The notes beneath the pieces are model-generated. The model saw nothing but the letters and a program-made list of their open reading frames with translations, was not told where the DNA came from and did not search any database. A stretch of DNA of 64,000 nt from Candidatus Nomurabacteria bacterium (GTDB lineage Bacteria; Patescibacteriota; Dojkabacteria; SC72; JAHDCA01): positions 34,864 through 98,863 of the forward strand of contig JACKFQ010000001.1 of NCBI GenBank assembly GCA_020632395.1. The letters run 5' to 3'. Position numbers and translations under genes: made by a program. Position 1 is the stretch's first letter; each line of letters opens with the position of its first letter. Below, in pieces: positions 1 through 64,000 of this stretch.

Positions 1-1
1 T

Positions 2-424
2 TTGATACTCAGAAATGATTCGTCTTATGACCCAAATTACCAAAAAGAAGATAACAATCCATTCAAACAAACCATTAGAAGGATAGTTGAACAATCCAAC
101 TGCAAATATCTTATAGACATACATGGATTACATGATCGACACAGGTATGATCTTGGGATCTTTTATGAGCGTCGATATTATAAATCCAAAGAATTAGCTT
201 ATAAAGTGGCAGAAGCACTAAATGTCGGCAAACTACGTGGAGTATTGATCCAGAACTTTAATTTTCCAGAGAGTGGTCAAGAAACACTGTCCGAATTTAC
301 TGTTCATGAATTAAAGATACCTGCCGTACAAATAGAGGTAGCTAGGTACATTCGGGAAGATCCCATCCTTCGTGAAGAATTGATCAAACATCTGACCGGT
401 GCGGTTTCCGGTTTGATCAACTAA
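2..424 (+). CDS. 3' fragment of an N-formylglutamate amidohydrolase (FGase) family protein; 5' end lies outside the window
   Basis: Motifs IDIHGL (cf. lDlHS), NFNFPESGQ (cf. N-P-f-G) and VQIEVARYIRE (cf. lqiEinr-lY) in the expected order. Confidence 0.45.
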   Translation: MILRNDSSYDPNYQKEDNNPFKQTIRRIVEQSNCKYLIDIHGLHDRHRYDLGIFYERRYYKSKELAYKVAEALNVGKLRGVLIQNFNFPESGQETLSEFTVHELKIPAVQIEVARYIREDPILREELIKHLTGAVSGLIN

Positions 425-824
425 CTTCACTCTTAATTAACTTCTTCTTTGACGCCTTTTTTGACTCTTTAGTAGGTTGGTCGACGCCGATAAGATCCAA
501 TTTCCTAAACAGGTATCGAGCTACTATATAGATCACAAGCATTGTAACTAGCATCTGTACTACTGAGTCTAGAAAATCTCCCACTAAGAACTCAACTCCA
601 TTTACAGAAGGTTTCCACTCACCGAACTGCTTGTTTGGTAGCAATAGGCTGATACCTGGACTGATTATCCCTGTAACCAGGGTGTTGACCACATCTTTAG
701 ATACTTGTCCAAGTATAGTTCCGATCGCTAGAGCAAAAATAGAGTACTTCCCAAGGAACTTAGAGAAATACTCAAATTCTTGAGAGATAAAAGTCTTGCT
801 TACTCGGTCTTTTAGGTCAGTCAT
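417..824 (-). CDS. mscL: Large-conductance mechanosensitive channel MscL
   Basis: 135 aa with two TM helices. N-terminal FKFLGKYSIFALAIGTILG matches the MscL signature FKEF-RGNVVDLAVGVIIG. Charged C-terminal tail. Confidence 0.8.
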   Translation of the reverse strand: MTDLKDRVSKTFISQEFEYFSKFLGKYSIFALAIGTILGQVSKDVVNTLVTGIISPGISLLLPNKQFGEWKPSVNGVEFLVGDFLDSVVQMLVTMLVIYIVARYLFRKLDLIGVDQPTKESKKASKKKLIKSEVS

Positions 825-943
825 TAATGAATTATTAAAAACTTATTATATCGAGCTGATTTCTTTGACTATGGTATACCAGCTTTGATAGACTCATCAT
901 GTTATCATTTACTGCCTATATTATAAATTATTAAACATATTTA

Positions 944-1975
944 ATGCCAAAGAAAGCAACCGTTACCAAATCAGACGCAAGATCAACTGAAAGATCTGAT
1001 AATAAGTCTAAATCCATATCAGTTGCCGTAGAACAGATAGAGAAGCAGTTTGGGAAGGGCTCAATAATGAAACTCGGAAGTAAGGAAAAGATAGATATTG
1101 ATGTAATACCAACCGGAGCGCTTTCTCTTGATGTTGCTCTAGGTGTGGGTGGTGTCCCAAGAGGAAGGATCGTTGAGATATATGGTCCTGAATCATCAGG
1201 AAAGACCACACTTGCTATGCACATATTAGCTGAAGCTCAAAAGAAAGGAGAAAATGTTGCATTTATCGATGCTGAACATGCTTTTGATCCGGAATATGGT
1301 CGCAATATTGGAATTGATATAAATGAGATGTATATTGCACAGCCTGATTTTGGTGAACAAGCCCTTGAGATACTGGAAACGCTGGTACGTTCGGCGGGAT
1401 TTGGAGTTATTGTTGTAGATTCTGTTGCCGCATTGACACCACGAGCTGAGATAGAAGGAGAGATGGGAGATAGTCATATGGGATTACAAGCTAGGTTGAT
1501 GTCCCAAGCATTGCGTAAGATCACAGCGATCTGTAATAAAACTGGTACTACTGTGATATTTTTGAATCAGTTGAGGATGAAGATCGGTGTATTGTTTGGT
1601 AATCCGGAAACTACGACAGGAGGAAATGCCCTAAAATTCTACTCATCTATCCGAATGGATATCCGCCAAAGAGAAAAGGTCATGAAAGATGGGGAACTAA
1701 TTGGACATATAAGACAGGTAAAAGTCGTGAAAAATAAGCTTGCTCCACCATTTAAGGAGGCTAGTTTCCTTATCAAGTATCCTTCTGGTATAGATAAAGA
1801 GAGCAGTATCTTGGATGCTGCGATCAGTCGTGGTATTGTTGAGAAGAAGGGTTCATGGCTTAGTTATGGAGATAGGCAACTGGCACAAGGAGCAGAGTCG
1901 AGTGCTGAGGAGTTGAAAAAAGATCCTAATCTAAAAAAAGAGATCGTAGACAAGGTCCTTCAATCAATAAAATAA
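944..1975 (+). CDS. recA: Recombinase RecA
   Basis: [15 protein letters not shown]; Walker [10 protein letters not shown]; [10 protein letters not shown]; [23 protein letters not shown]. Lys-rich N-terminal extension of about 25 aa. Confidence 0.97.
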
Positions 1976-1987
1976 ATACAGATCATC

Positions 1988-3025
1988 TTGGAAAATAACA
2001 CCACTTCGATAGAGTCTGGCAGTTCAGTTAAGACTGTTAGCTCAACACAACAGATGAATAACGATAGGCCAAAGGATTCCAACGGTTGCTTTAAGTTCGC
2101 TTTGATAGCGATCCTGGTAGTCATTGTGTTTGTATTCTGCTCATTCTCTTCTATGATTGCCATTCTTTCGATGGGAACCCAGACCTCATCAGAGAGAATA
2201 CTCGATGAAGGTTCAGCTGATCGAATTGCTGTGATAAACGTAAATGGCATGATCTTGCAGAGTATAGATAGCTCAATCTTCAGTGCTGGTGGTGGAGTGA
2301 CTCCAAGCATGGTGAGAGCCGATCTTGATAGTGCGCTGTCAGATCCTTCTGTCAAAGCAATAATTCTATACATCGAATCTCCGGGTGGTGAAGCAGTAGC
2401 AAGTGATGTGATCAGGGAATACGTCTCAGAAGCATCCCAGAGAAAGCCTGTTGTTGCATATAGTGGAAGTATAGCTGCATCAGGAGGATACATGATCGCT
2501 TCAGCTGCTGATAAGTTTGTAGTGCACCCGGGTGTGTTAACTGGCTCGATTGGTGTGATATTGGAAACCTCAAGCATAGATGGCTTGTACGAAAAGCTCG
2601 GGATAGAGACTGTGACCTTTAAGTCTGGGGAATTTAAAGATGATTCTGAGTTATATGATGGTGTTGATGGCGAGATCGAGACAATATATCAGGGGATCGT
2701 GGATGAGGCATACAATGATTTTGTCGATATGGTAGCTGAAGGACGACAGATGGATCGTGAGACCGTTGTAAAACTCGCTGACGGAAGGCTTTATACAGGT
2801 CGACAAGCAGTAGCTAATGGTCTCGCAGATTCGATGGGATATTTTGAGAAAGCAGTTCAAGAAGCAGAGGAGCTAGCTGGGATTAGTGGGTCTACTATTG
2901 TCGAATACGGAAACCAGGGATTCTGGGATGCATTACTTGGAACAAAAGTTCAAGGCATCATAGGTTCGCAATTAGTTCCAAATAGCTCTTTTGGTGTGTA
3001 TTATCTTCCGGACATTACAAGGTGA
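1988..3025 (+). CDS. sppA: Signal peptide peptidase SppA (36K type, ClpP/crotonase fold)
   Basis: N-terminal TM; YIESPGGEAVASD; SGSIAASGGYMIASAADK; LTGSIGVI. TGA stop overlaps the recX GTG start. Confidence 0.85.
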   Translation: MENNTTSIESGSSVKTVSSTQQMNNDRPKDSNGCFKFALIAILVVIVFVFCSFSSMIAILSMGTQTSSERILDEGSADRIAVINVNGMILQSIDSSIFSAGGGVTPSMVRADLDSALSDPSVKAIILYIESPGGEAVASDVIREYVSEASQRKPVVAYSGSIAASGGYMIASAADKFVVHPGVLTGSIGVILETSSIDGLYEKLGIETVTFKSGEFKDDSELYDGVDGEIETIYQGIVDEAYNDFVDMVAEGRQMDRETVVKLADGRLYTGRQAVANGLADSMGYFEKAVQEAEELAGISGSTIVEYGNQGFWDALLGTKVQGIIGSQLVPNSSFGVYYLPDITR

Positions 3026-3672
3026 AGATCACTCGGTTAGAGTATCAACAGAAAGATCAATCAAGAGTCAATGTGTATTCTGAAAACGGATACGAATTTA
3101 GCATACATGCTGGATTATTGGTGAAACGTCAATTATCTATAGGGGTTGAGCTTAGTGACGATCAGATCACTGAGATAATTACTGAAGACCTGTCATATCG
3201 ACTCCGATCCCGAGCTATTGATTATTTAGCTCGCGGTCCAAAGAGTATCAAACAGATGAATGACCATTTGATAAAGATAGCAAAAGAGAGGATATCTGAT
3301 TGGAGTGGTGTCAAAGAAAACAGTATTGATCTTGAAGGACTTGTAGATGCGACACTTTCCAAGCTAGTTGCAGAAGGTTTGTTGGATGATAGAGAATTTA
3401 CTCGGATATATCTTGGGTCGTTATTAGCCAGAAAAAATTACTCCACGATAGAATTGTGTAGTAAATTGTACAGATATGGGATCGCACAAAGTATAGTTGA
3501 CGAAGTGATGACAGAAATTGAGTTAGATGAGGTAGCCATGGCACGAGGTGCTTTGGAGAAGCGTTATCATAAGAAAACCTTGGAACGTTCTGACACTAAG
3601 ATGATCCAATTTCTACAAAGGAAAGGTTACAATTGGGATGTTATTTCAGAACTCATGAAAAATGACCTATGA
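3022..3672 (+). CDS. recX: RecA regulator RecX
   Basis: RAIDYLARG-type three-helix repeats, about 210 aa, immediately downstream of recA/sppA with a 4-nt overlap. Confidence 0.7.
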   Translation: MKITRLEYQQKDQSRVNVYSENGYEFSIHAGLLVKRQLSIGVELSDDQITEIITEDLSYRLRSRAIDYLARGPKSIKQMNDHLIKIAKERISDWSGVKENSIDLEGLVDATLSKLVAEGLLDDREFTRIYLGSLLARKNYSTIELCSKLYRYGIAQSIVDEVMTEIELDEVAMARGALEKRYHKKTLERSDTKMIQFLQRKGYNWDVISELMKNDL

Positions 3673-5398
3673 ATCTGTAAAGAAATGGATACTCCCGGGC
3701 TCTCCTCCTGTTTCCTTGCTTAAAAAGTACAAAATTGATCCTGTAATTGCCGGTTTGCTTCTACAAAGAGGGATCAAACCCGCAGAAGAACAGAAATTTC
3801 TCTACCCCACCATTGACCAGATCCCTTCACATAAAGACCTTTTTGGAGCAAAAACTGCTGCTATAAAGATACGTGATCATATTGAGAAAGGGAGTAAGAT
3901 ATTGATTCACGGTGATTTTGATGCTGATGGGATATGTGCTACTACCATACTGTGGGAATTCCTTTACCGTGAACTTTCAAAACATCTAGGAAAAAAGATC
4001 GATGTTTTACCATATATCCCTGATAGGGTTGAAGAGGGGTACGGATTATCAGAGAGTTCGATCGACTCATTAAAAGAATTAGGAGCTGATCTCGTGATAA
4101 CTGTGGATTGTGGTATCAGAGATAAGGATCTCATAGAAAAATATATGTCACAGGATCTTGACTTTATTGTAACCGATCATCACGTTCCACCTGAAGATCT
4201 TTTTTCTACACAATTGTCCTATACAGTAGTGCACCCGATGCATCCGAAGAAACCATACCCCCAGCAAGAGATCTCTGGAGCTACAGTAGCTTTCTTGTTG
4301 ACTCAAGCTCTGCGTGACGTCTATAAGATATCTCGATCAGTCAACACACCTGGATTGGATCTAGCTGCCTTCTCGACTATAACTGATATGATGCCACTTA
4401 CCGGGTCAAATAGAGCTTTGGTGAATTCGGGGCTGATAAAACTTCGATCAGGTGATCGACTAGGACTCTCAACTCTTGCTCTACAGGCAGGTATGAAGAA
4501 AGAGGATATCGACACTTACCACATAGGCTTTATATTAGGTCCCCGGATCAACGCTACAGGTAGGATAGGTTCACCACTAGATGGCGTAAGATTACTATCA
4601 ACTCAAAATAGAAAGCAGGCATCAGAACTTTCTTTGAAACTCGAACAATTAAACTCTAGAAGACAGCAACTCACAGAGGAGATACTCAGAGAAGTTCAGG
4701 ATCAGATAGATCCGTCAAAAAGTATAATAATTGCTGTAGGCACAAACTGGCCGGAAGGGATAATCGGCTTAGTTGCAGGCAAGATCATGGAACAGCACTC
4801 AAAACCAACTGTTGTGATAAGTAAGAATTCCGGTGGTGCAAGGGGTTCTGCACGAAGTCTTGAGGGTTTCCATATCACAAACGCATTAGAAAAGCTTTCT
4901 GACCATCTGGTCAAGTATGGTGGACATAGCGAAGCAGCAGGTTTTAATATTGACCCCTCACAGATTGACACTTTGGTAGGGAAACTAGAGGAGATTGCCA
5001 GTGATGAAATAGGCGATTCGATATTGCAGAAGGAGTTGAAGATCGAACTTCTACTAAATGATCTGTCTTTAGATCTTCGATTCATAGAAAAGCTACAACT
5101 TACAGCTCCTTGGGGCATAGGCAACAGAAAACCCCTACAAGGACTCATGCGGTGTGTGGTGATAGACAAAAGGATGATGGGGAAGAATGGTGATCATCTA
5201 AAGCTAGAACTGAAATTAGATACTCCAGAGACTCTCGAAGCGATAATGTTCAACTGTCAGGAAGATATTGCGAAGATCAACGTTGATGATTTGATAGATA
5301 TAGCAGGATATCTTGATATAAATCGATGGAATGGGAATGTATCTATACAATTTTCGATCAAAGAGTGGAGGTACTCAGATCAAGCTCTACAAGCGTGA
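3662..5398 (+). CDS. recJ: Single-stranded-DNA-specific exonuclease RecJ
   Basis: DHH motifs HGDFDADGICAT and VTDHHVP, DHHA1 region, about 578 aa. Confidence 0.9.
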   Translation: MTYESVKKWILPGSPPVSLLKKYKIDPVIAGLLLQRGIKPAEEQKFLYPTIDQIPSHKDLFGAKTAAIKIRDHIEKGSKILIHGDFDADGICATTILWEFLYRELSKHLGKKIDVLPYIPDRVEEGYGLSESSIDSLKELGADLVITVDCGIRDKDLIEKYMSQDLDFIVTDHHVPPEDLFSTQLSYTVVHPMHPKKPYPQQEISGATVAFLLTQALRDVYKISRSVNTPGLDLAAFSTITDMMPLTGSNRALVNSGLIKLRSGDRLGLSTLALQAGMKKEDIDTYHIGFILGPRINATGRIGSPLDGVRLLSTQNRKQASELSLKLEQLNSRRQQLTEEILREVQDQIDPSKSIIIAVGTNWPEGIIGLVAGKIMEQHSKPTVVISKNSGGARGSARSLEGFHITNALEKLSDHLVKYGGHSEAAGFNIDPSQIDTLVGKLEEIASDEIGDSILQKELKIELLLNDLSLDLRFIEKLQLTAPWGIGNRKPLQGLMRCVVIDKRMMGKNGDHLKLELKLDTPETLEAIMFNCQEDIAKINVDDLIDIAGYLDINRWNGNVSIQFSIKEWRYSDQALQA

Positions 5399-5440
5399 TC
5401 AGGGACAGACAACCTATGATAATATCTACTGCAGATGGCA

Positions 5441-5469
5441 TTGATACGATATGTTAAAATATGTATAAT
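5441..5469 (+). promoter_or_regulatory. Consensus sigma70-type promoter (TTGATA-N17-TATAAT) driving the downstream structured RNA
   Basis: TTGATA at 5441-5446, a 17-nt spacer, then TATAAT at 5464-5469. Predicted TSS is about 5476. Confidence 0.5.
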
Positions 5470-5475
5470 CCCAAC

Positions 5476-5710
5476 AGTAGCGAGCGGTGATAGTGAAAGT
5501 CCGCAAAAAGGAAGTGACAAAGAACAAATTGAATATCAATCGAGTGGCTCACGCAATTGAGGTGGCACCGCGGTAAACTTGAATTCTGCAAAACCAGCTA
5601 CTCCCAGCGTAAATTTGGGAGTACAAGCCAAACTGGACAGGCGACATGACTCCACCAGTTGTTTGCAGGATAAACAATACTCCGACCTTTAGGTCAAAGT
5701 ATTTTATCGT
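5476..5710 (+). ncRNA. rnpB: Structured ncRNA, candidate reduced RNase P RNA
   Basis: 450-nt intergenic gap bracketed by the promoter and terminator. Motifs GUGAAAGUCCG (P4 5' strand-like), GGUGGCACCGCGGUAAAC (cf. GGUGCGGUAAGAGCGCACC / GGCACGGUAAACUCC), GCAAAACC and ACAAUACUCCGACC (cf. ACAGAACCCGGCUUA). P4 pairing not convincingly reconstructed. Confidence 0.4.
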
Positions 5711-5740
5711 CCTCTGATCATCAGGGGATTTTTTCTTTTT
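5711..5740 (+). terminator. Rho-independent terminator
   Basis: Hairpin CCUCUGAUC/AUCAGGGG followed by UUUUUUCUUUUU. Confidence 0.55.
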
Positions 5741-5847
5741 AGATCTGAAACGCAACAGTTATACGACTTTTGGACCATTTTCTATGAGTATATCTCAACT
5801 ATGGTTTAAATATCCCAAAGAGAAGGTTGAATCGAGGGATCCTATGA

Positions 5848-8124
5848 GTGATCGCAGTGATGTATCTTTTAAATTATCAAAAAGTAAGAATGGACAGAAT
5901 ATTAGCATCAAAAACAACTGAAATGGTAGGAAAAGAAGTGAAAGTGTCAGGCTGGGTCTCAACGATCAGAGATCATGGACAGCTTGTATTTATTGATCTT
6001 CGTGATTGGTCTGGACGGATCCAACTGGTCATATATCCTGATCAGGAAGAAGCATTTGAGATCGCTAAAGGTCTTGGGGCTGAGTTTGTGATCAGTGCAA
6101 CAGGGATTGTCGTTGAAAGAGATAGCTCACTAGTGAACGAAAAATTAGATACAGGCAAGATCGAGATAAAAGTAGAGAAACTTGAATTGATAAACACCTC
6201 TCTACCGATACCATTTCCTTTGGACTCTGATGGACATGAACTGGATGAAAATCTAAGGTTGAAATATCGATATCTGGATCTTAGGAGGGAGCGATTGAAA
6301 GAGAATATGAAAAAGAAACATAAGCTTCTTCTTGCTGTCCGAAATTGGTTCTCTGAAAATGGTTTCACTGAAGTTATAACTCCTTTGCTAACCAGTACCT
6401 CCCCAGAGGGTGCAAGAGATTTTTATATCCCCTCAAGGATCCACCAGGGGAAGTTCTTCGTACTTCCTCAAGCACCACAGCAGTATAAACAGTTGCTCAT
6501 GGTGGGCGGTGTTGATAGATACTTTCAGATAGCACCTTGCGCGAGAGATGAGGATCCAAGGGCAGATAGACATGCGGGAGTTTTCTATCAGATCGATATC
6601 GAGATCAGTTTCCCAACAATAGATATGATCTTTGGCGTTGCCCAGGAGATGATACGATCTACATATCAATCTGTAGCACCTGAAAAGAAATTGATGGAAT
6701 ACCCCTTCCCACGGATCCCGTATGTTGAGGTATTTGATAGATTTGGTACTGATAAACCTGATCTGAGATTTGGGATGGAGCTGAAAGACCTGACGGAATT
6801 GTTGAAAGGAAAAACTGAATTCAAGATATTTAGTGAATCAGAAACTGTCAAATGTGTTGTCGCTCAGGGATGTGGAGTTTGGAGTAGAAAAGATATCGAT
6901 GAAATGGAGGTATTTGCAAAAGAGAATGGTGCAAAAGGTTTAGCATATGCCAAGGTCGTAGGTTCATCATTCAGTTCGGGTGTTTCAAAATATATCGAAC
7001 CATTTGCAAAAGAGATACTTGAAATTACCAGTGCAAAGGATGGCGATATGCTTTTCTTCGTGGCTGATGATCGTGCCGTGGTAAATAAAGTTCTGGGTGC
7101 TGTAAGAAGTCGCTTAGGTGACATGCTCGGTCTTAAGGACCCGAATCTACTTGCTTTAGTATGGATAACTGACTTTCCATTTTATGAGATGGATGAGAAG
7201 AATGGGAAATTGGATTTTGGTCACAACCCTTTTTCAATGCCCAAAGGTGGTATGGCTGCTTTTGATACTGATGATCCACTTACTATCCAATCACATCAGT
7301 ATGATCTAGCATTAAATGGTTATGAATTGGCATCAGGCTCCATCAGAAATCACGATCCGGAAGTGTTAGTAAAAGCATTTGAAACTGTCGGATACGATCG
7401 TGATGAGGTCATTAAAAGGTTTGGGGGCATGTTCAATGCGTTCCAGTACGGAGCACCTCCTCATGGTGGATGGGCAATAGGAGTTGATAGGATGTTCATG
7501 GTGCTAATCGATGAACCTAATATTCGCGATGTATATGCTTTCCCTAAGAACTCAAATGGTATGGATGTGATGATGAATGCGCCTAGCGAGGCTCCTGAAG
7601 CTGATCTTGATGTTCTAGGTATAGAATTGAAAGATAAGGGGTCGAAGACTGTCAAGAGGATCACAGATCGCCTAGATGCGATGAAGATCAACTACCAGTT
7701 AATGGAACATGAGCCTGTTAGGACATCTGAAGAAGCTGCAAAGATCCGCGGTACAAAATTGAGTGAAGGTGCAAAAGCTATGGTACTGCTGTCGAAAGAA
7801 TACGATAATAAGTTCTACATGGTAGTTATACCTGCTGATAAGCAATTAGATCTGCAGAAAGCCTCAAAATATATAGGGGAAGAAGTTCGAGTCGCATCAG
7901 CAGAGGAGGTCGAGGGGTATACAGGAGTTAAAGTAGGAGGAGTACCACCCTTTGGAAGATTGATGGGTATGGATCTGTTCTACGATAGATCTATGTATTC
8001 AAAGGAAAGATCCGCCTTCAATTGTGGTAGGAAAGATAGATCGATCATAATTCAAACAAAAGATCTTATTCGTGCAGCTCAACCTGATAAAAAGTCAGCT
8101 GATATGGATTTTCTGGTAGATTGA
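5848..8124 (+). CDS. aspS: Aspartyl-tRNA synthetase with a C-terminal YbaK/ProX-type aminoacyl-tRNA deacylase domain (fusion)
   Basis: N-terminal OB domain (VSGWVSTIRDHGQLVFIDLRD); class II motifs FYIPSR, QAPQQYKQLLMVGG, FQIAPCARDED, GGWAIGVDR. About 150 aa of YbaK-like sequence follow the normal AspRS end (MEHEPVRTSEEAAK...GVKVGGVPPFG). GAGGGA SD 9 nt before the GTG start. Confidence 0.85.
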   Translation: MIAVMYLLNYQKVRMDRILASKTTEMVGKEVKVSGWVSTIRDHGQLVFIDLRDWSGRIQLVIYPDQEEAFEIAKGLGAEFVISATGIVVERDSSLVNEKLDTGKIEIKVEKLELINTSLPIPFPLDSDGHELDENLRLKYRYLDLRRERLKENMKKKHKLLLAVRNWFSENGFTEVITPLLTSTSPEGARDFYIPSRIHQGKFFVLPQAPQQYKQLLMVGGVDRYFQIAPCARDEDPRADRHAGVFYQIDIEISFPTIDMIFGVAQEMIRSTYQSVAPEKKLMEYPFPRIPYVEVFDRFGTDKPDLRFGMELKDLTELLKGKTEFKIFSESETVKCVVAQGCGVWSRKDIDEMEVFAKENGAKGLAYAKVVGSSFSSGVSKYIEPFAKEILEITSAKDGDMLFFVADDRAVVNKVLGAVRSRLGDMLGLKDPNLLALVWITDFPFYEMDEKNGKLDFGHNPFSMPKGGMAAFDTDDPLTIQSHQYDLALNGYELASGSIRNHDPEVLVKAFETVGYDRDEVIKRFGGMFNAFQYGAPPHGGWAIGVDRMFMVLIDEPNIRDVYAFPKNSNGMDVMMNAPSEAPEADLDVLGIELKDKGSKTVKRITDRLDAMKINYQLMEHEPVRTSEEAAKIRGTKLSEGAKAMVLLSKEYDNKFYMVVIPADKQLDLQKASKYIGEEVRVASAEEVEGYTGVKVGGVPPFGRLMGMDLFYDRSMYSKERSAFNCGRKDRSIIIQTKDLIRAAQPDKKSADMDFLVD

Positions 8125-8175
8125 GTCTCTGATTTGAATATTGAAATCTAAAAGTTGTATCATAACCATTAACTG

Positions 8176-9138
8176 ATGGTGTACAAGATTCTTACAAATT
8201 CGTTGACCGTTTCGATCTGCCTGATGGTAGTTCTAGTTGTTGGTTTTGTGATCTCCGCATTTGATCTGAGAGATCATTATCCACTGATAATGACTTCCAC
8301 AGAAACCCCAGGGAAAAGTGAAAGATCTCCCGATCTCTCAAATGTGGTTGATCCAGAGATATATCTGATGGAGGAACAGGTCGAGCAGATAAAGGAGGAT
8401 CAGATTGACGCATTCTCATATGTCGCTTTTAATCCTGTGACACAACAACGCTTTGTTTCTCATAACCCTGATGAGAAAGTACCTATCGCTAGCCTGACCA
8501 AATTACTTACTGCCAAGATAGCCCTTGATACATGGGAGTTAGATGACAGATTAGTAGTAGGGGGGGGCGAATTTGATGGACTGGAGTGGACACTCGGATT
8601 AGAGGAGGGAGATGTGATGACTTTTGAAGATGTCCTAAAAGCTATGTTGGTGAGCTCATATAATGATGCAGCAGTTATGGTTGCCACAAATTATCCAGAT
8701 GGGTATGGATCATTCATTGATGAAATGAATGATCGGGCGAACAAACTCGGAATGTTGGGATCCAATTTTACTAATCCTACAGGCTTACATGATGATCAGC
8801 ATTATTCTACTGCCAATGACCTTGTAAAACTGGTGAAATATATCTTGGTCGATAGAAGGATCCTTGAGTACACTAATAGTTATACTGATGAAGTTGAGAT
8901 CGAGAGGAACGGTGAGATCTTGAAGGTTGGGCTTCTCTCTACAAATCAGTTACTAGGTACAGATCCTTATATCAAAGGACTAAAGACTGGTTATACTAAG
9001 GAGTCTGGGCCATCATTTATCGGTTACTATGATGCTGGAGAACAGAATCAACTTGTGACTATAGTACTGAACGCAGACGAGGATAGATTTAAGACCACTG
9101 CAAACTTAGTTGACCTCCTTCGAGCTTCGTTTAGGTGA
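8176..9138 (+). CDS. dacA: Serine-type D-Ala-D-Ala carboxypeptidase (PBP5/6-like, peptidase S11)
   Basis: N-terminal TM; SxxK (ASLTKLL), SxN (SSYNDAA) and KTG (KTGYT) motifs. Confidence 0.8.
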   Translation: MVYKILTNSLTVSICLMVVLVVGFVISAFDLRDHYPLIMTSTETPGKSERSPDLSNVVDPEIYLMEEQVEQIKEDQIDAFSYVAFNPVTQQRFVSHNPDEKVPIASLTKLLTAKIALDTWELDDRLVVGGGEFDGLEWTLGLEEGDVMTFEDVLKAMLVSSYNDAAVMVATNYPDGYGSFIDEMNDRANKLGMLGSNFTNPTGLHDDQHYSTANDLVKLVKYILVDRRILEYTNSYTDEVEIERNGEILKVGLLSTNQLLGTDPYIKGLKTGYTKESGPSFIGYYDAGEQNQLVTIVLNADEDRFKTTANLVDLLRASFR

Positions 9139-9191
9139 TCAGTGAGTTTAGGTGATCAGTGAATTTAGCTGATCTGTGAAAGTGAGTGAGA

Positions 9192-10493
9192 TTATTGAGT
9201 GGGGATAGGTACCTGTTTATCTCGGAGATTGTCATAATCGATAGCAGGCACATAGAAATAGAACCTGCCCGATAGACCGTTATCCAAAGATGCTTCACCG
9301 ATAACTATGTAGATAGGTTGTAAGAATCTCTGTTTCTCTAAAGTATCCAGATAAGCTAGTCGTACCTGTTTGACCAACATCTTATCAACCTGTTTTGGTT
9401 GGTATGGAACTACTGTATCACCGTTCTTTTCATTTAGGTAAACCAAACTCGCCTGATTGTTAGTTATGATACTCGCAACTGTTGTTACAGGGAGTAGGGG
9501 GTATTTACCACACGGATCATTCTCTATGACCCAAGAAGTATACTCAATATCGTAAATATCGGGATTTATTGAGCCACCCCTATCTCTACGATACTCAGTA
9601 CCAACATACACGGAGATATTCGATTTCTGAGTATCGAGATTTACCACTTCGGTTTTGAAATTGTAGACATCGACACGCTCCTGTCCGGTATTTACGGTAG
9701 TAGTTTCTGTTTCATAACCTTGATATTCTCTTTCCAAGCGATCTCTGATACTTTCTGCATTTTGAATATTGCCCAATATCGTAAGGAAAGGCTTGGATCT
9801 ATAGAAATCTACTCGTAACAATTCCGCTTCTCCGCGTGATTTTGCCATAGAAAATGTTCCGTCTGGCTCGATGTTTATCGGTGTTACAGTTGGCTCTTCG
9901 TTTGAATAATCCTCAAGTTGCCATCCATTTGATCGTATGAAGCTCGAGGCAATAGACATAGCATCTGCATCTGTAGGAAGATCGATCTCTGCAGGCAAGG
10001 AGTTAGGATTCAAGTAGTTTATCTGAAGTTTGAAATTTAAGGTTTCTGAATCAACTGATAGGAATCTCCCAAATTCATCCTCTATCCAATAGTATTCCTT
10101 AATACCCCTCCTCCTGATGAGTTCTGGATCGAACCCTAACTTTGTAGCAATATCTTTTGCTTGGTTTTGAGCTGTTAATGAGGGACCCGGGTCATCATAA
10201 GCGTAAACATTTGCTACTAAAGGTATATTGTCATCAAGGGTTCCGGTTGGTGTATCGATCTCGATCAGCTGTTCGGAATTTGAGGCTAATGTCAATGATG
10301 GTATAGAAAGCTTGTTTTCTAAGAATTCCGTAGCTGTATCGGTACAAGCATAATCCGGAACTAATATTTCACTCTCAACATTACTATTATTGATCGAAAG
10401 GAGTAGGAAGAATAGAAGGATCAATATCCCAAAACCCCCGACAAATAGAACACTCAATCTTCTTGTCCAGTAAGCTGCTTCGGTTAATGTCAT
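9192..10493 (-). CDS. Membrane-anchored secreted protein of unknown function
   Basis: 433 aa, one N-terminal TM helix, large extracytoplasmic domain with no recognised motif. Confidence 0.5.
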   Translation of the reverse strand: MTLTEAAYWTRRLSVLFVGGFGILILLFFLLLSINNSNVESEILVPDYACTDTATEFLENKLSIPSLTLASNSEQLIEIDTPTGTLDDNIPLVANVYAYDDPGPSLTAQNQAKDIATKLGFDPELIRRRGIKEYYWIEDEFGRFLSVDSETLNFKLQINYLNPNSLPAEIDLPTDADAMSIASSFIRSNGWQLEDYSNEEPTVTPINIEPDGTFSMAKSRGEAELLRVDFYRSKPFLTILGNIQNAESIRDRLEREYQGYETETTTVNTGQERVDVYNFKTEVVNLDTQKSNISVYVGTEYRRDRGGSINPDIYDIEYTSWVIENDPCGKYPLLPVTTVASIITNNQASLVYLNEKNGDTVVPYQPKQVDKMLVKQVRLAYLDTLEKQRFLQPIYIVIGEASLDNGLSGRFYFYVPAIDYDNLRDKQVPIPTQ

Positions 10494-10521
10494 GCTACAA
10501 TTCTAAGGTTTATATGCTAAA

Positions 10522-12138
10522 ATGGCAATTATTATGAACAAACCTACTCCAACAGTAAAAAATCACCATAGATACCGTGCAGCACCAAGTCCGACCGGGA
10601 AAGTTCATATCGGAACTGTACGTGCATACCTACCAAATTTCTTGTTAGCAAGAAAAACAGGCGGAAAGAATATACTTCGTATAGAGGACACTGATACACA
10701 GAGAAATGTTCTAGGGAGTGTAGAGGCTGCATCACAAGCTATGGTAGAGGCATATGAAACTGTTGGGATAACTTTTGATGAAGGTCCTCATCTCGGTGGA
10801 GAATACGGTCCGTATATCCAATCCGAAAGATTGTCCATCTATCAGACCCACGCAGAACAATTGGTCGGGAAAGGACATGCCTACTACTGTTTCTGTTCAA
10901 AGGAAAGACTCGCAGAGGTTAGAGAGATACAGAATCAAAATAAACAGAAACCTATGTATGACGGACACTGTAGGGATATTGATCCGAACGAGGCACGAAG
11001 AAGAGTAGAGAATGGAGAACCATATGTGATCCGGATGAAATTCCCAAAGGAAGGTGTGACTATATGTCATGACCAAATTATGGGAGATGTGAAATTCAGG
11101 AATTCAGATATCGAGGATCAAGTTTTGATAAAACAAGACGGCTTCCCCACCTATCATCTCGCTGTAGTGGTTGACGATCATCTGATGAATATCACGACAG
11201 TCATCCGAGGGAATGACTGGGCACCAAGTTTTCCAAAACATGTGAAGCTTTATGAGTATTTTGGATGGGAGATACCAGAATTTGCCCATCTTCCGTTGAT
11301 CTTAAACCCGGATGGAAGAAAGAAATTAAGTAAACGATATGGTGCTAACTCGATCGTTGCACGATTACGAGAAGGATATGTAAAAGAGGGGATAGTAAAC
11401 TATGCGCTCCTTTGTGGATGGGCTCCAGACCCTGCTGTCGCTCACAGAGATGAGATCTATACAATGGAAGAATTGATCGAGCTATTTGATCTTTCTCGGG
11501 TTCATAATACTCCGGCTCGTTATGATCAGAAGAAATTTGACTATATCAATGCCAAACACATTAGAAGATGGAGTCTAGACGAATTTGTTGAAAGAGTGCT
11601 TGATTGGGCAGAAAATATTGTTTTAAAAGACTTTGCGATCGACCAGGTTTCAGGTTTAGAGGATAGGGAATTAGAGATCAGAGAAAAAGTAACAAAGTAC
11701 CTTCCGATGTGGAGATCAGAACCAGACAAATTGAAAGCAGCGTTAGCATTAGAACAAGAGCGGATAACAATTCTTTCTGAACTACTAGACTCAACAGCCT
11801 TCTTCTTCGATGAAGATCTCAATTGGACAGATGAGGATTGGAATACTAAGAATCATGATAAAAAAGAACTCGCAGAAGCACTGCAGGGTATACTACCGAA
11901 ATTAGACATCTTATTTTGTAATGAGAATGTAGCACATGAGGAGTGGGAAGCTGTAGTTCGAGGCTTTGCGGATGAACATGATTGGAAACATGGAGACATG
12001 TTCATGGCTTTACGATCCGCAATTACAGGAAGATTAAAAAGCCCACCAATCTTGGAAAGCATAGAAGCCATGGGTTGGGAGAAGACACGAAAGTTTATTG
12101 TACAGGCGATAAATTATCTTGGTCAGATGGAAATCTAA
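10522..12138 (+). CDS. gltX: Glutamyl-tRNA synthetase (probably non-discriminating)
   Basis: HIGH-class motif PSPTGKVHIGT, KMSKS-type KLSKRYG, GluRS catalytic-domain architecture. Confidence 0.92.
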   Translation: MAIIMNKPTPTVKNHHRYRAAPSPTGKVHIGTVRAYLPNFLLARKTGGKNILRIEDTDTQRNVLGSVEAASQAMVEAYETVGITFDEGPHLGGEYGPYIQSERLSIYQTHAEQLVGKGHAYYCFCSKERLAEVREIQNQNKQKPMYDGHCRDIDPNEARRRVENGEPYVIRMKFPKEGVTICHDQIMGDVKFRNSDIEDQVLIKQDGFPTYHLAVVVDDHLMNITTVIRGNDWAPSFPKHVKLYEYFGWEIPEFAHLPLILNPDGRKKLSKRYGANSIVARLREGYVKEGIVNYALLCGWAPDPAVAHRDEIYTMEELIELFDLSRVHNTPARYDQKKFDYINAKHIRRWSLDEFVERVLDWAENIVLKDFAIDQVSGLEDRELEIREKVTKYLPMWRSEPDKLKAALALEQERITILSELLDSTAFFFDEDLNWTDEDWNTKNHDKKELAEALQGILPKLDILFCNENVAHEEWEAVVRGFADEHDWKHGDMFMALRSAITGRLKSPPILESIEAMGWEKTRKFIVQAINYLGQMEI

Positions 12139-12770
12139 TGATCGTACTTGGTGGAGGTGGAGATGAAAAAAGCGGGTATGAAGCTCATAAACACTTTTAC
12201 ACACTCATAGGCAAGGATAACCCGAGAATACTGTACATCCCTGTCGCTCTTGACCCCACAAAACATCCTTGGGACAGTTGTTTATCATGGATAACAAATG
12301 CTTTTTATGGATTTGGCGATATTCATTTTGATATGATCACAGAATTAGACCAGCTATCTGGTTCTGCTCTCACGCAATATGATGGCATATATATCGGTGG
12401 TGGGAACACCTATAAACTTCTCAAGATCATATACGACACAGAGGTTGATGAAGCACTACGCAATTATGAAAAGAAAGGAGTGATCTTTGGGGGGAGTGCA
12501 GGAGCGATCATAATGGGTGCAGATATCTCTACAGCTGAGACATTTGATCCAAATGAGGTTGGTTTAGATGTAACGAAAGGTTTAGATATGATTTCTGGTT
12601 ATTCAGTATGGCCTCACTACACAGAAGATCATACTTCTAAAATAAAAGAATGGGTTAATGACCACCAGATCCCGGTATTAGCACTCTCTGAAGAAGATAC
12701 AGCCACTCTTGCAGATGGCAAATGGTCTTTATCCGGAATTCATCCTCAACTTTTCGATCTGCAACAGTAG
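12138..12770 (+). CDS. Peptidase E-like S51 family peptidase (alpha-aspartyl dipeptidase / cyanophycinase-like)
   Basis: Start trimmed to the ATG overlapping the gltX stop (TAATG). Motifs IYIGGGNTYKLL and GVIFGGSAGAIIMG; a His is present downstream. Confidence 0.7.
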   Translation: MIVLGGGGDEKSGYEAHKHFYTLIGKDNPRILYIPVALDPTKHPWDSCLSWITNAFYGFGDIHFDMITELDQLSGSALTQYDGIYIGGGNTYKLLKIIYDTEVDEALRNYEKKGVIFGGSAGAIIMGADISTAETFDPNEVGLDVTKGLDMISGYSVWPHYTEDHTSKIKEWVNDHQIPVLALSEEDTATLADGKWSLSGIHPQLFDLQQ

Positions 12771-13086
12771 ATCTCTCCAACACAGAACCACCACCCATAC
12801 CCCAACGTATTCATAACATTATCATTGCTTTTACAGCATGACCCTCTACAAAATTCAAAACCACCTACCAATTTACAAAAGCTCTCATTTGACATTTTTC
12901 TACTTACGTCAATCTTTTACTTTCGAAATTATTTTACATCTGTAATTCATCCGTTTTTGTAACCTCCCAGCCTTCGTAATTCTTCAGCTACGGATAATTA
13001 TTAGTAATTGATAGCAAGTTTCGGCATCATAGGATATAATTCTCATGTTCTACATGAGCTAGGTCTTCTACTTGGTTTATGTTCAT

Positions 13087-13157
13087 TGCCGGGTCGTCTA
13101 ATGGTAGGACGTTGGTTTCTGGCACCAATAATCGGGGTTCGAGTCCCTGCCCGGCAA
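13087..13157 (+). tRNA. tRNA-Gln (anticodon CUG)
   Basis: Manual cloverleaf: acceptor UGCCGGG/CCCGGCA (U1:A72), D stem GUCU/GGAC, anticodon stem UUGGU/ACCAA with loop UUCUGGC, T arm CGGGG-UUCGAGU-CCCUG, discriminator A. CCA not encoded. Confidence 0.8.
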
Positions 13158-13335
13158 GTTGATATCATGTCCTATGGACATTAAAGCAACTTGCATATAT
13201 AGAACGAGAACCCTCGAGCGAAGCTCGAGCAAGGTGAGCCACTCCCGCAAGTGTCCCAAGAGCGTAGCGATTGGCAGACACTCGTGGATCCCGTAAAGCG
13301 AAGCATCGCGGTGGTCCCTCACATCCGCAGGATGG
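13158..13335 (+). other. Hairpin-rich element after tRNA-Gln, ending in a second copy of the tRNA 3' end (GTCCCTGCCCGGC) followed by TACCA
   Basis: Several stem-loops with GNRA-like loops (CUCGAGC-GAA-GCUCGAG, GCGA-AGCA-UCGC, GCAAGUUG...CAACUUGC). 13-nt direct repeat of the tRNA T-stem/acceptor 3' strand at 13144-13156 and 13314-13326. Confidence 0.35.
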
Positions 13336-13409
13336 CGGGAAGTCCCTGCCCGGCTACCAGTTCTTGAGCCTAATCCTATAAATATAAGTTCACACTATAA
13401 GTTAGCGGG

Positions 13410-13835
13410 ATGGGTAAGCAAAAAATACACCTGATCTCAAGGATCTCACTATTTCTCGTATACTTCTGGTTCGGAATACTCAAAGTCTTCTCACTCAGCC
13501 CTGCTGATGAAATAGTGCTTCATCTCCACCAAGTCACAATCCCATTCATCCCATTTGACCTCTTCTTCATAGCACTAGGTCTTTTCGAAACGCTACTAGG
13601 AATAGCATTTCTGATCCCAAAGATCACGAAATATGCGATCCCTGTAATGATGGCGCATATGTTCACAACCATGCTACCACTGCTATTGCTACCACAATAC
13701 GTTTGGGATGGGTTCCTTGTACCCAACTTACTAGGGCAATACATACTCAAGAACGTAGTATTGATATCTTTAGGGTTAATGCTTTTTGTTGAAACTAGAG
13801 AAAAACAATCAATAGTATCGAAACCTCCACAATAA
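13410..13835 (+). CDS. Small integral membrane protein (4 predicted TM helices)
   Basis: 141 aa, hydrophobic throughout, no recognised motif. Confidence 0.5.
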   Translation: MGKQKIHLISRISLFLVYFWFGILKVFSLSPADEIVLHLHQVTIPFIPFDLFFIALGLFETLLGIAFLIPKITKYAIPVMMAHMFTTMLPLLLLPQYVWDGFLVPNLLGQYILKNVVLISLGLMLFVETREKQSIVSKPPQ

Positions 13836-13918
13836 GCAACAAACTCAATATTACAAATATAACCCTTCATCACAGCTGTGTAATATGGTACGCTATAGTA
13901 ATAAGTTAGAGGAAAGAT

Positions 13919-14743
13919 GTGATGGTCGAACAAATCATGGGATATGACCCCTTTAATATGTTTCTGTTTCTTTCTGTAATGATCCTACTTGGGTTTTTTG
14001 TACTTCTATTCGGAGTATCAATCTTCCTGAAGAATAATAATGTGGTAGATCTCGGCTGGGGCTTAGGATTTCCATTATTGGCTTGGATGATCTATTTCTT
14101 CGATGAAAATGTAACTTCAGTACAGATGATCTTAAATACGCTTGTCACAATATGGGGTTTGAGATTGACGATATATTTAGCCATTAGAAGTTTTAAAGCC
14201 GGAGAAGATTGGCGCTATCGAAATTTGCGAAAATCGTGGTATCAAAATTACTATATTAATGCATTTCTCAAGATCTATATGCTTCAAGCGATCTCAATGT
14301 TGATAGTCACCCTCCCTTTGATCTATGTCGCCGGAATAGATAGCAACCGTATAAGCATCGTACAAGCAACATTCATCCTGATATGGACGATCGGATTCTA
14401 CCTAGAGAGCCTTGCTGATCTTCAGTTATATCAATTCAAGTCAAACTCTGAAAATAATGGGAGGCTCCTTACAAAAGGAGTTTGGGGGTTATCGAGACAT
14501 CCGAACTATCTTGGTGAAATGATCATGTGGTGGTCAGTAGCCATTATTTCGGTAAGTGATCTTAGTTCAATATGGGTTCTGGTCGCACCATTTTTCCTAA
14601 CAATCATGATCTATAAAGTGACAGGAGTGAAGCTAATGGAGAAGAAACTGAAAGGATACGAAGGATATATTGACTATATGAGAAAAACTAGAGCGGTGCT
14701 ACCAAATCTTAGACTTGGATCGCAAGAGGCTCAAGTCGCGTAA
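13919..14743 (+). CDS. DUF1295 / steroid 5-alpha-reductase-ICMT-like membrane protein
   Basis: Multi-TM; C-terminal signature GVWGLSRHPNYLGEMIMWW typical of the family. Confidence 0.65.
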   Translation: MMVEQIMGYDPFNMFLFLSVMILLGFFVLLFGVSIFLKNNNVVDLGWGLGFPLLAWMIYFFDENVTSVQMILNTLVTIWGLRLTIYLAIRSFKAGEDWRYRNLRKSWYQNYYINAFLKIYMLQAISMLIVTLPLIYVAGIDSNRISIVQATFILIWTIGFYLESLADLQLYQFKSNSENNGRLLTKGVWGLSRHPNYLGEMIMWWSVAIISVSDLSSIWVLVAPFFLTIMIYKVTGVKLMEKKLKGYEGYIDYMRKTRAVLPNLRLGSQEAQVA

Positions 14744-14791
14744 TATGCCCTTCAGGAAAATTTCATCTAATTCGAATATAATTGTCACATC

Positions 14792-16219
14792 ATGATGATT
14801 GATGAACGAAGAGTCAGACAGATCAAAGGAGCGATAGGTGAAGGATCTGGAGAGGAAAAAATGAGAGAGGAAGAAACTGGATCGAAAGTAGCGGTCGAGA
14901 AAGGGTCTGGAGTTGTTGTTTACTGGATGCGTCGAGATCAACGAGTAGATGAGAATTGGGCTTTTATACATGCTCTACAGAAGGCATTAGCATATAAAGT
15001 ACCCTTAGTAGTATATTTTCAGATAATACAAAATTATCAGTATCCTTATCATAGACATTTCGATTTTATGCTACCAGGACTCGAGGAAGTTGAGCGGAGA
15101 TGTCATACCCTCGGTGTCGGAACCCATATAACGATCGGAAATGGGGTTGCAGATCTCATTAGATTCTTGCAGGAAGTAGGTGCAAGTTTGTTAGTGACAG
15201 ATCATACTCCACTTAGAGGACCAAGCTCTCAGATCACAAAATTACAAGATCAGGTGAATATCCCTATCCATGTTGTAGATGCACATAATGTCATACCAGT
15301 TTGGGAAACCTCAGATAAGCAGGAATATTCAGCAAGAACGATACGAGGGAAGATCTACAAACTACTTGATCAGTTCCTTGTGAAATTTCCTGAGGTCGAT
15401 CAATTGGTAGCACGATCAAAACCTCCATCTTTTCAGACACGGTTCAATAAGATCGATGTTGAAGAAATTAAGTCGAAATTAGACCTAAAACCTCCTGCAC
15501 CTGTGTCTTGGCTAACACCAGGATATGAAGCTGGTATGAGCAAACTAGAAGATTTCATAACTGTAAAATTAGCTAATTATGCAGAGAAGAGAAACGATCC
15601 AAACGAGGATAGCCTCTCAGATCTCTCGCCATATCTGCACTTTGGACAGATCTCAGCTCAAGAGGTAGTTAGTCAGGTTCTTGCGATCGGAAATTCTGGA
15701 TCTGAAGCATTCATAGAGGAGATCCTGATAAGGAGGGAGCTTTCGGAAAACTACTGTTTTTATAATGAAAATTATGATAAATTTGCCGGATTGCCCGAAT
15801 GGGGTAAAAGAACATTAGAGAAGCATTCTATGGACACTCGTGAGCATTTATATACTCTAGATGAATTAGAGCGTGGAGTGACACATGATGCTTTATGGAA
15901 TTCTGCGCAGTCTCAGATGATACATACAGGTAAAATGCATGGGTATATGAGGATGTATTGGGCAAAAAAGATCCTAGAATGGACAAAAACACCTCAGGAG
16001 GCACATCGAATAGCGGTCTATCTGAATGATAAGTATGAATTGGATGGTAGAGATCCAAATGGATATACCGGAGTTGCTTGGGCTATTGGTGGATTGCACG
16101 ATCGACCCTGGGTTGAGCGACAGATATTTGGAAATATCCGATATATGAATTACAATGGAGCTAAAAGGAAATTTGATGTAGATGACTACATATCCCGAAA
16201 TTCGTATAATTCAAAATAA
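14792..16219 (+). CDS. phr: Class II CPD photolyase
   Basis: N-terminal VVYWMRRDQRVDENWA; C-terminal DPNGYTGVAWAIGGLHDRPW...NIRYMNYNGAKRKFDVDDYI, characteristic of class II photolyases. Confidence 0.8.
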   Translation: MMIDERRVRQIKGAIGEGSGEEKMREEETGSKVAVEKGSGVVVYWMRRDQRVDENWAFIHALQKALAYKVPLVVYFQIIQNYQYPYHRHFDFMLPGLEEVERRCHTLGVGTHITIGNGVADLIRFLQEVGASLLVTDHTPLRGPSSQITKLQDQVNIPIHVVDAHNVIPVWETSDKQEYSARTIRGKIYKLLDQFLVKFPEVDQLVARSKPPSFQTRFNKIDVEEIKSKLDLKPPAPVSWLTPGYEAGMSKLEDFITVKLANYAEKRNDPNEDSLSDLSPYLHFGQISAQEVVSQVLAIGNSGSEAFIEEILIRRELSENYCFYNENYDKFAGLPEWGKRTLEKHSMDTREHLYTLDELERGVTHDALWNSAQSQMIHTGKMHGYMRMYWAKKILEWTKTPQEAHRIAVYLNDKYELDGRDPNGYTGVAWAIGGLHDRPWVERQIFGNIRYMNYNGAKRKFDVDDYISRNSYNSK

Positions 16220-16253
16220 TTACATATTAATCAAATAAGGAGCAGAAAACATT

Positions 16254-16535
16254 ATGAAAAGAGGAGTGATCACTTTGTCCAAAGATGAAATAAACGAGGT
16301 TTTTAAGCGTGTAGAGATGGAAACATTCAATTCTGAAACGCTGAAGAACAAGATGACTGCAGCATTTGAGTCTGATTCTGATCAGATCTCCATCGAACTT
16401 TCTGAGGATGAGCTCGAGTTTATTTTAGATGAGATCATTATTCCTGCACCCCAATTCGATACTGAGCATACAGATACTCTGAGATCAAAGATCCAATCGA
16501 TGCTAAACGGTTTCCGAGCGAGCGAAATGCATTGA
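16254..16535 (+). CDS. Small acidic hypothetical protein
   Basis: 93-aa ORF with an AGGAG SD upstream. Confidence 0.4.
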   Translation: MKRGVITLSKDEINEVFKRVEMETFNSETLKNKMTAAFESDSDQISIELSEDELEFILDEIIIPAPQFDTEHTDTLRSKIQSMLNGFRASEMH

Positions 16536-16608
16536 TCAACTACTATTGAACTTCTGCCTAAAAAGCAAAACCCTGAAAAATGGTTAAAGATAGGTGGAGA
16601 TGATACTG

Positions 16609-17145
16609 TTAGACTGTTTCGAGACCTGTTGTTGCAGTGAATTGCTTTGCCGCGTCATCATAGCTGATACCTTGTGATACAGCCATTTCACTAACTATAT
16701 GTTCTACGGAGCTTTTGATGAATTTTGTGATACTTACAGGAATTAGTCGACCTTCATTGTTTCGATAGATCTTCTCAAAATTTGCATACTGTATGATCTC
16801 TACAAAAGATGCTACTTCACCTTTCTGGTCAAGCTCTTGGATCTTGTTCATCAGTTCATTATAATCTTTGGTTTGAGGGTCTAGTGCGGGTTTTTTCTTG
16901 AGTAGTTTTATCTGTTGAAGGATATCCTCGATTGGAAGGACAGTGCGAATACCTAGCTTTCCGATATTTTGTACGGGGGTAGAGATAGTAAGCTTTTTAT
17001 TTAGAAAAGAAAATTCGAAATATCGCTTAGTCTCACCAGCGAACTCGATCTTTTTCTCTTTTACTATTTGTCCTGCTCCATGTGATGGATAGAAGACTTT
17101 ACTATTAACACCTATTTCCATAAGTTCGAGATGATCCCTATACAT
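16609..17145 (-). CDS. carD: CarD/CdnL family RNA-polymerase-binding transcription factor
   Basis: N-terminal VFYPSHGAGQIVKEKKIEFAGETKRYFEFSF matches the CarD_TRCF RNAP-interaction domain. Confidence 0.75.
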   Translation of the reverse strand: MYRDHLELMEIGVNSKVFYPSHGAGQIVKEKKIEFAGETKRYFEFSFLNKKLTISTPVQNIGKLGIRTVLPIEDILQQIKLLKKKPALDPQTKDYNELMNKIQELDQKGEVASFVEIIQYANFEKIYRNNEGRLIPVSITKFIKSSVEHIVSEMAVSQGISYDDAAKQFTATTGLETV

Positions 17146-17207
17146 AATATCAATTATACCACAAAATAGCCGATAAATTAATGCTTTTTACGCTACTAAA
17201 AACAATG

Positions 17208-17978
17208 TTATCTCCCACCGCTGATTATATCCCTTATCAATCCACCTCCTACACCCGCCACACCTGTTGACTCACCGGTATTGGGAAGTATCCCTGCTGC
17301 CGTTACAACCCTATCAGCCATGCGAGAGAATGGTAGAGATTGTAAATAAACAATTCCGGGTCCTGTCAAGGTGGCTAAGAACAACCCTTCACCACCAAAG
17401 AGTGCATTTTTGAAACCTCCCACAAACTGAATGTCATAATCGACAGTTGTATTAAATGCAACTAAACAACCTGTGTCTACTTTTAGTACCTCACCCTCTG
17501 CGAGTTCTTTTCTTATGACAGTACCTCCTGCATGGATAAATGCTTGACCTGTCCCAAACAGTTTCTGGAGAATAAAGCCCTCTCCTCCGAAGAATCCGGC
17601 ACCTAGACGTTTTGTAAATGCGATCTCTAGATCAACATTAGTATCTGAGCATAAATAGGAGTCTCTCTGACAGTAATACTCCCCACCAACTTCACTTAGT
17701 TCCAATAAGATGATCTTTCCGGGGTAGGGTGCTGCAAAGGCGACTTTTTGACTGATATCAGAATAATTTGTGAATTTCGTAAGGAACAAGCCCTCACCTG
17801 TAAAAGCTCTCTTGAGACCTTTCATCAATCCACCTTCCATATTTGTCTCCATTTGAATACCATTTTGCATGTATAACATACTACCTGCTTCTGACCGAAC
17901 GCCCTCTTTGGGGTCAAGAACGATCTCAACAGCCTGCATATCATCACCGAAGATCTCATGTTCCAGAACTTTTGACAT
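17208..17978 (-). CDS. AIM24 / TIGR00266 family protein
   Basis: SEAGSMLYMQNGIQMET...GLKRAFTGEGLFLTKF pattern; Gly-rich C-terminus. Confidence 0.65.
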   Translation of the reverse strand: MSKVLEHEIFGDDMQAVEIVLDPKEGVRSEAGSMLYMQNGIQMETNMEGGLMKGLKRAFTGEGLFLTKFTNYSDISQKVAFAAPYPGKIILLELSEVGGEYYCQRDSYLCSDTNVDLEIAFTKRLGAGFFGGEGFILQKLFGTGQAFIHAGGTVIRKELAEGEVLKVDTGCLVAFNTTVDYDIQFVGGFKNALFGGEGLFLATLTGPGIVYLQSLPFSRMADRVVTAAGILPNTGESTGVAGVGGGLIRDIISGGR

Positions 17979-18063
17979 TTGTGTATGAAAGCGAATTTAA
18001 CCTCAATCCATTGTACCCCTGATACGATATGTTGTGCAAGAAAAGTCGCGAAGATCTTGCTTG

Positions 18064-18486
18064 CTAATCAGATGATCTGATCTTGTCACATAACGAGAGA
18101 AGCTCATCTTCAGTCGGAGAGAGCCGTTCTTTCTCGAGTAGCTCACTTAGATTTCCTGAAAAACCAATACTTGAGTCGGGAATTATATGAAGGTGACAAT
18201 GAGGAACCATCTCTCCCATTGTTAGGGAATATACATTATCAGTCTCAAAAACAACCTTTAATTTCTTAGCGATCTGATTTGCCGATGAATAGAACTCCTC
18301 CAACATCTCGTTTGGTAGATCCCAGATCCAACGATAATGCTCTCGCGGAATCAACAATGTATGCCCTGAAGAGAAAGGTCTGATATCTAGAAATGCCATG
18401 ACAGTAGAGCTTTCGAAGATTGTATATGAAGAGAGTTCACCTTTTGAGATCTTGCAAAAGATACAGCTTTGATCATGATCTTTCAT
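18064..18486 (-). CDS. HIT family (histidine triad) nucleotide hydrolase
   Basis: CIFCKI...E; histidine triad HCHLHIIP. Confidence 0.85.
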   Translation of the reverse strand: MKDHDQSCIFCKISKGELSSYTIFESSTVMAFLDIRPFSSGHTLLIPREHYRWIWDLPNEMLEEFYSSANQIAKKLKVVFETDNVYSLTMGEMVPHCHLHIIPDSSIGFSGNLSELLEKERLSPTEDELLSLCDKIRSSD

Positions 18487-18962
18487 AACCCAAGGTCACT
18501 TTCATAAACATCATTAAAATCTCGGTCTACCTCATTAAGATCAATGAATAGCTCATCGATCTCATCGATGGTTTCTGAGAGTTCTTCATCCGGAGTAGCT
18601 GGGGTTGCTAGATCTTGATCTTGAAAATCTTGAAAATCCTCATTTGGATCGATAGTCGCAAGGTCTGTGTCGATTTCCAGCAGAATATTATCGATCATAA
18701 CTTCTTCTCTAGAGATAAGTAAGTTACGGTTTAGATTTAGTGATACTGGAAATCGCTCATTGTATATGTAAGTATAAGCAAGTGCTATGGCAGAAACAAT
18801 CACAATAGCTATACCAATAAACATAGCGATCATCATTCCAGAAGACATATTACTATCCTCAACCTTGATGTATTCACCGAACTCGAGTTCATCAGAACCA
18901 GTATGATCTTGTTCGATGGGCTTCTCAATCATAAGTTTCTTACTTTGTGATGATTGATCCAT
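18483..18962 (-). CDS. Single-pass membrane protein with a highly acidic C-terminal domain
   Basis: One TM (MMIAMFIGIAIVIVSAIALAY); D/E-rich tail. Start overlaps the HIT gene start region. Confidence 0.45.
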   Translation of the reverse strand: MDQSSQSKKLMIEKPIEQDHTGSDELEFGEYIKVEDSNMSSGMMIAMFIGIAIVIVSAIALAYTYIYNERFPVSLNLNRNLLISREEVMIDNILLEIDTDLATIDPNEDFQDFQDQDLATPATPDEELSETIDEIDELFIDLNEVDRDFNDVYESDLGL

Positions 18963-18999
18963 TCAAATAAATTTATTAGATTAGATAACATGAAGTGCT

Positions 19000-19593
19000 T
19001 TATTGAACGGTGTCTGGTGTGTCAGTATCTGTAGCCATCTGTTGTCTTAGCTTGATCAATTCAGGCTTAACATTTTCTTGGTAGAAGCTCCGAAGTTGAA
19101 GCATTTCCTTTTTTATATTCCTTAACTGCTCTCTGGCTTGTTCCAATGAGTTCCTCGTTCCGTCAGAGTCTTCATTACATATATTGGTTTTTGCATTTTG
19201 TATAGCAACTCCTAGCTGTTCCATTTCTTGATTGGTGTTTTGGATCTGTATCTGGAATAGATCAAGTTGTGTGCGAGCTTCTGTAGTGTCATAACCAGAT
19301 TTGTCGATCTGATCAAGTACCTCGCTTATCCGACTTACCATGTTTTGATATATATATTGATGGTTCTCATGATTTCGTTGGTACCGTGATAATATTGCAT
19401 CTGCTTTTAATATCGCACTTTCACATTTATAAACAGATCTCTGCTCGGTAGCATTTTCTTTCGCTGTATCTTTCTGCTCTGTTGTGGGAACTCTGTCTTT
19501 GGTGTTATTGGAACCTTGTTGAGCAGATACTGTTGCTATAGATAATGATGTTATAACTAAAGCAAATATTGCTATCTTGATTATACTTTTCAT
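19000..19593 (-). CDS. Secreted helical / coiled-coil protein of unknown function
   Basis: Signal peptide (IAIFALVITSLSIATVSAQQ); Q/E-rich heptad-like body; two Cys. Confidence 0.5.
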   Translation of the reverse strand: MKSIIKIAIFALVITSLSIATVSAQQGSNNTKDRVPTTEQKDTAKENATEQRSVYKCESAILKADAILSRYQRNHENHQYIYQNMVSRISEVLDQIDKSGYDTTEARTQLDLFQIQIQNTNQEMEQLGVAIQNAKTNICNEDSDGTRNSLEQAREQLRNIKKEMLQLRSFYQENVKPELIKLRQQMATDTDTPDTVQ

Positions 19594-19675
19594 TTGAAAT
19601 GGATTAAATTTAACACTTTCAATATAACATATCTTTGCTATACTTTGTCCAATATAGATAGTTTACGAACTCTTA

Positions 19676-20644
19676 ATGAAAGTTTCAGTTATAGGTGGTG
19701 GAACCGGTAGTTCTGCAGTAATAAACGGACTCAAATCGTATCCGGATATTGATATTGATGTCATAGTCGGTATGGCTGATGATGGTGGGAGTAACGCTGT
19801 CTTGAGAGACGAATTTGGATTATTACCGTTGAGTGATATACGAAAGAGTATTATAGCCCTCTCTACACTAGAAAATAGCGATATCCTCAGATCACTTTTC
19901 ACATATCGATTTTCCGAAGGAACAGGTCTAACGGGACATACATTAGGCAATCTAATAATGACAGCCCTCTCACGGATCAGCAACAGTGAGCGTAAAGCTG
20001 TGCAGGAGATGTGTGATATCTTTCAAGTAAGGGGACGTGTACTGCCTATAACATACGAAAATTATGTAATATCTGCAGAATACGACAATGGTATGATAAT
20101 TCATGGTGAGCATCTGATAGATGAGCCAAGTATCCCTGAGAGAACACATATCAAGCGTTTTTGGGCTGAACCTAAAGTTTCAGCTGATGCAGAGGCGTTA
20201 GGATCCTTAGAAAATGCAGATATGATAATCATCGGTCCTGGAGATATTTATACAACGATCCTTGCAACTATGATCCCTGAAAATGTATATCAGATATTGA
20301 GGAACGCCCAGGGGAAGATCGTCTATATCACCAATATTATGAGTAAGATCGGACAGACCAGATACCTCACTCAATCTCAGATAGTTTCTATACTGGAAGG
20401 GTATATAGGAAGATCCTTCGATCATATCATCGTAAATACCGAAACCATTCCTAAACATATCATTCAGTACTATCATCAGAGTGGTGAACATTTGTTGAAA
20501 GATGACCTCGGAGAAGATGAACGAATTATCCGTAAAGAGATCATTGCTGATGAGATTTTTAAAAAAGACGATGGAGATGTCCTTGTCCGCAGTATGGTGA
20601 GACATGACGCTGATATGCTGGGCGGGGTCTTGTACAAACTATAG
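19676..20644 (+). CDS. yvcK: YvcK/UPF0052 (CofD-like) gluconeogenesis factor
   Basis: VSVIGGGTGSSAVINGLK...VGMADDGGSNAVLRDEFGLLPLSDIRK matches the YvcK N-terminus. Confidence 0.85.
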   Translation: MKVSVIGGGTGSSAVINGLKSYPDIDIDVIVGMADDGGSNAVLRDEFGLLPLSDIRKSIIALSTLENSDILRSLFTYRFSEGTGLTGHTLGNLIMTALSRISNSERKAVQEMCDIFQVRGRVLPITYENYVISAEYDNGMIIHGEHLIDEPSIPERTHIKRFWAEPKVSADAEALGSLENADMIIIGPGDIYTTILATMIPENVYQILRNAQGKIVYITNIMSKIGQTRYLTQSQIVSILEGYIGRSFDHIIVNTETIPKHIIQYYHQSGEHLLKDDLGEDERIIRKEIIADEIFKKDDGDVLVRSMVRHDADMLGGVLYKL

Positions 20645-20688
20645 TCTCAAGTTATTCTTGGATAGTTTGATCTAATTAGGAAAATCGA

Positions 20689-22092
20689 ATGAGTAAAACT
20701 TCTGAGAAAAACAGAAAGACCACAGTAAGTAGAAAGAAAGGTACAAATAGAAAGGTAGTTGAGAAACAAAGCGGTAAAACTACAGGTACTGTCAACAGTA
20801 AAGTAGGTATCACATCTAACGTTCGCACGAAGAGAGATCAGAAGATCAACAAAAAGAAGATCAAACCCGAAGGGAGTAAAGCAAAGAACAGACCGGTAAA
20901 ACAGAAGAATACAAAAAGTGTTTCCACAAAAGACACAAGGACCAGAAAAAGATCTACTGTAAAGAAGATCGCTAATACAGTGAAAACACCTAATCCAAAA
21001 AAGTTGACCAAACGGACTCATAAGCCTAATTCGAAAGAAGCCTCTGTACAAAAAAATACCGTGGGAAATTCGATCAAAAAGGAAAGGTATCCAATTATCG
21101 ATCTCCTCAAAGCATTTGCTGCTTTATTGGTTGTACTGATCCATGTGACATCAAGATATAAAGGAAATGGTGCGCTGATGGCGGCTTTCTATGATTATAT
21201 CCATTTTTCTGTGGGGCTTTTTGTTTTAGCATCGGGTTTTTTAGCAGCGAATTCATATAGAAAGATAAGTAGTAAGACGGAGGTATGGAAATATCTTGTG
21301 AAAAAGTTCAAACGCATCGTTATCCCGTATTATGAATTTGCATTTCTGTTTGTTCTTGTCTCGGTTCTGTTCCTTGATAAAGATATTTCCAAATACCTAG
21401 GATTCGAGAGTATCAAGGATACACTCCTCTTAAGTGGAGGAGTCGGTAATAATTGGATCCCTAAGCTATTCTTCTCTTTTAGCATAATACTACTGATCGA
21501 TGGGTTCTTGGCCGAGAGGGTTAAGATGTTCAGAGTACTTTTGGTTTCAATAGTATTCTCAGGAGCTACTTATCTGATGACACGAACGCTTTCTATTCCG
21601 TACATCCATTCGAACCTATTTGGTTGGACACTTATACTATACGTTGGATTCTTCATGTATAAATACAATTCCCAAAAAACACTTCTCTCAACTATTGCGC
21701 TGTCAGGATCATTATGGTTCTTGTTACGTGCAATTTATGGGTATATGGGATTGGATAGTGGAATATTCACAAATAAGTATCCTCCAGATCTGTATTTTGT
21801 ATCTTACAATGTGTTCGCTTCTGCGATCGTTTGGAGTGTGGGCATGAACCTTTTACCGCTTCTTGAACGATCCAGATATCTAGTCAAGTTGATAAATTAT
21901 ATCTCAGCTAAATCATACGAAATATTCTTCTACCATCTTTTGATCATGGAAGTATGGAAATGGAAGGTAAATTGGTATGTTGATTGGTTCTTGATCGTGC
22001 TCATGTCACTATGTTTGGTATGGTTACTAGACCATATCAAAGCTCTTGTCATTAAGCCGTTTCAGAAAAAAGAGAAACCAACTAGATCTTGA
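20689..22092 (+). CDS. Acyltransferase family 3 (OafA-like) membrane protein with a ~125-aa Lys-rich N-terminal tail
   Basis: Low-complexity K/T/R-rich N-terminus, then YPIIDLLKAFAALLVVLIHV and about 10 TM helices. Confidence 0.7.
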   Translation: MSKTSEKNRKTTVSRKKGTNRKVVEKQSGKTTGTVNSKVGITSNVRTKRDQKINKKKIKPEGSKAKNRPVKQKNTKSVSTKDTRTRKRSTVKKIANTVKTPNPKKLTKRTHKPNSKEASVQKNTVGNSIKKERYPIIDLLKAFAALLVVLIHVTSRYKGNGALMAAFYDYIHFSVGLFVLASGFLAANSYRKISSKTEVWKYLVKKFKRIVIPYYEFAFLFVLVSVLFLDKDISKYLGFESIKDTLLLSGGVGNNWIPKLFFSFSIILLIDGFLAERVKMFRVLLVSIVFSGATYLMTRTLSIPYIHSNLFGWTLILYVGFFMYKYNSQKTLLSTIALSGSLWFLLRAIYGYMGLDSGIFTNKYPPDLYFVSYNVFASAIVWSVGMNLLPLLERSRYLVKLINYISAKSYEIFFYHLLIMEVWKWKVNWYVDWFLIVLMSLCLVWLLDHIKALVIKPFQKKEKPTRS

Positions 22093-23185
22093 GCGTTCTT
22101 GCTAAGAATCTTCCGATAAGATCCTCTTGTCTCTTTGCAGTTAGTCTTTCCGGGATCAGAATATCAAGGATAAGTGCAGTAATACTGACCACGAGCATGG
22201 CCAGGAGCTTCAATCTCGGGAAGAGTAGAAATACAATGATAAGAAAAGTGAAGTAGGTCACAAATTTTATTATGTCGTCCATATTTTCTTGGAAACCTCT
22301 AGTGAGGGCATGTTTAAGCACAGATTCTCTTTCCATTGCGGGATCTCCACGCCGTAATTCAGAAAAATACTGACGCGAATAAGCAAATACACGCAGAACT
22401 TGTCTTGTAACTTCTATCCCTACAGTCGCAAGAACTATATTTATTGTGACTTGCGTCATACCGTCAACAGTGAAGCCTCTTTGCATTAGATCATAACTAC
22501 CTATTTGAGCCGTTAAGTGGGTGTTTAAGCTCTCAGGGAAGAAAAAGATCTTTGTACTATCCATTGTGAGGAAGAAGATGAAGAGCATTACTTCAAAAGC
22601 GTCATTAAAATAACGTGTGAATCTCTGTGAATGGCTGAGAGGTCTATCATTCTCAGGTTGCGGTCTATTTAGAAAACCTACAAAAAGCATTGTCACCGAG
22701 CTTATCATTATTGTCATGAGAGTAACATCAGAAGTCTGTCCTACAGCCTTAAAGAGATAGAGAATAAAGATATATAAGAGTATCGCTGTGACCACCGCAT
22801 ATATTGGTATGAAGCGCAGAAAGAAGTCAGTGATAGCTTTGAGTATCCTACGAATAGTAAGACGGACTTGCTTCATGATCTCAAGTGTCGTTAGTGACCC
22901 ATTTATGACGCCTGTCAGAAGTTCTTTTGCCTGTTCCCTGAAACCTATCAATACTAATGCACTTACAATGATTAGCAGTAATGTGATCCCGATAAGAGTG
23001 TAACGGAGCACGATAAAGATCACCCTAAAAAGATCTGGTATTGTTAAAGCAAAGAGAACACATAGAAGTATGAATAACCCTACAGCTATTAGTATCAGAA
23101 CACCGTTTCCATCTTGATCTGATCTTCCAACTTTTACCGGTTGGGGATCTCTAAGAACCTTTGTATTACTGTCGACTTTCTCCAT
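22082..23185 (-). CDS. Polytopic membrane protein of unknown function
   Basis: 367 aa, about 8 TM helices, no recognised motif. Confidence 0.5.
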   Translation of the reverse strand: MEKVDSNTKVLRDPQPVKVGRSDQDGNGVLILIAVGLFILLCVLFALTIPDLFRVIFIVLRYTLIGITLLLIIVSALVLIGFREQAKELLTGVINGSLTTLEIMKQVRLTIRRILKAITDFFLRFIPIYAVVTAILLYIFILYLFKAVGQTSDVTLMTIMISSVTMLFVGFLNRPQPENDRPLSHSQRFTRYFNDAFEVMLFIFFLTMDSTKIFFFPESLNTHLTAQIGSYDLMQRGFTVDGMTQVTINIVLATVGIEVTRQVLRVFAYSRQYFSELRRGDPAMERESVLKHALTRGFQENMDDIIKFVTYFTFLIIVFLLFPRLKLLAMLVVSITALILDILIPERLTAKRQEDLIGRFLARTLKI

Positions 23186-23273
23186 ACTTTCAATTAAATA
23201 ACAATTACATACCTATCTGCAAAACAAGCAAATCATACCAACATCCCACACTAAATCAAGAAATATCGAAACT

Positions 23274-23888
23274 TCATCGTGTATCATTTAGCAATGTCAG
23301 CATACTAAGTCCTCCGATTAGAGTGAAAAGTGAAGCTACCAGAAATACATAGGAAAACGAGCCGGTTAATTCTACGAGCAATCCTCCGGCTACAGAGGCT
23401 AACGATCTTGTGATAGACAGGAACATATCAGATATAGCATAATTTTGTCCTTCTTTTCCTATGTCAACATATCTAGCAAATGTCTTGCGCCAAGCGGGTA
23501 GGTAAATTGCCGCCCCTATACCAAACAGTACATTTATCGCATATACCAAACTCACCGGTTAGACAAATTCATAACCCAAAAATGAAAAACTCATAATGAA
23601 CCCACCAAGTAACATAGCGTAGATCTCATCATGATAACTTCGATTGGAATCCATATACATAGAGAATGGTATCTGTAACAACCCTCGAGTTCCAAGGTAT
23701 ATCGCGGAACCGGTGGCGATCGCTGCTATTGCATGCACACCAAGTCTTTCAACCAAATGGATCGCTACTATAGAATTGAACAAGAACCATCCAAACCATA
23801 CAAAAGAGTCCCCAGCGGCTAATGTTCGTATCACCATATTCATTTTCAGTCCAGATAGTTGGTCCTTAAGAGATTTTCTGTTCTGCAT
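23274..23888 (-). pseudogene. C-terminal half of an MFS-type transporter, interrupted by one in-frame TAA stop
   Basis: ORFs 23559-23888 and 23274-23555 are in the same frame, separated only by TAA at 23559-23561. Together about 205 aa with six MFS-like TM helices. No N-terminal half precedes it. Confidence 0.4.
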
Positions 23889-23958
23889 ATGCTAAAGTTA
23901 TACTGTAACTATTTATATATCAAGTTAATACAACGTAAAATCATAGATTAAAGGCATT

Positions 23959-25716
23959 ATGGTCAAAGAATTTACTGTACTGGAAAAGATCCCAGAACCA
24001 CCGAAGCCAAATGTACCACGGGCGATTCTCACGGCTTTTATACTTAGTATTGTACTTACCCTCGGATATGTGATGTTCACTCACAAAGATCCTGCTACAC
24101 TTCTCAGCCTATCCCTTTACAAAGATCCTATCTCAAGTATCAATTTCCCGTCATACAGTTACTATATCGATGAAAGTGTGTCCCCCCTCTTGTCAGGCGA
24201 GATCAGAACTGCTCTTGAGCAAGTCATTTGGGAAGGTAATCGTAGATATATCGAAGTAACCGCAGATAGAAAACAGGATGCAGATATCATTTTTACCTCG
24301 GAATTTCCTGAAGACTCCGATTTACCCGTAGATGATATTGAAACATTTGATATCGTAGACACTAAATACCTTCCGGTGGCATCTTTCTATGCTGTGGAGG
24401 ATTCGATATTGCTTTCAGAGGTTCGAAATAAGGAGTTGTGGGCATATCCTAATGATGCAGACATGGTCACAACATTACTTGAAGCAAATTCTATATCAGA
24501 TGTAGTTGTAAATGAGATAACTAACGACATGACCTTAGACGATATCCTACTTGATTCTCCCAGTAGAATAGCATTTGTTACACCAGACAGATTAGTTCCT
24601 ACTGTGAAGCTTTTGTCTTTGGATGGAGGGTATTTTCTTGAAGATCATGAAGGTGTTCTCAGTTTGAACGCAATCTTTTACGCACCCGAGGGATCTGAAA
24701 TTCCCACACAATTACTTAGGACAGTTCCAAAACACCTCACGGATTATCCTGTATCAGATGCTCCTATACCTGAGGATTATTTCTCGTTGCGCATGACAGG
24801 TGTCACTGCGATCAGTCGAAATCTTGCAATAAAGATCGAAAGGGCAGGGGATCCTACGTACCCGGCACAACATCTTGCCGAATTCTTAAGCTCTGCTGAT
24901 ATGACACATACCTCTAATGAAGTATCCTTTGTACCAGGTTGTGTACCTGAACAGAGTATGCGTTTCTGCTCTGCTTTAGACTATATAGAAACACTAAAGG
25001 TTAGCGGGATGGATATTATCGAACTCACCGGCAACCACAATAATGACTACGGCGCAGTTTATAACGTCAGTACCATCGAAATGTACGACGAATTGGGATG
25101 GGAACATTTTGGTGGTGGATCAAATATCGAAGACGCCGAAAAGATCCTTTATATAGATCAAAAAGATGGCGTCGTAGCGATGGTAGGTTACAATTACTAC
25201 GATACTATGCTAGGCACAGGAGCAATAGCAGGTGAGGATCGGGCGGGAGCAAACTCATATTCAGTAGAGAAACTACAACGCGATATCATAGAAGCCAAGA
25301 AAAATGCTGACTTTGTGATAGTTGATTTCCAATTTCAGGAGTGTTATTCGTATCCAGAATCCGACGTCATCTACCCAATATGCTACAAGCCTCTACAATA
25401 TCCAGACCAGAAAGCCGTTTTCAAACAAGCAATAGATCTCGGAGCTGATATGGTAGTTGGCACACAAGCACATCAACCACAAACATACGAGATATATAAG
25501 GGTAAATTGATATTTTATGGATTAGGAAATCTATATTTTGATCAGATATCATGGATCGGTACAAGACAAGGATTGATACTCACGCATTATTTTCTAAATG
25601 GTGTACATGTGCAAACCAAGATAGATACGACATTCTTAGGATTGGATATGAAACCTTATCTGACCTACGATGAAGATCGAGAGTTCTTTTTACAATTACT
25701 TGATGATGCTAGGTAA
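23959..25716 (+). CDS. Membrane-anchored CapA/PgsA-family metallophosphatase-fold protein
   Basis: N-terminal TM; C-terminal ELTGNHNNDYG, GTQAHQPQ and FYGLGNLYFDQ motifs. Confidence 0.65.
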   Translation: MVKEFTVLEKIPEPPKPNVPRAILTAFILSIVLTLGYVMFTHKDPATLLSLSLYKDPISSINFPSYSYYIDESVSPLLSGEIRTALEQVIWEGNRRYIEVTADRKQDADIIFTSEFPEDSDLPVDDIETFDIVDTKYLPVASFYAVEDSILLSEVRNKELWAYPNDADMVTTLLEANSISDVVVNEITNDMTLDDILLDSPSRIAFVTPDRLVPTVKLLSLDGGYFLEDHEGVLSLNAIFYAPEGSEIPTQLLRTVPKHLTDYPVSDAPIPEDYFSLRMTGVTAISRNLAIKIERAGDPTYPAQHLAEFLSSADMTHTSNEVSFVPGCVPEQSMRFCSALDYIETLKVSGMDIIELTGNHNNDYGAVYNVSTIEMYDELGWEHFGGGSNIEDAEKILYIDQKDGVVAMVGYNYYDTMLGTGAIAGEDRAGANSYSVEKLQRDIIEAKKNADFVIVDFQFQECYSYPESDVIYPICYKPLQYPDQKAVFKQAIDLGADMVVGTQAHQPQTYEIYKGKLIFYGLGNLYFDQISWIGTRQGLILTHYFLNGVHVQTKIDTTFLGLDMKPYLTYDEDREFFLQLLDDAR

Positions 25717-25722
25717 ACTTAG

Positions 25723-26763
25723 ATGATCAATAATAAAGGAAAAATTATGAAGAACCGAAAGATCAAAAGATACACGTCCGTTCTGCTATTTATTTGTTTT
25801 TTTGGTCTTGTGATCTTTTTGTCAACCAATATTAGACAGTCAAGTGAGAGTCTGAGTACCGAACAAGCAGATGCGCTATATGGAGGAACGACGAATCCGA
25901 CAGAGTATTTATATGCGGGGTATATCATGGATTATTCGTCACTTTTTGGTCGGGAGGTCTGTGGGGTAACATACCTGGAAAATGGAGTAGCTGTATCAGC
26001 CGCACACTGTTTTGAAGATGATAGGGTATATTTTTTAGGAGATGGTGTCATCTCTACATCACCCGATCAGAACGCACCGATCATTAGATATGAATTACAC
26101 CCGGAATGGAATTTTGATACATTGAGCAATGATATTGCGATCATAAAGTACAATACATCTTCGACATTCAATCCTATCACCACCAAACTAGGTTCACCCG
26201 ACATCAGCTGTGATTATGAAGTCATCGCATACGGCGCGACAGATCAGAAGGTGCTAAGCAATCAAGATTTGAGACGTAGTGCTACGATCTGTATTGAATC
26301 CATATCACAGGACAAGTTTTATCTAACCAGTCCTGATGGAGGAGTGTGTTTTGGTGATAGCGGCTCACCGATATTTCGTAAAGGAAGCGGAGAACTTGTT
26401 GGTGTAATGTCTGCGATCACAGCAACTAGTGAGCCGTATTCAGAGGATAACTGTTTTGTAAATAACGCAGCAGTTGCTACTAGGGTCGATGCATATTCAC
26501 AATTCATTGACGGAGCTGGTCAAGATCTGTTGTCTCAAGATTTCTGTACATCTGAGACACCTTCGTGTGCAGGAGGCGAAGGTTGTTATAGTAACCAATG
26601 CAGGAAACCAAATGATTTCCTGTATATCAGCGCGTTAGATTATCGATCGGCAAATTATGCCTTTGGAGATGCGTTGGGACTTGGGTTATTAGGTATCTTT
26701 GGGGTATTTGGAATTATCTTCATTGCGATCATTGTTCGTAGCTTCAGAAGAACATACTACTAG
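25723..26763 (+). CDS. Trypsin-like serine protease (S1 family) with N-terminal signal/TM and C-terminal TM anchor
   Basis: His VSAAHCF, Asp SNDIAII, Ser GDSGSP. Cys-rich CAGGEGCYSNQC segment, then a hydrophobic C-terminal helix and basic tail. Confidence 0.8.
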   Translation: MINNKGKIMKNRKIKRYTSVLLFICFFGLVIFLSTNIRQSSESLSTEQADALYGGTTNPTEYLYAGYIMDYSSLFGREVCGVTYLENGVAVSAAHCFEDDRVYFLGDGVISTSPDQNAPIIRYELHPEWNFDTLSNDIAIIKYNTSSTFNPITTKLGSPDISCDYEVIAYGATDQKVLSNQDLRRSATICIESISQDKFYLTSPDGGVCFGDSGSPIFRKGSGELVGVMSAITATSEPYSEDNCFVNNAAVATRVDAYSQFIDGAGQDLLSQDFCTSETPSCAGGEGCYSNQCRKPNDFLYISALDYRSANYAFGDALGLGLLGIFGVFGIIFIAIIVRSFRRTYY

Positions 26764-26830
26764 AAGATTTAACTCAGGTGAATTTGCTACTCTACTGCCA
26801 TTTATAAAGCACGCATGTGTACATATGATT

Positions 26831-26943
26831 TGCTGTCTAGCACGCTGGTGCTGTCTAGCACGCTGGTGCTGTCCGGTACACTGGTGCTGTCCGGTACGCT
26901 GGTGCTGTCCGGTACGCTGGTGCTGTCCGGTACACTGGTGCTA
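26831..26943. repeat. 18-bp perfect/near-perfect tandem repeat, about 6.3 copies (TGCTGTCYRGYACRCTGG)
   Basis: Two TGCTGTCTAGCACGCTGG units, then four TGCTGTCCGGTAC(A/G)CTGG units, between convergent genes. Confidence 0.9.
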
Positions 26944-27014
26944 TAAGAATCGACATAAATGAGGATCCCATACACTCATGAAGAGAGTATGAGTTCGATA
27001 GGAAATTTTGGGGG

Positions 27015-27812
27015 TTACTTTTTAGTTGAACCCTTTTCGTTTTTAGAAACTGTAGACCTTTTTCCTCCAGATCTACCTGTAAAGATCGAATCGATCTTGG
27101 TTCGTAGTTGTAATAGCTCACTTTGCATTTTCTGCATATCTGTCCTTTGTTTCTCTACATTTTGGGTGAATTTATAGAGTTTCTTTTGAGCTTTCATATA
27201 TTGTTCAGATTGTTTGCCTAATTCCCGGTTTGTTGCTATCAAGCGCCTATTTAACTCCCCTGTCAGAGAGTAATTCCGCTCATTATTTCTCTGATAGATA
27301 TATATCATGACCGTTATCAGAGCCATACTCGCATAATGTGATACCAACTGACTACTTGTGAATGGAGTTGAGATCAGTCCAATAGATTGTAGTGAGAGGA
27401 TAGTCGCAAGCAATGAAAATAGAATGAGACTTAGATATAAACCATTTCGACTTCCTATGAGGAAGAATATCATCCCAGGGAAAATATATGACCACATCAT
27501 TCCTTGATTCGCAAATCCTCCGCTCAATGTGTTGTTCATTACTAAAGCAGTAAGAACGATAGATCCTGTCAATCTGGTTATATTTGTTTTATTTGTTGTG
27601 ATCAGGTGGATCGTAGAAACCAATAGCGCAAAGGCGAACAGAAGCTCGATAAAACCATCTGCTTGATCACCCTGAGTTAGATTAAGAAAAGAATAGACTG
27701 CTAGAGCCGTGATCCCAAGTATGTTTATAAACATTAGGAATTGGGTCTCAACCCTTTTCATCTTATCCATATATACATCTGTAATGTATCCTTGTGGTCT
27801 CATTATCTTCAA
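27015..27812 (-). CDS. Membrane protein (5-6 TM) with a C-terminal coiled coil
   Basis: Hydrophobic N-terminal 170 aa; Q/K/E-rich C-terminal helix. Confidence 0.5.
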   Translation of the reverse strand: MKIMRPQGYITDVYMDKMKRVETQFLMFINILGITALAVYSFLNLTQGDQADGFIELLFAFALLVSTIHLITTNKTNITRLTGSIVLTALVMNNTLSGGFANQGMMWSYIFPGMIFFLIGSRNGLYLSLILFSLLATILSLQSIGLISTPFTSSQLVSHYASMALITVMIYIYQRNNERNYSLTGELNRRLIATNRELGKQSEQYMKAQKKLYKFTQNVEKQRTDMQKMQSELLQLRTKIDSIFTGRSGGKRSTVSKNEKGSTKK

Positions 27813-27834
27813 ATATAAAAATTATTATTTGGTA

Positions 27835-28839
27835 CTATTCATTGTCGATAAGTACCTTAGTATCGAGCATTGTGAGTTTGGTAAACTCCAGGTTGTTATC
27901 TTCGATCGACCGTAATTTCTTTTTATCAAGTTTTTTGCTCAAATATATCTCGCCAATTGATCTGATCATACTCACAATTCGCTGATCCAGACTGTTACTG
28001 TCTAATATCTCTCTGTCGTCTGCAAGGAGTATGAAACCCGACAAGAAATTATTGATCCGTAATCCAATAATTATTAAAGATACGACATCTGTATCATCAA
28101 ACAACTTACGGGAAAATTTGTATTTATTTCTGTTCTTTAGAGAGAGGACTAAATAATCCTTCTCATTAAGGGTGTTAAGTAGTTCTTTCTGGTGTGGGAT
28201 GTTTTCGAGTGCACCTTCTGCTAACAGTTTTGATCGTTTAAGTACAGCAAGAGCTGATATTGAGCTTGAGTATTGAGTTATGACAGGTTTTCGATCTGCT
28301 GAAACCTCGTAGACATATGCTCCTGAGATGACCAAGCGATCTCTGCACATATTGAGGAGCTTCTCAGCAGATTCATGGAGCGTAAGATCTCTTGATAAGT
28401 TGAATAATACATCTTCAAGATCATCCACAAAATTATTTAGTCTCCTTAAAGTTAGATTCGCATTTTGTGCCTGATCCCAGAAGTATTTTCCAGTCTCAGC
28501 AAGTGCAACTGCAAATACTGTGTAGATCACTAGGGTGAAAATAAACTGAGAGATATTTGGATGTAATGTAAACCTAGCAAATGCAAAGGCTTGAAGATCT
28601 ATCAACAAGATCTGAGATAGATAAACCCACCTGGGATGAAATATCCCGAAAAGAAGAACGATCGAAAAAGGTAGGAATAGGATCTCATCTGGAGAATTGG
28701 GCAACATAGCTTTTATATTGATCACGCCTATCATCGCTGTAAGTACCATCAAAAATACACTCGAGATAGGGGGGGTTGCCATGTGTTCAATAGTGAAGTG
28801 TTTATCTTTTGTACTTTGGAAAAGTTTTAGCAATTTCAT
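27835..28839 (-). CDS. Membrane-anchored GAF-like domain protein (possible sensor with no output domain)
   Basis: 4 TM helices, then a GAF-like region (ISGAYVYEVSADRKPV...VSLIIIGLRINNFLSGFILLADDRE). Confidence 0.45.
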   Translation of the reverse strand: MKLLKLFQSTKDKHFTIEHMATPPISSVFLMVLTAMIGVINIKAMLPNSPDEILFLPFSIVLLFGIFHPRWVYLSQILLIDLQAFAFARFTLHPNISQFIFTLVIYTVFAVALAETGKYFWDQAQNANLTLRRLNNFVDDLEDVLFNLSRDLTLHESAEKLLNMCRDRLVISGAYVYEVSADRKPVITQYSSSISALAVLKRSKLLAEGALENIPHQKELLNTLNEKDYLVLSLKNRNKYKFSRKLFDDTDVVSLIIIGLRINNFLSGFILLADDREILDSNSLDQRIVSMIRSIGEIYLSKKLDKKKLRSIEDNNLEFTKLTMLDTKVLIDNE

Positions 28840-28977
28840 TATTTTGGGGCAGACATGTAGTATTTAATACAATATATCATCAAATAGATGATCGTGTCAT
28901 GTATGAGGTGGTGGTTTGTAGGGATAGACTTATAGTAATTATGGTTATATAATTATATTATTTTTATCGAATACTAA

Positions 28978-29913
28978 ATGTCTGATCAAGGTACACCACC
29001 GACACAGAGCCCTAATCGTCAAGATTATCTAACTGAAGCACGCAAAGCATACATTAATGATCCGACAATTCACGGACGCATTGAGGACATTAGAAAGCTT
29101 TTAGGAGTAATGTACCCTAACTACCCCAGTAGACCTAATCAGCAACGTTCTTTATCAGATGAATTAGGTCTTAAAGAAGATAGCAGACAGGAAGACGGTA
29201 AAACACCTCAAACATTGAATGATTTAGCAGCTGGTTTGCTAGCTAGCATTACAGAATCAACCGTAGATTATGGTCAACTAAGATATTGGTTAACTGACGA
29301 GGACAACGATCCTCCCGGCGATGATGCGAAGACTGGTGACGGTATTGAAAGTTATTATATGCCACATCAAAGTTATGTGGACAATATAAATTGGAAACTA
29401 CAAAGAGGGGGGGCTACTTCACGGTATCCTTTCATATTACCTGGAATCGAACAGATTTTGAAAGAGTACAAACGCGCAATCGATTATCGAGTAAATGGTC
29501 TTAGTCATATTCCACCGTCTTTGGAAACATTCCCAATGAAATTAACGGATCTATTCAACGATGTTCCGACTGTAGGATTGTGTTTGAGAGTAATTTATCA
29601 TCATATGTTTACAAGCATTGACATGAATTTTGCGGTGCCTTTTGAATTCGAGGATGAAAATGGACAGCTAAAATTGCAAAAACAACAAATGACATCATAC
29701 GTGGCATGTGTTTTGGCATCTATCATGCTTTTTCGGAATGTGATTAATATAGATGAATATCCTGGAAGCGAACGATCCAAAAAAGCAGAAAAGTACCTTT
29801 TTCAGTTTTTGCTAGAATGTGATGGATACTACGGAGATAAACTAAGAGAAGCATTGTTGATAAAATATCTATCTCGGCCTAAGCCGACTACTCTCCCCAC
29901 AGCCCAGACGTAG
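28978..29913 (+). CDS. Hypothetical soluble protein (first gene of the low-GC block)
   Basis: 311-aa ORF with no recognised motif. Confidence 0.5.
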   Translation: MSDQGTPPTQSPNRQDYLTEARKAYINDPTIHGRIEDIRKLLGVMYPNYPSRPNQQRSLSDELGLKEDSRQEDGKTPQTLNDLAAGLLASITESTVDYGQLRYWLTDEDNDPPGDDAKTGDGIESYYMPHQSYVDNINWKLQRGGATSRYPFILPGIEQILKEYKRAIDYRVNGLSHIPPSLETFPMKLTDLFNDVPTVGLCLRVIYHHMFTSIDMNFAVPFEFEDENGQLKLQKQQMTSYVACVLASIMLFRNVINIDEYPGSERSKKAEKYLFQFLLECDGYYGDKLREALLIKYLSRPKPTTLPTAQT

Positions 29914-29955
29914 CAGGCAACTGAATCTGCATATTCAAATAGGGTATAATATACG

Positions 29956-30504
29956 ATGGAAAACTTCCTCTTACAAATATCAGGTTTGGTTGCAGTAATA
30001 ATTGCATGGGTGTTTGTAGTTACTCCTGCTATATGTTCAGGTATTGATCCTAAACGACAGACGATCACAAATGCTACTAAAAAGAGCAAACGGGTATCAT
30101 TCATAATATCATTTGGTCTTGTATTCAGTGCAATTTTCCAGTCAATATTTGCATTATACCTGATCGATAGATTCGATCTTTCTTTCAGCAATATCGGCAT
30201 TCTTGTATATCTGTCAACAAATATCGCTACTATGTTTCTTGCCTTTTTCCATATCGAACGTCATCCCAAACTCCACATATTTTTCGCTATCTATTACTTT
30301 ATTGTTTCTCCGATATCTTATGGTTTGATCGGTTCTTCGATATCAGGATCAAGCAATCACCTATTCGAACTTTCTATCCTGATGATACTTTTATACGGTT
30401 TTGGAGAATTAGTCTTGCTCTACAAATACCGGGGTGGCGCCTTAGCTGAGATATGGCCGATCTTATTACTGTCGATATGGACAATGGTGTTTACTATCGC
30501 CTAG
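29956..30504 (+). CDS. Hypothetical small membrane protein (about 5 TM)
   Basis: 182-aa hydrophobic ORF. Confidence 0.5.
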   Translation: MENFLLQISGLVAVIIAWVFVVTPAICSGIDPKRQTITNATKKSKRVSFIISFGLVFSAIFQSIFALYLIDRFDLSFSNIGILVYLSTNIATMFLAFFHIERHPKLHIFFAIYYFIVSPISYGLIGSSISGSSNHLFELSILMILLYGFGELVLLYKYRGGALAEIWPILLLSIWTMVFTIA

Positions 30505-30682
30505 ATCGATCATGGTATTTAGGGTGGGGTTTTTGATTAGGTTCTAGAGGAGATCCACAGTAAAGCTACTCCCCGTATCTGAAATATTCCTGTATCTGAT
30601 ATTTAGCTTTGAGATAGATCTATGTAAGATATGCAATTTGTTATATTTAAATAACAAATGTAAATTGAAACATAAATAGTAT

Positions 30683-31198
30683 ATGAGTGCTTTCTATAAA
30701 GGAATTGTATATAAAATCGGAAATTCGTTCCAAATTGTATATCCGATGAAAGGTATTGAAAGTTTTCTCAAACGAGGAAGCAATGAGATCGAAAATCATT
30801 TGACAAAATTAATTGTAAATAGCGAAGGATTTTATGACTCTTTGTTCCAAATAATTATTTTATGGAGTGATGGCAAAGATATAATGACTGATATTTGGTT
30901 GTACAAAGGTATTGAATCTGAAGATACAGGATATACAATCGATTGCAGAACATATCGAGATTTTAGTGAAGTTCATGAGGCTGGTATATCAGCGTCTGAC
31001 GGGATTGTTCTAATTGGAAAGGAAACGGAGCTAGCCGAAGATTATCGGAAAGAAAAAAATCTATTGAAGATTATATACATGGAAATAGGCCTAATATTGG
31101 AAATATCGATGTATTTTAAAAAACTCGCCAGATCGGACGATTTTCGCACGATTGATTGGGTGAAGGTGTTGAAGTATCCTGAGTTTGTAGATTCGTGA
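30683..31198 (+). CDS. Hypothetical protein
   Basis: 171-aa ORF in a very AT-rich context with no recognised motif. Confidence 0.4.
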   Translation: MSAFYKGIVYKIGNSFQIVYPMKGIESFLKRGSNEIENHLTKLIVNSEGFYDSLFQIIILWSDGKDIMTDIWLYKGIESEDTGYTIDCRTYRDFSEVHEAGISASDGIVLIGKETELAEDYRKEKNLLKIIYMEIGLILEISMYFKKLARSDDFRTIDWVKVLKYPEFVDS

Positions 31199-31603
31199 AT
31201 AACTGAATTTGTACCCCCTGAATTCTATATGTTCATACACATGTGGATTCTCTAGGTTTGTAGCCTTACTACGTTTGAACCTATGTTAGTGTCTATGATA
31301 TGAGTTGTAATTTTAAAGCTTCTGCATGGTGGATTGTCTAGTACTTTTCTGATAACAGCTGAAAGCAGTCTATGTCTATGAAAGTATTGGTTTGTAAGGT
31401 CTTGAGACAACAATCTTCCATATAGATTGGATGTATTATTAAACTCTATAAAATTGTAATAAACTGCTCTTCATTCGGAAATGATACAATAAAACTACAT
31501 AACTATTGAAAGATGTGTGTATTGTAGACATCGGGTGGATAGACGGAGATTTCTAGCGGCAATAATATTTCCAGGATAATATCTATATGTTAGAATTTTA
31601 AAT

Positions 31604-32533
31604 ATGAAAGACAGTGACATACATGTGATAAATGACCCTCCAAAAATGTCCGCAAATGAGGCAGAAGATAAACCCGCAGATAATACCAGCTCTGCAAAGA
31701 TAAAAACACAGCCTACCTCAAAAGGTCAAACCAGAGAGGTTAAACATCGTAAGTTTATTAACATATCCTTACTTGCCACATTCTTCTTACTCAGTATATT
31801 GGTAATGGTTGTCATCGGTTACTACGGATTTAGATACTATAATTATGTAATAGATGAAAACTCACAATCATCGGCCAAACAGCAAGAATTACCCGAGCCA
31901 GCGTCTGAGAACGAACAACTGATAGAGTCTGATCCAGAATCTAAGCCTGATCCGGCCCCACTAGAGCCAGTTCCTCATGATCCCGATATTAGATTGGGTA
32001 CATATTGCATGCTAGGGCTGTATCCAAATCAACAGATCGAATTTTATGGGTCAGATGATAAGTATCTCCTCATAGACAGTTGGAATGTAAATGATGGGGA
32101 AGAGAAAGAAATCTCATATACACTTTTTGATGGCAAGAACTACTATTTTTGGAATGAGGGTATATCATCACCATATTTTGATTATTCCGATTCAGCAATG
32201 ACTTACACGATTGAAGAGGCAAAGGATGATGGTTTAGATTATAGCTATCAACTTAAGGAAGTAGAAAAGCATCCAGAATCATGTTCGGACAAGGAATTTG
32301 ATTTCTATCTTTTAACCCCTCCAACAAATATTGAATTCAACACAACCCAGATGTTGACAGATCAATATATTGAAGAAAGTGAAAAAAGCGTTGAAAGGCT
32401 ATGTACTGTATGTCTAGAAGAGTTTTCAAGTAAGGAAGATCAGTTAGAATGTTTCAAGATCAGCAATATCTTCTTTCAGCAGCCAGATGATGTCGTTGAA
32501 GAGAATTTCGATCATTACTGCTTAGATCAATAA
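31604..32533 (+). CDS. Single-pass membrane protein with an acidic, Cys-containing extracytoplasmic domain
   Basis: TM at about residues 60-85; C-terminal CTVCLEEF...ECF...HYC. Confidence 0.5.
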   Translation: MKDSDIHVINDPPKMSANEAEDKPADNTSSAKIKTQPTSKGQTREVKHRKFINISLLATFFLLSILVMVVIGYYGFRYYNYVIDENSQSSAKQQELPEPASENEQLIESDPESKPDPAPLEPVPHDPDIRLGTYCMLGLYPNQQIEFYGSDDKYLLIDSWNVNDGEEKEISYTLFDGKNYYFWNEGISSPYFDYSDSAMTYTIEEAKDDGLDYSYQLKEVEKHPESCSDKEFDFYLLTPPTNIEFNTTQMLTDQYIEESEKSVERLCTVCLEEFSSKEDQLECFKISNIFFQQPDDVVEENFDHYCLDQ

Positions 32534-32824
32534 ATGAAAGCTTTGTTTATAGGAGATGGAGTGTTTCATCCCTAATGTTTCCTCACAGATTCCGAGACAA
32601 CAATTCTTACGATCAGGTATTACTGCTTGAGGTGTTTTATAAATTAAAGAACTGTTGTAGTTCTGAGACATTAAGTTGTCTTATTTGTATGTTTTGCATA
32701 GGTGATTATATATTACCAGAATAGGTTGAAAGAATGAAGAATAAAGCTTCCCATATATGACATATTCCTTAACCTGAAATTTAACTTTGAAGTTGATTAT
32801 TCCAAAATTACTAATCTATAAATT

Positions 32825-33559
32825 ATGCCGTATAGTATAAGTATGAAAGTTATACATACAATAGATAAAAATATTGACATTAAAATGGTCTACACAATGC
32901 TTAAATCCAATGACCCATCTGGAAACTGGAATAGAGCAAGTAGTATGGGAATAGAAAGAGGGTTGTTTGATTTAATAACTAAAAGTGAAAGTTTTAGAGA
33001 TGTAAAATATATATTATCAAATCTTTATGATGAGAAATATCTCAGAGATAAAAAGTTACTTTTTTCAATGAAGAAAGAATTTCAAAATGGATGGAAGGAA
33101 ATTAACGATATTTTTGAAAAAGAAACTGAAAATGTCGTTGGGAAAGATTGGAAGTATAAAGAATATAAAGTAATTGTGTCTTTGTTTCATCCTGGAGTAA
33201 GTAATATGCTAGGAGATATTGTTTATCTTTGGATTTATGATGACTTAGATGTTCATCTAAGAATAACTGCTCATGAACTTCTTATGACACATATTTGGCA
33301 ATATCTCTTTAAGAGATTTTCAGAAAAAGAGATATATAGTAATTGGAATAAATATTGGTCTATAAACGAAATAACAACGACGTACATTTTGGGTATTGAA
33401 CCTAAATTAAATTCTTTGTGGTCTGAAAGAATGAAAGGTTATGAAAACTTTTTACAAAATTACCCACAATTAAAAGAAAGTAGAGATACACTAGTTGAGA
33501 AATATAAGAATAGGGAAACATTTGATGAATTTGTTGATTATGCTTTGACCTTGTTTTAA
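32825..33559 (+). CDS. Hypothetical K/N/Y-rich protein abutting the tRNA-Asn 3' end
   Basis: 244-aa ORF of very low GC. Stop lies 4 bp from the tRNA 3' end on the opposite strand. Confidence 0.5.
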   Translation: MPYSISMKVIHTIDKNIDIKMVYTMLKSNDPSGNWNRASSMGIERGLFDLITKSESFRDVKYILSNLYDEKYLRDKKLLFSMKKEFQNGWKEINDIFEKETENVVGKDWKYKEYKVIVSLFHPGVSNMLGDIVYLWIYDDLDVHLRITAHELLMTHIWQYLFKRFSEKEIYSNWNKYWSINEITTTYILGIEPKLNSLWSERMKGYENFLQNYPQLKESRDTLVEKYKNRETFDEFVDYALTLF

Positions 33560-33562
33560 ATG

Positions 33563-33634
33563 CTCCGCGGGCAGGACTCGAACCTGCAACCCGCTGGTTA
33601 ACAGCCAGCTGCTCTACCATTGAGCTACCGCGGA
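33563..33634 (-). tRNA. tRNA-Asn (anticodon GUU)
   Basis: Manual cloverleaf on the minus strand: acceptor UCCGCGG/CCGCGGA, D arm AGCUCAAUGGUAGAGC, anticodon stem GCUGG/CCAGC with loop CUGUUAA, T arm GCAGG-UUCGAGU-CCUGC. CCA not encoded. Confidence 0.85.
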
Positions 33635-33860
33635 ATGACTCTCTGATTTAAATCTCTGTAGAGAACACTTAAGTATTATACTGGTGGCAAACAGTATTCG
33701 CAACTATAAATCATATGACGACAACATAGTACAAACAATGGTTTTGGATCATCAGTATACTAACTACAAGAGCTGTTTTTACAGTGATGAAAACCAACGG
33801 CAATGATTTTCGTTATTGGTCTGTAGATCGACTTCATCAGATCTATTCTGATCGACCCGT

Positions 33861-34526
33861 TCAGTATCTTTCCGCAGAATACTCTGGTCTGAGCAGATTT
33901 ATATCAATATATGCCTTATAAGATGCAAATAGCTCCCTGATAGTGAAAAACCACCTCATATTTGAAACTTCTTCTGAACCATATAACCCCGTGACTTCCA
34001 TACCAGCGTTCTGACATAGATATATACTTCTTGGCAGGTGATATTTTGAGGTGATCAGTATGGCTTCATTCAGATCATAGATCCCTTTACTTCTCATGCA
34101 ACTGTCATAGGTTCTATAACCAAATCCATCTAGGAGTATCGAATCAGTAGGTACTTGATACTGATCTATAAGGTAGTTACTCATGACGTCAACCTCGTTA
34201 TGATCTACGTCGTTGTTTCCTGATAGAAGTATCGTGGAAATTATACCTCGTTGGTATGCTTCTCCTGCAGTATCGAGTCGTTCTTTTAATATCGGATGGG
34301 GCGTTCCATCTTCTAATACTCCTGCACCAAGCACTATTGCTGTATTTGGTAATTCGATATCCATACTGATAGTATCTACTGGGTGGATCAAAGACCTGCT
34401 ATTGAAATTAAACGAAAAAAAAGGTGTGATCAGTAGAATTATCGCGAACCCAAAAAACAATAGATATCTACCAAGATGGTGTTTGTGCACTAAAGTATGG
34501 TTTTTTTTGCTAAAGGATCTATTCAA
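33861..34526 (-). CDS. SanA/YdcF (DUF218) family membrane-anchored protein
   Basis: N-terminal TM; IVLGAGVLEDGTPHPILKERLDTAGEAY matches the DUF218 core. Confidence 0.7.
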   Translation of the reverse strand: MNRSFSKKNHTLVHKHHLGRYLLFFGFAIILLITPFFSFNFNSRSLIHPVDTISMDIELPNTAIVLGAGVLEDGTPHPILKERLDTAGEAYQRGIISTILLSGNNDVDHNEVDVMSNYLIDQYQVPTDSILLDGFGYRTYDSCMRSKGIYDLNEAILITSKYHLPRSIYLCQNAGMEVTGLYGSEEVSNMRWFFTIRELFASYKAYIDINLLRPEYSAERY

Positions 34527-34691
34527 TATATTACGACAATTATTTGAAGATCATCAATTACTTCAATTTGATCTTACTATGCAGTAGAATATCATGTTAG
34601 CAGGTCTCAGTTCGAGGGTTTTGTCTAGTTTCGAGAATGAGTCCCCTGTTTCGGTATATTTTTAATGTAATCTTTTTGATCAAAATAATAA

Positions 34692-35243
34692 ATGAACAAA
34701 CTAATGAATAAGATCGTAATATTTGCAGTAATGATAATCGTTGCTTCCTCAAGCTATGTATATTCGCAAGATGCTGGTGGAGGCGAGAATATCGCACGTC
34801 CTCTTGATGAGGTTGCCCAACCGGCAGATACTGATTCAAAACCTGTGATATATGTACATGAGGATTGCCCTCATTGTCAGGATGTAGAAGATTTTGTCGC
34901 AGCAAATGATCTTGGGGATATGGTCCAATACATGCAACTGAAGGATAATGAAGATAATCTCACAAAGTTGACAGATCTATGGGCAGAATACAATGTACCC
35001 GGTGATGGACCTGCTTGGCCTATAATGTTCTATGTAGACTCCGAAGGTGTCAGTACCTACTCCCTAGGTAGTGATCCAATAATTGAGGTCCTAGCTGAGA
35101 AATTCAATATAGATATTCCTGATGAAGTTGTCACACCAGATCAGAACTCTAACAGTACGCTTATGATCTTTGGAGGTTTGATACTTGCAGCGATCTTTGG
35201 GTTCGGAATTGTTAATATTGCAACTGGTAAAAAGTCTAAGTGA
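34692..35243 (+). CDS. Secreted thioredoxin-fold thiol-disulfide oxidoreductase-like protein with C-terminal TM anchor
   Basis: Signal peptide; CPHC (CxxC) motif; hydrophobic C-terminal helix. Confidence 0.6.
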   Translation: MNKLMNKIVIFAVMIIVASSSYVYSQDAGGGENIARPLDEVAQPADTDSKPVIYVHEDCPHCQDVEDFVAANDLGDMVQYMQLKDNEDNLTKLTDLWAEYNVPGDGPAWPIMFYVDSEGVSTYSLGSDPIIEVLAEKFNIDIPDEVVTPDQNSNSTLMIFGGLILAAIFGFGIVNIATGKKSK

Positions 35244-36058
35244 AGAACGTTTCTACGTCAGAAACAAGGTTTCCAATAGGGGCAGGTGTGCACTATCCTG
35301 TTTCTGGATCGGAGCTGATCGAAAAGGTCGATGACCTCAAAGGATCGATCGATGTCAAGGTCATAGGCCGTATCAGAGCAATGTTTGTACCATCAATATC
35401 CTATGAGTATTCATTGAAGTTACTTCTGTGTGCGTATCTACCAACAGCAAAACATATCGTTGATGAAGCTATCATATTTGCTGATCCTATCATGCATAGA
35501 TCGCACAATGTGGCGTTGCACCCCGCTAGATTTTGGGAATCCCCCCTCGGTAAGATCGAAGTATCTCATCGGGTGGCTCAACTGACTTCCAGTGATGACC
35601 ACTCTGTAGATCTTATCCGATCTGATATCCAACCACATGAAGGTGAGGTTTCTATAGAATTACAAATCCCCCTTTTACAATATCTCTGGGATCAAAGTAT
35701 TCGGATATTACCTTTTATGGTGGGTGATTGTAGCCCTAGGCTACTTTTTGAACAGATAGGTTATAAGATACAGCAAGACGATCTGATAATTGTAGCTTCG
35801 ACGCTTTCTCGCGGTTTACCAGCTGATTATGCTTCTGATATTGATAAGAGTACTTTACAGAGAATACTTGATCTGGATGTTAAGTATTTTGAAACAAATC
35901 CCAATGTCGTATCCTCACCCAATTCATTGTCGTTTCTCCTGGAGTACGCAATAAGAACTGACCTCAAGGCCGTTGTTGTCGGTACTGATTGTGTCAAAAC
36001 GTCCTTTGATCGAGATCGTACAACCGGCCTAGCATCAATTCTATTTGTAGAAAAATAA
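35240..36058 (+). CDS. MEMO1-family (AmmeMemoRadiSam system protein B-like) protein
   Basis: RFPIGAGVHYPVSG (cf. RxPxxAGxFYP). The usual vPHAGY is replaced by VPSISYEY, so possibly a non-canonical member. Confidence 0.55.
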   Translation: MKNVSTSETRFPIGAGVHYPVSGSELIEKVDDLKGSIDVKVIGRIRAMFVPSISYEYSLKLLLCAYLPTAKHIVDEAIIFADPIMHRSHNVALHPARFWESPLGKIEVSHRVAQLTSSDDHSVDLIRSDIQPHEGEVSIELQIPLLQYLWDQSIRILPFMVGDCSPRLLFEQIGYKIQQDDLIIVASTLSRGLPADYASDIDKSTLQRILDLDVKYFETNPNVVSSPNSLSFLLEYAIRTDLKAVVVGTDCVKTSFDRDRTTGLASILFVEK

Positions 36059-36059
36059 A

Positions 36060-36971
36060 ATGATCCGCTCGGTTATTATCTCAACACCAGATCTGAATGA
36101 TCTAGTTGGGTGTGGTGTCTGTCCAAAGGAGTGCAGATTGATAGATGGTGCTATATGTCGTTCAGGAGTCCGCAGAAGAGTAGGTGATAGGGTAGTACAG
36201 CTCAATTACGGTATGTTGTTAAATCTCAGAAAAGGCACGTTACCTATGGGATTCCGAGAAGATGAAGAGGGCCTTTTTGTGTCAATGATAGGAGGCAATC
36301 ATAAGTTGGCATTTGATCCTGACTGGGGATTGTCACAATTCTATCAAGAGAGGTCTCGAGAGATAGGAAAATTTGAGGCTATGAGGTCAGTAGAAACATC
36401 TGGTGATCATTATGCACCAGCAGAACTAGTAGAGTATTCACAGAAGCATGATCTCGAAAAGATCTTTTTTTTTAATGGTGAGCCGGCGGTTAATCTTGAT
36501 TACATCCTTGAATTATCTAGGGTTGCAAGGAGAGCGGGTATCGAAGTGTATATAAAGAGTAGGGGAACTATACCCGAACAGTATTGGTATGCCCTTACTT
36601 CTGACTTATCAGGAGTATCTCTACACCTTGATTCTCTGGACAATTCGTACAATCAGAAGTATTTCAATATTATAACGGATCATATCCTAGAACTGCTTAA
36701 ATATTTATCAAAGCCTCATAAACTTCGTTCAATATATACAACAATCATCCCAGATGTGAATGACAGAGCACGCTCTCTAGATAGGATGGTAGACATTTTC
36801 AACCATGAGATCGATCAAAATGTTGATTGGATAGTGCGATCATTCACTCCGGATCATAAGATGTGGGATCGTAGATCGATCCCGGATGAGGATCTATCAG
36901 AGATCATTAATTATCTAACAAAAATATGCAGGATGAATATAATAGCTGATACTGGTAAAATAGATAGATAA
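36060..36971 (+). CDS. Radical-SAM-like protein with a non-canonical Cys motif
   Basis: FFFNGEPAV...YIKSRG resembles the GGEP / TNG elements of PFL-AE-like radical SAM enzymes, but CX3CX2C is absent. An N-terminal CGVCPKEC-x7-C cluster is present instead. Confidence 0.4.
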   Translation: MIRSVIISTPDLNDLVGCGVCPKECRLIDGAICRSGVRRRVGDRVVQLNYGMLLNLRKGTLPMGFREDEEGLFVSMIGGNHKLAFDPDWGLSQFYQERSREIGKFEAMRSVETSGDHYAPAELVEYSQKHDLEKIFFFNGEPAVNLDYILELSRVARRAGIEVYIKSRGTIPEQYWYALTSDLSGVSLHLDSLDNSYNQKYFNIITDHILELLKYLSKPHKLRSIYTTIIPDVNDRARSLDRMVDIFNHEIDQNVDWIVRSFTPDHKMWDRRSIPDEDLSEIINYLTKICRMNIIADTGKIDR

Positions 36972-36988
36972 GTTAATTCTGGAGATCT

Positions 36989-37573
36989 ATGGAAGAAAAG
37001 TTCAAGATCACATTTTCGGGTATGGATGCAACAGAGCCATTAAGACGGTATGCATTAGAAAAATTCACAAAACACCAGCATCTGGTCGATCATATAATTA
37101 ACGCAGATGTTGTGATGACTCAGCATGTAACACATCGCGGAGTTTCAAAGGATTTCGAGATCACGATCAATGTTGCAGTCCCTAAAGGTATGATCCATGT
37201 ACAAGAAAGAGGTGAAGATATGTATGCTCTTATAGACACATCATCTGATATCCTTTCCCGAAGGTTGAAAAGATATCATGAGAAATTAAGCCAGTGGGAA
37301 GGAGAAAGACCTTGGAAGACCATAGAGCTACAAAAAGAAGAAGATTATCAGACTGAGGGTGATGTCTCAAATTACGCAGATTACGTTCCAACTATAGTTG
37401 AAAGGAAAACTATGGAGTATATGTCTCCAATGGCTGAAGCAGAAGCGATCGAAAGAATGGAGTTAAGTGATCGCGACCAGATCCTTTTTAAGAACATTGC
37501 ATCAGGTAAATACTGCATGATCTATAAACGCAGAAGGGGAGGTTATGCGATAGTTGAACCCGAAGATCAGTAA
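36989..37573 (+). CDS. hpf: Ribosome hibernation promoting factor, long form
   Basis: RaiA/HPF N-domain (FKITFSGMDATEPLRRYALEKF...DMYALIDTSSDILSRRLKRY) plus a C-terminal dimerisation domain. Confidence 0.85.
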   Translation: MEEKFKITFSGMDATEPLRRYALEKFTKHQHLVDHIINADVVMTQHVTHRGVSKDFEITINVAVPKGMIHVQERGEDMYALIDTSSDILSRRLKRYHEKLSQWEGERPWKTIELQKEEDYQTEGDVSNYADYVPTIVERKTMEYMSPMAEAEAIERMELSDRDQILFKNIASGKYCMIYKRRRGGYAIVEPEDQ

Positions 37574-37830
37574 TTCTCGATCAAGCTGGACCTATCGAAG
37601 TACTTGAAAGAATATGACACACTTCAAAATATGTTGTCAGTCCAATCGGAAGTAATTGTTCTGATAACATTTCCCAAATGCCGGAGAGTAGTCTATTTTA
37701 GTGAGGTTACCAAAAGTAGCGGAAATTCACAAAGAGCAGAAGCACAACTATTGTAAAAGTTGAAAAGATCTTTAGATCAGAAAAGAGCCGAAGCTGAGAA
37801 GAGCAGAAGCTGAAAAGAGCCGAAGTTGAA

Positions 37831-37858
37831 AAGAGCCCCTTGCGGGGCTCTTCTTTTA
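37831..37858. terminator. Bidirectional rho-independent terminator (GAGCCCC-UUGC-GGGGCUC + U-tract), preceded by 16-18-nt imperfect tandem repeats
   Basis: Perfect 7-bp GC-rich stem, T-run downstream and A-run upstream, between convergent hpf and 37878-38789. Confidence 0.7.
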
Positions 37859-37877
37859 ATTCATAGCAATTTGGTTA

Positions 37878-38789
37878 CTACTTCGTATCCAATCTGCTAT
37901 TCATATCTGAAAGCAGATCTCGTGTGATCTGTAGAATTCCGTAAGAAGGCCTATCAGTAGTGTTGTTTTGTAGTGTCGCTTCTTCTCTTAATCCGTTCAG
38001 CCAAGCACCTGAAAGCTCGTTGAACTTCTGTTTGGTGTATGCTTCTGCAACAGTATCCTTCACATCTTCATAAACTGCATCTTCACCGAAATAGGTATCC
38101 TTGAATTCTTCAAAAAAGGCTAGCAGATCTTCTTCAGTTGGTTCAGGTACAACCATAGCTTCAGCTAAAAGTTGGATCTTTAAGTTCCTTCTATATGTTT
38201 CCAGGGTCAGACCATTTGCTTCAAGTGCGGCATTTAGTTCCTCCTCACCGCCAACCTCTTCTTTTGTCTGAGCTACTGCGGTATCGACATCTTCATCGGA
38301 AACAGTGACATCCTCTTTCACAGCTTCCTGCTTGATCAACTCCTCATTCATCATCTGTGTAGCGATAACATTTCCATAAGCATCCTCGAGTCTGACAAGA
38401 TACTCACTCCTAGGGATGCGAGATCCATTCACTATAGCAATACTGTAATCGTTATTGATGTACTGGACAACAAAATCTATGACGATCAGTGTCGCAATAA
38501 CTACTAGAACCCAAGTGACAAATTTCAACATCCTTGGTTTGATAGAGATCGTTCCGGGCTTTTTAGCTTTGGTTTCAGCTTCGGATACTGGTGTGATTTT
38601 TTTGACAACCTTAGCAGGAGTGCTCTCTTTAACTTTCGAAACTTTTTCAGATCGAGAAACAGTATCTGAATTTTTTGCTCTATCAGAAGCAACAACCTTC
38701 TTTGATCGCTCTTCTGACCTCTTCTTTGACTGGGCTTTTTTATTTGATCTTGCCATTAAAAAATACTCAATAAAATTATGGCTGGTCAT
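37878..38789 (-). CDS. Membrane-anchored SurA-N/PpiD-like chaperone-domain protein with a Lys-rich N-terminal tail
   Basis: K/S/R-rich 90-aa N-terminus, one TM, then an acidic helical domain resembling the SurA N-terminal chaperone module. No PPIase motif seen. Confidence 0.45.
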   Translation of the reverse strand: MTSHNFIEYFLMARSNKKAQSKKRSEERSKKVVASDRAKNSDTVSRSEKVSKVKESTPAKVVKKITPVSEAETKAKKPGTISIKPRMLKFVTWVLVVIATLIVIDFVVQYINNDYSIAIVNGSRIPRSEYLVRLEDAYGNVIATQMMNEELIKQEAVKEDVTVSDEDVDTAVAQTKEEVGGEEELNAALEANGLTLETYRRNLKIQLLAEAMVVPEPTEEDLLAFFEEFKDTYFGEDAVYEDVKDTVAEAYTKQKFNELSGAWLNGLREEATLQNNTTDRPSYGILQITRDLLSDMNSRLDTK

Positions 38790-38849
38790 TAGTGTATCAG
38801 AATAGGAAGATAGAATAAAGTAATAGGATTAAGTCATCGGGTAGATAAT

Positions 38850-40030
38850 GCACACCTGTTTAAAGTTGATGTGATTGAAAAATGGGGCCAAGTGAGACAA
38901 AATGATAATGATCTAAACTATCAATGTCTCAAACATGACCCCAATAGTATCATACAAAGAATTCATAAAAAACGCACGAAACAAAAAGCAGGCAAGAGAA
39001 TTCCTAAAGGCACATATATTAAGAACGGGAGGAAATATATCCCAATCAGCTCATACCTTGAAATGCTCATGGAGGACGATTAAAAAATTGTTGGAAGCAG
39101 ATGATTTGGACTATGAATCAAAAAAAGCTCCAAAAACTATTCCGCACAAAATACCACAATCAACAGAAGAATTGATAGAAGAGTATCACAAGGAGTCTGG
39201 ATACGGTCCTGATATGTTGAAGTTAAATTACAAAATACCTCACTCAACTAGTACAATATGGAGAGTCCTTTCTGAAAAAGGATTAATTCGGCAGGGTGAA
39301 AGAACATATGTTAAAAAGAAAAAGAATTCTCATATTAAGTGGAAACTTAAAGCGTTTGAGAAATGGCAACTTGATACAAAATATCTTGACGATATCCCAA
39401 ATCTGATCGGCCCAATACAACAAGGTTTCCTACCAAGGTACGAGTACACTTTAAGAGATATGACTACTGGAACAACATTCTTAGGATATGGTTTAAAGGA
39501 GAGATCTGTATATTGTACTTGCTCTTTTGTAGCATTGGCTATGTACCATATGCAGTTACATGGAATCGATACTCACTATGTAACGATACAATCTGATAAT
39601 GGTCCTGAGATTATTGGTGGGATAAATAAGTCTGGAAATTACAGTATTGAAGATATCGTTGAGGGACAGTTTGGGGCAAGATTTAAGACAATACCTATTA
39701 GAAAACCTACTTTTAATTCCCATGTGGAGAGTTTCCATGGGAGAATAGAGTATGAACTTTATGAAAGAATGAATATCTGTTCGGATACTAATTTCGTAAA
39801 GGAGGCTAGGGATTTTGAATTACACTGGAATACAAGAAGGAAAACTTTGGGAAGGAAGAAGACTCCTGAATGTATAGCAAGAGAAAGTGGGTTTCTTCTT
39901 TCTGAGTGCTTTTACAATTTCCCTGTGTTAATATTTGATATCATTCCTCACAAGGAATCTATGCATTATCTACCCGATGACCTCATAGGATATATTTTTT
40001 CCTGATACCGTTTATTTGACGGAGATCATC
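38850..40030 (+). mobile_element. Insertion sequence with a single-ORF DDE transposase, IS481/IS3-like (boundaries approximate)
   Basis: Transposase ORF plus about 80 bp 5' and about 25 bp 3' flanks. Ends start TGT.../...ACA with weak imperfect inverted repeats. The right end overlaps the last codons of the adjacent M23 gene. Confidence 0.5.
38935..40005 (+). CDS. DDE (rve-type) transposase with N-terminal HTH
   Basis: HTH region (GGNISQSAHTLKCSWRTIKKLLE). Catalytic triad candidates WQLDTKY, IQSDNGPE and SHVESFHGRIE. Confidence 0.8.
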   Translation: MTPIVSYKEFIKNARNKKQAREFLKAHILRTGGNISQSAHTLKCSWRTIKKLLEADDLDYESKKAPKTIPHKIPQSTEELIEEYHKESGYGPDMLKLNYKIPHSTSTIWRVLSEKGLIRQGERTYVKKKKNSHIKWKLKAFEKWQLDTKYLDDIPNLIGPIQQGFLPRYEYTLRDMTTGTTFLGYGLKERSVYCTCSFVALAMYHMQLHGIDTHYVTIQSDNGPEIIGGINKSGNYSIEDIVEGQFGARFKTIPIRKPTFNSHVESFHGRIEYELYERMNICSDTNFVKEARDFELHWNTRRKTLGRKKTPECIARESGFLLSECFYNFPVLIFDIIPHKESMHYLPDDLIGYIFS

Positions 40031-41381
40031 TCAAGTGCAAATACATTGAGGTTTCTCCATTACCATGATCAACTAGCACATATTTACCACCACAAGCATC
40101 AGTGAGGACTTTAGTCACAAAACCATCTTTGATAGCACGAATTGGAGCGCCTGTCCCTCTTGTCGGTATTGGTAAAGATTCACGATATAAACCATAACAG
40201 CTGATAGGAGGTACTGTGATCCAACTTCCCGGTTGCTCACCACTAGTGTGACTGACAAAATCGACAGCATAGTATGATCCAATGTACTCATGAGGGAATT
40301 GCGAAACGTATCCACCATCAACAGGTACTTCACAGTTGATACTACTGGCATAAGTTCCATACGATATATGAAGACAGTTAATGTTTGGATTTGTCACAAC
40401 TCCATTGACTCGATATTCGAAATGAAGATGTGAGCCGTAAGAGAATCCGGTGAATCCCTGAAATCCAAGTATATCTCCTTTTTCTACAGGGGTATTTGCC
40501 TCTATAGTACCACTTCTAAATAGCTCGAAGATGAGTTGAGTGATCTGTTGGGTCGCTTGATTGGCTGCGGCCTCAAGTTCATCGTAACGAGTGCGATATT
40601 CATCTTCCCTGCGCTGACTTTCTGAGAGAAGAGCCTGATATGAACTTTTTTGGGATGCAAGCTCCTCCTTCTCATCAAATAGGTCAGCTCTGTCTCCTTC
40701 TGCTTCAAGCTGAACCTTCTTTACCTCTTCCTTCTTTTCCTGTAGTTTTGCCTGTTCTGATTCTAAGAAAGATATCTGCTCTCCCATACTCCCTAATAGC
40801 TCTGCATCTTTTTCCTTAAGATCTTTGAGATATTGGATCCTTCTAAGAAGATTGTCTAACTCGTTTGAATTCAAGAATAGCTCGAAAGTAGATATTGAAC
40901 TGTATTTATACGACATATTGATTCGCTTCTTGATCTTTGCTTTTATTAGTTCGATCTCTTGTGCAATGGTATCCAGTGAGGTTTGTTTTGATTCGATATC
41001 TCTATTGAGTATCCTTATTTCGGTAGCTTTCTGCTCAAGTTGAACTTCAAGCTCCTCGATCGTTTTCTCACGTGCTGCTATTTGCGAATATGTGTAGCTG
41101 ATCTTTTGATACAGATCAAGCTGTTCGTACTCTTCTTGTGAGATCTGAGAGTCTAGTTTCTGTTTCTCATCCGATAACTGTTTTGCTAGATCTTGCAGGT
41201 AGTCTAGACATTCATAATCATCCATATAATCAGGACAAGTAGCATCCACAGCTTCCACAGGCTTTACTAGATCACTCTCAGAACTGTAGAGTATATGAAA
41301 GAAGCCTATTGCTAAAAGGGGAAGCGCGAGAAACCCAGATATTCTTCTTAATTGAGGGAATTTCATCAGTTTGAAGATCAT
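40026..41381 (-). CDS. EnvC-like coiled-coil M23 (LytM) peptidase, 3' end apparently supplied by the IS end
   Basis: Signal/TM; about 250-aa coiled coil; HLHFE motif (GFTGFSYGSHLHFEY) precedes the HxxxD motif (VLVDHGNGETSMYLHL). The ORF stops immediately after YLHL, inside the predicted IS terminus. Confidence 0.7.
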   Translation of the reverse strand: MIFKLMKFPQLRRISGFLALPLLAIGFFHILYSSESDLVKPVEAVDATCPDYMDDYECLDYLQDLAKQLSDEKQKLDSQISQEEYEQLDLYQKISYTYSQIAAREKTIEELEVQLEQKATEIRILNRDIESKQTSLDTIAQEIELIKAKIKKRINMSYKYSSISTFELFLNSNELDNLLRRIQYLKDLKEKDAELLGSMGEQISFLESEQAKLQEKKEEVKKVQLEAEGDRADLFDEKEELASQKSSYQALLSESQRREDEYRTRYDELEAAANQATQQITQLIFELFRSGTIEANTPVEKGDILGFQGFTGFSYGSHLHFEYRVNGVVTNPNINCLHISYGTYASSINCEVPVDGGYVSQFPHEYIGSYYAVDFVSHTSGEQPGSWITVPPISCYGLYRESLPIPTRGTGAPIRAIKDGFVTKVLTDACGGKYVLVDHGNGETSMYLHLR

Positions 41382-42307
41382 CTACTCTTCAAATTTAGAT
41401 TTTTCATAACTGCAAATGAACTACTTGCAAAGCCTACCAAAGCTCCAACAATTCCATGTACACCAAAGAACAGTATTACAAATTTCAGATCAAATGATCG
41501 AAGATAATTCAGGTCTAACTCTGTGGCCAATTGTGTCAGGATGAACTTGATATTTGAATCAGAACTACTACCGACTAGAAGATACCATGGGATAATGATC
41601 AAACCTGCTGCTATAAGCGAACCGACAGTAGTATACACAACCCCTTCGAGTATATATGGCAATTTGATATACGAATCATTACTTCCCACTAGGTGCATGA
41701 TCTCGATCTCCTTATGGTGGGCATTTATGTTGAATGCGATAGTGATGAAAACTAGAGAAAGTGTAATTACTGAGAATATTGAGATGATGCCTATCGCACC
41801 ATATCTGATAGCATTAGATATAGATCTGAGCTGTTTGACTACATCTTCATGATATACAACCTCTTCAATGTAAGGGTTTGTCCTTTGTTCTTCCTTAACC
41901 TGATCGGTGATGTACTCTAGATCGGTCAATGAAGATGCTCGTACCTCTAGACTGGCAGGTAGCCAGTCTGCAGACACGGAATCAATCAATTCGGGGTCAT
42001 CGGAATAGTAGTCAAGATACAATGCAAGAGCTTCTTCTTGTGTGATATATGTGACCTCCTCTATTCCATTTAGTTTTTCGAGTTTATCTCTAACGCTTGA
42101 AATCTGAGATTCAGGTGTATCAACTTCGAAATAGATCTGTAACTGGGCTTTGGTTTCAGAGATCCTTACTGCTTGTTGTGCCATGAATGAAACTGCGATG
42201 AAGAATGATGCAGTAGCAAAAACTATCGTTGCTACGAGGATAGTGGCAATTGAGAGCCACCTGTTCCTCAAAATGTTCTTTCCAGTATTTGCAATTATCC
42301 CTGACAT
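41378..42307 (-). CDS. ftsX: Cell division permease FtsX
   Basis: N-terminal TM, periplasmic domain, three C-terminal TM helices. Immediately downstream of ftsE with overlapping stop/start. Confidence 0.85.
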   Translation of the reverse strand: MSGIIANTGKNILRNRWLSIATILVATIVFATASFFIAVSFMAQQAVRISETKAQLQIYFEVDTPESQISSVRDKLEKLNGIEEVTYITQEEALALYLDYYSDDPELIDSVSADWLPASLEVRASSLTDLEYITDQVKEEQRTNPYIEEVVYHEDVVKQLRSISNAIRYGAIGIISIFSVITLSLVFITIAFNINAHHKEIEIMHLVGSNDSYIKLPYILEGVVYTTVGSLIAAGLIIIPWYLLVGSSSDSNIKFILTQLATELDLNYLRSFDLKFVILFFGVHGIVGALVGFASSSFAVMKNLNLKSR

Positions 42308-42312
42308 GATGA

Positions 42313-43131
42313 TCAGCTCTCCTTTGTACTTTTAATTTTAGTATCTTTTTTGCTCACAGATCTTTTTGAGATCTCTTTTTTGTTTTGAATTGCTTCCTTA
42401 TCCTTTTCTATCATTATCGTAAGCCCCTTTTTGTTTTTGGTATTTCCGTTCTCATATTTACTCTTTTTGGCATCTTCAACTATTTTTCCATCTTCCATTC
42501 TGATCACTCTCGTATTCATAGCATCCACGATCTTAGTATCATGGCTTACTACCATTACTGTAGTACCCCATGAATTGATCATTTTCAATAGCTCTAGGAT
42601 CTCGAGTGAGGTGTTTGGATCGAGGTTTCCGGTGGGCTCATCAGCAATAAAGAGTTTTGGATTATTTGCTAATGCTCTGGCTATAGCTGTTCTTTGCATT
42701 TCGCCTCCAGAAAGTTCCTCAGGGAATAACTTCGCTCTTTTATCTAGTCCTACAAGTTTTAATAGATACCAGCTTGTTTCAATTATCTCGGCTTTTGGTT
42801 TACGAGCGATCTCAAGAACAAATTGCACATTCTCTTCGACTGTTTTACTTGGGATGAGTTTAAGATCCTGAAAGACAACTCCGAGTTGTTGTCGATATAG
42901 CGAAAGCATTTTTCTAGGGATTCTTGTCACATCTATATCTTCAAACAGGATATTGCCTTCTGTTGGGAATTCCTCACGGATAAGTAATCGTATAAGTGTA
43001 GATTTTCCGGCACCACTTGGACCAACGACAAAGAAAAATTCTCCATCTTCCGCCTTGAATTCGACATCTTCTATTGCAACGATATCGTTCTTATACTTTT
43101 TAGTCACTTTGTTGAAATGTATCATGCTCAA
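42313..43131 (-). CDS. ftsE: Cell division ABC ATPase FtsE
   Basis: Walker A GPSGAGKST, signature LSGGEMQR, Walker B IADEPTGNLD; Lys-rich C-terminal tail. Confidence 0.9.
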   Translation of the reverse strand: MSMIHFNKVTKKYKNDIVAIEDVEFKAEDGEFFFVVGPSGAGKSTLIRLLIREEFPTEGNILFEDIDVTRIPRKMLSLYRQQLGVVFQDLKLIPSKTVEENVQFVLEIARKPKAEIIETSWYLLKLVGLDKRAKLFPEELSGGEMQRTAIARALANNPKLFIADEPTGNLDPNTSLEILELLKMINSWGTTVMVVSHDTKIVDAMNTRVIRMEDGKIVEDAKKSKYENGNTKNKKGLTIMIEKDKEAIQNKKEISKRSVSKKDTKIKSTKES

Positions 43132-43168
43132 TATTGGATCCTAAACAAATTCATCTGATAGATACATA

Positions 43169-44248
43169 TTATCCGATTCTGATTTCTGCTTCAATGAATT
43201 CATTAAGATCTCCGTCAAGAACATTGTCCGGATCAGTACGCTCAACACCAGTGCGAAGATCTTTTACTAATTTGTATGGATGTAATACATAATTTCTTAT
43301 CTGGTTGCCCCAACCCGCTACTTTATGCTCTCCCTTGATCTTGTTTATTTCATTTTCTCTTTTTTCTTCTTCTAATTGCCACAACTTTGCTTTAAGTATC
43401 ATCATCGCCTTTTCGCGATTTCTCTGTTGACTCCGACTTTCTGAATTATGTACGGTCAAGCCTGTTGGTAAGTGTGTTATCTGAACTGCAGTTGAGGTTT
43501 TATTCACATGCTGACCTCCTGCGCCACCCGATCTTACAGCTTTGAATTCAATGTCCGAATCAGGGATGACGATATCCTCATCGTCATCTATAACTGGGGT
43601 GACCTCCACACCTGCAAATGATGTTTGACGCAGATTTTGAGAATTAAATGGAGATAGTCTGATAAGTCTGTGAGCACCCGCCTCCTTTTTGAGCAAACCA
43701 AAGCAGTAATCTCCAGATACTATCATGGTCACAGTAGATATACCTGCTTCATTCCCTTGTACCATATGCTGGGTCTCAACCGTCCAACCCTGTCTCTCAA
43801 AATATCGCAGATACATCCTATAAAGCATTTCTGCCCAATCATTGGCCTCTGTTCCTCCTTGACCTGAGTGGATCGAGATGATCGCATCAGCAGTGTCATA
43901 TTTACCTGATAAATACTTGAAGGTTTGAAAGCTTTCTACATCATTTTTTAATGAATCGTATTCGATCTGTAGCATATCTAAGTCACTTTCTCCTGACATC
44001 TCGTATAGCTCCAGCAAACTTTCACCTCGTTTTTCGAGTGATCTGATCGTCTCTACCTCCTTACGGAGATGTTCGAGCTCACGCATGATCTTTCGAGCTT
44101 TTTCTTGCTCGTTCCAGAAACCATCTTCCATGCTTAAAGTTTCTAGTTCACCTATCCTTGATATCTTGGTATCAACGTTCATATCAAGTTTGGTATCGTC
44201 GATCTGCTTATTGATTTCTGTAAGTAAGTCTTTGCTTATTTGTTCCAT
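43169..44248 (-). CDS. prfB: Peptide chain release factor 2
   Basis: SPF motif (LSPFNS), GGQ motif (GGAGGQHVNKT). Contiguous ORF with no +1 frameshift site. Confidence 0.9.
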   Translation of the reverse strand: MEQISKDLLTEINKQIDDTKLDMNVDTKISRIGELETLSMEDGFWNEQEKARKIMRELEHLRKEVETIRSLEKRGESLLELYEMSGESDLDMLQIEYDSLKNDVESFQTFKYLSGKYDTADAIISIHSGQGGTEANDWAEMLYRMYLRYFERQGWTVETQHMVQGNEAGISTVTMIVSGDYCFGLLKKEAGAHRLIRLSPFNSQNLRQTSFAGVEVTPVIDDDEDIVIPDSDIEFKAVRSGGAGGQHVNKTSTAVQITHLPTGLTVHNSESRSQQRNREKAMMILKAKLWQLEEEKRENEINKIKGEHKVAGWGNQIRNYVLHPYKLVKDLRTGVERTDPDNVLDGDLNEFIEAEIRIG

Positions 44249-44268
44249 TTGAGTATTATATCATCAGT

Positions 44269-45936
44269 ATGTTTGAGAAATTCATTAAAATTGTAAGATC
44301 TCCGATCGAGTCTACATCAGTCAAGGATGTTAGGAAAGACCTTGTAGTTTTGATCATCATGGATGGTTTAGGTATACATCCTGATCCTTTAGGAAATGCA
44401 GTACTTCAAGCACGTACTCCATTCTTGGATGTTGCATGGAGCAAGGGTTTCAGTACATTGATCCATGCATCGGGTGTACATGTAGGTCTTCCTGAATTGG
44501 AGAATGGGAATTCTGAGGTTGGTCATCTAAATATCGGTTCTGGACAGGTAGTCTACCAATCACTACCCCGTATCAATGATGCCATAAAGAATGGGACATT
44601 CCATGAAAACCCAATAATTGCTGAGGCGATAAAAAAAGTGAAATCTGGATCCGGCACCGGTTCTAGGATGCACCTGATGGGTGTGCTTAGTGATGGTGGG
44701 GTACATGGGCATATTGAGCACCTCTTTGCTTTGTTACAGATCTGCAAAGATTTTGAGATAGATCCTGTTGTTCATGTTTTTCTAGACGGTAGGGATACAG
44801 GTCTTACGACTGGTTATGGTTATGTGGAGAAACTCTTAAAAAAGTTCCAGGATCTAGGTATTGGTAGGATCGGGTCTGTATCTGGGCGCTTCTATGCTAT
44901 GGATAGGGATAAGAGGTGGGAAAGGACACAGATGGCCTATGATGCTATCAGGGGTACTTCCAAGAAGGTAGCAACTGATCCGCTCGATGCCATCAAGAAA
45001 GCATATGCAGATGGAGAGAATGATCAGATCTTTACTCCTCTAACTATAGTAGATATGGAGGGGAATCCGCTAGGAGCTGTCCAAGATGGAGATGTCGCTC
45101 TTTTCTACAACTTTAGAGAAGATCGTGCAAGACAGCTGACAAAAGCTTTTGTCATGGAAGATTTTCCAAATATCGAAAAAGAGAAAGAGCTTAGGGATCT
45201 GATGTTTGTGACAATGACAGGTTATGAGGATGGATTACCAACGAAGGTTGTGTTCCCTCCAAAGAAGATCGAGGAATCATTAGCACGAGCTATCTCAAAT
45301 AAAGGGTTAAAACAGCTACATATCAGTGAAACGGAGAAGTATATGCATGTCACATATTTCTTCAATGGTGGTATAGAAGAGCCACATGCTGGTGAGGACT
45401 TCTTTAATATTCCTTCACCAAGGGTTTTTGATTATTCAGAGACACCAGAGATGAGTGCAGGTGTCATTAGGGATGAAGTTATCTATCGTATCAATCGAAA
45501 TAAGGATTTTGACTATTCATTCATTATCATGAATTTTGCGAATCCGGATATGCTCGGACATACTGGAAATCTCGAACAAACGATCAAAGCGAATGAATTT
45601 ATCGATGAATGTGTAAGGGATGTCGCAACAGCGACTCTCAAAGCTGATGGCTGTGCGATCATAATCGCTGATCACGGAAACTGTGAGACGATGATCAATC
45701 GTGAAGATGGTACTATCAACACTTATCACACAAATAATCCCGTGCCATTTATTCTACTAAGTCGAATGTCTCAGATAACTCATCAACCAGGTGATAACAT
45801 TATGAAATTAGGTACAGGTAGAGATGTGCCGGTTTCTGGTCTATTAGCTGATGTGGCTCCTACGGTATTGTCTGTATTGGGCATTGAGACTCCTGATAGT
45901 ATGACTGGTTTGGATCTACTTGGGGTAATGGGCTGA
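44269..45936 (+). CDS. gpmI: 2,3-bisphosphoglycerate-independent phosphoglycerate mutase
   Basis: IIMDGLG, SEVGHLNIGSG, about 555 aa, iPGM domain order. Confidence 0.92.
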   Translation: MFEKFIKIVRSPIESTSVKDVRKDLVVLIIMDGLGIHPDPLGNAVLQARTPFLDVAWSKGFSTLIHASGVHVGLPELENGNSEVGHLNIGSGQVVYQSLPRINDAIKNGTFHENPIIAEAIKKVKSGSGTGSRMHLMGVLSDGGVHGHIEHLFALLQICKDFEIDPVVHVFLDGRDTGLTTGYGYVEKLLKKFQDLGIGRIGSVSGRFYAMDRDKRWERTQMAYDAIRGTSKKVATDPLDAIKKAYADGENDQIFTPLTIVDMEGNPLGAVQDGDVALFYNFREDRARQLTKAFVMEDFPNIEKEKELRDLMFVTMTGYEDGLPTKVVFPPKKIEESLARAISNKGLKQLHISETEKYMHVTYFFNGGIEEPHAGEDFFNIPSPRVFDYSETPEMSAGVIRDEVIYRINRNKDFDYSFIIMNFANPDMLGHTGNLEQTIKANEFIDECVRDVATATLKADGCAIIIADHGNCETMINREDGTINTYHTNNPVPFILLSRMSQITHQPGDNIMKLGTGRDVPVSGLLADVAPTVLSVLGIETPDSMTGLDLLGVMG

Positions 45937-46145
45937 TCATAGAGAATTTTCAATATCAGACATCTACTTCATCTCTCCTCGACGAAATATCTAGCTAAAG
46001 AAGCATTTGTACTAGTAATTAAGCTATCAGTTCGATGGCGGTATGTCGGTGCAATGGCGATATATATGTTCAATGCCTATATTTCGATTGAGTTTTTGTA
46101 GCTTAGCTCAAACGCTGTAGATTAGTTCAGTGGCTTTAGCACGGT

Positions 46146-46808
46146 TCAATTCCAATCGATAGGTTCAATATCTTTCAATATCAGGAATTTATTAGTTTTA
46201 CTGAAATGTTTATTTCCAAAAAAACCGCGATGTGCTGATAGGGGGGATGGATGTGCTGATCTCAATACGTAATGCTTCTCCTCATCGATAACCTCACCCT
46301 TTTTCTGGGCGTACGAACCCCAAAGTAAGAATACAAGGTCTGTTTTCTCATCAGAAAGTTTTCTGACAACCGCATCAGTAAACTCCTCCCATCCTTTTCC
46401 TTGATGTGAACCAGCCTGGCCCTCGCGTACTGTCAATGTAGCATTCAGAAGTAAAACTCCTTGTTTTGCCCATCGACTCAGATCTCCGTTCTTGTTTACA
46501 GAGATCCCAAGATCGTCTTCAATTTCTTTATAAATATTTTGAAGTGAAGGTGGTAAAGCAAGGTCTTTTGAAACAGAGAAGCTGAGACCATTTGCTTGCT
46601 TGGGTCCGTGATATGGGTCTTGACCTAAGATCACAACCTTAACTTTCTCTAAAGGGCATGAATCAAAAGCATTAAATATCTTCGGGCCGGGTGGGTAAAC
46701 TGTGTGAGATCTGTATTCTTGTTTAATAAATTTGATCAGGTTACGAAAATATTCGCTCTGAAAATCATCTTTTAATAGTTCCTGCCAACTTTGCTCTATC
46801 TTTATCAT
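46146..46808 (-). CDS. ung: Uracil-DNA glycosylase (family 1)
   Basis: LGQDPYHGP...ANGLSF, LLLNATLTV, HPSPLSA motifs. Confidence 0.92.
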   Translation of the reverse strand: MIKIEQSWQELLKDDFQSEYFRNLIKFIKQEYRSHTVYPPGPKIFNAFDSCPLEKVKVVILGQDPYHGPKQANGLSFSVSKDLALPPSLQNIYKEIEDDLGISVNKNGDLSRWAKQGVLLLNATLTVREGQAGSHQGKGWEEFTDAVVRKLSDEKTDLVFLLWGSYAQKKGEVIDEEKHYVLRSAHPSPLSAHRGFFGNKHFSKTNKFLILKDIEPIDWN

Positions 46809-46981
46809 CTTCGATTATATCATCCTGTAGCAACCTGTAGTCTGAAGTCTTTGGAGGAGGTCGAATATATGCCTTTATATCAATGTTAAAGTGTCTTATT
46901 TGAGCGGTGTGGTTCTTTGACTTATAGATGAATAATCAATAAGATGTAAATAGCTGAATATATAGAATAACTACGTAGAAA

Positions 46982-49900
46982 ATGAATAGATTCAGTAAGA
47001 GAATACCGGTTGCGTATCATGGTGTTCTGTTACTTGTCGTATTTTTTGGTATCACGACTCTGACAGGAGCTAGATTGGTGCGCGCCCAAACCGCAGAAAC
47101 CCTAAATTTCCAGGGTAAAATTGTCCGCAATGATTCGGGCAATGTTGGCATCAACGTATCATCCTCAGAAACTACATGTATCTCCGGCGGTGCCGACAGC
47201 TGTGACTTCAAAGTTGTGTACTACGATGCTTCTACAGGAGGCAACACACTTGGTACTGAACAATTTTCAAATATTGAGATCGGTGCATACGACGGCGTCT
47301 TCAATCTCCCGCTTGGTGCTGGTGATACATGGACAGCTGGTACAGAAACGACATTTTTGGATATCTTCATAAATAATTCGACTGTTTATGCTCAGGTGCA
47401 TTTTGATAAGGAGGGCGATGCCTATCCGGGAGGAGCGTATTCGGATGCATTTGGTAGGATGGCCGTCAGAGCAGCACCTTTTGCGATACGGGCAAATAGT
47501 GCAGATAATATCAATGGATTTGGTGAGGATAATTTTGTGCAGTTTGCACCTTCGGGTGTACAAACCGACACCAGCACATCAAGTTCTATCTTCATCAATA
47601 AAACTGGCGGGAGTGGAAATATCCTCCAATTACAAAAAAGTGCTGCTGATGTCTTTGTGATCGACAACTCAGGAAATGTGGGGATAAACACAACTACACC
47701 TGAATCGTTGTTAGATGTCTATGCAGGTGTGGTCGGTGACATTTTTGAACCAGCGATTACACTTAGGGCAGAGGATGCCCTAGCAGGAGGAAATCCCGAA
47801 CTGCGATTAGGGTTTGACTACGACTACCTTACGGGAGGTTTCAATGCAATAACATTTGAAAGTTACGAACCTCTTGCTGGTGGTGAGGGACATTTTATCT
47901 TCAGATCATCAGGAACTCTTTCTCCATATCGAGTAGAAATTAGAAACGGGTCTCTTATGACTACGGAGGATCTAATGATTGGTGGTGATACACCTCTCAC
48001 ATCGATGTTCTCTGTTGACCAGTCAGCCGGAATTATTTACTTAGGTGCAGATCAATCAGCGAACCCAATTTTAAGATTTGAAGCGACTGATAACGATACC
48101 GCAGATTTTGGATTTAATACTAACGACTCATTTTACTTTACAGGAGGCAATCTAGGTATCGGCGACACCTCCCCAGCCTCCGCCCTCACAGTAGGCAATG
48201 GTGACCTCTTCCAGGTAAACAGTAGTGGACAGATAGCAGCAGCAGCAGGTATCACGAGTAGCGGAACTATAACGTTTAGTGGACTGTCTAATGGAGTTGT
48301 CACGGTTTCATCCGGAGTATTAAGTGGAGGCACTATCGGTGCATCATTTATAACGGCAGACTCTCTTGATTTCACAGAGTTCAAAGATTCCCTAGCACTA
48401 GATGCAAGTACAGATATCGCGGTAGATGGTACAGAGGTATTTTCGATAACTAATACAGGTACGGGTAATAGTTTCCAAGTGAATGATGCGGGATCGGATA
48501 CGACACCGTTCATTATTGACGCGAGTGGTAATGTAGGGATAGGGGTAACGAGTGCATCATACCCACTAGATGTCAACAAATCATTCAGTGCCGGAAGTGG
48601 AAACACGCAAGCTGTATATATTTATGCAAATAGAGGTTTATTGAGTGATCTAGAGACCGGAAATCACATTGGGGTTTTTGTTGATACAAGACTCGATGAT
48701 CAGACTGTAAGTAGTAGGCGGTTGAATGCAAATACAAGAGGAATCTCTTCCTCGATATCATTCCAAAATTCTGCAACAAATTATGGATCGGCTATAGTAT
48801 TTCATGCGACTACAGTGAATTATAACTCTTCAGGAACACCAAACGGTCGTCTTTCATTTTTTGAGGCTGAAATTGGTGCTGGTGCTGCTAGGTATGGAGA
48901 TGTCTACGGCTTAAGGATCAACTCTCTATCAGGTATCTCAGGTACCGCATATGGTGTGTATGTGACTGATGGAAAAAGCTATTTTGGTGGGCAAGTCGGT
49001 GTTGGTACTTCCTCGCCAAGTTCGACATCGATGTTGCATGTTAGTGGTGCGGACAGTAACTTGATAGGTCTAATCGCTGGATCAACAAAAGGAGTCAGAA
49101 TAGGAGCTGATAGTACCGGAGGAAGGATTGGAGGTGTCGACCAAACAGGTGCTGCATCTGATCAGCCATTGACCATAACAGGTACGTACATTAGTTTCGG
49201 TTTACCTTCTGAGGCAATGCGTTTAGCTTCCGGAGGCAATCTAGGTATCGGCGACACCTCCCCAGCTTCCGCCCTCACAGTAGGCAATGGTGACCTCTTC
49301 CAGGTAAACAGTAGTGGACAGATAGCAGCAGCAGCAGGTATCACGAGCAGCGGAAATATAACGTTTAGCGGATTGACTGCAGATAGGTTGGTTGCGACAA
49401 CTACGGGCGGGCAATTAACGAATACGTTGTCCTCTGCAAATCTTGCTCTATCTATTTCAGATGAGACAGGGTCGGGTTTATTAGTATTTGGAACTAGTCC
49501 TACATTTACAACAAGTATTACAACTCCACAGGTGACATACGCAGGAGGTACACTATCAATTCAGACCACAGACTCAAATGCGATCAGTTTGAACTCAGGT
49601 AGCGATACGATCGTCCTAGGGACAAGCAATACTTCTGGAGATGATCTGCTCATACCTGATAGGATCAGTGACTGGGACAATGGTGCATACTATCTCGATC
49701 CTAGTAGCACATCTGTATTGGTAAACCTAACTGTCACAACATCTGAGAATAAGACCAGTGCCACGACTCCTCTACTTTTGGGTGGGTCATTAGCAGCTTC
49801 GAACCTTATCATCCAAAGTACCTCAGGTAACGGTTCAGGGGACTTTATTTCACTACGAGTCGGAAATAACGGAGCTACAGAAGCGATCAGAGTAGTGAGT

Positions 49901-50947
49901 TCAGGTGCCATAGCTATTGGGCAATCTTCAGTGACCTCTGGTAGGCAGATAGACACGTCAAGTGGAGGATATCTGACAAGTGCTGGTGTTTGGACTTCCA
50001 CATCTTCACGAGCTCTAAAGGAGAACTACACGTTATTAGATTATGATCAGATCCTGAATAATATTTCCGAGCTATCTGTGGAGAAGTGGAGCTATAAGGT
50101 CGATGATTCAAAATACTATCATATCGGACCCTATGCTGAGGATTTTTACCAACTATTTAGTGTCGGACAGGATAATAGATCTATCGCTGCTATGGATACA
50201 TCTGGTGTCGCACTTGCCGGGATAAAAGGCTTGGTCAACAGGGTTGCTGATTTGAAAATTATGATAAATGGCATTAAAAATGCCGACAGATCACTTAGAT
50301 CGACCGATCCTAATTCAGCAAAGATCCTGGGAGAGAATACTTCGAGAATATCAGAGATAGATCTACGCATAGATGCCCTAGAAGCCTCAATTGCAATTCT
50401 AGGTGTCGGGACTGGGTCTCCTCAACAGTACTGGAGTATGACGAATACTGGAATTAAGGCAGATACAGAGATTGAAACAGAAGGAGTCTATAGTGGATTT
50501 GGAGTGTTTGGTGATCTAACTTCTGATACACTTTCGATCGCAAGTGGAATGTTTAAGATTTCAACAGAAGGTAATGTCGCAGTTTCTGGAGATATGCTGA
50601 TCAGTGGAGTTCTCTATGGCGATGGAGGTTTGTTGCAGATAGATGGTGATCTGAAACTTGATAGATTGATCGCAAAACAGATCTTGATCGATACAAGCGA
50701 TAAGGATGGGAGAACAGCAGGTAGTGGTGAATTGACAGCATCCTCAACAGAGGTGACTATAGATACAACCTCTGTAGAAGAAGGCTCGAAGATATTAGTA
50801 ACTCCGACCTCTGATACTGCTGGTCAGGTCTTGTATGTCAAAGACAAAGTCGTAGGTAAGGGTTTTACAGTATCTGTTGGGTCACCAATTCCAAACGGAG
50901 TGACATTCGATTGGTGGATATTAAACACATACGATGACGCCAAGTAG
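46982..50947 (+). CDS. Large secreted Gly/Ser/Thr-rich fibre/adhesin-like protein with a C-terminal tail-fibre-type intramolecular chaperone (peptidase S74-like) domain
   Basis: Signal peptide; repeated GNVGI(G/N)TTTP and GGNLGIGDTSPASALTVGNGDLFQVNSSGQIAAAAGITSSG modules. The C-terminus (SSRALKENYTLLDYDQILNNISELSVEKWSYK...YHIGPYAEDFYQLF...ALAGIKGL) matches the S74 CIMCD consensus. Confidence 0.7.
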   Translation: MNRFSKRIPVAYHGVLLLVVFFGITTLTGARLVRAQTAETLNFQGKIVRNDSGNVGINVSSSETTCISGGADSCDFKVVYYDASTGGNTLGTEQFSNIEIGAYDGVFNLPLGAGDTWTAGTETTFLDIFINNSTVYAQVHFDKEGDAYPGGAYSDAFGRMAVRAAPFAIRANSADNINGFGEDNFVQFAPSGVQTDTSTSSSIFINKTGGSGNILQLQKSAADVFVIDNSGNVGINTTTPESLLDVYAGVVGDIFEPAITLRAEDALAGGNPELRLGFDYDYLTGGFNAITFESYEPLAGGEGHFIFRSSGTLSPYRVEIRNGSLMTTEDLMIGGDTPLTSMFSVDQSAGIIYLGADQSANPILRFEATDNDTADFGFNTNDSFYFTGGNLGIGDTSPASALTVGNGDLFQVNSSGQIAAAAGITSSGTITFSGLSNGVVTVSSGVLSGGTIGASFITADSLDFTEFKDSLALDASTDIAVDGTEVFSITNTGTGNSFQVNDAGSDTTPFIIDASGNVGIGVTSASYPLDVNKSFSAGSGNTQAVYIYANRGLLSDLETGNHIGVFVDTRLDDQTVSSRRLNANTRGISSSISFQNSATNYGSAIVFHATTVNYNSSGTPNGRLSFFEAEIGAGAARYGDVYGLRINSLSGISGTAYGVYVTDGKSYFGGQVGVGTSSPSSTSMLHVSGADSNLIGLIAGSTKGVRIGADSTGGRIGGVDQTGAASDQPLTITGTYISFGLPSEAMRLASGGNLGIGDTSPASALTVGNGDLFQVNSSGQIAAAAGITSSGNITFSGLTADRLVATTTGGQLTNTLSSANLALSISDETGSGLLVFGTSPTFTTSITTPQVTYAGGTLSIQTTDSNAISLNSGSDTIVLGTSNTSGDDLLIPDRISDWDNGAYYLDPSSTSVLVNLTVTTSENKTSATTPLLLGGSLAASNLIIQSTSGNGSGDFISLRVGNNGATEAIRVVSSGAIAIGQSSVTSGRQIDTSSGGYLTSAGVWTSTSSRALKENYTLLDYDQILNNISELSVEKWSYKVDDSKYYHIGPYAEDFYQLFSVGQDNRSIAAMDTSGVALAGIKGLVNRVADLKIMINGIKNADRSLRSTDPNSAKILGENTSRISEIDLRIDALEASIAILGVGTGSPQQYWSMTNTGIKADTEIETEGVYSGFGVFGDLTSDTLSIASGMFKISTEGNVAVSGDMLISGVLYGDGGLLQIDGDLKLDRLIAKQILIDTSDKDGRTAGSGELTASSTEVTIDTTSVEEGSKILVTPTSDTAGQVLYVKDKVVGKGFTVSVGSPIPNGVTFDWWILNTYDDAK

Positions 50948-51028
50948 TTCATCTACTAAGCAGTCGTGCAATTACCAAGATCAGTGAAAAATACCATTAC
51001 TGTCTGAGTTTTGTTGAGAATCGACATC

Positions 51029-51164
51029 AAAACACCATTGTCCTCGATGTTAGAGCATCGTCACCGCTGACTGAAAACACCATTGTCCTCGATGTTAGAG
51101 CATCGTCACCGCTGACTGAAAACACCATTGACCTCGATGTCAGAAGAACATCGACCCCGACATT
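51029..51164. repeat. 45-bp tandem repeat, about 3 copies, each carrying a CGATG-N6-CATCG hairpin
   Basis: AAAACACCATTGTCCTCGATGTTAGAGCATCGTCACCGCTGACTG twice perfectly, then a diverged third copy, just 3' of the fibre gene. Confidence 0.85.
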
Positions 51165-51298
51165 ACAATTTTACATCGACCCTACTTACTATTTACCTCT
51201 CTATCACTTACGACATTGGTCGATCTACAATTTTGGAACTGAGCATGAATAGGAAAAATTCTATATAATGCATTGATAATTCAAGAATTTTAGGATGT

Positions 51299-52006
51299 AT
51301 GAAGGGTAAGTTCCTGGGCTTTACGATAGGGTATGAAAACAAAGAAGAGTTCCGAGTCATTTCGCATGAGATAGTTAAGGAGCGCTCATATGATCTTCCA
51401 GTCGAAGATGCCGATCTTATAGTAGATATCGGGGCACATATCGGATTGTCAATCATATACTTTCATACACGCTACCCTAATTCTCGTATTATCGGATTTG
51501 AGCCAAACCCCAAATTATTTACTATACTGAGTAGTAATATTCGTAATGCAGAACTACCAAATGTAGATCTTTATCAGGTAGCAGTCGGTACAGAAAATGC
51601 CCGAGCTCAGCTTTTCATTGACCATACAAAGAATAATTGGCAGTCAAATGGAAGTTTGTTGAGTGGCGGATGGAATGGTACTTTGATGGGAGGGTCTATC
51701 GATGTTGAGACAGTTAGATTAGAAGATCGTTTCGGTGATGAGATCATAGACATTCTGAAATTAGATGCTGAAGGATATGAATGGCAGATAATACGCTCAT
51801 TAGGAAGTAGAATAGGGAAGGTTAGATCTATAGCTATGGAATTTCATGGACAAGGGAAAAATCGGTTGAAAAAGATAGTAAATTACCTGTCTGATCATTA
51901 TAGAACAGTAGTGATCGAACAAAATGCTAGTATATCGAGCATCTCTACAGTTGATCCAACAAAATTGCTAATGATCAAGGGATTTGACCTAAAAAAGCCA
52001 CAGTAA
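51299..52006 (+). CDS. FkbM-family methyltransferase
   Basis: DIGAHIGLSIIYF...IIGFEPNP, typical of FkbM SAM-MTases. Confidence 0.7.
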   Translation: MKGKFLGFTIGYENKEEFRVISHEIVKERSYDLPVEDADLIVDIGAHIGLSIIYFHTRYPNSRIIGFEPNPKLFTILSSNIRNAELPNVDLYQVAVGTENARAQLFIDHTKNNWQSNGSLLSGGWNGTLMGGSIDVETVRLEDRFGDEIIDILKLDAEGYEWQIIRSLGSRIGKVRSIAMEFHGQGKNRLKKIVNYLSDHYRTVVIEQNASISSISTVDPTKLLMIKGFDLKKPQ

Positions 52007-52762
52007 AAGTGAGATCCCGAGTATGATCCTGTATACACCAAATAGTGTCAGAAATCGTTTAGTTGAGAACTTCCTTAGAAACTTCAAAGCTATCAGAGAG
52101 GCTATGAAGGTTACGATGATACCGATGATGTACTGTGTGTTAAGCATGTTTCTATTATCTGAATCTTTGATAGCTTCGTAGAAAAAGGCACCTAAAAGAA
52201 GAGGTATTCCGATAAGAAAGGAAAAATCAAGTGCTACGTCTTTACGAACTCCACATAACATCCCTGTCATAGTGGTTATACCAGATCTCGAGGTTCCGGG
52301 TATCAGAGCCAAAAGTTGTGACATCCCTATTAAAATACTATCGCGTACGGAAACAACATCCCGAGTCATCCTCTTACTCCGGATCTCAAAATATTCGATC
52401 AATATCATTAATATTCCCCAAAACATAAGGTTAAAAGCTATTATTGCGACACCATAAAATATATCTTCAATGAATCCAGAGATGAGTACGCCTCCAATGA
52501 TCGCTGGTGTAATTCCGAAAAGATATTTCAAGAACTCATCTTTATCTATTTTGAGGAGTTTCTTGATAGTTATGTTCAACTGATAACGATATACTACAAT
52601 CAGTGCTAAGGCACTCCCAAGGTGTAGGGATGTCAATAACATTAACGAAGGCTCGATATTTAGGAATTTTGTGACTATTATCAGGTGGGCCGAACTAGAT
52701 ATTGGATACAATTCTGTGATCGCTTGAGTTATAGAAATGATCAGTGTATCGATATAGCTCAT
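51989..52762 (-). CDS. uppP: Undecaprenyl-diphosphatase
   Basis: SSSAHLIIV and GTSRSGITTMTG motifs; 8 TM helices. Confidence 0.85.
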   Translation of the reverse strand: MSYIDTLIISITQAITELYPISSSAHLIIVTKFLNIEPSLMLLTSLHLGSALALIVVYRYQLNITIKKLLKIDKDEFLKYLFGITPAIIGGVLISGFIEDIFYGVAIIAFNLMFWGILMILIEYFEIRSKRMTRDVVSVRDSILIGMSQLLALIPGTSRSGITTMTGMLCGVRKDVALDFSFLIGIPLLLGAFFYEAIKDSDNRNMLNTQYIIGIIVTFIASLIALKFLRKFSTKRFLTLFGVYRIILGISLLLWLF

Positions 52763-53658
52763 CGTTTTAAGGATCTAAGTTTACTTGCGGTTTCTTTGTA
52801 CTGTTCCGGTGATATTCTATTTCTACCTACGAATAATAGGCCTAGCGTGACTAGCTTCGCAACCGATGCTCCAAGTATATTGTCATGTTTGTAGTAGAAT
52901 AGTGCTTGTGAATAGATTGCTTGTAGCCACAACCAAGCCTTCTGATCCTGATGATCCTTTGAGGCTGTACCTATATGATGAAATGCCCTGATCGACGGTT
53001 CTATCAATATCTTCATACCTGTACTGCGGATCCGTCTACATAGGTCATGATCCTCATAGTACATGAAAAAATCCTCATCAAAGCCTTTAAGATCTCGAAA
53101 AAGATCTGCTTTTATCAGCATACAAGCTCCACTAACCGCCTCGACCTCTGCTCTGTTCTTGAATATTGTCTGACCATATCTCTTATCGATCAGTCCTAAC
53201 TTACTCAGTATGACATAAAAAGGTAATAGTAGACCTGGTATCATATAAATAACACTCGCCTCATCTTCGTTATCGTTGTATAGAGAGGGTGCAACTACCC
53301 CCGCCCCCGTTTCTTGAGCGATAGAAACAAGAGCAGATATATCTTTTGAAGAGATCCGTGAGTCAGGATTGAGGATGAGTATATGATCATACTGTTTATC
53401 ATGACTGTTTTGAAAGATCCTGTTATGAGCCTTCCCAAAACCGAGATTCTTATCTGAGGTTGCAAATGTTACAGTTGGGAATCTTTCTCTAAGATCCGAT
53501 GTGATATCGATCTCTGAGGAATTGTCTAATATAGAAATATCCAGATCAATATCAGTTACAGGATCAGCCAGAAGACAATCCAAACACTCTGTCAGCTCTT
53601 TTAATGATTTATAAGCAACGACCTGAACTAAGATCGAGGCTTTTATTTCTTTATCCAT
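52759..53658 (-). CDS. Family 2 glycosyltransferase
   Basis: GT-A fold cues: DNSS, NLGFGKAHN, LNPDS, YEDHDLC. Confidence 0.8.
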   Translation of the reverse strand: MDKEIKASILVQVVAYKSLKELTECLDCLLADPVTDIDLDISILDNSSEIDITSDLRERFPTVTFATSDKNLGFGKAHNRIFQNSHDKQYDHILILNPDSRISSKDISALVSIAQETGAGVVAPSLYNDNEDEASVIYMIPGLLLPFYVILSKLGLIDKRYGQTIFKNRAEVEAVSGACMLIKADLFRDLKGFDEDFFMYYEDHDLCRRIRSTGMKILIEPSIRAFHHIGTASKDHQDQKAWLWLQAIYSQALFYYKHDNILGASVAKLVTLGLLFVGRNRISPEQYKETASKLRSLKR

Positions 53659-53691
53659 TCCTTTAGTATAATATCAGGGAAATATTAATAA

Positions 53692-54438
53692 TTGAATCAC
53701 AGTATGAAACGTTCTTATCGCCAAATTTTGTTCTATATTATAGCAGTTGCCTTTATGTTGGCATTTCCTAAGTCCTCTTTTGCTGCTCCGACATTCAAAT
53801 TCAATCCTACTGGTGGGTATGTTATGGAAGGCGACGAATTCACATTAGATATCTTGATCGATAGTGATGGGGAGGAGCTGATCAAAGCAAAAAGTGTGAT
53901 AACATTTGACCCAACCCTTGTTGAGATAATTAAAGCAGAGCGAAACAATGCCTTATTTGATCAGTTCCCTGCTGACGAGCAATCAACTGACAATACAAAT
54001 GGTGTATTGATGTTATCTGGATTTACTCAGTCGGGTGCTGGTGATCTGTACAAAACAGGTGCAAACCCCGATGTCTTTGCTAGGATCACATTCAAGACCC
54101 TTTGGGATGGTGTTGTCACTTTTGATTGGGAATACACAGGTACAGACGCTCCATTTAAGAGTGTCATGATCTCTGACGGAAGCCCTCCACAAAACATCCT
54201 CACCTCTAAGCCTGTTTCTGCAACTTTTACAATCCAAGATTCAACTGGTAATAGCGGTACTGGAAATTATGTCACTCCGATCACAGGTATATTTGAAAGT
54301 GATATGTTCTTACCCGGTTTTCTTGTTCTACTTGGTGGTTTGATGGTATTTACAGGGACAAACGTGGTTTACCGAGTTTCGAGGAGATTGATATTAATGC
54401 GTAGGCGTACACTTGTAGAATATGATCATGATGAGTAG
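53692..54438 (+). CDS. Secreted beta-sandwich (cohesin-like) surface protein with a C-terminal TM and basic tail
   Basis: Signal peptide; FTLDILIDSDGEELIKAKSVITFDPTLVEII; C-terminal hydrophobic helix plus RRLILMRRR. Confidence 0.4.
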   Translation: MNHSMKRSYRQILFYIIAVAFMLAFPKSSFAAPTFKFNPTGGYVMEGDEFTLDILIDSDGEELIKAKSVITFDPTLVEIIKAERNNALFDQFPADEQSTDNTNGVLMLSGFTQSGAGDLYKTGANPDVFARITFKTLWDGVVTFDWEYTGTDAPFKSVMISDGSPPQNILTSKPVSATFTIQDSTGNSGTGNYVTPITGIFESDMFLPGFLVLLGGLMVFTGTNVVYRVSRRLILMRRRTLVEYDHDE

Positions 54439-55552
54439 AGAGAGGGAAAAGGTAGCAATTGTCCACAACTGGTATTGGAACTATCGAGGTGCTGAGAGAG
54501 TTTTGACTGCACTTACAGAAATTTACCCTGATGCCGATCTATTTTTTCTCTTTGGTGATGAGAAAAAGATCATAGCTAAATATCCTGGCCATAAGATTAG
54601 ATTTTCATTCTTACAAAATATCCCTTTGATCAGATCGATATATAAACTCACACTTCCTTTATGGCCGATTGCTACAGAAGCACTGGATCTTTCAGAATAC
54701 AGTTCAGTAATTTCCTCCTCTGCCTCTACTGTTTGGGGTGTTATCACACATCCAAATGCTACTCATATCGCATATGTGTATTCACCAATGAGATATCTCT
54801 GGGATCAAAAAGATATATATCTGAGAAATATGTCCAGACCGATAAGGATTTTATTTCGCACCTTTGCTCATTATCTGAGGATGTGGGATCTTGTAGCATC
54901 CTCTCGACCTGATTCGATAATCGTGATCTCCGAGTACGTCAAAGAGAGATTACAGAAATATTACAATAGAACTGCAGATAGAGTGATCTACCCACCATTG
55001 ATAGACCTTGATGAACTATTCAATTATCCTGATAAAAAAAAGAAAGAGCATCTGGTAGTAGTGTCAGGGTTTGAGGAAAATAAAGGTGCTATAGAGGCTA
55101 TAGAATACGCGATCCGTTCTAATGAGGTCGTATATCTAACGGGAGAACATTCGATAATTCGTAAGCTGAATAAAAGGTATTCAAAATACAAAAATGTTCA
55201 CTTCACTGGATGGCTTGATAGGCAAGATCTTCTTGAATTGATAGCAGAGGCTAAAGCAACGTTATTCTTCGGCGAAGAAGATCTCGGTCTGGTTCCTTTG
55301 GAATCGATCGCACTTGGTACACCGGTGGTGGCGCTGGCAAGCGGTGGCGCGTTGGAAACGATCGAAGATGGTGTTAATGGTGTATTTATCGATGAACTTG
55401 AGTATAATGCTATCCATCTAGCTTTGAAAAGATGTGAGGGGATAAGGATCAATAGACGGATCGAAAGAGAGAGATATGAAAAGTTCTCGAACTCAAATTT
55501 CAGAACTGCGATAACCAAGGTTGTTAAAGATGCAAAAGCGCAGAGACAATAG
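54422..55552 (+). CDS. Family 4 (GT-B) glycosyltransferase
   Basis: C-terminal EEDLGLVPLESIALGTPVVALASGGALETIEDGVNG (EX7E motif). Confidence 0.85.
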   Translation: MIMMSREREKVAIVHNWYWNYRGAERVLTALTEIYPDADLFFLFGDEKKIIAKYPGHKIRFSFLQNIPLIRSIYKLTLPLWPIATEALDLSEYSSVISSSASTVWGVITHPNATHIAYVYSPMRYLWDQKDIYLRNMSRPIRILFRTFAHYLRMWDLVASSRPDSIIVISEYVKERLQKYYNRTADRVIYPPLIDLDELFNYPDKKKKEHLVVVSGFEENKGAIEAIEYAIRSNEVVYLTGEHSIIRKLNKRYSKYKNVHFTGWLDRQDLLELIAEAKATLFFGEEDLGLVPLESIALGTPVVALASGGALETIEDGVNGVFIDELEYNAIHLALKRCEGIRINRRIERERYEKFSNSNFRTAITKVVKDAKAQRQ

Positions 55553-55715
55553 TATTGTGGATATTGATCTATCAAGCGGCTATAATTTGAAGCCTCGATC
55601 TGTATGTAGTGTGAGGTATATGATATCGCAGATCTATGGTATCAGAAAGCGCGATGTTAGTTGAATTCTAAAGTGTGTCAGAACTGATTTAGTGTTTGGA
55701 TAATTGTGAATAATT

Positions 55716-56597
55716 ATGATTATGAAAATTAAACATATCGATATAACTCTAGATAATGCATTAAAGGTCCATTCTGTGCTGTACGGTGATCCAAAAGTAG
55801 CAAATACTTTGGTAGTTTTAATTCATGGTCTGGTAAATGATTGGGAGTCTTGGATGCCATTTATCTCATTATATAACGGAAGCGAGCTTTGTTTTCTTCT
55901 GATCGATCTACCAGGATATGGTGTTTCAGGGAAGATGAAACAGTATTCATTCGCGGAATATAGCCAACAGATAAGGAAAGTGGCTCGATCAGTTATAGAT
56001 ACGGAATTTTCGACTACACCTGTCGCATGGATAGGTGGGCTTTCATTGGGTTCAATGATCGCCATACAATGTTCTGCAGATTCTCCTGACCTCTTCTCTG
56101 GCTCGATACTGTTTGGTCCTTTGATCAAAAGTACATTGGAGGGACCTTTTTACAATGTGGTGGTAAGAAATTTCGGTCGAGTAATAAATAAGATCCCTTA
56201 CTCGGATGCTCTGGTTGGAGTTGTCATCAGATCGGGGGTATTTCACTTTATTGGGTGGGTCAATAATACAACTAAAATGAGTTGGAGTGATTATAAGAAA
56301 GCTACGATCGCTGGAATGAAAAAGACATCGGGGAGGGCTTTTGCCCATATGGTTGTTGAAACGATCGAGTTTGATGGTCTGTCAAAATTATCTGAAGTTG
56401 CTCAAAGAAGTAAGGTTGTTGTATTGGCAGGTGAGAAAGATAGATTCTATAAAAGTCCAGCTGTGCTAAAGAGAACTATTGAGGGTTTGGGTTCTGGATC
56501 GCGATGCTCAATAATCCCAAATGTAGGTCATGTACTTGTCTATGAGTCTCCTGAAGCTACTCTGGCTGAGATGGTTAATCTTATTGAGGAGTTGTAA
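55716..56597 (+). CDS. Alpha/beta-hydrolase fold protein
   Basis: GxSxG nucleophile elbow (GGLSLGSMIA); C-terminal His (PNVGHVL). Confidence 0.7.
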   Translation: MIMKIKHIDITLDNALKVHSVLYGDPKVANTLVVLIHGLVNDWESWMPFISLYNGSELCFLLIDLPGYGVSGKMKQYSFAEYSQQIRKVARSVIDTEFSTTPVAWIGGLSLGSMIAIQCSADSPDLFSGSILFGPLIKSTLEGPFYNVVVRNFGRVINKIPYSDALVGVVIRSGVFHFIGWVNNTTKMSWSDYKKATIAGMKKTSGRAFAHMVVETIEFDGLSKLSEVAQRSKVVVLAGEKDRFYKSPAVLKRTIEGLGSGSRCSIIPNVGHVLVYESPEATLAEMVNLIEEL

Positions 56598-57238
56598 TGA
56601 GTTTTATCATTATGGATTTTGATGGTACATTAGCAAATACCTTTGATCTTTCTTTGGATATTCTAAACGATATAGTTGATGATTTCGGTCTTCCGCATTT
56701 TACTGAGGAACAGATCGTTCGTGCCAGGAGTATGCATGTTTCTCAAGCGCTACGTGAACACGGATTTAAGGCAACACAGGTTGCTTTGGCTTCGGTCGCA
56801 TTTCAAAGGAAGCTAGAAGCCCACAAAGTTAAATTGGTGCCTATAAAGGGGATCAAAGATGCTGTTTTGGAACTCTCAAAGTTGCACGATCTAAGCATTG
56901 TTTCTTCAAATAATACCTCATTCATAAAGGAGTTTCTTGAGAAATTCGGCATGAATTATTTTGATCCGATCGTTGGAGGTGTTTCACTGTTGGGTAAGTC
57001 CTCGAAGATAAAGAAGTTAGTAAAAAGTTTCCAGACTGATCTAGCAAATTGTATTTATGTCGGTGATGAGGTTCGGGATGTCGAGGCGGCGAGGAAGGTT
57101 GGTATTAAGGTGGTCAGTGTGACTTGGGGGTTTAATGATCGGAATTCTCTTGAGAAGGCGAGGCCGGATCGTATTGTTGATGATCCAGTTGAATTGATCC
57201 CGCTAACTTATAGTGCGATGGGTGGCAGTGGTACATAG
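56597..57238 (+). CDS. HAD-superfamily phosphatase
   Basis: Motif I MDFDGTL; motif IV VGDEVRDVEAAR. Confidence 0.8.
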   Translation: MSFIIMDFDGTLANTFDLSLDILNDIVDDFGLPHFTEEQIVRARSMHVSQALREHGFKATQVALASVAFQRKLEAHKVKLVPIKGIKDAVLELSKLHDLSIVSSNNTSFIKEFLEKFGMNYFDPIVGGVSLLGKSSKIKKLVKSFQTDLANCIYVGDEVRDVEAARKVGIKVVSVTWGFNDRNSLEKARPDRIVDDPVELIPLTYSAMGGSGT

Positions 57239-57487
57239 GTGGCGAAATCTTGTCTAATAGCGATCTTATAGCGTTTACACTTTCCGAATAGGAGTTTTTG
57301 TATTACAACGTATTCCCAGTGATTCAAGCTGTTGCGGATATTGATCTTGAAATTCATCGTGTATTATATTGAGTGAATTCTTTTCATGAAATAAAAATAG
57401 TTCATTGCAACAGATGATTCTATTTTTAAGAGTTTTTCTTTGTCTTGATGGTTTTGCTAAGTTCATGATATTATCAAGGGCAAACTT

Positions 57488-57563
57488 GCCGAGATAGCTC
57501 AGTTGGTAGAGCACCTGCCTGAAGAGCAGGGTGTCCCCAGTTCAAGTCTGGGTCTCGGCACCA
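57488..57563 (+). tRNA. tRNA-Phe (anticodon GAA), CCA encoded
   Basis: Acceptor GCCGAGA/UCUCGGC, D arm AGCUCAGUUGGUAGAGC, anticodon loop CUGAAGA, T arm CCCAG-UUCAAGU-CUGGG, ACCA. Confidence 0.9.
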
Positions 57564-57617
57564 TCCCGCTAACTTATAGTTGGGAAGGGTATAGTAACTC
57601 AAAGAAGGAAAAACTCT

Positions 57618-57694
<77 letters not shown>

Positions 57695-57704
57695 AGTATA
57701 ACTT

Positions 57705-57737
57705 GAACCCCACATTTTTATGGTGGGGTTTATTTTT
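57705..57737. terminator. Bidirectional rho-independent terminator after the tRNA pair
   Basis: AACCCCAC-AUUUUUAU-GGUGGGGUU followed by UUAUUUUU. Confidence 0.65.
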
Positions 57738-57764
57738 ACAACATGAGTATGTAGAGCATGCAGT

Positions 57765-58952
57765 TTAAAATTCAGTCATATCTGCAACTCTTCCAGCAGT
57801 CATATGTACAAGAAATGCCTGTATTACTTGGTCAATTGTATACGAGTTTTCAAGTCTACTAGCTAGTTTGAGAAGCGCAGACCTGATTTGTTTCTGACTA
57901 GGTACAAAGCGGCCTCCAAATATTTGATGTGGCATTACATTCATCATGGTATTACGGATTCGATTCATCTCTTGAGTATTTCCAAAAAGCGATGAGAACC
58001 CAACCCAAAAATTGAATCCATTTGGATTCACTCCAAGCATTTCAGGAAGCATTACACTAAAAAAAACATTCCAGTCCTTATACATCTTTGAGTTGATAGT
58101 CGTTTCTATAGATCCTTCTTCGAAATCTATGATTGATGTATCAAGCCTGTCGTTAATCATAACTTGATTCCAACTAAGTTCTCCATGAGCGACTCCGATC
58201 AGATGCAAATCAATCAGGGTTCCTAAAGTGCTACGTATAACAATATCTCTTTCACTTGGAGAGAGGGTATGTAGTCTGTCTAATAGAGGGAAATAACCGT
58301 CAAGCCACTCCATTGCTAAGATTCCAGTGTTATTGGGGAGTTCATATGGCAGTGCTGTTGAAGGGTATCCAACTAGCCCTTTTGAATCTATATATCTTAG
58401 TACTCTAGCTTCATTAATAGCTTTGGATGGGAAATTATATGATTTAACGAATATTGATACTCCATTCGGTAAGCTGATTTTTGCTGTAGGATTTGAGGAA
58501 GTCCCGATTAACTGATAGCTACTCATGCCAGGGAATCTTCTACAAAAACTCTCTAGTCTACTAATTGAAGATTTATCTGGATCGGTCTCGAAATCTATAA
58601 GTTCCATCAATCTCACATTTGCCATATCAAAAACTCTACCGTATGTGGTTTGTTGGATTAACATTATATCGCTATCGGGAGAATGCGAGATACAAGTAAC
58701 TGGTGTCGTTAAAGGCAATGTGTTGACAACTAGTGGCCTAAAAAGCATGTCTGGTGATATGTTGCCCATTTGAAAGTCCGAACATGCGACAACACCACGG
58801 CTATAGACTCTAATAGCTTCACGCTCTTCAACAGGGATAAGTCTACCTGCAAGCATTGAGCGTAAAGAATTTACATCATCAAGATATTCAGGGATCGCTA
58901 AAAATGATCTTAATCGTCTAGTTTTTTCTCTAATATTTTCTACTTTATGCAT
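57765..58952 (-). CDS. Protein-kinase-like fold phosphotransferase (APH/choline-kinase-like), function unknown
   Basis: Catalytic-loop-like HLIGVAHGELSWNQVMIN (cf. HGDLHPGN) and metal-binding IIDFEEG (cf. IDFE / DFG). Confidence 0.45.
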   Translation of the reverse strand: MHKVENIREKTRRLRSFLAIPEYLDDVNSLRSMLAGRLIPVEEREAIRVYSRGVVACSDFQMGNISPDMLFRPLVVNTLPLTTPVTCISHSPDSDIMLIQQTTYGRVFDMANVRLMELIDFETDPDKSSISRLESFCRRFPGMSSYQLIGTSSNPTAKISLPNGVSIFVKSYNFPSKAINEARVLRYIDSKGLVGYPSTALPYELPNNTGILAMEWLDGYFPLLDRLHTLSPSERDIVIRSTLGTLIDLHLIGVAHGELSWNQVMINDRLDTSIIDFEEGSIETTINSKMYKDWNVFFSVMLPEMLGVNPNGFNFWVGFSSLFGNTQEMNRIRNTMMNVMPHQIFGGRFVPSQKQIRSALLKLASRLENSYTIDQVIQAFLVHMTAGRVADMTEF

Positions 58953-59200
58953 CCCGATATTGTACTATAGGTTAGTGCGGGGGTCCAGATTAAATATTTA
59001 TTAGAGTATATAAGTAATCATCTATGACACATGATCATCTATATGCGAAAAAATGTTAAATATTCATATCTAAATATTGTTTATTTAATACAGACAAAAG
59101 GATCTATTGAATAAATGCTAACTTCAGAATTGGATTAGTTACTAGATTAATCATTTACATTCTAGTTCTAACTTCGTCCCATACCTTGCTCAGTAAAAAT

Positions 59201-59225
59201 GACCCCGATAGGGGTCGTTTTTATT
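59201..59225. terminator. Bidirectional terminator hairpin (GACCCC-GAUA-GGGGUC) flanked by A-run and U-run
   Basis: Perfect 6-bp GC-rich stem with AAAAAU upstream and GUUUUUAUU downstream. Confidence 0.5.
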
Positions 59226-59669
59226 GAGCATTTTGTCATAGTTCGAACTCCATCAGTGCGAAGCACTGAGAGTTCTGAAAACATGCAGTACATGCTTCTG
59301 CATGTATCTAGCGAGCGTCATCTCGTTTCCCGCTTCAAAAGAAAAGTTAATCAAACATTCCATGAATCTATTTACACTAAACCATTTTACCGAACTACAT
59401 TGGTTCGAGCTTTGTTCTACCAAACTTACTAACAAACGCAAGTGTACCATTACACCAAGTATATCTCGGTTCGAACCCAGTGTGATGTAGCTTATCTACA
59501 TATCATAAATCAATAGAATTTTTCTTTGCTGTCATTCTCCAAAGTACATAAAACATTGAAGACTGTGTAATTAAGAATCGGAACAAATATTTAGTCATAG
59601 CAGTAATTTGTAGACGAATTTCAAATTATTAAATAACGAAAATACCGACTTTACTGAGTAAAATCAAAA

Positions 59670-60320
59670 TTATATTTTAATTTGATTCATTATTATTGCT
59701 CCGGCAGCTCCCACAAACACAATCTTAGCTTCTGGACTAATTTTTCGTAGAGATTCTTCTTGTATACCCAAATTCCTAACTTCAGATAATGTTGTACTAC
59801 TTCTCGCTTGTTCCTGGAGCCTCTTTAAGCTAGCTGTTGATACCCGAAATAAAAGAGGGTTATCATCAGTTGGAATAGGTTCTCTTAAAAGGTATGTCCT
59901 GAATACTGCTGCTAAAGATAATCTTTCTGGCACAGCACCTTGCAATATTAAAGTTTCAGGATTGCGCCCAGGTGCATATGGTAATTCATCCAATAAGTTC
60001 CAACCCTCTGCATACAGAGGGGACGTGGTGACCTTTGCAATTCCACCACTACTTGATTTTGTCACAAACTCAAATTCATTTGCCTCGAGACCTAGTTCTT
60101 CCTGATACTCTCTTAACATTGTTTCCTCAAGGGATCTATCAATTTTTGGTGCATGTTTTCCTCCGGGCGAGCCAACAATCCATGTCTCTCCAGCAGGACA
60201 ATTGCCACTGAAAATCAAATCTCCATCTTGTGTTCGACATATCGACCCCGTAGTTAGAACTGGACGAATGATATTGTCACCAGCTTGCACTTGAGGATAA
60301 TAATAATCGGGATTTATCAT
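59670..60320 (-). CDS. NUDIX-like hydrolase domain protein
   Basis: Approximate Nudix box GGKHAPKIDRSLEETMLREYQEELGL (RExxEExG present, spacing imperfect). C-terminal IVFVGAAGAIIM resembles the S51 peptidase Ser motif. Confidence 0.4.
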   Translation of the reverse strand: MINPDYYYPQVQAGDNIIRPVLTTGSICRTQDGDLIFSGNCPAGETWIVGSPGGKHAPKIDRSLEETMLREYQEELGLEANEFEFVTKSSSGGIAKVTTSPLYAEGWNLLDELPYAPGRNPETLILQGAVPERLSLAAVFRTYLLREPIPTDDNPLLFRVSTASLKRLQEQARSSTTLSEVRNLGIQEESLRKISPEAKIVFVGAAGAIIMNQIKI

Positions 60321-60329
60321 GATATATAT

Positions 60330-60760
60330 TTATTTAGCCTTTCTCATTAACTAAAATACTAGCTTTCGGAAACTTCACTCCAGTGATCCGCTTAGCGTGA
60401 CATACAATGGTATTAGGGATTAAACCTAGCCCTTGACTAAATTGTCCATAAAATCTACTATAATACTCTCACCAAAGAACTAACGCACCTGCAGAAACTC
60501 CAATTATCAATCCAGTATGTGATATTAATACTTCTCTATATGCTTCCACATCATACTTAAAAGTTAAAACATCTCCTCCATCCATTAAATAAGATCATTC
60601 TCTTTATTGTCTCTAGGTGTGTGTGGAATCAGTATGTCAGGATTGGAAACACCTAACTGTGAATTTACATCAACAACGATATCATCCCACCTCTCTTGTG
60701 ATTTACCCCATGGAAATAATCACAATCTGTTGCTGTCTTCTAAACATTGACCAATTATAT
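60330..60760 (-). pseudogene. Decayed S51 (peptidase E-like) pseudogene fragments
   Basis: Minus-strand translations give DIVVDVNSQLGVSNPDILIP...MDGGDVLTFKYDVEAYREVLISHTGLIIGVSAGALVLW*, collinear with DIHFDMITELDQLSGSALTQ...IYIGGGNTYKLLKIIYDTEVDEALRNYEKKGVIFGGSAGAIIMG of the intact copy at 12138-12770. Interrupted by stops and frameshifts. Confidence 0.4.
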
Positions 60761-60841
60761 TCCAAAATTAAGTATTCATTGTTTCTTCATTTCTCTCAGT
60801 TATTCCACCATGCAAAATTTATCGTTCAGATTGATTATTCA

Positions 60842-62431
60842 TCATTTGTTTTCAGCCATAACCTTTCTTTGGAAAGTTTTTAACGCCCGCTTCACAGAGT
60901 TGTCTACATCATATCTTTTATCTGAGTCAAAACGAAGAGAAGCTGGTTCGCTTATTAAGACCAATTTTTCTTCCGGTCGATCTGCTACAACTTGTAACAC
61001 AGTAATCGTGAGTGAGTTCATCTCCTCGTCATAACAATAATCTAATACTTGTCCAGGTGCTTCAGATAGCTCCTGAGCAGAATCAGCTCCAATTTTTATT
61101 GCTTCCGTTTCATCTTTAAAAGGAAGTATAAATTGACGTTCATTATTTATTCCAATTACCTTATAGTTTATTTTTGCATTTGGTTGTTTTGATAACAATC
61201 CTGCAATTTGCCAATCCAAGCCCAACTTACTAATCCTTTCCAGATCAATGATGGGATCCTGATTAATAAATATTCCTGGTGCACCTTCGACAAAACTACT
61301 TGTTGACACTTGTTCAGCCAGTGTTGTTATACTTTCCGAGATAGTATGACCTGCAGCGGATAAAATTTGTGTTTTGAAGTTATTTGCATGAGAAACGCTT
61401 TCTATACGGTTATTCAGCTTGTTAACTATATCCTGGAATAATAAATCGTCAACTCTAACTTCGTTAACTAAATTTCCTTCAGATTGATGTTCATTTAAAA
61501 TTTTTAATATATTCCGCATTTCTGATGGTGTGACACCTAACCCCATACAAACTTGTAAGAAAGTATTATATAAGTTAGTTACTAATCTTTCTTGTACAGA
61601 TCCCTTTGATTTAGGAAACACACCAGAATATGCCGTTGTAATTATGGTACGAGCCAAATCCGCTAATTTAAAAACTCTTCTATCATTTTCGTTTTCTGGC
61701 TTTAAATTATTGATGCTCGCAATTTCATCTATTGGAAATAACGATGTCTGAAAGACATCTAGCTTATTTTCACGTATCGCTACAACCCGTTCTACACTTC
61801 CACCACTTTGTGCCATTGGCGGATCAAGCAATTGATCACCTGCTTGTGAAATAATCGTTAAATTCTGCAATTCCCAATTAATTGGTACTCCTTCAATCTC
61901 TGCATCTGCTACAAATTCTACTCGGTATCCAGCTCGGTTTGTTTTCTCAGGTTTGTCGAAATGACATTTATCATCCAATGTAAACGGCATATTCAATGTC
62001 TTAAGAGAATCTTGTGAAGCAACATCTTTTGGATGAACTCTAGCTACAATATTGCATGTATTCGGCAGTAAAGCATGTAACATTGAATTCACTTTTGAGA
62101 TAGCATCGAAGGAATCCATTTTCCCCCAAAAGCCTAACATGTCAAACGTTTTCAAATGTCTCGTAGATTCACCAGCATCACACCAAATAGAGCTGCTTTG
62201 TTGCAGCTGCTGGTTTTTACCCCTCCTAATGCATCTTACCAAAGCCATGCTTGATTGCATTTGTGTGGGAGGTTCATTAACGTATAAATCCTCGTTTGCC
62301 ATAGCACTCATAAAAACAAACTCAGTCTTTTCATATCCACTTCCTGGAAGTATTGATGTTTGTGTGACAAATTTAATCCCAATTGATTGTGCAACAGTTC
62401 TTAGATCATTTTGATTTTCTGGTGTTTGCAT
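60842..62431 (-). CDS. Large hypothetical protein (529 aa) co-transcribed with the nucleotidyltransferase
   Basis: Long ORF with low GC. Start overlaps the NTase stop by 26 nt. No recognised catalytic motif; weak Rx5H (RIESVSH) only. Confidence 0.5.
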   Translation of the reverse strand: MQTPENQNDLRTVAQSIGIKFVTQTSILPGSGYEKTEFVFMSAMANEDLYVNEPPTQMQSSMALVRCIRRGKNQQLQQSSSIWCDAGESTRHLKTFDMLGFWGKMDSFDAISKVNSMLHALLPNTCNIVARVHPKDVASQDSLKTLNMPFTLDDKCHFDKPEKTNRAGYRVEFVADAEIEGVPINWELQNLTIISQAGDQLLDPPMAQSGGSVERVVAIRENKLDVFQTSLFPIDEIASINNLKPENENDRRVFKLADLARTIITTAYSGVFPKSKGSVQERLVTNLYNTFLQVCMGLGVTPSEMRNILKILNEHQSEGNLVNEVRVDDLLFQDIVNKLNNRIESVSHANNFKTQILSAAGHTISESITTLAEQVSTSSFVEGAPGIFINQDPIIDLERISKLGLDWQIAGLLSKQPNAKINYKVIGINNERQFILPFKDETEAIKIGADSAQELSEAPGQVLDYCYDEEMNSLTITVLQVVADRPEEKLVLISEPASLRFDSDKRYDVDNSVKRALKTFQRKVMAENK

Positions 62432-63173
62432 ATTTCAAAATTGCATCAATTAGATTCGTATCAATTTGATAAGAATTAATACAAGAAATTATTAGGTCTT
62501 TGTCTTCCTTTGAAAATGACTCAATATTATCTTTATAGTGCTTCATACCTACAAAATACATATCATTCTGGATATTGACTAATCTTATATAGCTGTAAAG
62601 CATTTCAGAATAGTTAATCAACTTACTTATGTTATTTCCTTTCTCAAAAACTTTATAATGATGATTAATCAATTTAATAAGTTGTTCTGTCAGGTTTGTT
62701 TTAAATTTCTCAGGAATCTTTTGTAAGAAATTTCTAAATTGTTTTATTTGGCCATTTCTATCAAAAAGAATATGAGATCTTACAATATCGTCAAAAAATA
62801 TTTCAGGGATATTAGGTCCTGTACTCCAAAATACTGTAGATCCGAGTACTTTGTTTGATTCTGAATCTGTAAAGCCTTTAATCTCGTCAATAAATTCCAC
62901 TATACCCTTAAAGCAAAAACTTACTTCCTTTTGTAAAACATTATCAAAATATCTAACTACATCATCACTAAAGTAATATGGTTCTTTTTGTATTAAATGA
63001 GAAAGTGACTTGTAAATATCTGACTCAAGGTTGTCAACTATAATAATAAAATCAATATCATTAGCTTTCTTTTCGCCATACTTTGCAGCAGATCCGACAA
63101 GCAGAACTGAGTTCACAGAAGAATCTGCTTTTAAACTTTCAACAATTTGATTAATTCTTTTATTTTCTTTCAT
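62406..63173 (-). CDS. Pol-beta-superfamily nucleotidyltransferase (KNTase/ANT-like minimal NTase + helical C-domain)
   Basis: VLLVGSAAKYGEKKANDIDFIIIVD is the hG[GS]x9-13Dh[DE]h NTase signature. About 150-aa helical C-terminal domain. Confidence 0.65.
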   Translation of the reverse strand: MKENKRINQIVESLKADSSVNSVLLVGSAAKYGEKKANDIDFIIIVDNLESDIYKSLSHLIQKEPYYFSDDVVRYFDNVLQKEVSFCFKGIVEFIDEIKGFTDSESNKVLGSTVFWSTGPNIPEIFFDDIVRSHILFDRNGQIKQFRNFLQKIPEKFKTNLTEQLIKLINHHYKVFEKGNNISKLINYSEMLYSYIRLVNIQNDMYFVGMKHYKDNIESFSKEDKDLIISCINSYQIDTNLIDAILKYANTRKSK

Positions 63174-63996
63174 TAAAACTTCTAATTTGGTCTAAATTAT
63201 TCTGCAACTGATGGTTATTGGAAACACCAATCAGTATTTTTATACGTTTATTACTTAACACTTCAATATTTTCTTCTAGAAAGTTTCGCAAAAACTTGTT
63301 TCCAATATTTTTTCGCTCAATAAGCTTGTAATCTGAATTACGAATTAAACGCATATCATCAATAGCAAGATCATTGATGTTTTTCAACAATAATCCTTGT
63401 AAGAAAATACTACGTAGTATGAAAGGTTGGGTAGGTAATTTCACAACAATTTCTTTTGCCCAAGAATTCATGTGATTATACGGCACCATCAACTCATCGA
63501 CAACGGGAAAGTCTTTGGTACTACTAGTATTGTAATTATCAGGAAGGGAAATTCCAAACTTCAGTAACTTTCCTTCCCTTTTTAACTTTTCTATTAATTC
63601 TAATATTCCAGAACCCTCAAAATTGAATGATTTATGCCAATTATGTAAATATAATGTATTGATTATATTTACTTTAAGTGAATTTAGCGACTTATCAACA
63701 GCTTTCTCAAGGTAATTAATTGGATAGTATTCATCAATATTTGTAACTTGATCTGTAACCGAAAACCTACTTAGTGACGGAATTTTTGTATTTATCAACA
63801 GCTGATTTCGCTTTGGATATAAACCAATAACGTCTTCTAATTGACCATAAACTTGAGCAGTGTCAATTTCTCGTAGACCATAATCAATAATTTTGTCAAA
63901 AAGTTTATATAACTGGTCTTTTGACATATCTTTTTTATGCCACCCCGCACTTGAAAGCCCCCATGTACCAATTATCAACTTATCACTAGTTTTCAT
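63160..63996 (-). CDS. Aldo-keto reductase family oxidoreductase
   Basis: N-terminal IIGTWGLSSAGW...DYGLREIDTAQVYGQ matches the AKR motif. Start codon at 63994-63996. Overlaps the NTase start by 14 nt. Confidence 0.65.
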   Translation of the reverse strand: MKTSDKLIIGTWGLSSAGWHKKDMSKDQLYKLFDKIIDYGLREIDTAQVYGQLEDVIGLYPKRNQLLINTKIPSLSRFSVTDQVTNIDEYYPINYLEKAVDKSLNSLKVNIINTLYLHNWHKSFNFEGSGILELIEKLKREGKLLKFGISLPDNYNTSSTKDFPVVDELMVPYNHMNSWAKEIVVKLPTQPFILRSIFLQGLLLKNINDLAIDDMRLIRNSDYKLIERKNIGNKFLRNFLEENIEVLSNKRIKILIGVSNNHQLQNNLDQIRSFNERK

Positions 63997-64000
63997 TATA

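Follow-up and report, generated by a model that had tools for sequence, protein, structure and literature searches.

A recurring cassette coupling a radical-SAM enzyme, a nucleotidyltransferase and an AlaRS-like protein in a Candidatus Nomurabacteria genome

At one end of a 64,000-nt stretch of DNA (the window) from the genome of a Candidatus Nomurabacteria bacterium, a member of the CPR, a nucleotidyltransferase (NTase) gene is coupled to a gene for a 529-aa protein, which raises the question of what such a combination of enzymes produces and to which end. The minus-strand open reading frames of an aldo-keto reductase (AKR), the NTase and the 529-aa protein overlap by exactly 14 nt and 26 nt, as read in an earlier note on this DNA, which had proposed one coupled operon. 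Its expectation that the module runs past the window end has equally been borne out, since a fourth gene, encoding a radical-SAM enzyme, was found to overlap the AKR gene by 11 nt, with the operon beginning beyond the window (Table 1). The cassette of ~6.4 kb is flanked by 184-nt direct repeats, the right-hand copy of which contains a bidirectional terminator hairpin, and is adjoined by an IS200 element. With 33.2% GC versus 39.5% for the backbone (windows of the same size: sd 1.8%, minimum 34.7%) and a GC3 of 0.22-0.27 for its genes versus 0.354±0.033, it is AT-richer than the backbone, as had been stated. The segment is best explained as a horizontally acquired cassette.

Table 1. Features of the cassette and its boundaries (window coordinates unless indicated otherwise).
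Feature	Coordinates	Strand	Size	Match or remark
Radical-SAM enzyme, first operon gene	63986-65260 (= L001 7914-9188)	-	424 aa	within window only 63986..64000 (last 11 coding nt + stop region)
Aldo-keto reductase (AKR)	63160-63996	-	278 aa	PF00248 Aldo_ket_red, E=5.7e-23
Two-domain Pol-beta-fold NTase	62406-63173	-	255 aa	NTP_transf_2, 23.2 bits vs cut-off 21
AlaRS-like protein	60842-62431	-	529 aa	profile match to AlaRS catalytic fragment
S51 peptidase pseudogene	about 60334-60594	-		tblastn + HMM
NUDIX hydrolase	59670-60320	-	216 aa	NUDIX, 21.5 bits vs cut-off 21.1
Direct repeat, right-hand copy	59164..59338	-	~184 nt	bounds cassette
Direct repeat, left copy	L001 7393-7576			beyond window

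On sequence grounds, the 529-aa protein is a truncated, divergent paralogue of alanyl-tRNA synthetase (AlaRS). Its previous description as a protein of no recognisable family stands for routine scans, with nothing above threshold in Pfam (including PF01411), NCBIfam or PADLOC, but fails at the profile level, where comparison of the family profile with the AlaRS catalytic fragment gives E=1.9e-69, the alignment extending across the tRNA-recognition helical domain as far as residue ~409. The protein has a class II aminoacylation core and the helical domain by which AlaRS holds the acceptor stem of tRNA, whereas its C-terminal ~130 aa are unassigned. In comparison with canonical AlaRS (PDB 3hxu, 1riq, 9jc7), the class II motifs VRCIRRG...RH-x3-F-D-M-L-G, E172, W-E-L-x-N and GGSVER align, as do the first helices of the tRNA-recognition domain, whereas the editing and C-Ala domains are absent and several loops deleted (529 versus about 870 aa), and the gene resides in a low-GC island linked to radical-SAM, NTase and AKR genes. 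Throughout the family the arginines of motif 2 and motif 3 (41/41 each) and the Asn212 equivalent (40/41) are kept, so that ATP-dependent activation is expected. On the other hand, the position of Asp235, which in AlaRS binds the alpha-amino group of the amino acid, is occupied by Gln208 in the window protein; among the 41 family members it is mostly D (26) or E (12), and otherwise Q (2) or N (1). With such substitutions, the acid that is activated might be something other than a standard amino acid. A word-indexed search of 5.8 billion proteins recovered the protein itself and one other cluster, and an exhaustive HMMER search of 1.84 billion recovered 54 representatives, a rarity at odds with the widely conserved housekeeping protein that had been considered as a possible outcome.

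The radical-SAM enzyme has its best structural match, and closest fold, in spore photoproduct lyase (SPL); together with the COG1533 'DNA repair photolyase' radical-SAM proteins (PA0069 and Rv2578c families), SPL is among the closest known systems. However, identity to SPL is 13%, the score is 25.6 bits versus a family cut-off of 360, and the cassette enzyme has its own C-terminal alpha/beta domain of ~100 aa and is always coupled to an NTase. Only ~20 relatives were found in the word-indexed search of 5.8 billion proteins, and more distant ones adjoin a DEDDh exonuclease (3'-5'). The substrate of SPL itself is DNA and not a free nucleotide, which counts against the pathway suggested below. 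The AKR keeps its earlier annotation, with its Aldo_ket_red match and intact catalytic tetrad motifs (D45/Y50/K71/H118). Likewise, the proposed NTase architecture was recovered, with the motif G-S-x10-D-I-D read directly from the sequence next to the NTP_transf_2 match, and a helical C-terminal domain with the family-specific invariants W116, E124 and R197.

The NUDIX-like open reading frame, recognised as such before, scores just above the family cut-off and carries a good Nudix box (REYQEELGL); a phmmer comparison with the cassette NUDIX of locus L012, run on a database of nine NUDIX sequences, gave 8.6e-6. Other cassettes carry such a NUDIX domain as a fusion to the AlaRS-like protein or to the AKR, and the protein here is its counterpart standing alone. 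The S51-like C-terminal tail once attributed to it is not supported (E=7.7). The neighbouring S51 gene is decayed, as had been suspected: its reading frame is degraded, with an in-frame TGA at 60469-60471 and the N-terminal third missing, and the GGD, SAGA serine and CH histidine motifs are still readable. Identification of this relic has modest support by sequence comparison, which consists of a tblastn match to an intact cassette-linked S51 gene (E=3e-5, 2-kb database) and an HMM domain match in a six-frame search of the window (E=0.005); the stitched peptide does not reach Pfam. Membership of both genes in the module, as assumed earlier, is backed by the NUDIX fusions and by S51 peptidase genes beside four independent cassettes, with intact ones flanking L011, L019 and L107.

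The operon represents a cassette with further copies in several bacterial phyla. The recurring gene set, encoding the radical-SAM enzyme, AKR, NTase, AlaRS-like protein, NUDIX hydrolase and S51 peptidase, occurs in Microgenomates, Dojkabacteria, Peribacteria, a MAG deposited as Rickettsiales and unassigned metagenome contigs; no published description was found in a literature search, and PADLOC has no model for it. The conserved core is the pair of NTase and radical-SAM enzyme, the genes of which lie side by side in at least 14 non-redundant loci, as seen with a cassette-specific NTase HMM. An AKR accompanies a close-clade radical-SAM or AlaRS-like gene in 11 loci, 10 of which contain the AlaRS-like gene, and cassettes bearing the latter display five different gene orders in several CPR phyla and the MAG deposited as Rickettsiales. 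The pairing of the NTase with the 529-aa protein, pointed out before, is a genuine functional one: it recurs in at least seven independent cassettes, and the two are fused in protein P0069; further fusions join the AlaRS-like protein to NUDIX (L009, L011), the AKR to NUDIX (L018) and the radical-SAM enzyme to the AKR (L019). In a sister cassette, nucleotide kinases (AAA_17, AAA_28) are added and a class I/II aminotransferase directly follows the radical-SAM gene in place of the AKR (L012, L015, L103, L106), an alternation to be expected if the radical-SAM product is a carbonyl. Further nucleotide-handling neighbours are NUDIX in nearly every cassette, thymidylate kinase and MazG in L106 and Metallophos in L104; an isochorismatase is found among the sister-cassette genes, and beside the Dojkabacteria cassette the AlaRS-like gene has given way to a class I aaRS-like fragment.

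From gene content, motifs, folds, linkage and fusions we infer a substrate, a series of chemical steps and a biological role: the cassette might make a sugar-modified, possibly aminoacylated nucleotide or nucleoside for antiviral or antibacterial conflict, to which we assign a probability of roughly 0.45. The SPL-fold radical-SAM enzyme would abstract hydrogen from a nucleotide sugar to give a keto or aldehyde intermediate, which the AKR would reduce, with net deoxygenation or epimerisation, and the aminotransferase of the sister cassette would instead turn into an amine. The NUDIX enzyme might trim phosphates, detoxifying a triphosphate or exposing the nucleoside; the AlaRS-like enzyme, with its ATP-binding arginines, could activate an amino acid and esterify or amidate it onto the modified nucleoside or an RNA 3' end bearing it; and the S51 hydrolase, where alive, could take the aminoacyl group off again as a means of immunity or activation. 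The weakest step is that of the NTase, the invariable partner of the radical-SAM enzyme; this NTase may transfer a nucleotidyl group either onto the substrate of the other enzymes or away from it. As product we envisage a nucleotide analogue that terminates chains or poisons translation and is directed against phages or other bacteria. Among the functions offered by the earlier note, a nucleotide-modifying or antibiotic-like module fits best. The lack of a transporter or regulator in the cassette counts against a secreted antibiotic, and no cassette component matches a characterised biosynthetic enzyme above family threshold. The island and conflict contexts cited for this reading are the low GC, flanking repeats and IS200 element here, and the neighbours of L104 (a trypsin-STAND protein) and L105 (OLD/TOPRIM nuclease, a PIN protein).

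Individual steps resemble known chemistry. AprD4/AprD3, a radical-SAM dehydratase with a reductase, leads to deoxygenation, BtrN with an aminotransferase to amination, and the puromycin aminonucleoside route employs Pur10, Pur4, the NUDIX enzyme Pur7 and Pur6; they share with the proposed pathway the logic that a sugar carbonyl is generated and then reduced or transaminated, that the modified NTP is dealt with by a NUDIX enzyme, and that an amino acid is attached by a ligase. Prokaryotic viperins (pVips) are equally radical-SAM enzymes in variable or defence-type neighbourhoods with nucleotide kinases and an expected chain-terminating nucleotide as product. In ascamycin biosynthesis, the truncated AlaRS-like enzyme AcmF is reported to alanylate a nucleoside (PMC12945691; Zheng et al., 2024, ACS Catal 14:3533, cited there), and the hydrolase AcmE is proposed to reverse the alanylation (PMC12945691). 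In domain architecture and gene context the two are alike: both AlaRS paralogues are cut down to the aminoacylation and tRNA-recognition domains, are clustered with nucleoside-modifying enzymes and a hydrolase able to reverse acylation, and deviate at the alpha-amino-binding Asp (D232E in AcmF, Gln208 in the window protein, Glu in 12/41 family members). AcmF, however, has reportedly lost the greater part of its residues for ATP binding and alanine activation and uses pre-charged Ala-tRNA (PMC12945691), whereas the cassette family keeps the motif 2/3 arginines and Asn212 equivalent; sulfamate-pathway genes were not recognised in the cassettes examined, and the host is a CPR bacterium and not a Streptomyces.

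Two alternatives start from the NTase. An ordinary resistance enzyme (ANT or Lnu) next to a housekeeping AlaRS that has diverged, both of them chance neighbours of metabolic genes, would agree with the size and two-domain architecture of ANT(3'')(9), ANT(9) and Lnu(F) (about 255-265 aa, N-terminal GS...DxD Pol-beta domain, helical C-terminal domain) and with N-terminal matches to ANT(9) (E=8e-4), Lnu(F) (E=1.7e-3) and PDB 6sxj (E=0.017). The scores, however, are 18.7 bits versus a cut-off of 340 for ANT(9) and 17.7 versus 450 for Lnu(F), far from the routine resistance orthologue once considered, just the N-terminal ~50-100 residues align, and the C-terminal domain is marked by an invariant W-x2-G-x4-E and Arg motif of its own; the 529-aa protein is moreover very rare, trimmed and carries Gln at the Asp235 position. 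This reading is scarcely credible, as the linkage conserved in different phyla and the fusions effectively refute a chance adjacency. An MNT-type toxin-antitoxin pair or CBASS-like nucleotide-signalling defence, suggested previously, is very improbable as well: the similarity to MntA (NCBIfam, E=0.076), PDC-S09/M05A small NTases (PADLOC, E about 3e-3) and the 120-aa NTase 9xbd (E=3.4e-4) is N-terminal, sub-threshold and confined to the generic Pol-beta fold, no HEPN, effector, sensor or cyclase-specific partner occurs in the cassette, and the 255-aa NTase with its own conserved C-terminal domain is always tied to the radical-SAM enzyme.

A polymer substrate must be weighed differently, as the DEDDh exonuclease beside distant radical-SAM relatives, together with the AlaRS helical domain and Pol-beta NTases classically acting on RNA 3' ends, renders it equally compatible. 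In an RNA or tRNA 3'-end remodelling or repair system, the radical-SAM enzyme would act on damaged or target nucleic acid, the NTase extend the 3' end of a tRNA-like RNA, the AlaRS-like enzyme recognise and aminoacylate the acceptor stem, NUDIX strip a 5' cap or pyrophosphate and the AKR reduce an aldehyde lesion. The DNA-repair enzyme SPL as best structural match, the alignment through the tRNA-recognition domain, the exonuclease coupling and the AlaRS-like::NTase fusion, which fits two enzymes with one common substrate, speak for such a system, and the tRNA 3' end is a known substrate class for both superfamilies. It is nevertheless unlikely, since the company of kinases, thymidylate kinase, MazG and NUDIX and the exchange of AKR for aminotransferase speak for small-molecule nucleotide chemistry, the cassette holds no tRNA-like gene, the AlaRS-like region around Asn303 seems weakly conserved by eye, and the S51 peptidase has no obvious role. 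Still more doubtful is nucleotide or cofactor salvage for the reduced CPR metabolism, for example of damaged or unusual host-scavenged nucleotides and with no conflict role. CPR genomes rely on salvage, and the NUDIX, kinase, isochorismatase and aminotransferase genes of sister cassettes would suit it, but the patchy, island-like distribution (here with low GC, flanking repeats and an adjacent IS), the defence-type neighbours elsewhere, the scarcity of radical-SAM relatives and the unusual presence of an aaRS-like ligase and a radical-SAM enzyme argue against it.

In the lineage studied, the AlaRS-like gene carries a frameshift in one sample; with the S51 gene dead, the cassette may be decaying here.

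The low-GC operon near the end of the window (the cassette), as observed in the earlier note, has been confirmed, and its interpretation is supported in part. All open reading frames claimed are present where they had been placed, the gene overlaps of 14 and 26 nt are exact, and the suspicion that the module is larger than the window has been borne out by a fourth gene past the window end, which overlaps the start of the aldo-keto reductase (AKR) gene by 11 nt and encodes a product of 424 aa with CPLRCSYC, the radical-SAM (rSAM) CX3CX2C motif. The operon therefore reads rSAM, AKR, nucleotidyltransferase (NTase) and 529-aa protein, followed by an S51 peptidase pseudogene and a NUDIX gene. Equally, the AT-richer composition holds, with a GC content of 33.2% in the cassette versus 39.5% in the backbone, where windows of cassette size show a standard deviation of 1.8% and a minimum of 34.7%, and with a GC3 of 0.22-0.27 in the cassette genes versus 0.354±0.033 in the backbone. 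A 1.09-Mb contig of Candidatus Nomurabacteria bacterium GCA_020632435.1 carries the NTase sequence verbatim, and 11 more contigs also contain it, several of them from different sequencing samples.

Coordinates of the cassette, its surroundings and features of retrieved loci (L-numbers; L001 covers the source operon including the part beyond the window end)
Feature	Sequence	Position	Strand	Match or remark
AKR	window	63160-63996	-	Pfam PF00248, E=5.7e-23, 81.9 bits
NTase, 255 aa	window	62406-63173	-	NTP_transf_2 (PF01909), 23.2 bits vs cut-off 21
AlaRS-like, 529 aa	window	60842-62431	-	profile-level match to AlaRS
S51 peptidase remnant	window	~60334-60594	-	between 529-aa gene and NUDIX gene
NUDIX ORF, 216 aa	window	59670-60320	-	PF00293, 21.5 bits vs cut-off 21.1
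Direct repeat copy	window	59164-59338
Direct repeat copy	L001	7393-7576		past window end
IS200/IS605-type element	L001	6864-7379		141-aa Y1 transposase
Non-coding stretch with GTTCGAA fragments	window	~59340-59670		between NUDIX gene and repeat
Kinase-like gene, 395 aa	window	57765-58952	-	Bud32/RIO-type, NCBIfam E=2e-4
tRNA-Gly(GCC)	window	57618-57694	+
tRNA-Phe(GAA)	window	57488-57563	+
tRNA-Asn	window	33562-33634
Second low-GC stretch	window	~30000-34000		GC 0.33-0.35
Backbone S51-type gene	window	~12381-12650	+	domain E=1.7e-5
Frameshifted AlaRS-like gene	L004	3221-4809		Logan SRR17907851
Class I aaRS-like gene, 394 aa	L017	6827-8011	-	PF00133, 3.3e-10
Second rSAM gene	L102	1096-2761	-	B12-binding
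Second rSAM gene	L015	6057-7205	+	SPASM-type
Distant rSAM operon	L037	7914-11051
Distant rSAM operon	L109	6124-9743		Labrenzia plasmid pBCL1, NZ_CP011928

The 529-aa protein had been described as without recognisable family, which holds for scans with Pfam, NCBIfam and PADLOC; at the profile level, however, its sequence identifies it as an AlaRS paralogue of the class II aaRS AlaRS catalytic-core superfamily. A word-indexed search of 5.8 billion proteins returned, besides the protein itself, a single relative (P0002, 31% identical), the two sharing the blocks VRCIRRG, RH-x3-FDMLGF, KPEKTNR-x-GYRVEF, WELQNL and GGSVER. The profile built from this pair placed motif 2, motif 3 and the initial helix of the tRNA domain in register with E. 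coli AlaRS (3hxu; E=1.2e-3). Among 1.84 billion representatives searched exhaustively with HMMER it matched 54 proteins at E≤1e-3 (12 at E≤1e-30), including full-length proteins of ~870 aa (E=3.7e-7) whose N-termini follow E. coli AlaRS motif by motif in the alignment. The E=1.9e-69 obtained with a 41-member family profile against AlaRS catalytic fragments (residues 1-409) is transitive evidence, because the profile includes Pfam-positive members: PF01411 (tRNA-synt_2c) is reached at E<=0.01 by 21 of the 41 and has no match in the window protein.

The arginines of motif 2 (R69, which binds the ATP alpha-phosphate) and motif 3 (G-x-G-x-E-R; R215) are present in 41/41 family members, as are Glu172 and Glu187, and the Asn212 equivalent is found in 40/41. 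The AlaRS-like enzyme thereby keeps the ATP-binding residues and is putatively ATP-competent. At the equivalent of Asp235 (E. coli numbering), which binds the alanine alpha-amino group in canonical AlaRS, the family carries D in 26, E in 12, N in one and Q in two members, the latter being the window protein (Gln208) and P0002 only. The E. coli AlaRS reference sequence was cross-checked against the 3hxu alignment fragments only. Canonical AlaRS architecture is equally missing from the 529 aa, with neither a tRNA_SAD/editing domain nor a C-Ala domain, and a degenerate NUDIX domain in the C-terminal ~130 aa finds no support from BLASTP, which gave no similarity to fused NUDIX domains. AF2 on a two-sequence alignment reached a pLDDT of 37, too low for use.

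In the NTase, the motif G-S-x10-D-I-D reported earlier is read directly in the sequence (VGS-x10-DID), and the Pol-beta-fold signature hG[GS]-x9-13-D-h-[DE]-h is completed by a third acidic residue, a Glu conserved on the following strand of most orthologues from the cassettes. These orthologues align at 18-27% identity with the GS...DxD core and the Glu retained, and family-specific invariants (W116, E124, R197) lie in the helical C-terminal domain. The word-indexed search gave no word-level homologues of the NTase, and its database similarities are limited to the N-terminal fold, so that the sorting into ANT, MNT or CD-NTase proposed earlier ended with all family cut-offs missed. None of the NCBIfam cut-offs of the ANT(9)/ANT(3'')/Lnu families is reached (ANT(9), 18.7 bits, cut-off 340; Lnu(F), 17.7, cut-off 450; a further score of 15.2 vs 540), and PDB entries 9xbd and 6sxj match at E=3.4e-4 and E=0.017, respectively. 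The toxin-antitoxin reading of the earlier note is not supported, with MntA at E=0.076 and a neighbourhood of AKR and AlaRS-like genes without the HEPN gene of an MNT-HEPN (type VII) system; likewise, signalling defence by a CD-NTase as in CBASS finds no match in PADLOC or Pfam, PDB entries of CD-NTase type appearing at E ~0.5. As such matches are below threshold and concern the N-terminal fold only, the NTase is neither a resistance enzyme nor an MNT antitoxin nor a CD-NTase.

The rSAM enzyme belongs to the Radical SAM superfamily by its CX3CX2C [4Fe-4S] motif and a partial TIM-barrel fold; it falls outside the spore photoproduct lyase (SplB) family, with 13% identity to 4fhc, no match to the SplB model, 25.6 bits against the PA0069 family (cut-off 360) and no viperin-clade rSAM domain as in prokaryotic viperins. 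The Asp-Tyr-Lys-His tetrad of the AKR superfamily was located by motif at D45, Y50, K71 and H118. The NUDIX ORF contains the Nudix box (REYQEELGL) of the pattern G-x5-E-x7-R-E-U-x-E-E-x-G-U, with its upstream Glu off the canonical register, and a phmmer search within nine NUDIX sequences (8.6e-6) relates this free-standing protein to the cassette NUDIX of L012. The S51-like C-terminal tail that had been attributed to it did not stand up (E=7.7). In the decayed S51 gene the GGD, SAGA Ser and CH His motifs are readable, and it is a pseudogene because its N-terminal third is missing and a TGA stop lies in frame. The similarity is modest: the remnant matches the intact S51 gene of a related cassette (tblastn E=3e-5, 2-kb database) and has an HMM domain E of 0.005; the stitched peptide is without a Pfam match. 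An apparently intact S51-type peptidase gene in the backbone is the best window match to the profile of cassette-linked S51 proteins and might compensate for the dead copy. In one sample, L004, the AlaRS-like gene is frameshifted at codon 71 by a 1-nt deletion in a G-run, either a true loss-of-function variant or an error in assembling the homopolymer. Together with the dead S51 gene, this frameshift indicates that the cassette may be decaying.

All retrieved loci were scanned with HMMs built from the cassette proteins, and the co-occurrence of the NTase with its 529-aa partner was found to extend across cassettes, as the recurrent linkage and the fusions demonstrate. The possibility that a routine resistance NTase adjoins an unlinked housekeeping protein is therewith dismissed, since the linkage is conserved.

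Gene order of the cassette and its variants (AlaRS, AlaRS-like; ::, fusion)
Locus	Order
Window/L001 (Nomurabacteria), L008, L009 (Microgenomates), L011	rSAM-AKR-NTase-AlaRS
L018 (MAG deposited as Rickettsiales)	AlaRS-NTase-rSAM-AKR
L019 (Peribacteria)	AlaRS-NTase-rSAM::AKR
L017 (Dojkabacteria)	AKR-rSAM-NTase, truncated class I aaRS-like gene alongside
L102	rSAM-AKR facing NTase-AlaRS-NUDIX
L022/L023	AlaRS divergent from rSAM-AKR
L104	NTase-rSAM-AKR-Metallophos, beside trypsin-STAND protein
L107	AKR-AlaRS, with S51
L108	rSAM-AlaRS-NTase
Sister cassette (L012-16, L015, L103, L106)	NTase-rSAM-aminotransferase-NUDIX-AAA_17 kinase-24x aa
Third form, L105 (21 contigs)	NUDIX-NTase-rSAM-AAA_28, then OLD/TOPRIM nuclease and PIN protein

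Besides the rSAM::AKR protein of L019, the AlaRS-like protein is fused to NUDIX in L009 and L011, the AKR to NUDIX in L018, and the AlaRS-like protein to the NTase in the protein P0069, where the NTase part gives E=3e-35 with the HMM of the cassette NTase. Intact S51 genes adjoin the cassettes of L011, L019 and L107. In the sister cassette the AKR is replaced by an aminotransferase; L106 has thymidylate kinase and MazG in addition, and L024, L026 and L028 share the NTase-rSAM head, to which the comparison is confined. In the Dojkabacteria MAG of L017, the gene for the truncated class I aaRS-like protein (HMGN and RMSKH motifs) has a full MetRS gene on one side and the AKR-rSAM-NTase cassette on the other; the protein may have taken the place of the AlaRS-like component by non-orthologous replacement. 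A second, unrelated rSAM gene in L102 and in L015 hints at further tailoring steps.

The whole unit is enclosed by direct repeats of ~184 nt spaced 6434 nt apart, the copies being 94-97% identical in ungapped segments and 89.7% over the full length including the gap. The repeat holds a strong 20-bp bidirectional terminator, folds very stably (MFE -69.4 kcal/mol, z=-6.2), and matches no Rfam family; it could serve in attachment or recombination, or else encode a small RNA of unknown type. An IS200/IS605-type element with CGACCTTACGGTCGGGG hairpins at its flanks abuts the left repeat (the L001 copy) on the outside and is missing at that spot in contig L002, which is 99.7% identical but has an unrelated left flank. 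A circular element was considered and rejected, as 6.3-kb Logan contigs with the cassette alone are non-circular and end inside the flanking repeats; a phage origin finds no relatives in IMG/VR or among GenBank phages, and fold matches in BFVD are generic rSAM proteins. The neighbouring gene with weak kinase similarity is left out of the module because of its position outside the repeats and its disruption by an IS in a sister strain, where (L002) an insertion of ~1 kb with inverted ends and a TTAATCGGG target duplication splits it. Two tRNA genes are situated ~1.5 kb from the cassette border, and the T-loop-like GTTCGAA fragments next to the NUDIX gene are possibly remnants of an integration site. 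The second low-GC stretch of the window, which adjoins a tRNA-Asn gene, may be another island.

The module thus combines an rSAM-NTase core, an AKR or aminotransferase directly after the rSAM gene, NUDIX, an aaRS-like ligase, nucleotide kinases or phosphohydrolases and often an S51 hydrolase. We infer a nucleotide or nucleoside as substrate, on which the rSAM enzyme would create a sugar carbonyl to be reduced by the AKR or transaminated by the aminotransferase; the NUDIX protein would set the phosphate state, and the AlaRS-like enzyme would attach an amino-acyl group that the S51 hydrolase could take off. The NTase has the least clear role of the components; its fusion to the AlaRS-like protein in P0069 suggests that both act on one substrate. 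For this fusion an RNA 3' end is an equally possible substrate, and sharing of an RNA 3' end by the two enzymes is the main rival reading, which we hold to be unlikely. Yet more doubtful is an immune or antagonistic pathway of a new type that rewrites RNA 3' ends, in which an rSAM enzyme resembling spore photoproduct lyase and the AKR (or aminotransferase) would make a 3'-deoxy or 3'-amino NTP, the Pol-beta NTase would put it on the 3' end of tRNA (or another RNA) and the AlaRS-like enzyme would charge this end. The product would be a translation-blocking amide-linked non-hydrolysable or dead-end aminoacyl-tRNA or a puromycin-like aminoacyl-nucleoside, from which NUDIX and S51 hydrolase would shield the producer; if true, the aaRS paralogue family would be the first one devoted to a weapon of this kind, and the system the first of its type described from CPR bacteria. 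The preferred pathway, tailoring of a nucleotide or nucleoside, probably serves antiviral or antibacterial conflict, the hints being confined to island features and to defence-type neighbours at L104, L105 and two loci with distant rSAM relatives (L037, pBCL1).

Possible analogues of the individual steps are AprD4/AprD3, BtrN with an aminotransferase, puromycin Pur10/Pur4/Pur7/Pur6 and pVip with kinases. In ascamycin biosynthesis, the truncated AlaRS-like AcmF alanylates a nucleoside sulfamate, a step proposed to be reversed by the hydrolase AcmE, and enzymes of the AcmF type, which take aminoacyl-tRNA as donor and a nucleoside as acceptor, are described as having lost ATP-binding and alanine-activating residues (PMC12945691). 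Like AcmF, the window protein is cut to the aminoacylation and tRNA-recognition domains (AlaRS alignment ~1-409 only); unlike AcmF, its family retains the arginines of motifs 2 and 3 as well as the equivalent of Asn212. None of the components could be placed in a curated family of characterised function, PADLOC lacks models for the rSAM, AKR and AlaRS-like proteins, and the rSAM defence system Ophion differs in its partners, PHP and PRTase (bioRxiv 2025.09.30.679545). Full-text searches on the combined component names gave no description of the gene set, and the AlaRS-like paralogue family, with ~50 representative clusters among 1.84 billion, appears undescribed. We see the cassette as a cluster for radical-SAM-based nucleotide tailoring that includes an aaRS-like tailoring enzyme, and the evidence shows no categorically new principle. 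AlaRS paralogues are here tied genetically to an rSAM enzyme, a private NTase family, a reductase and NUDIX, and the fusions and the alternation of AKR and aminotransferase provide a chemical hypothesis for COG1533-type rSAM, NTase and AlaRS-like families of unknown function. Should a modified or aminoacylated nucleotide prove to be the product, this would open a new route to chain terminators or puromycin/ascamycin-like molecules, extend the recently discovered aaRS-like nucleoside chemistry beyond Streptomyces and reveal mobile cassettes for chemical warfare or antiviral use in ultra-small CPR bacteria.

The rSAM enzyme also has distant relatives, at 22-28% identity, on metagenome contigs and on plasmids of Alphaproteobacteria and Streptomyces. 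Their operons, at 28 of 73 distant loci, join the rSAM gene to a DEDDh 3'-5' exonuclease, an AAA_28 ATPase/kinase and an AKR or HD protein. They look like a separate, uncharacterised candidate conflict system and may be part of a wider, so far uncharted class of conflict systems based on rSAM enzymes; both distant loci examined adjoin restriction-modification genes (HsdR; a 950-aa N6-methylase).
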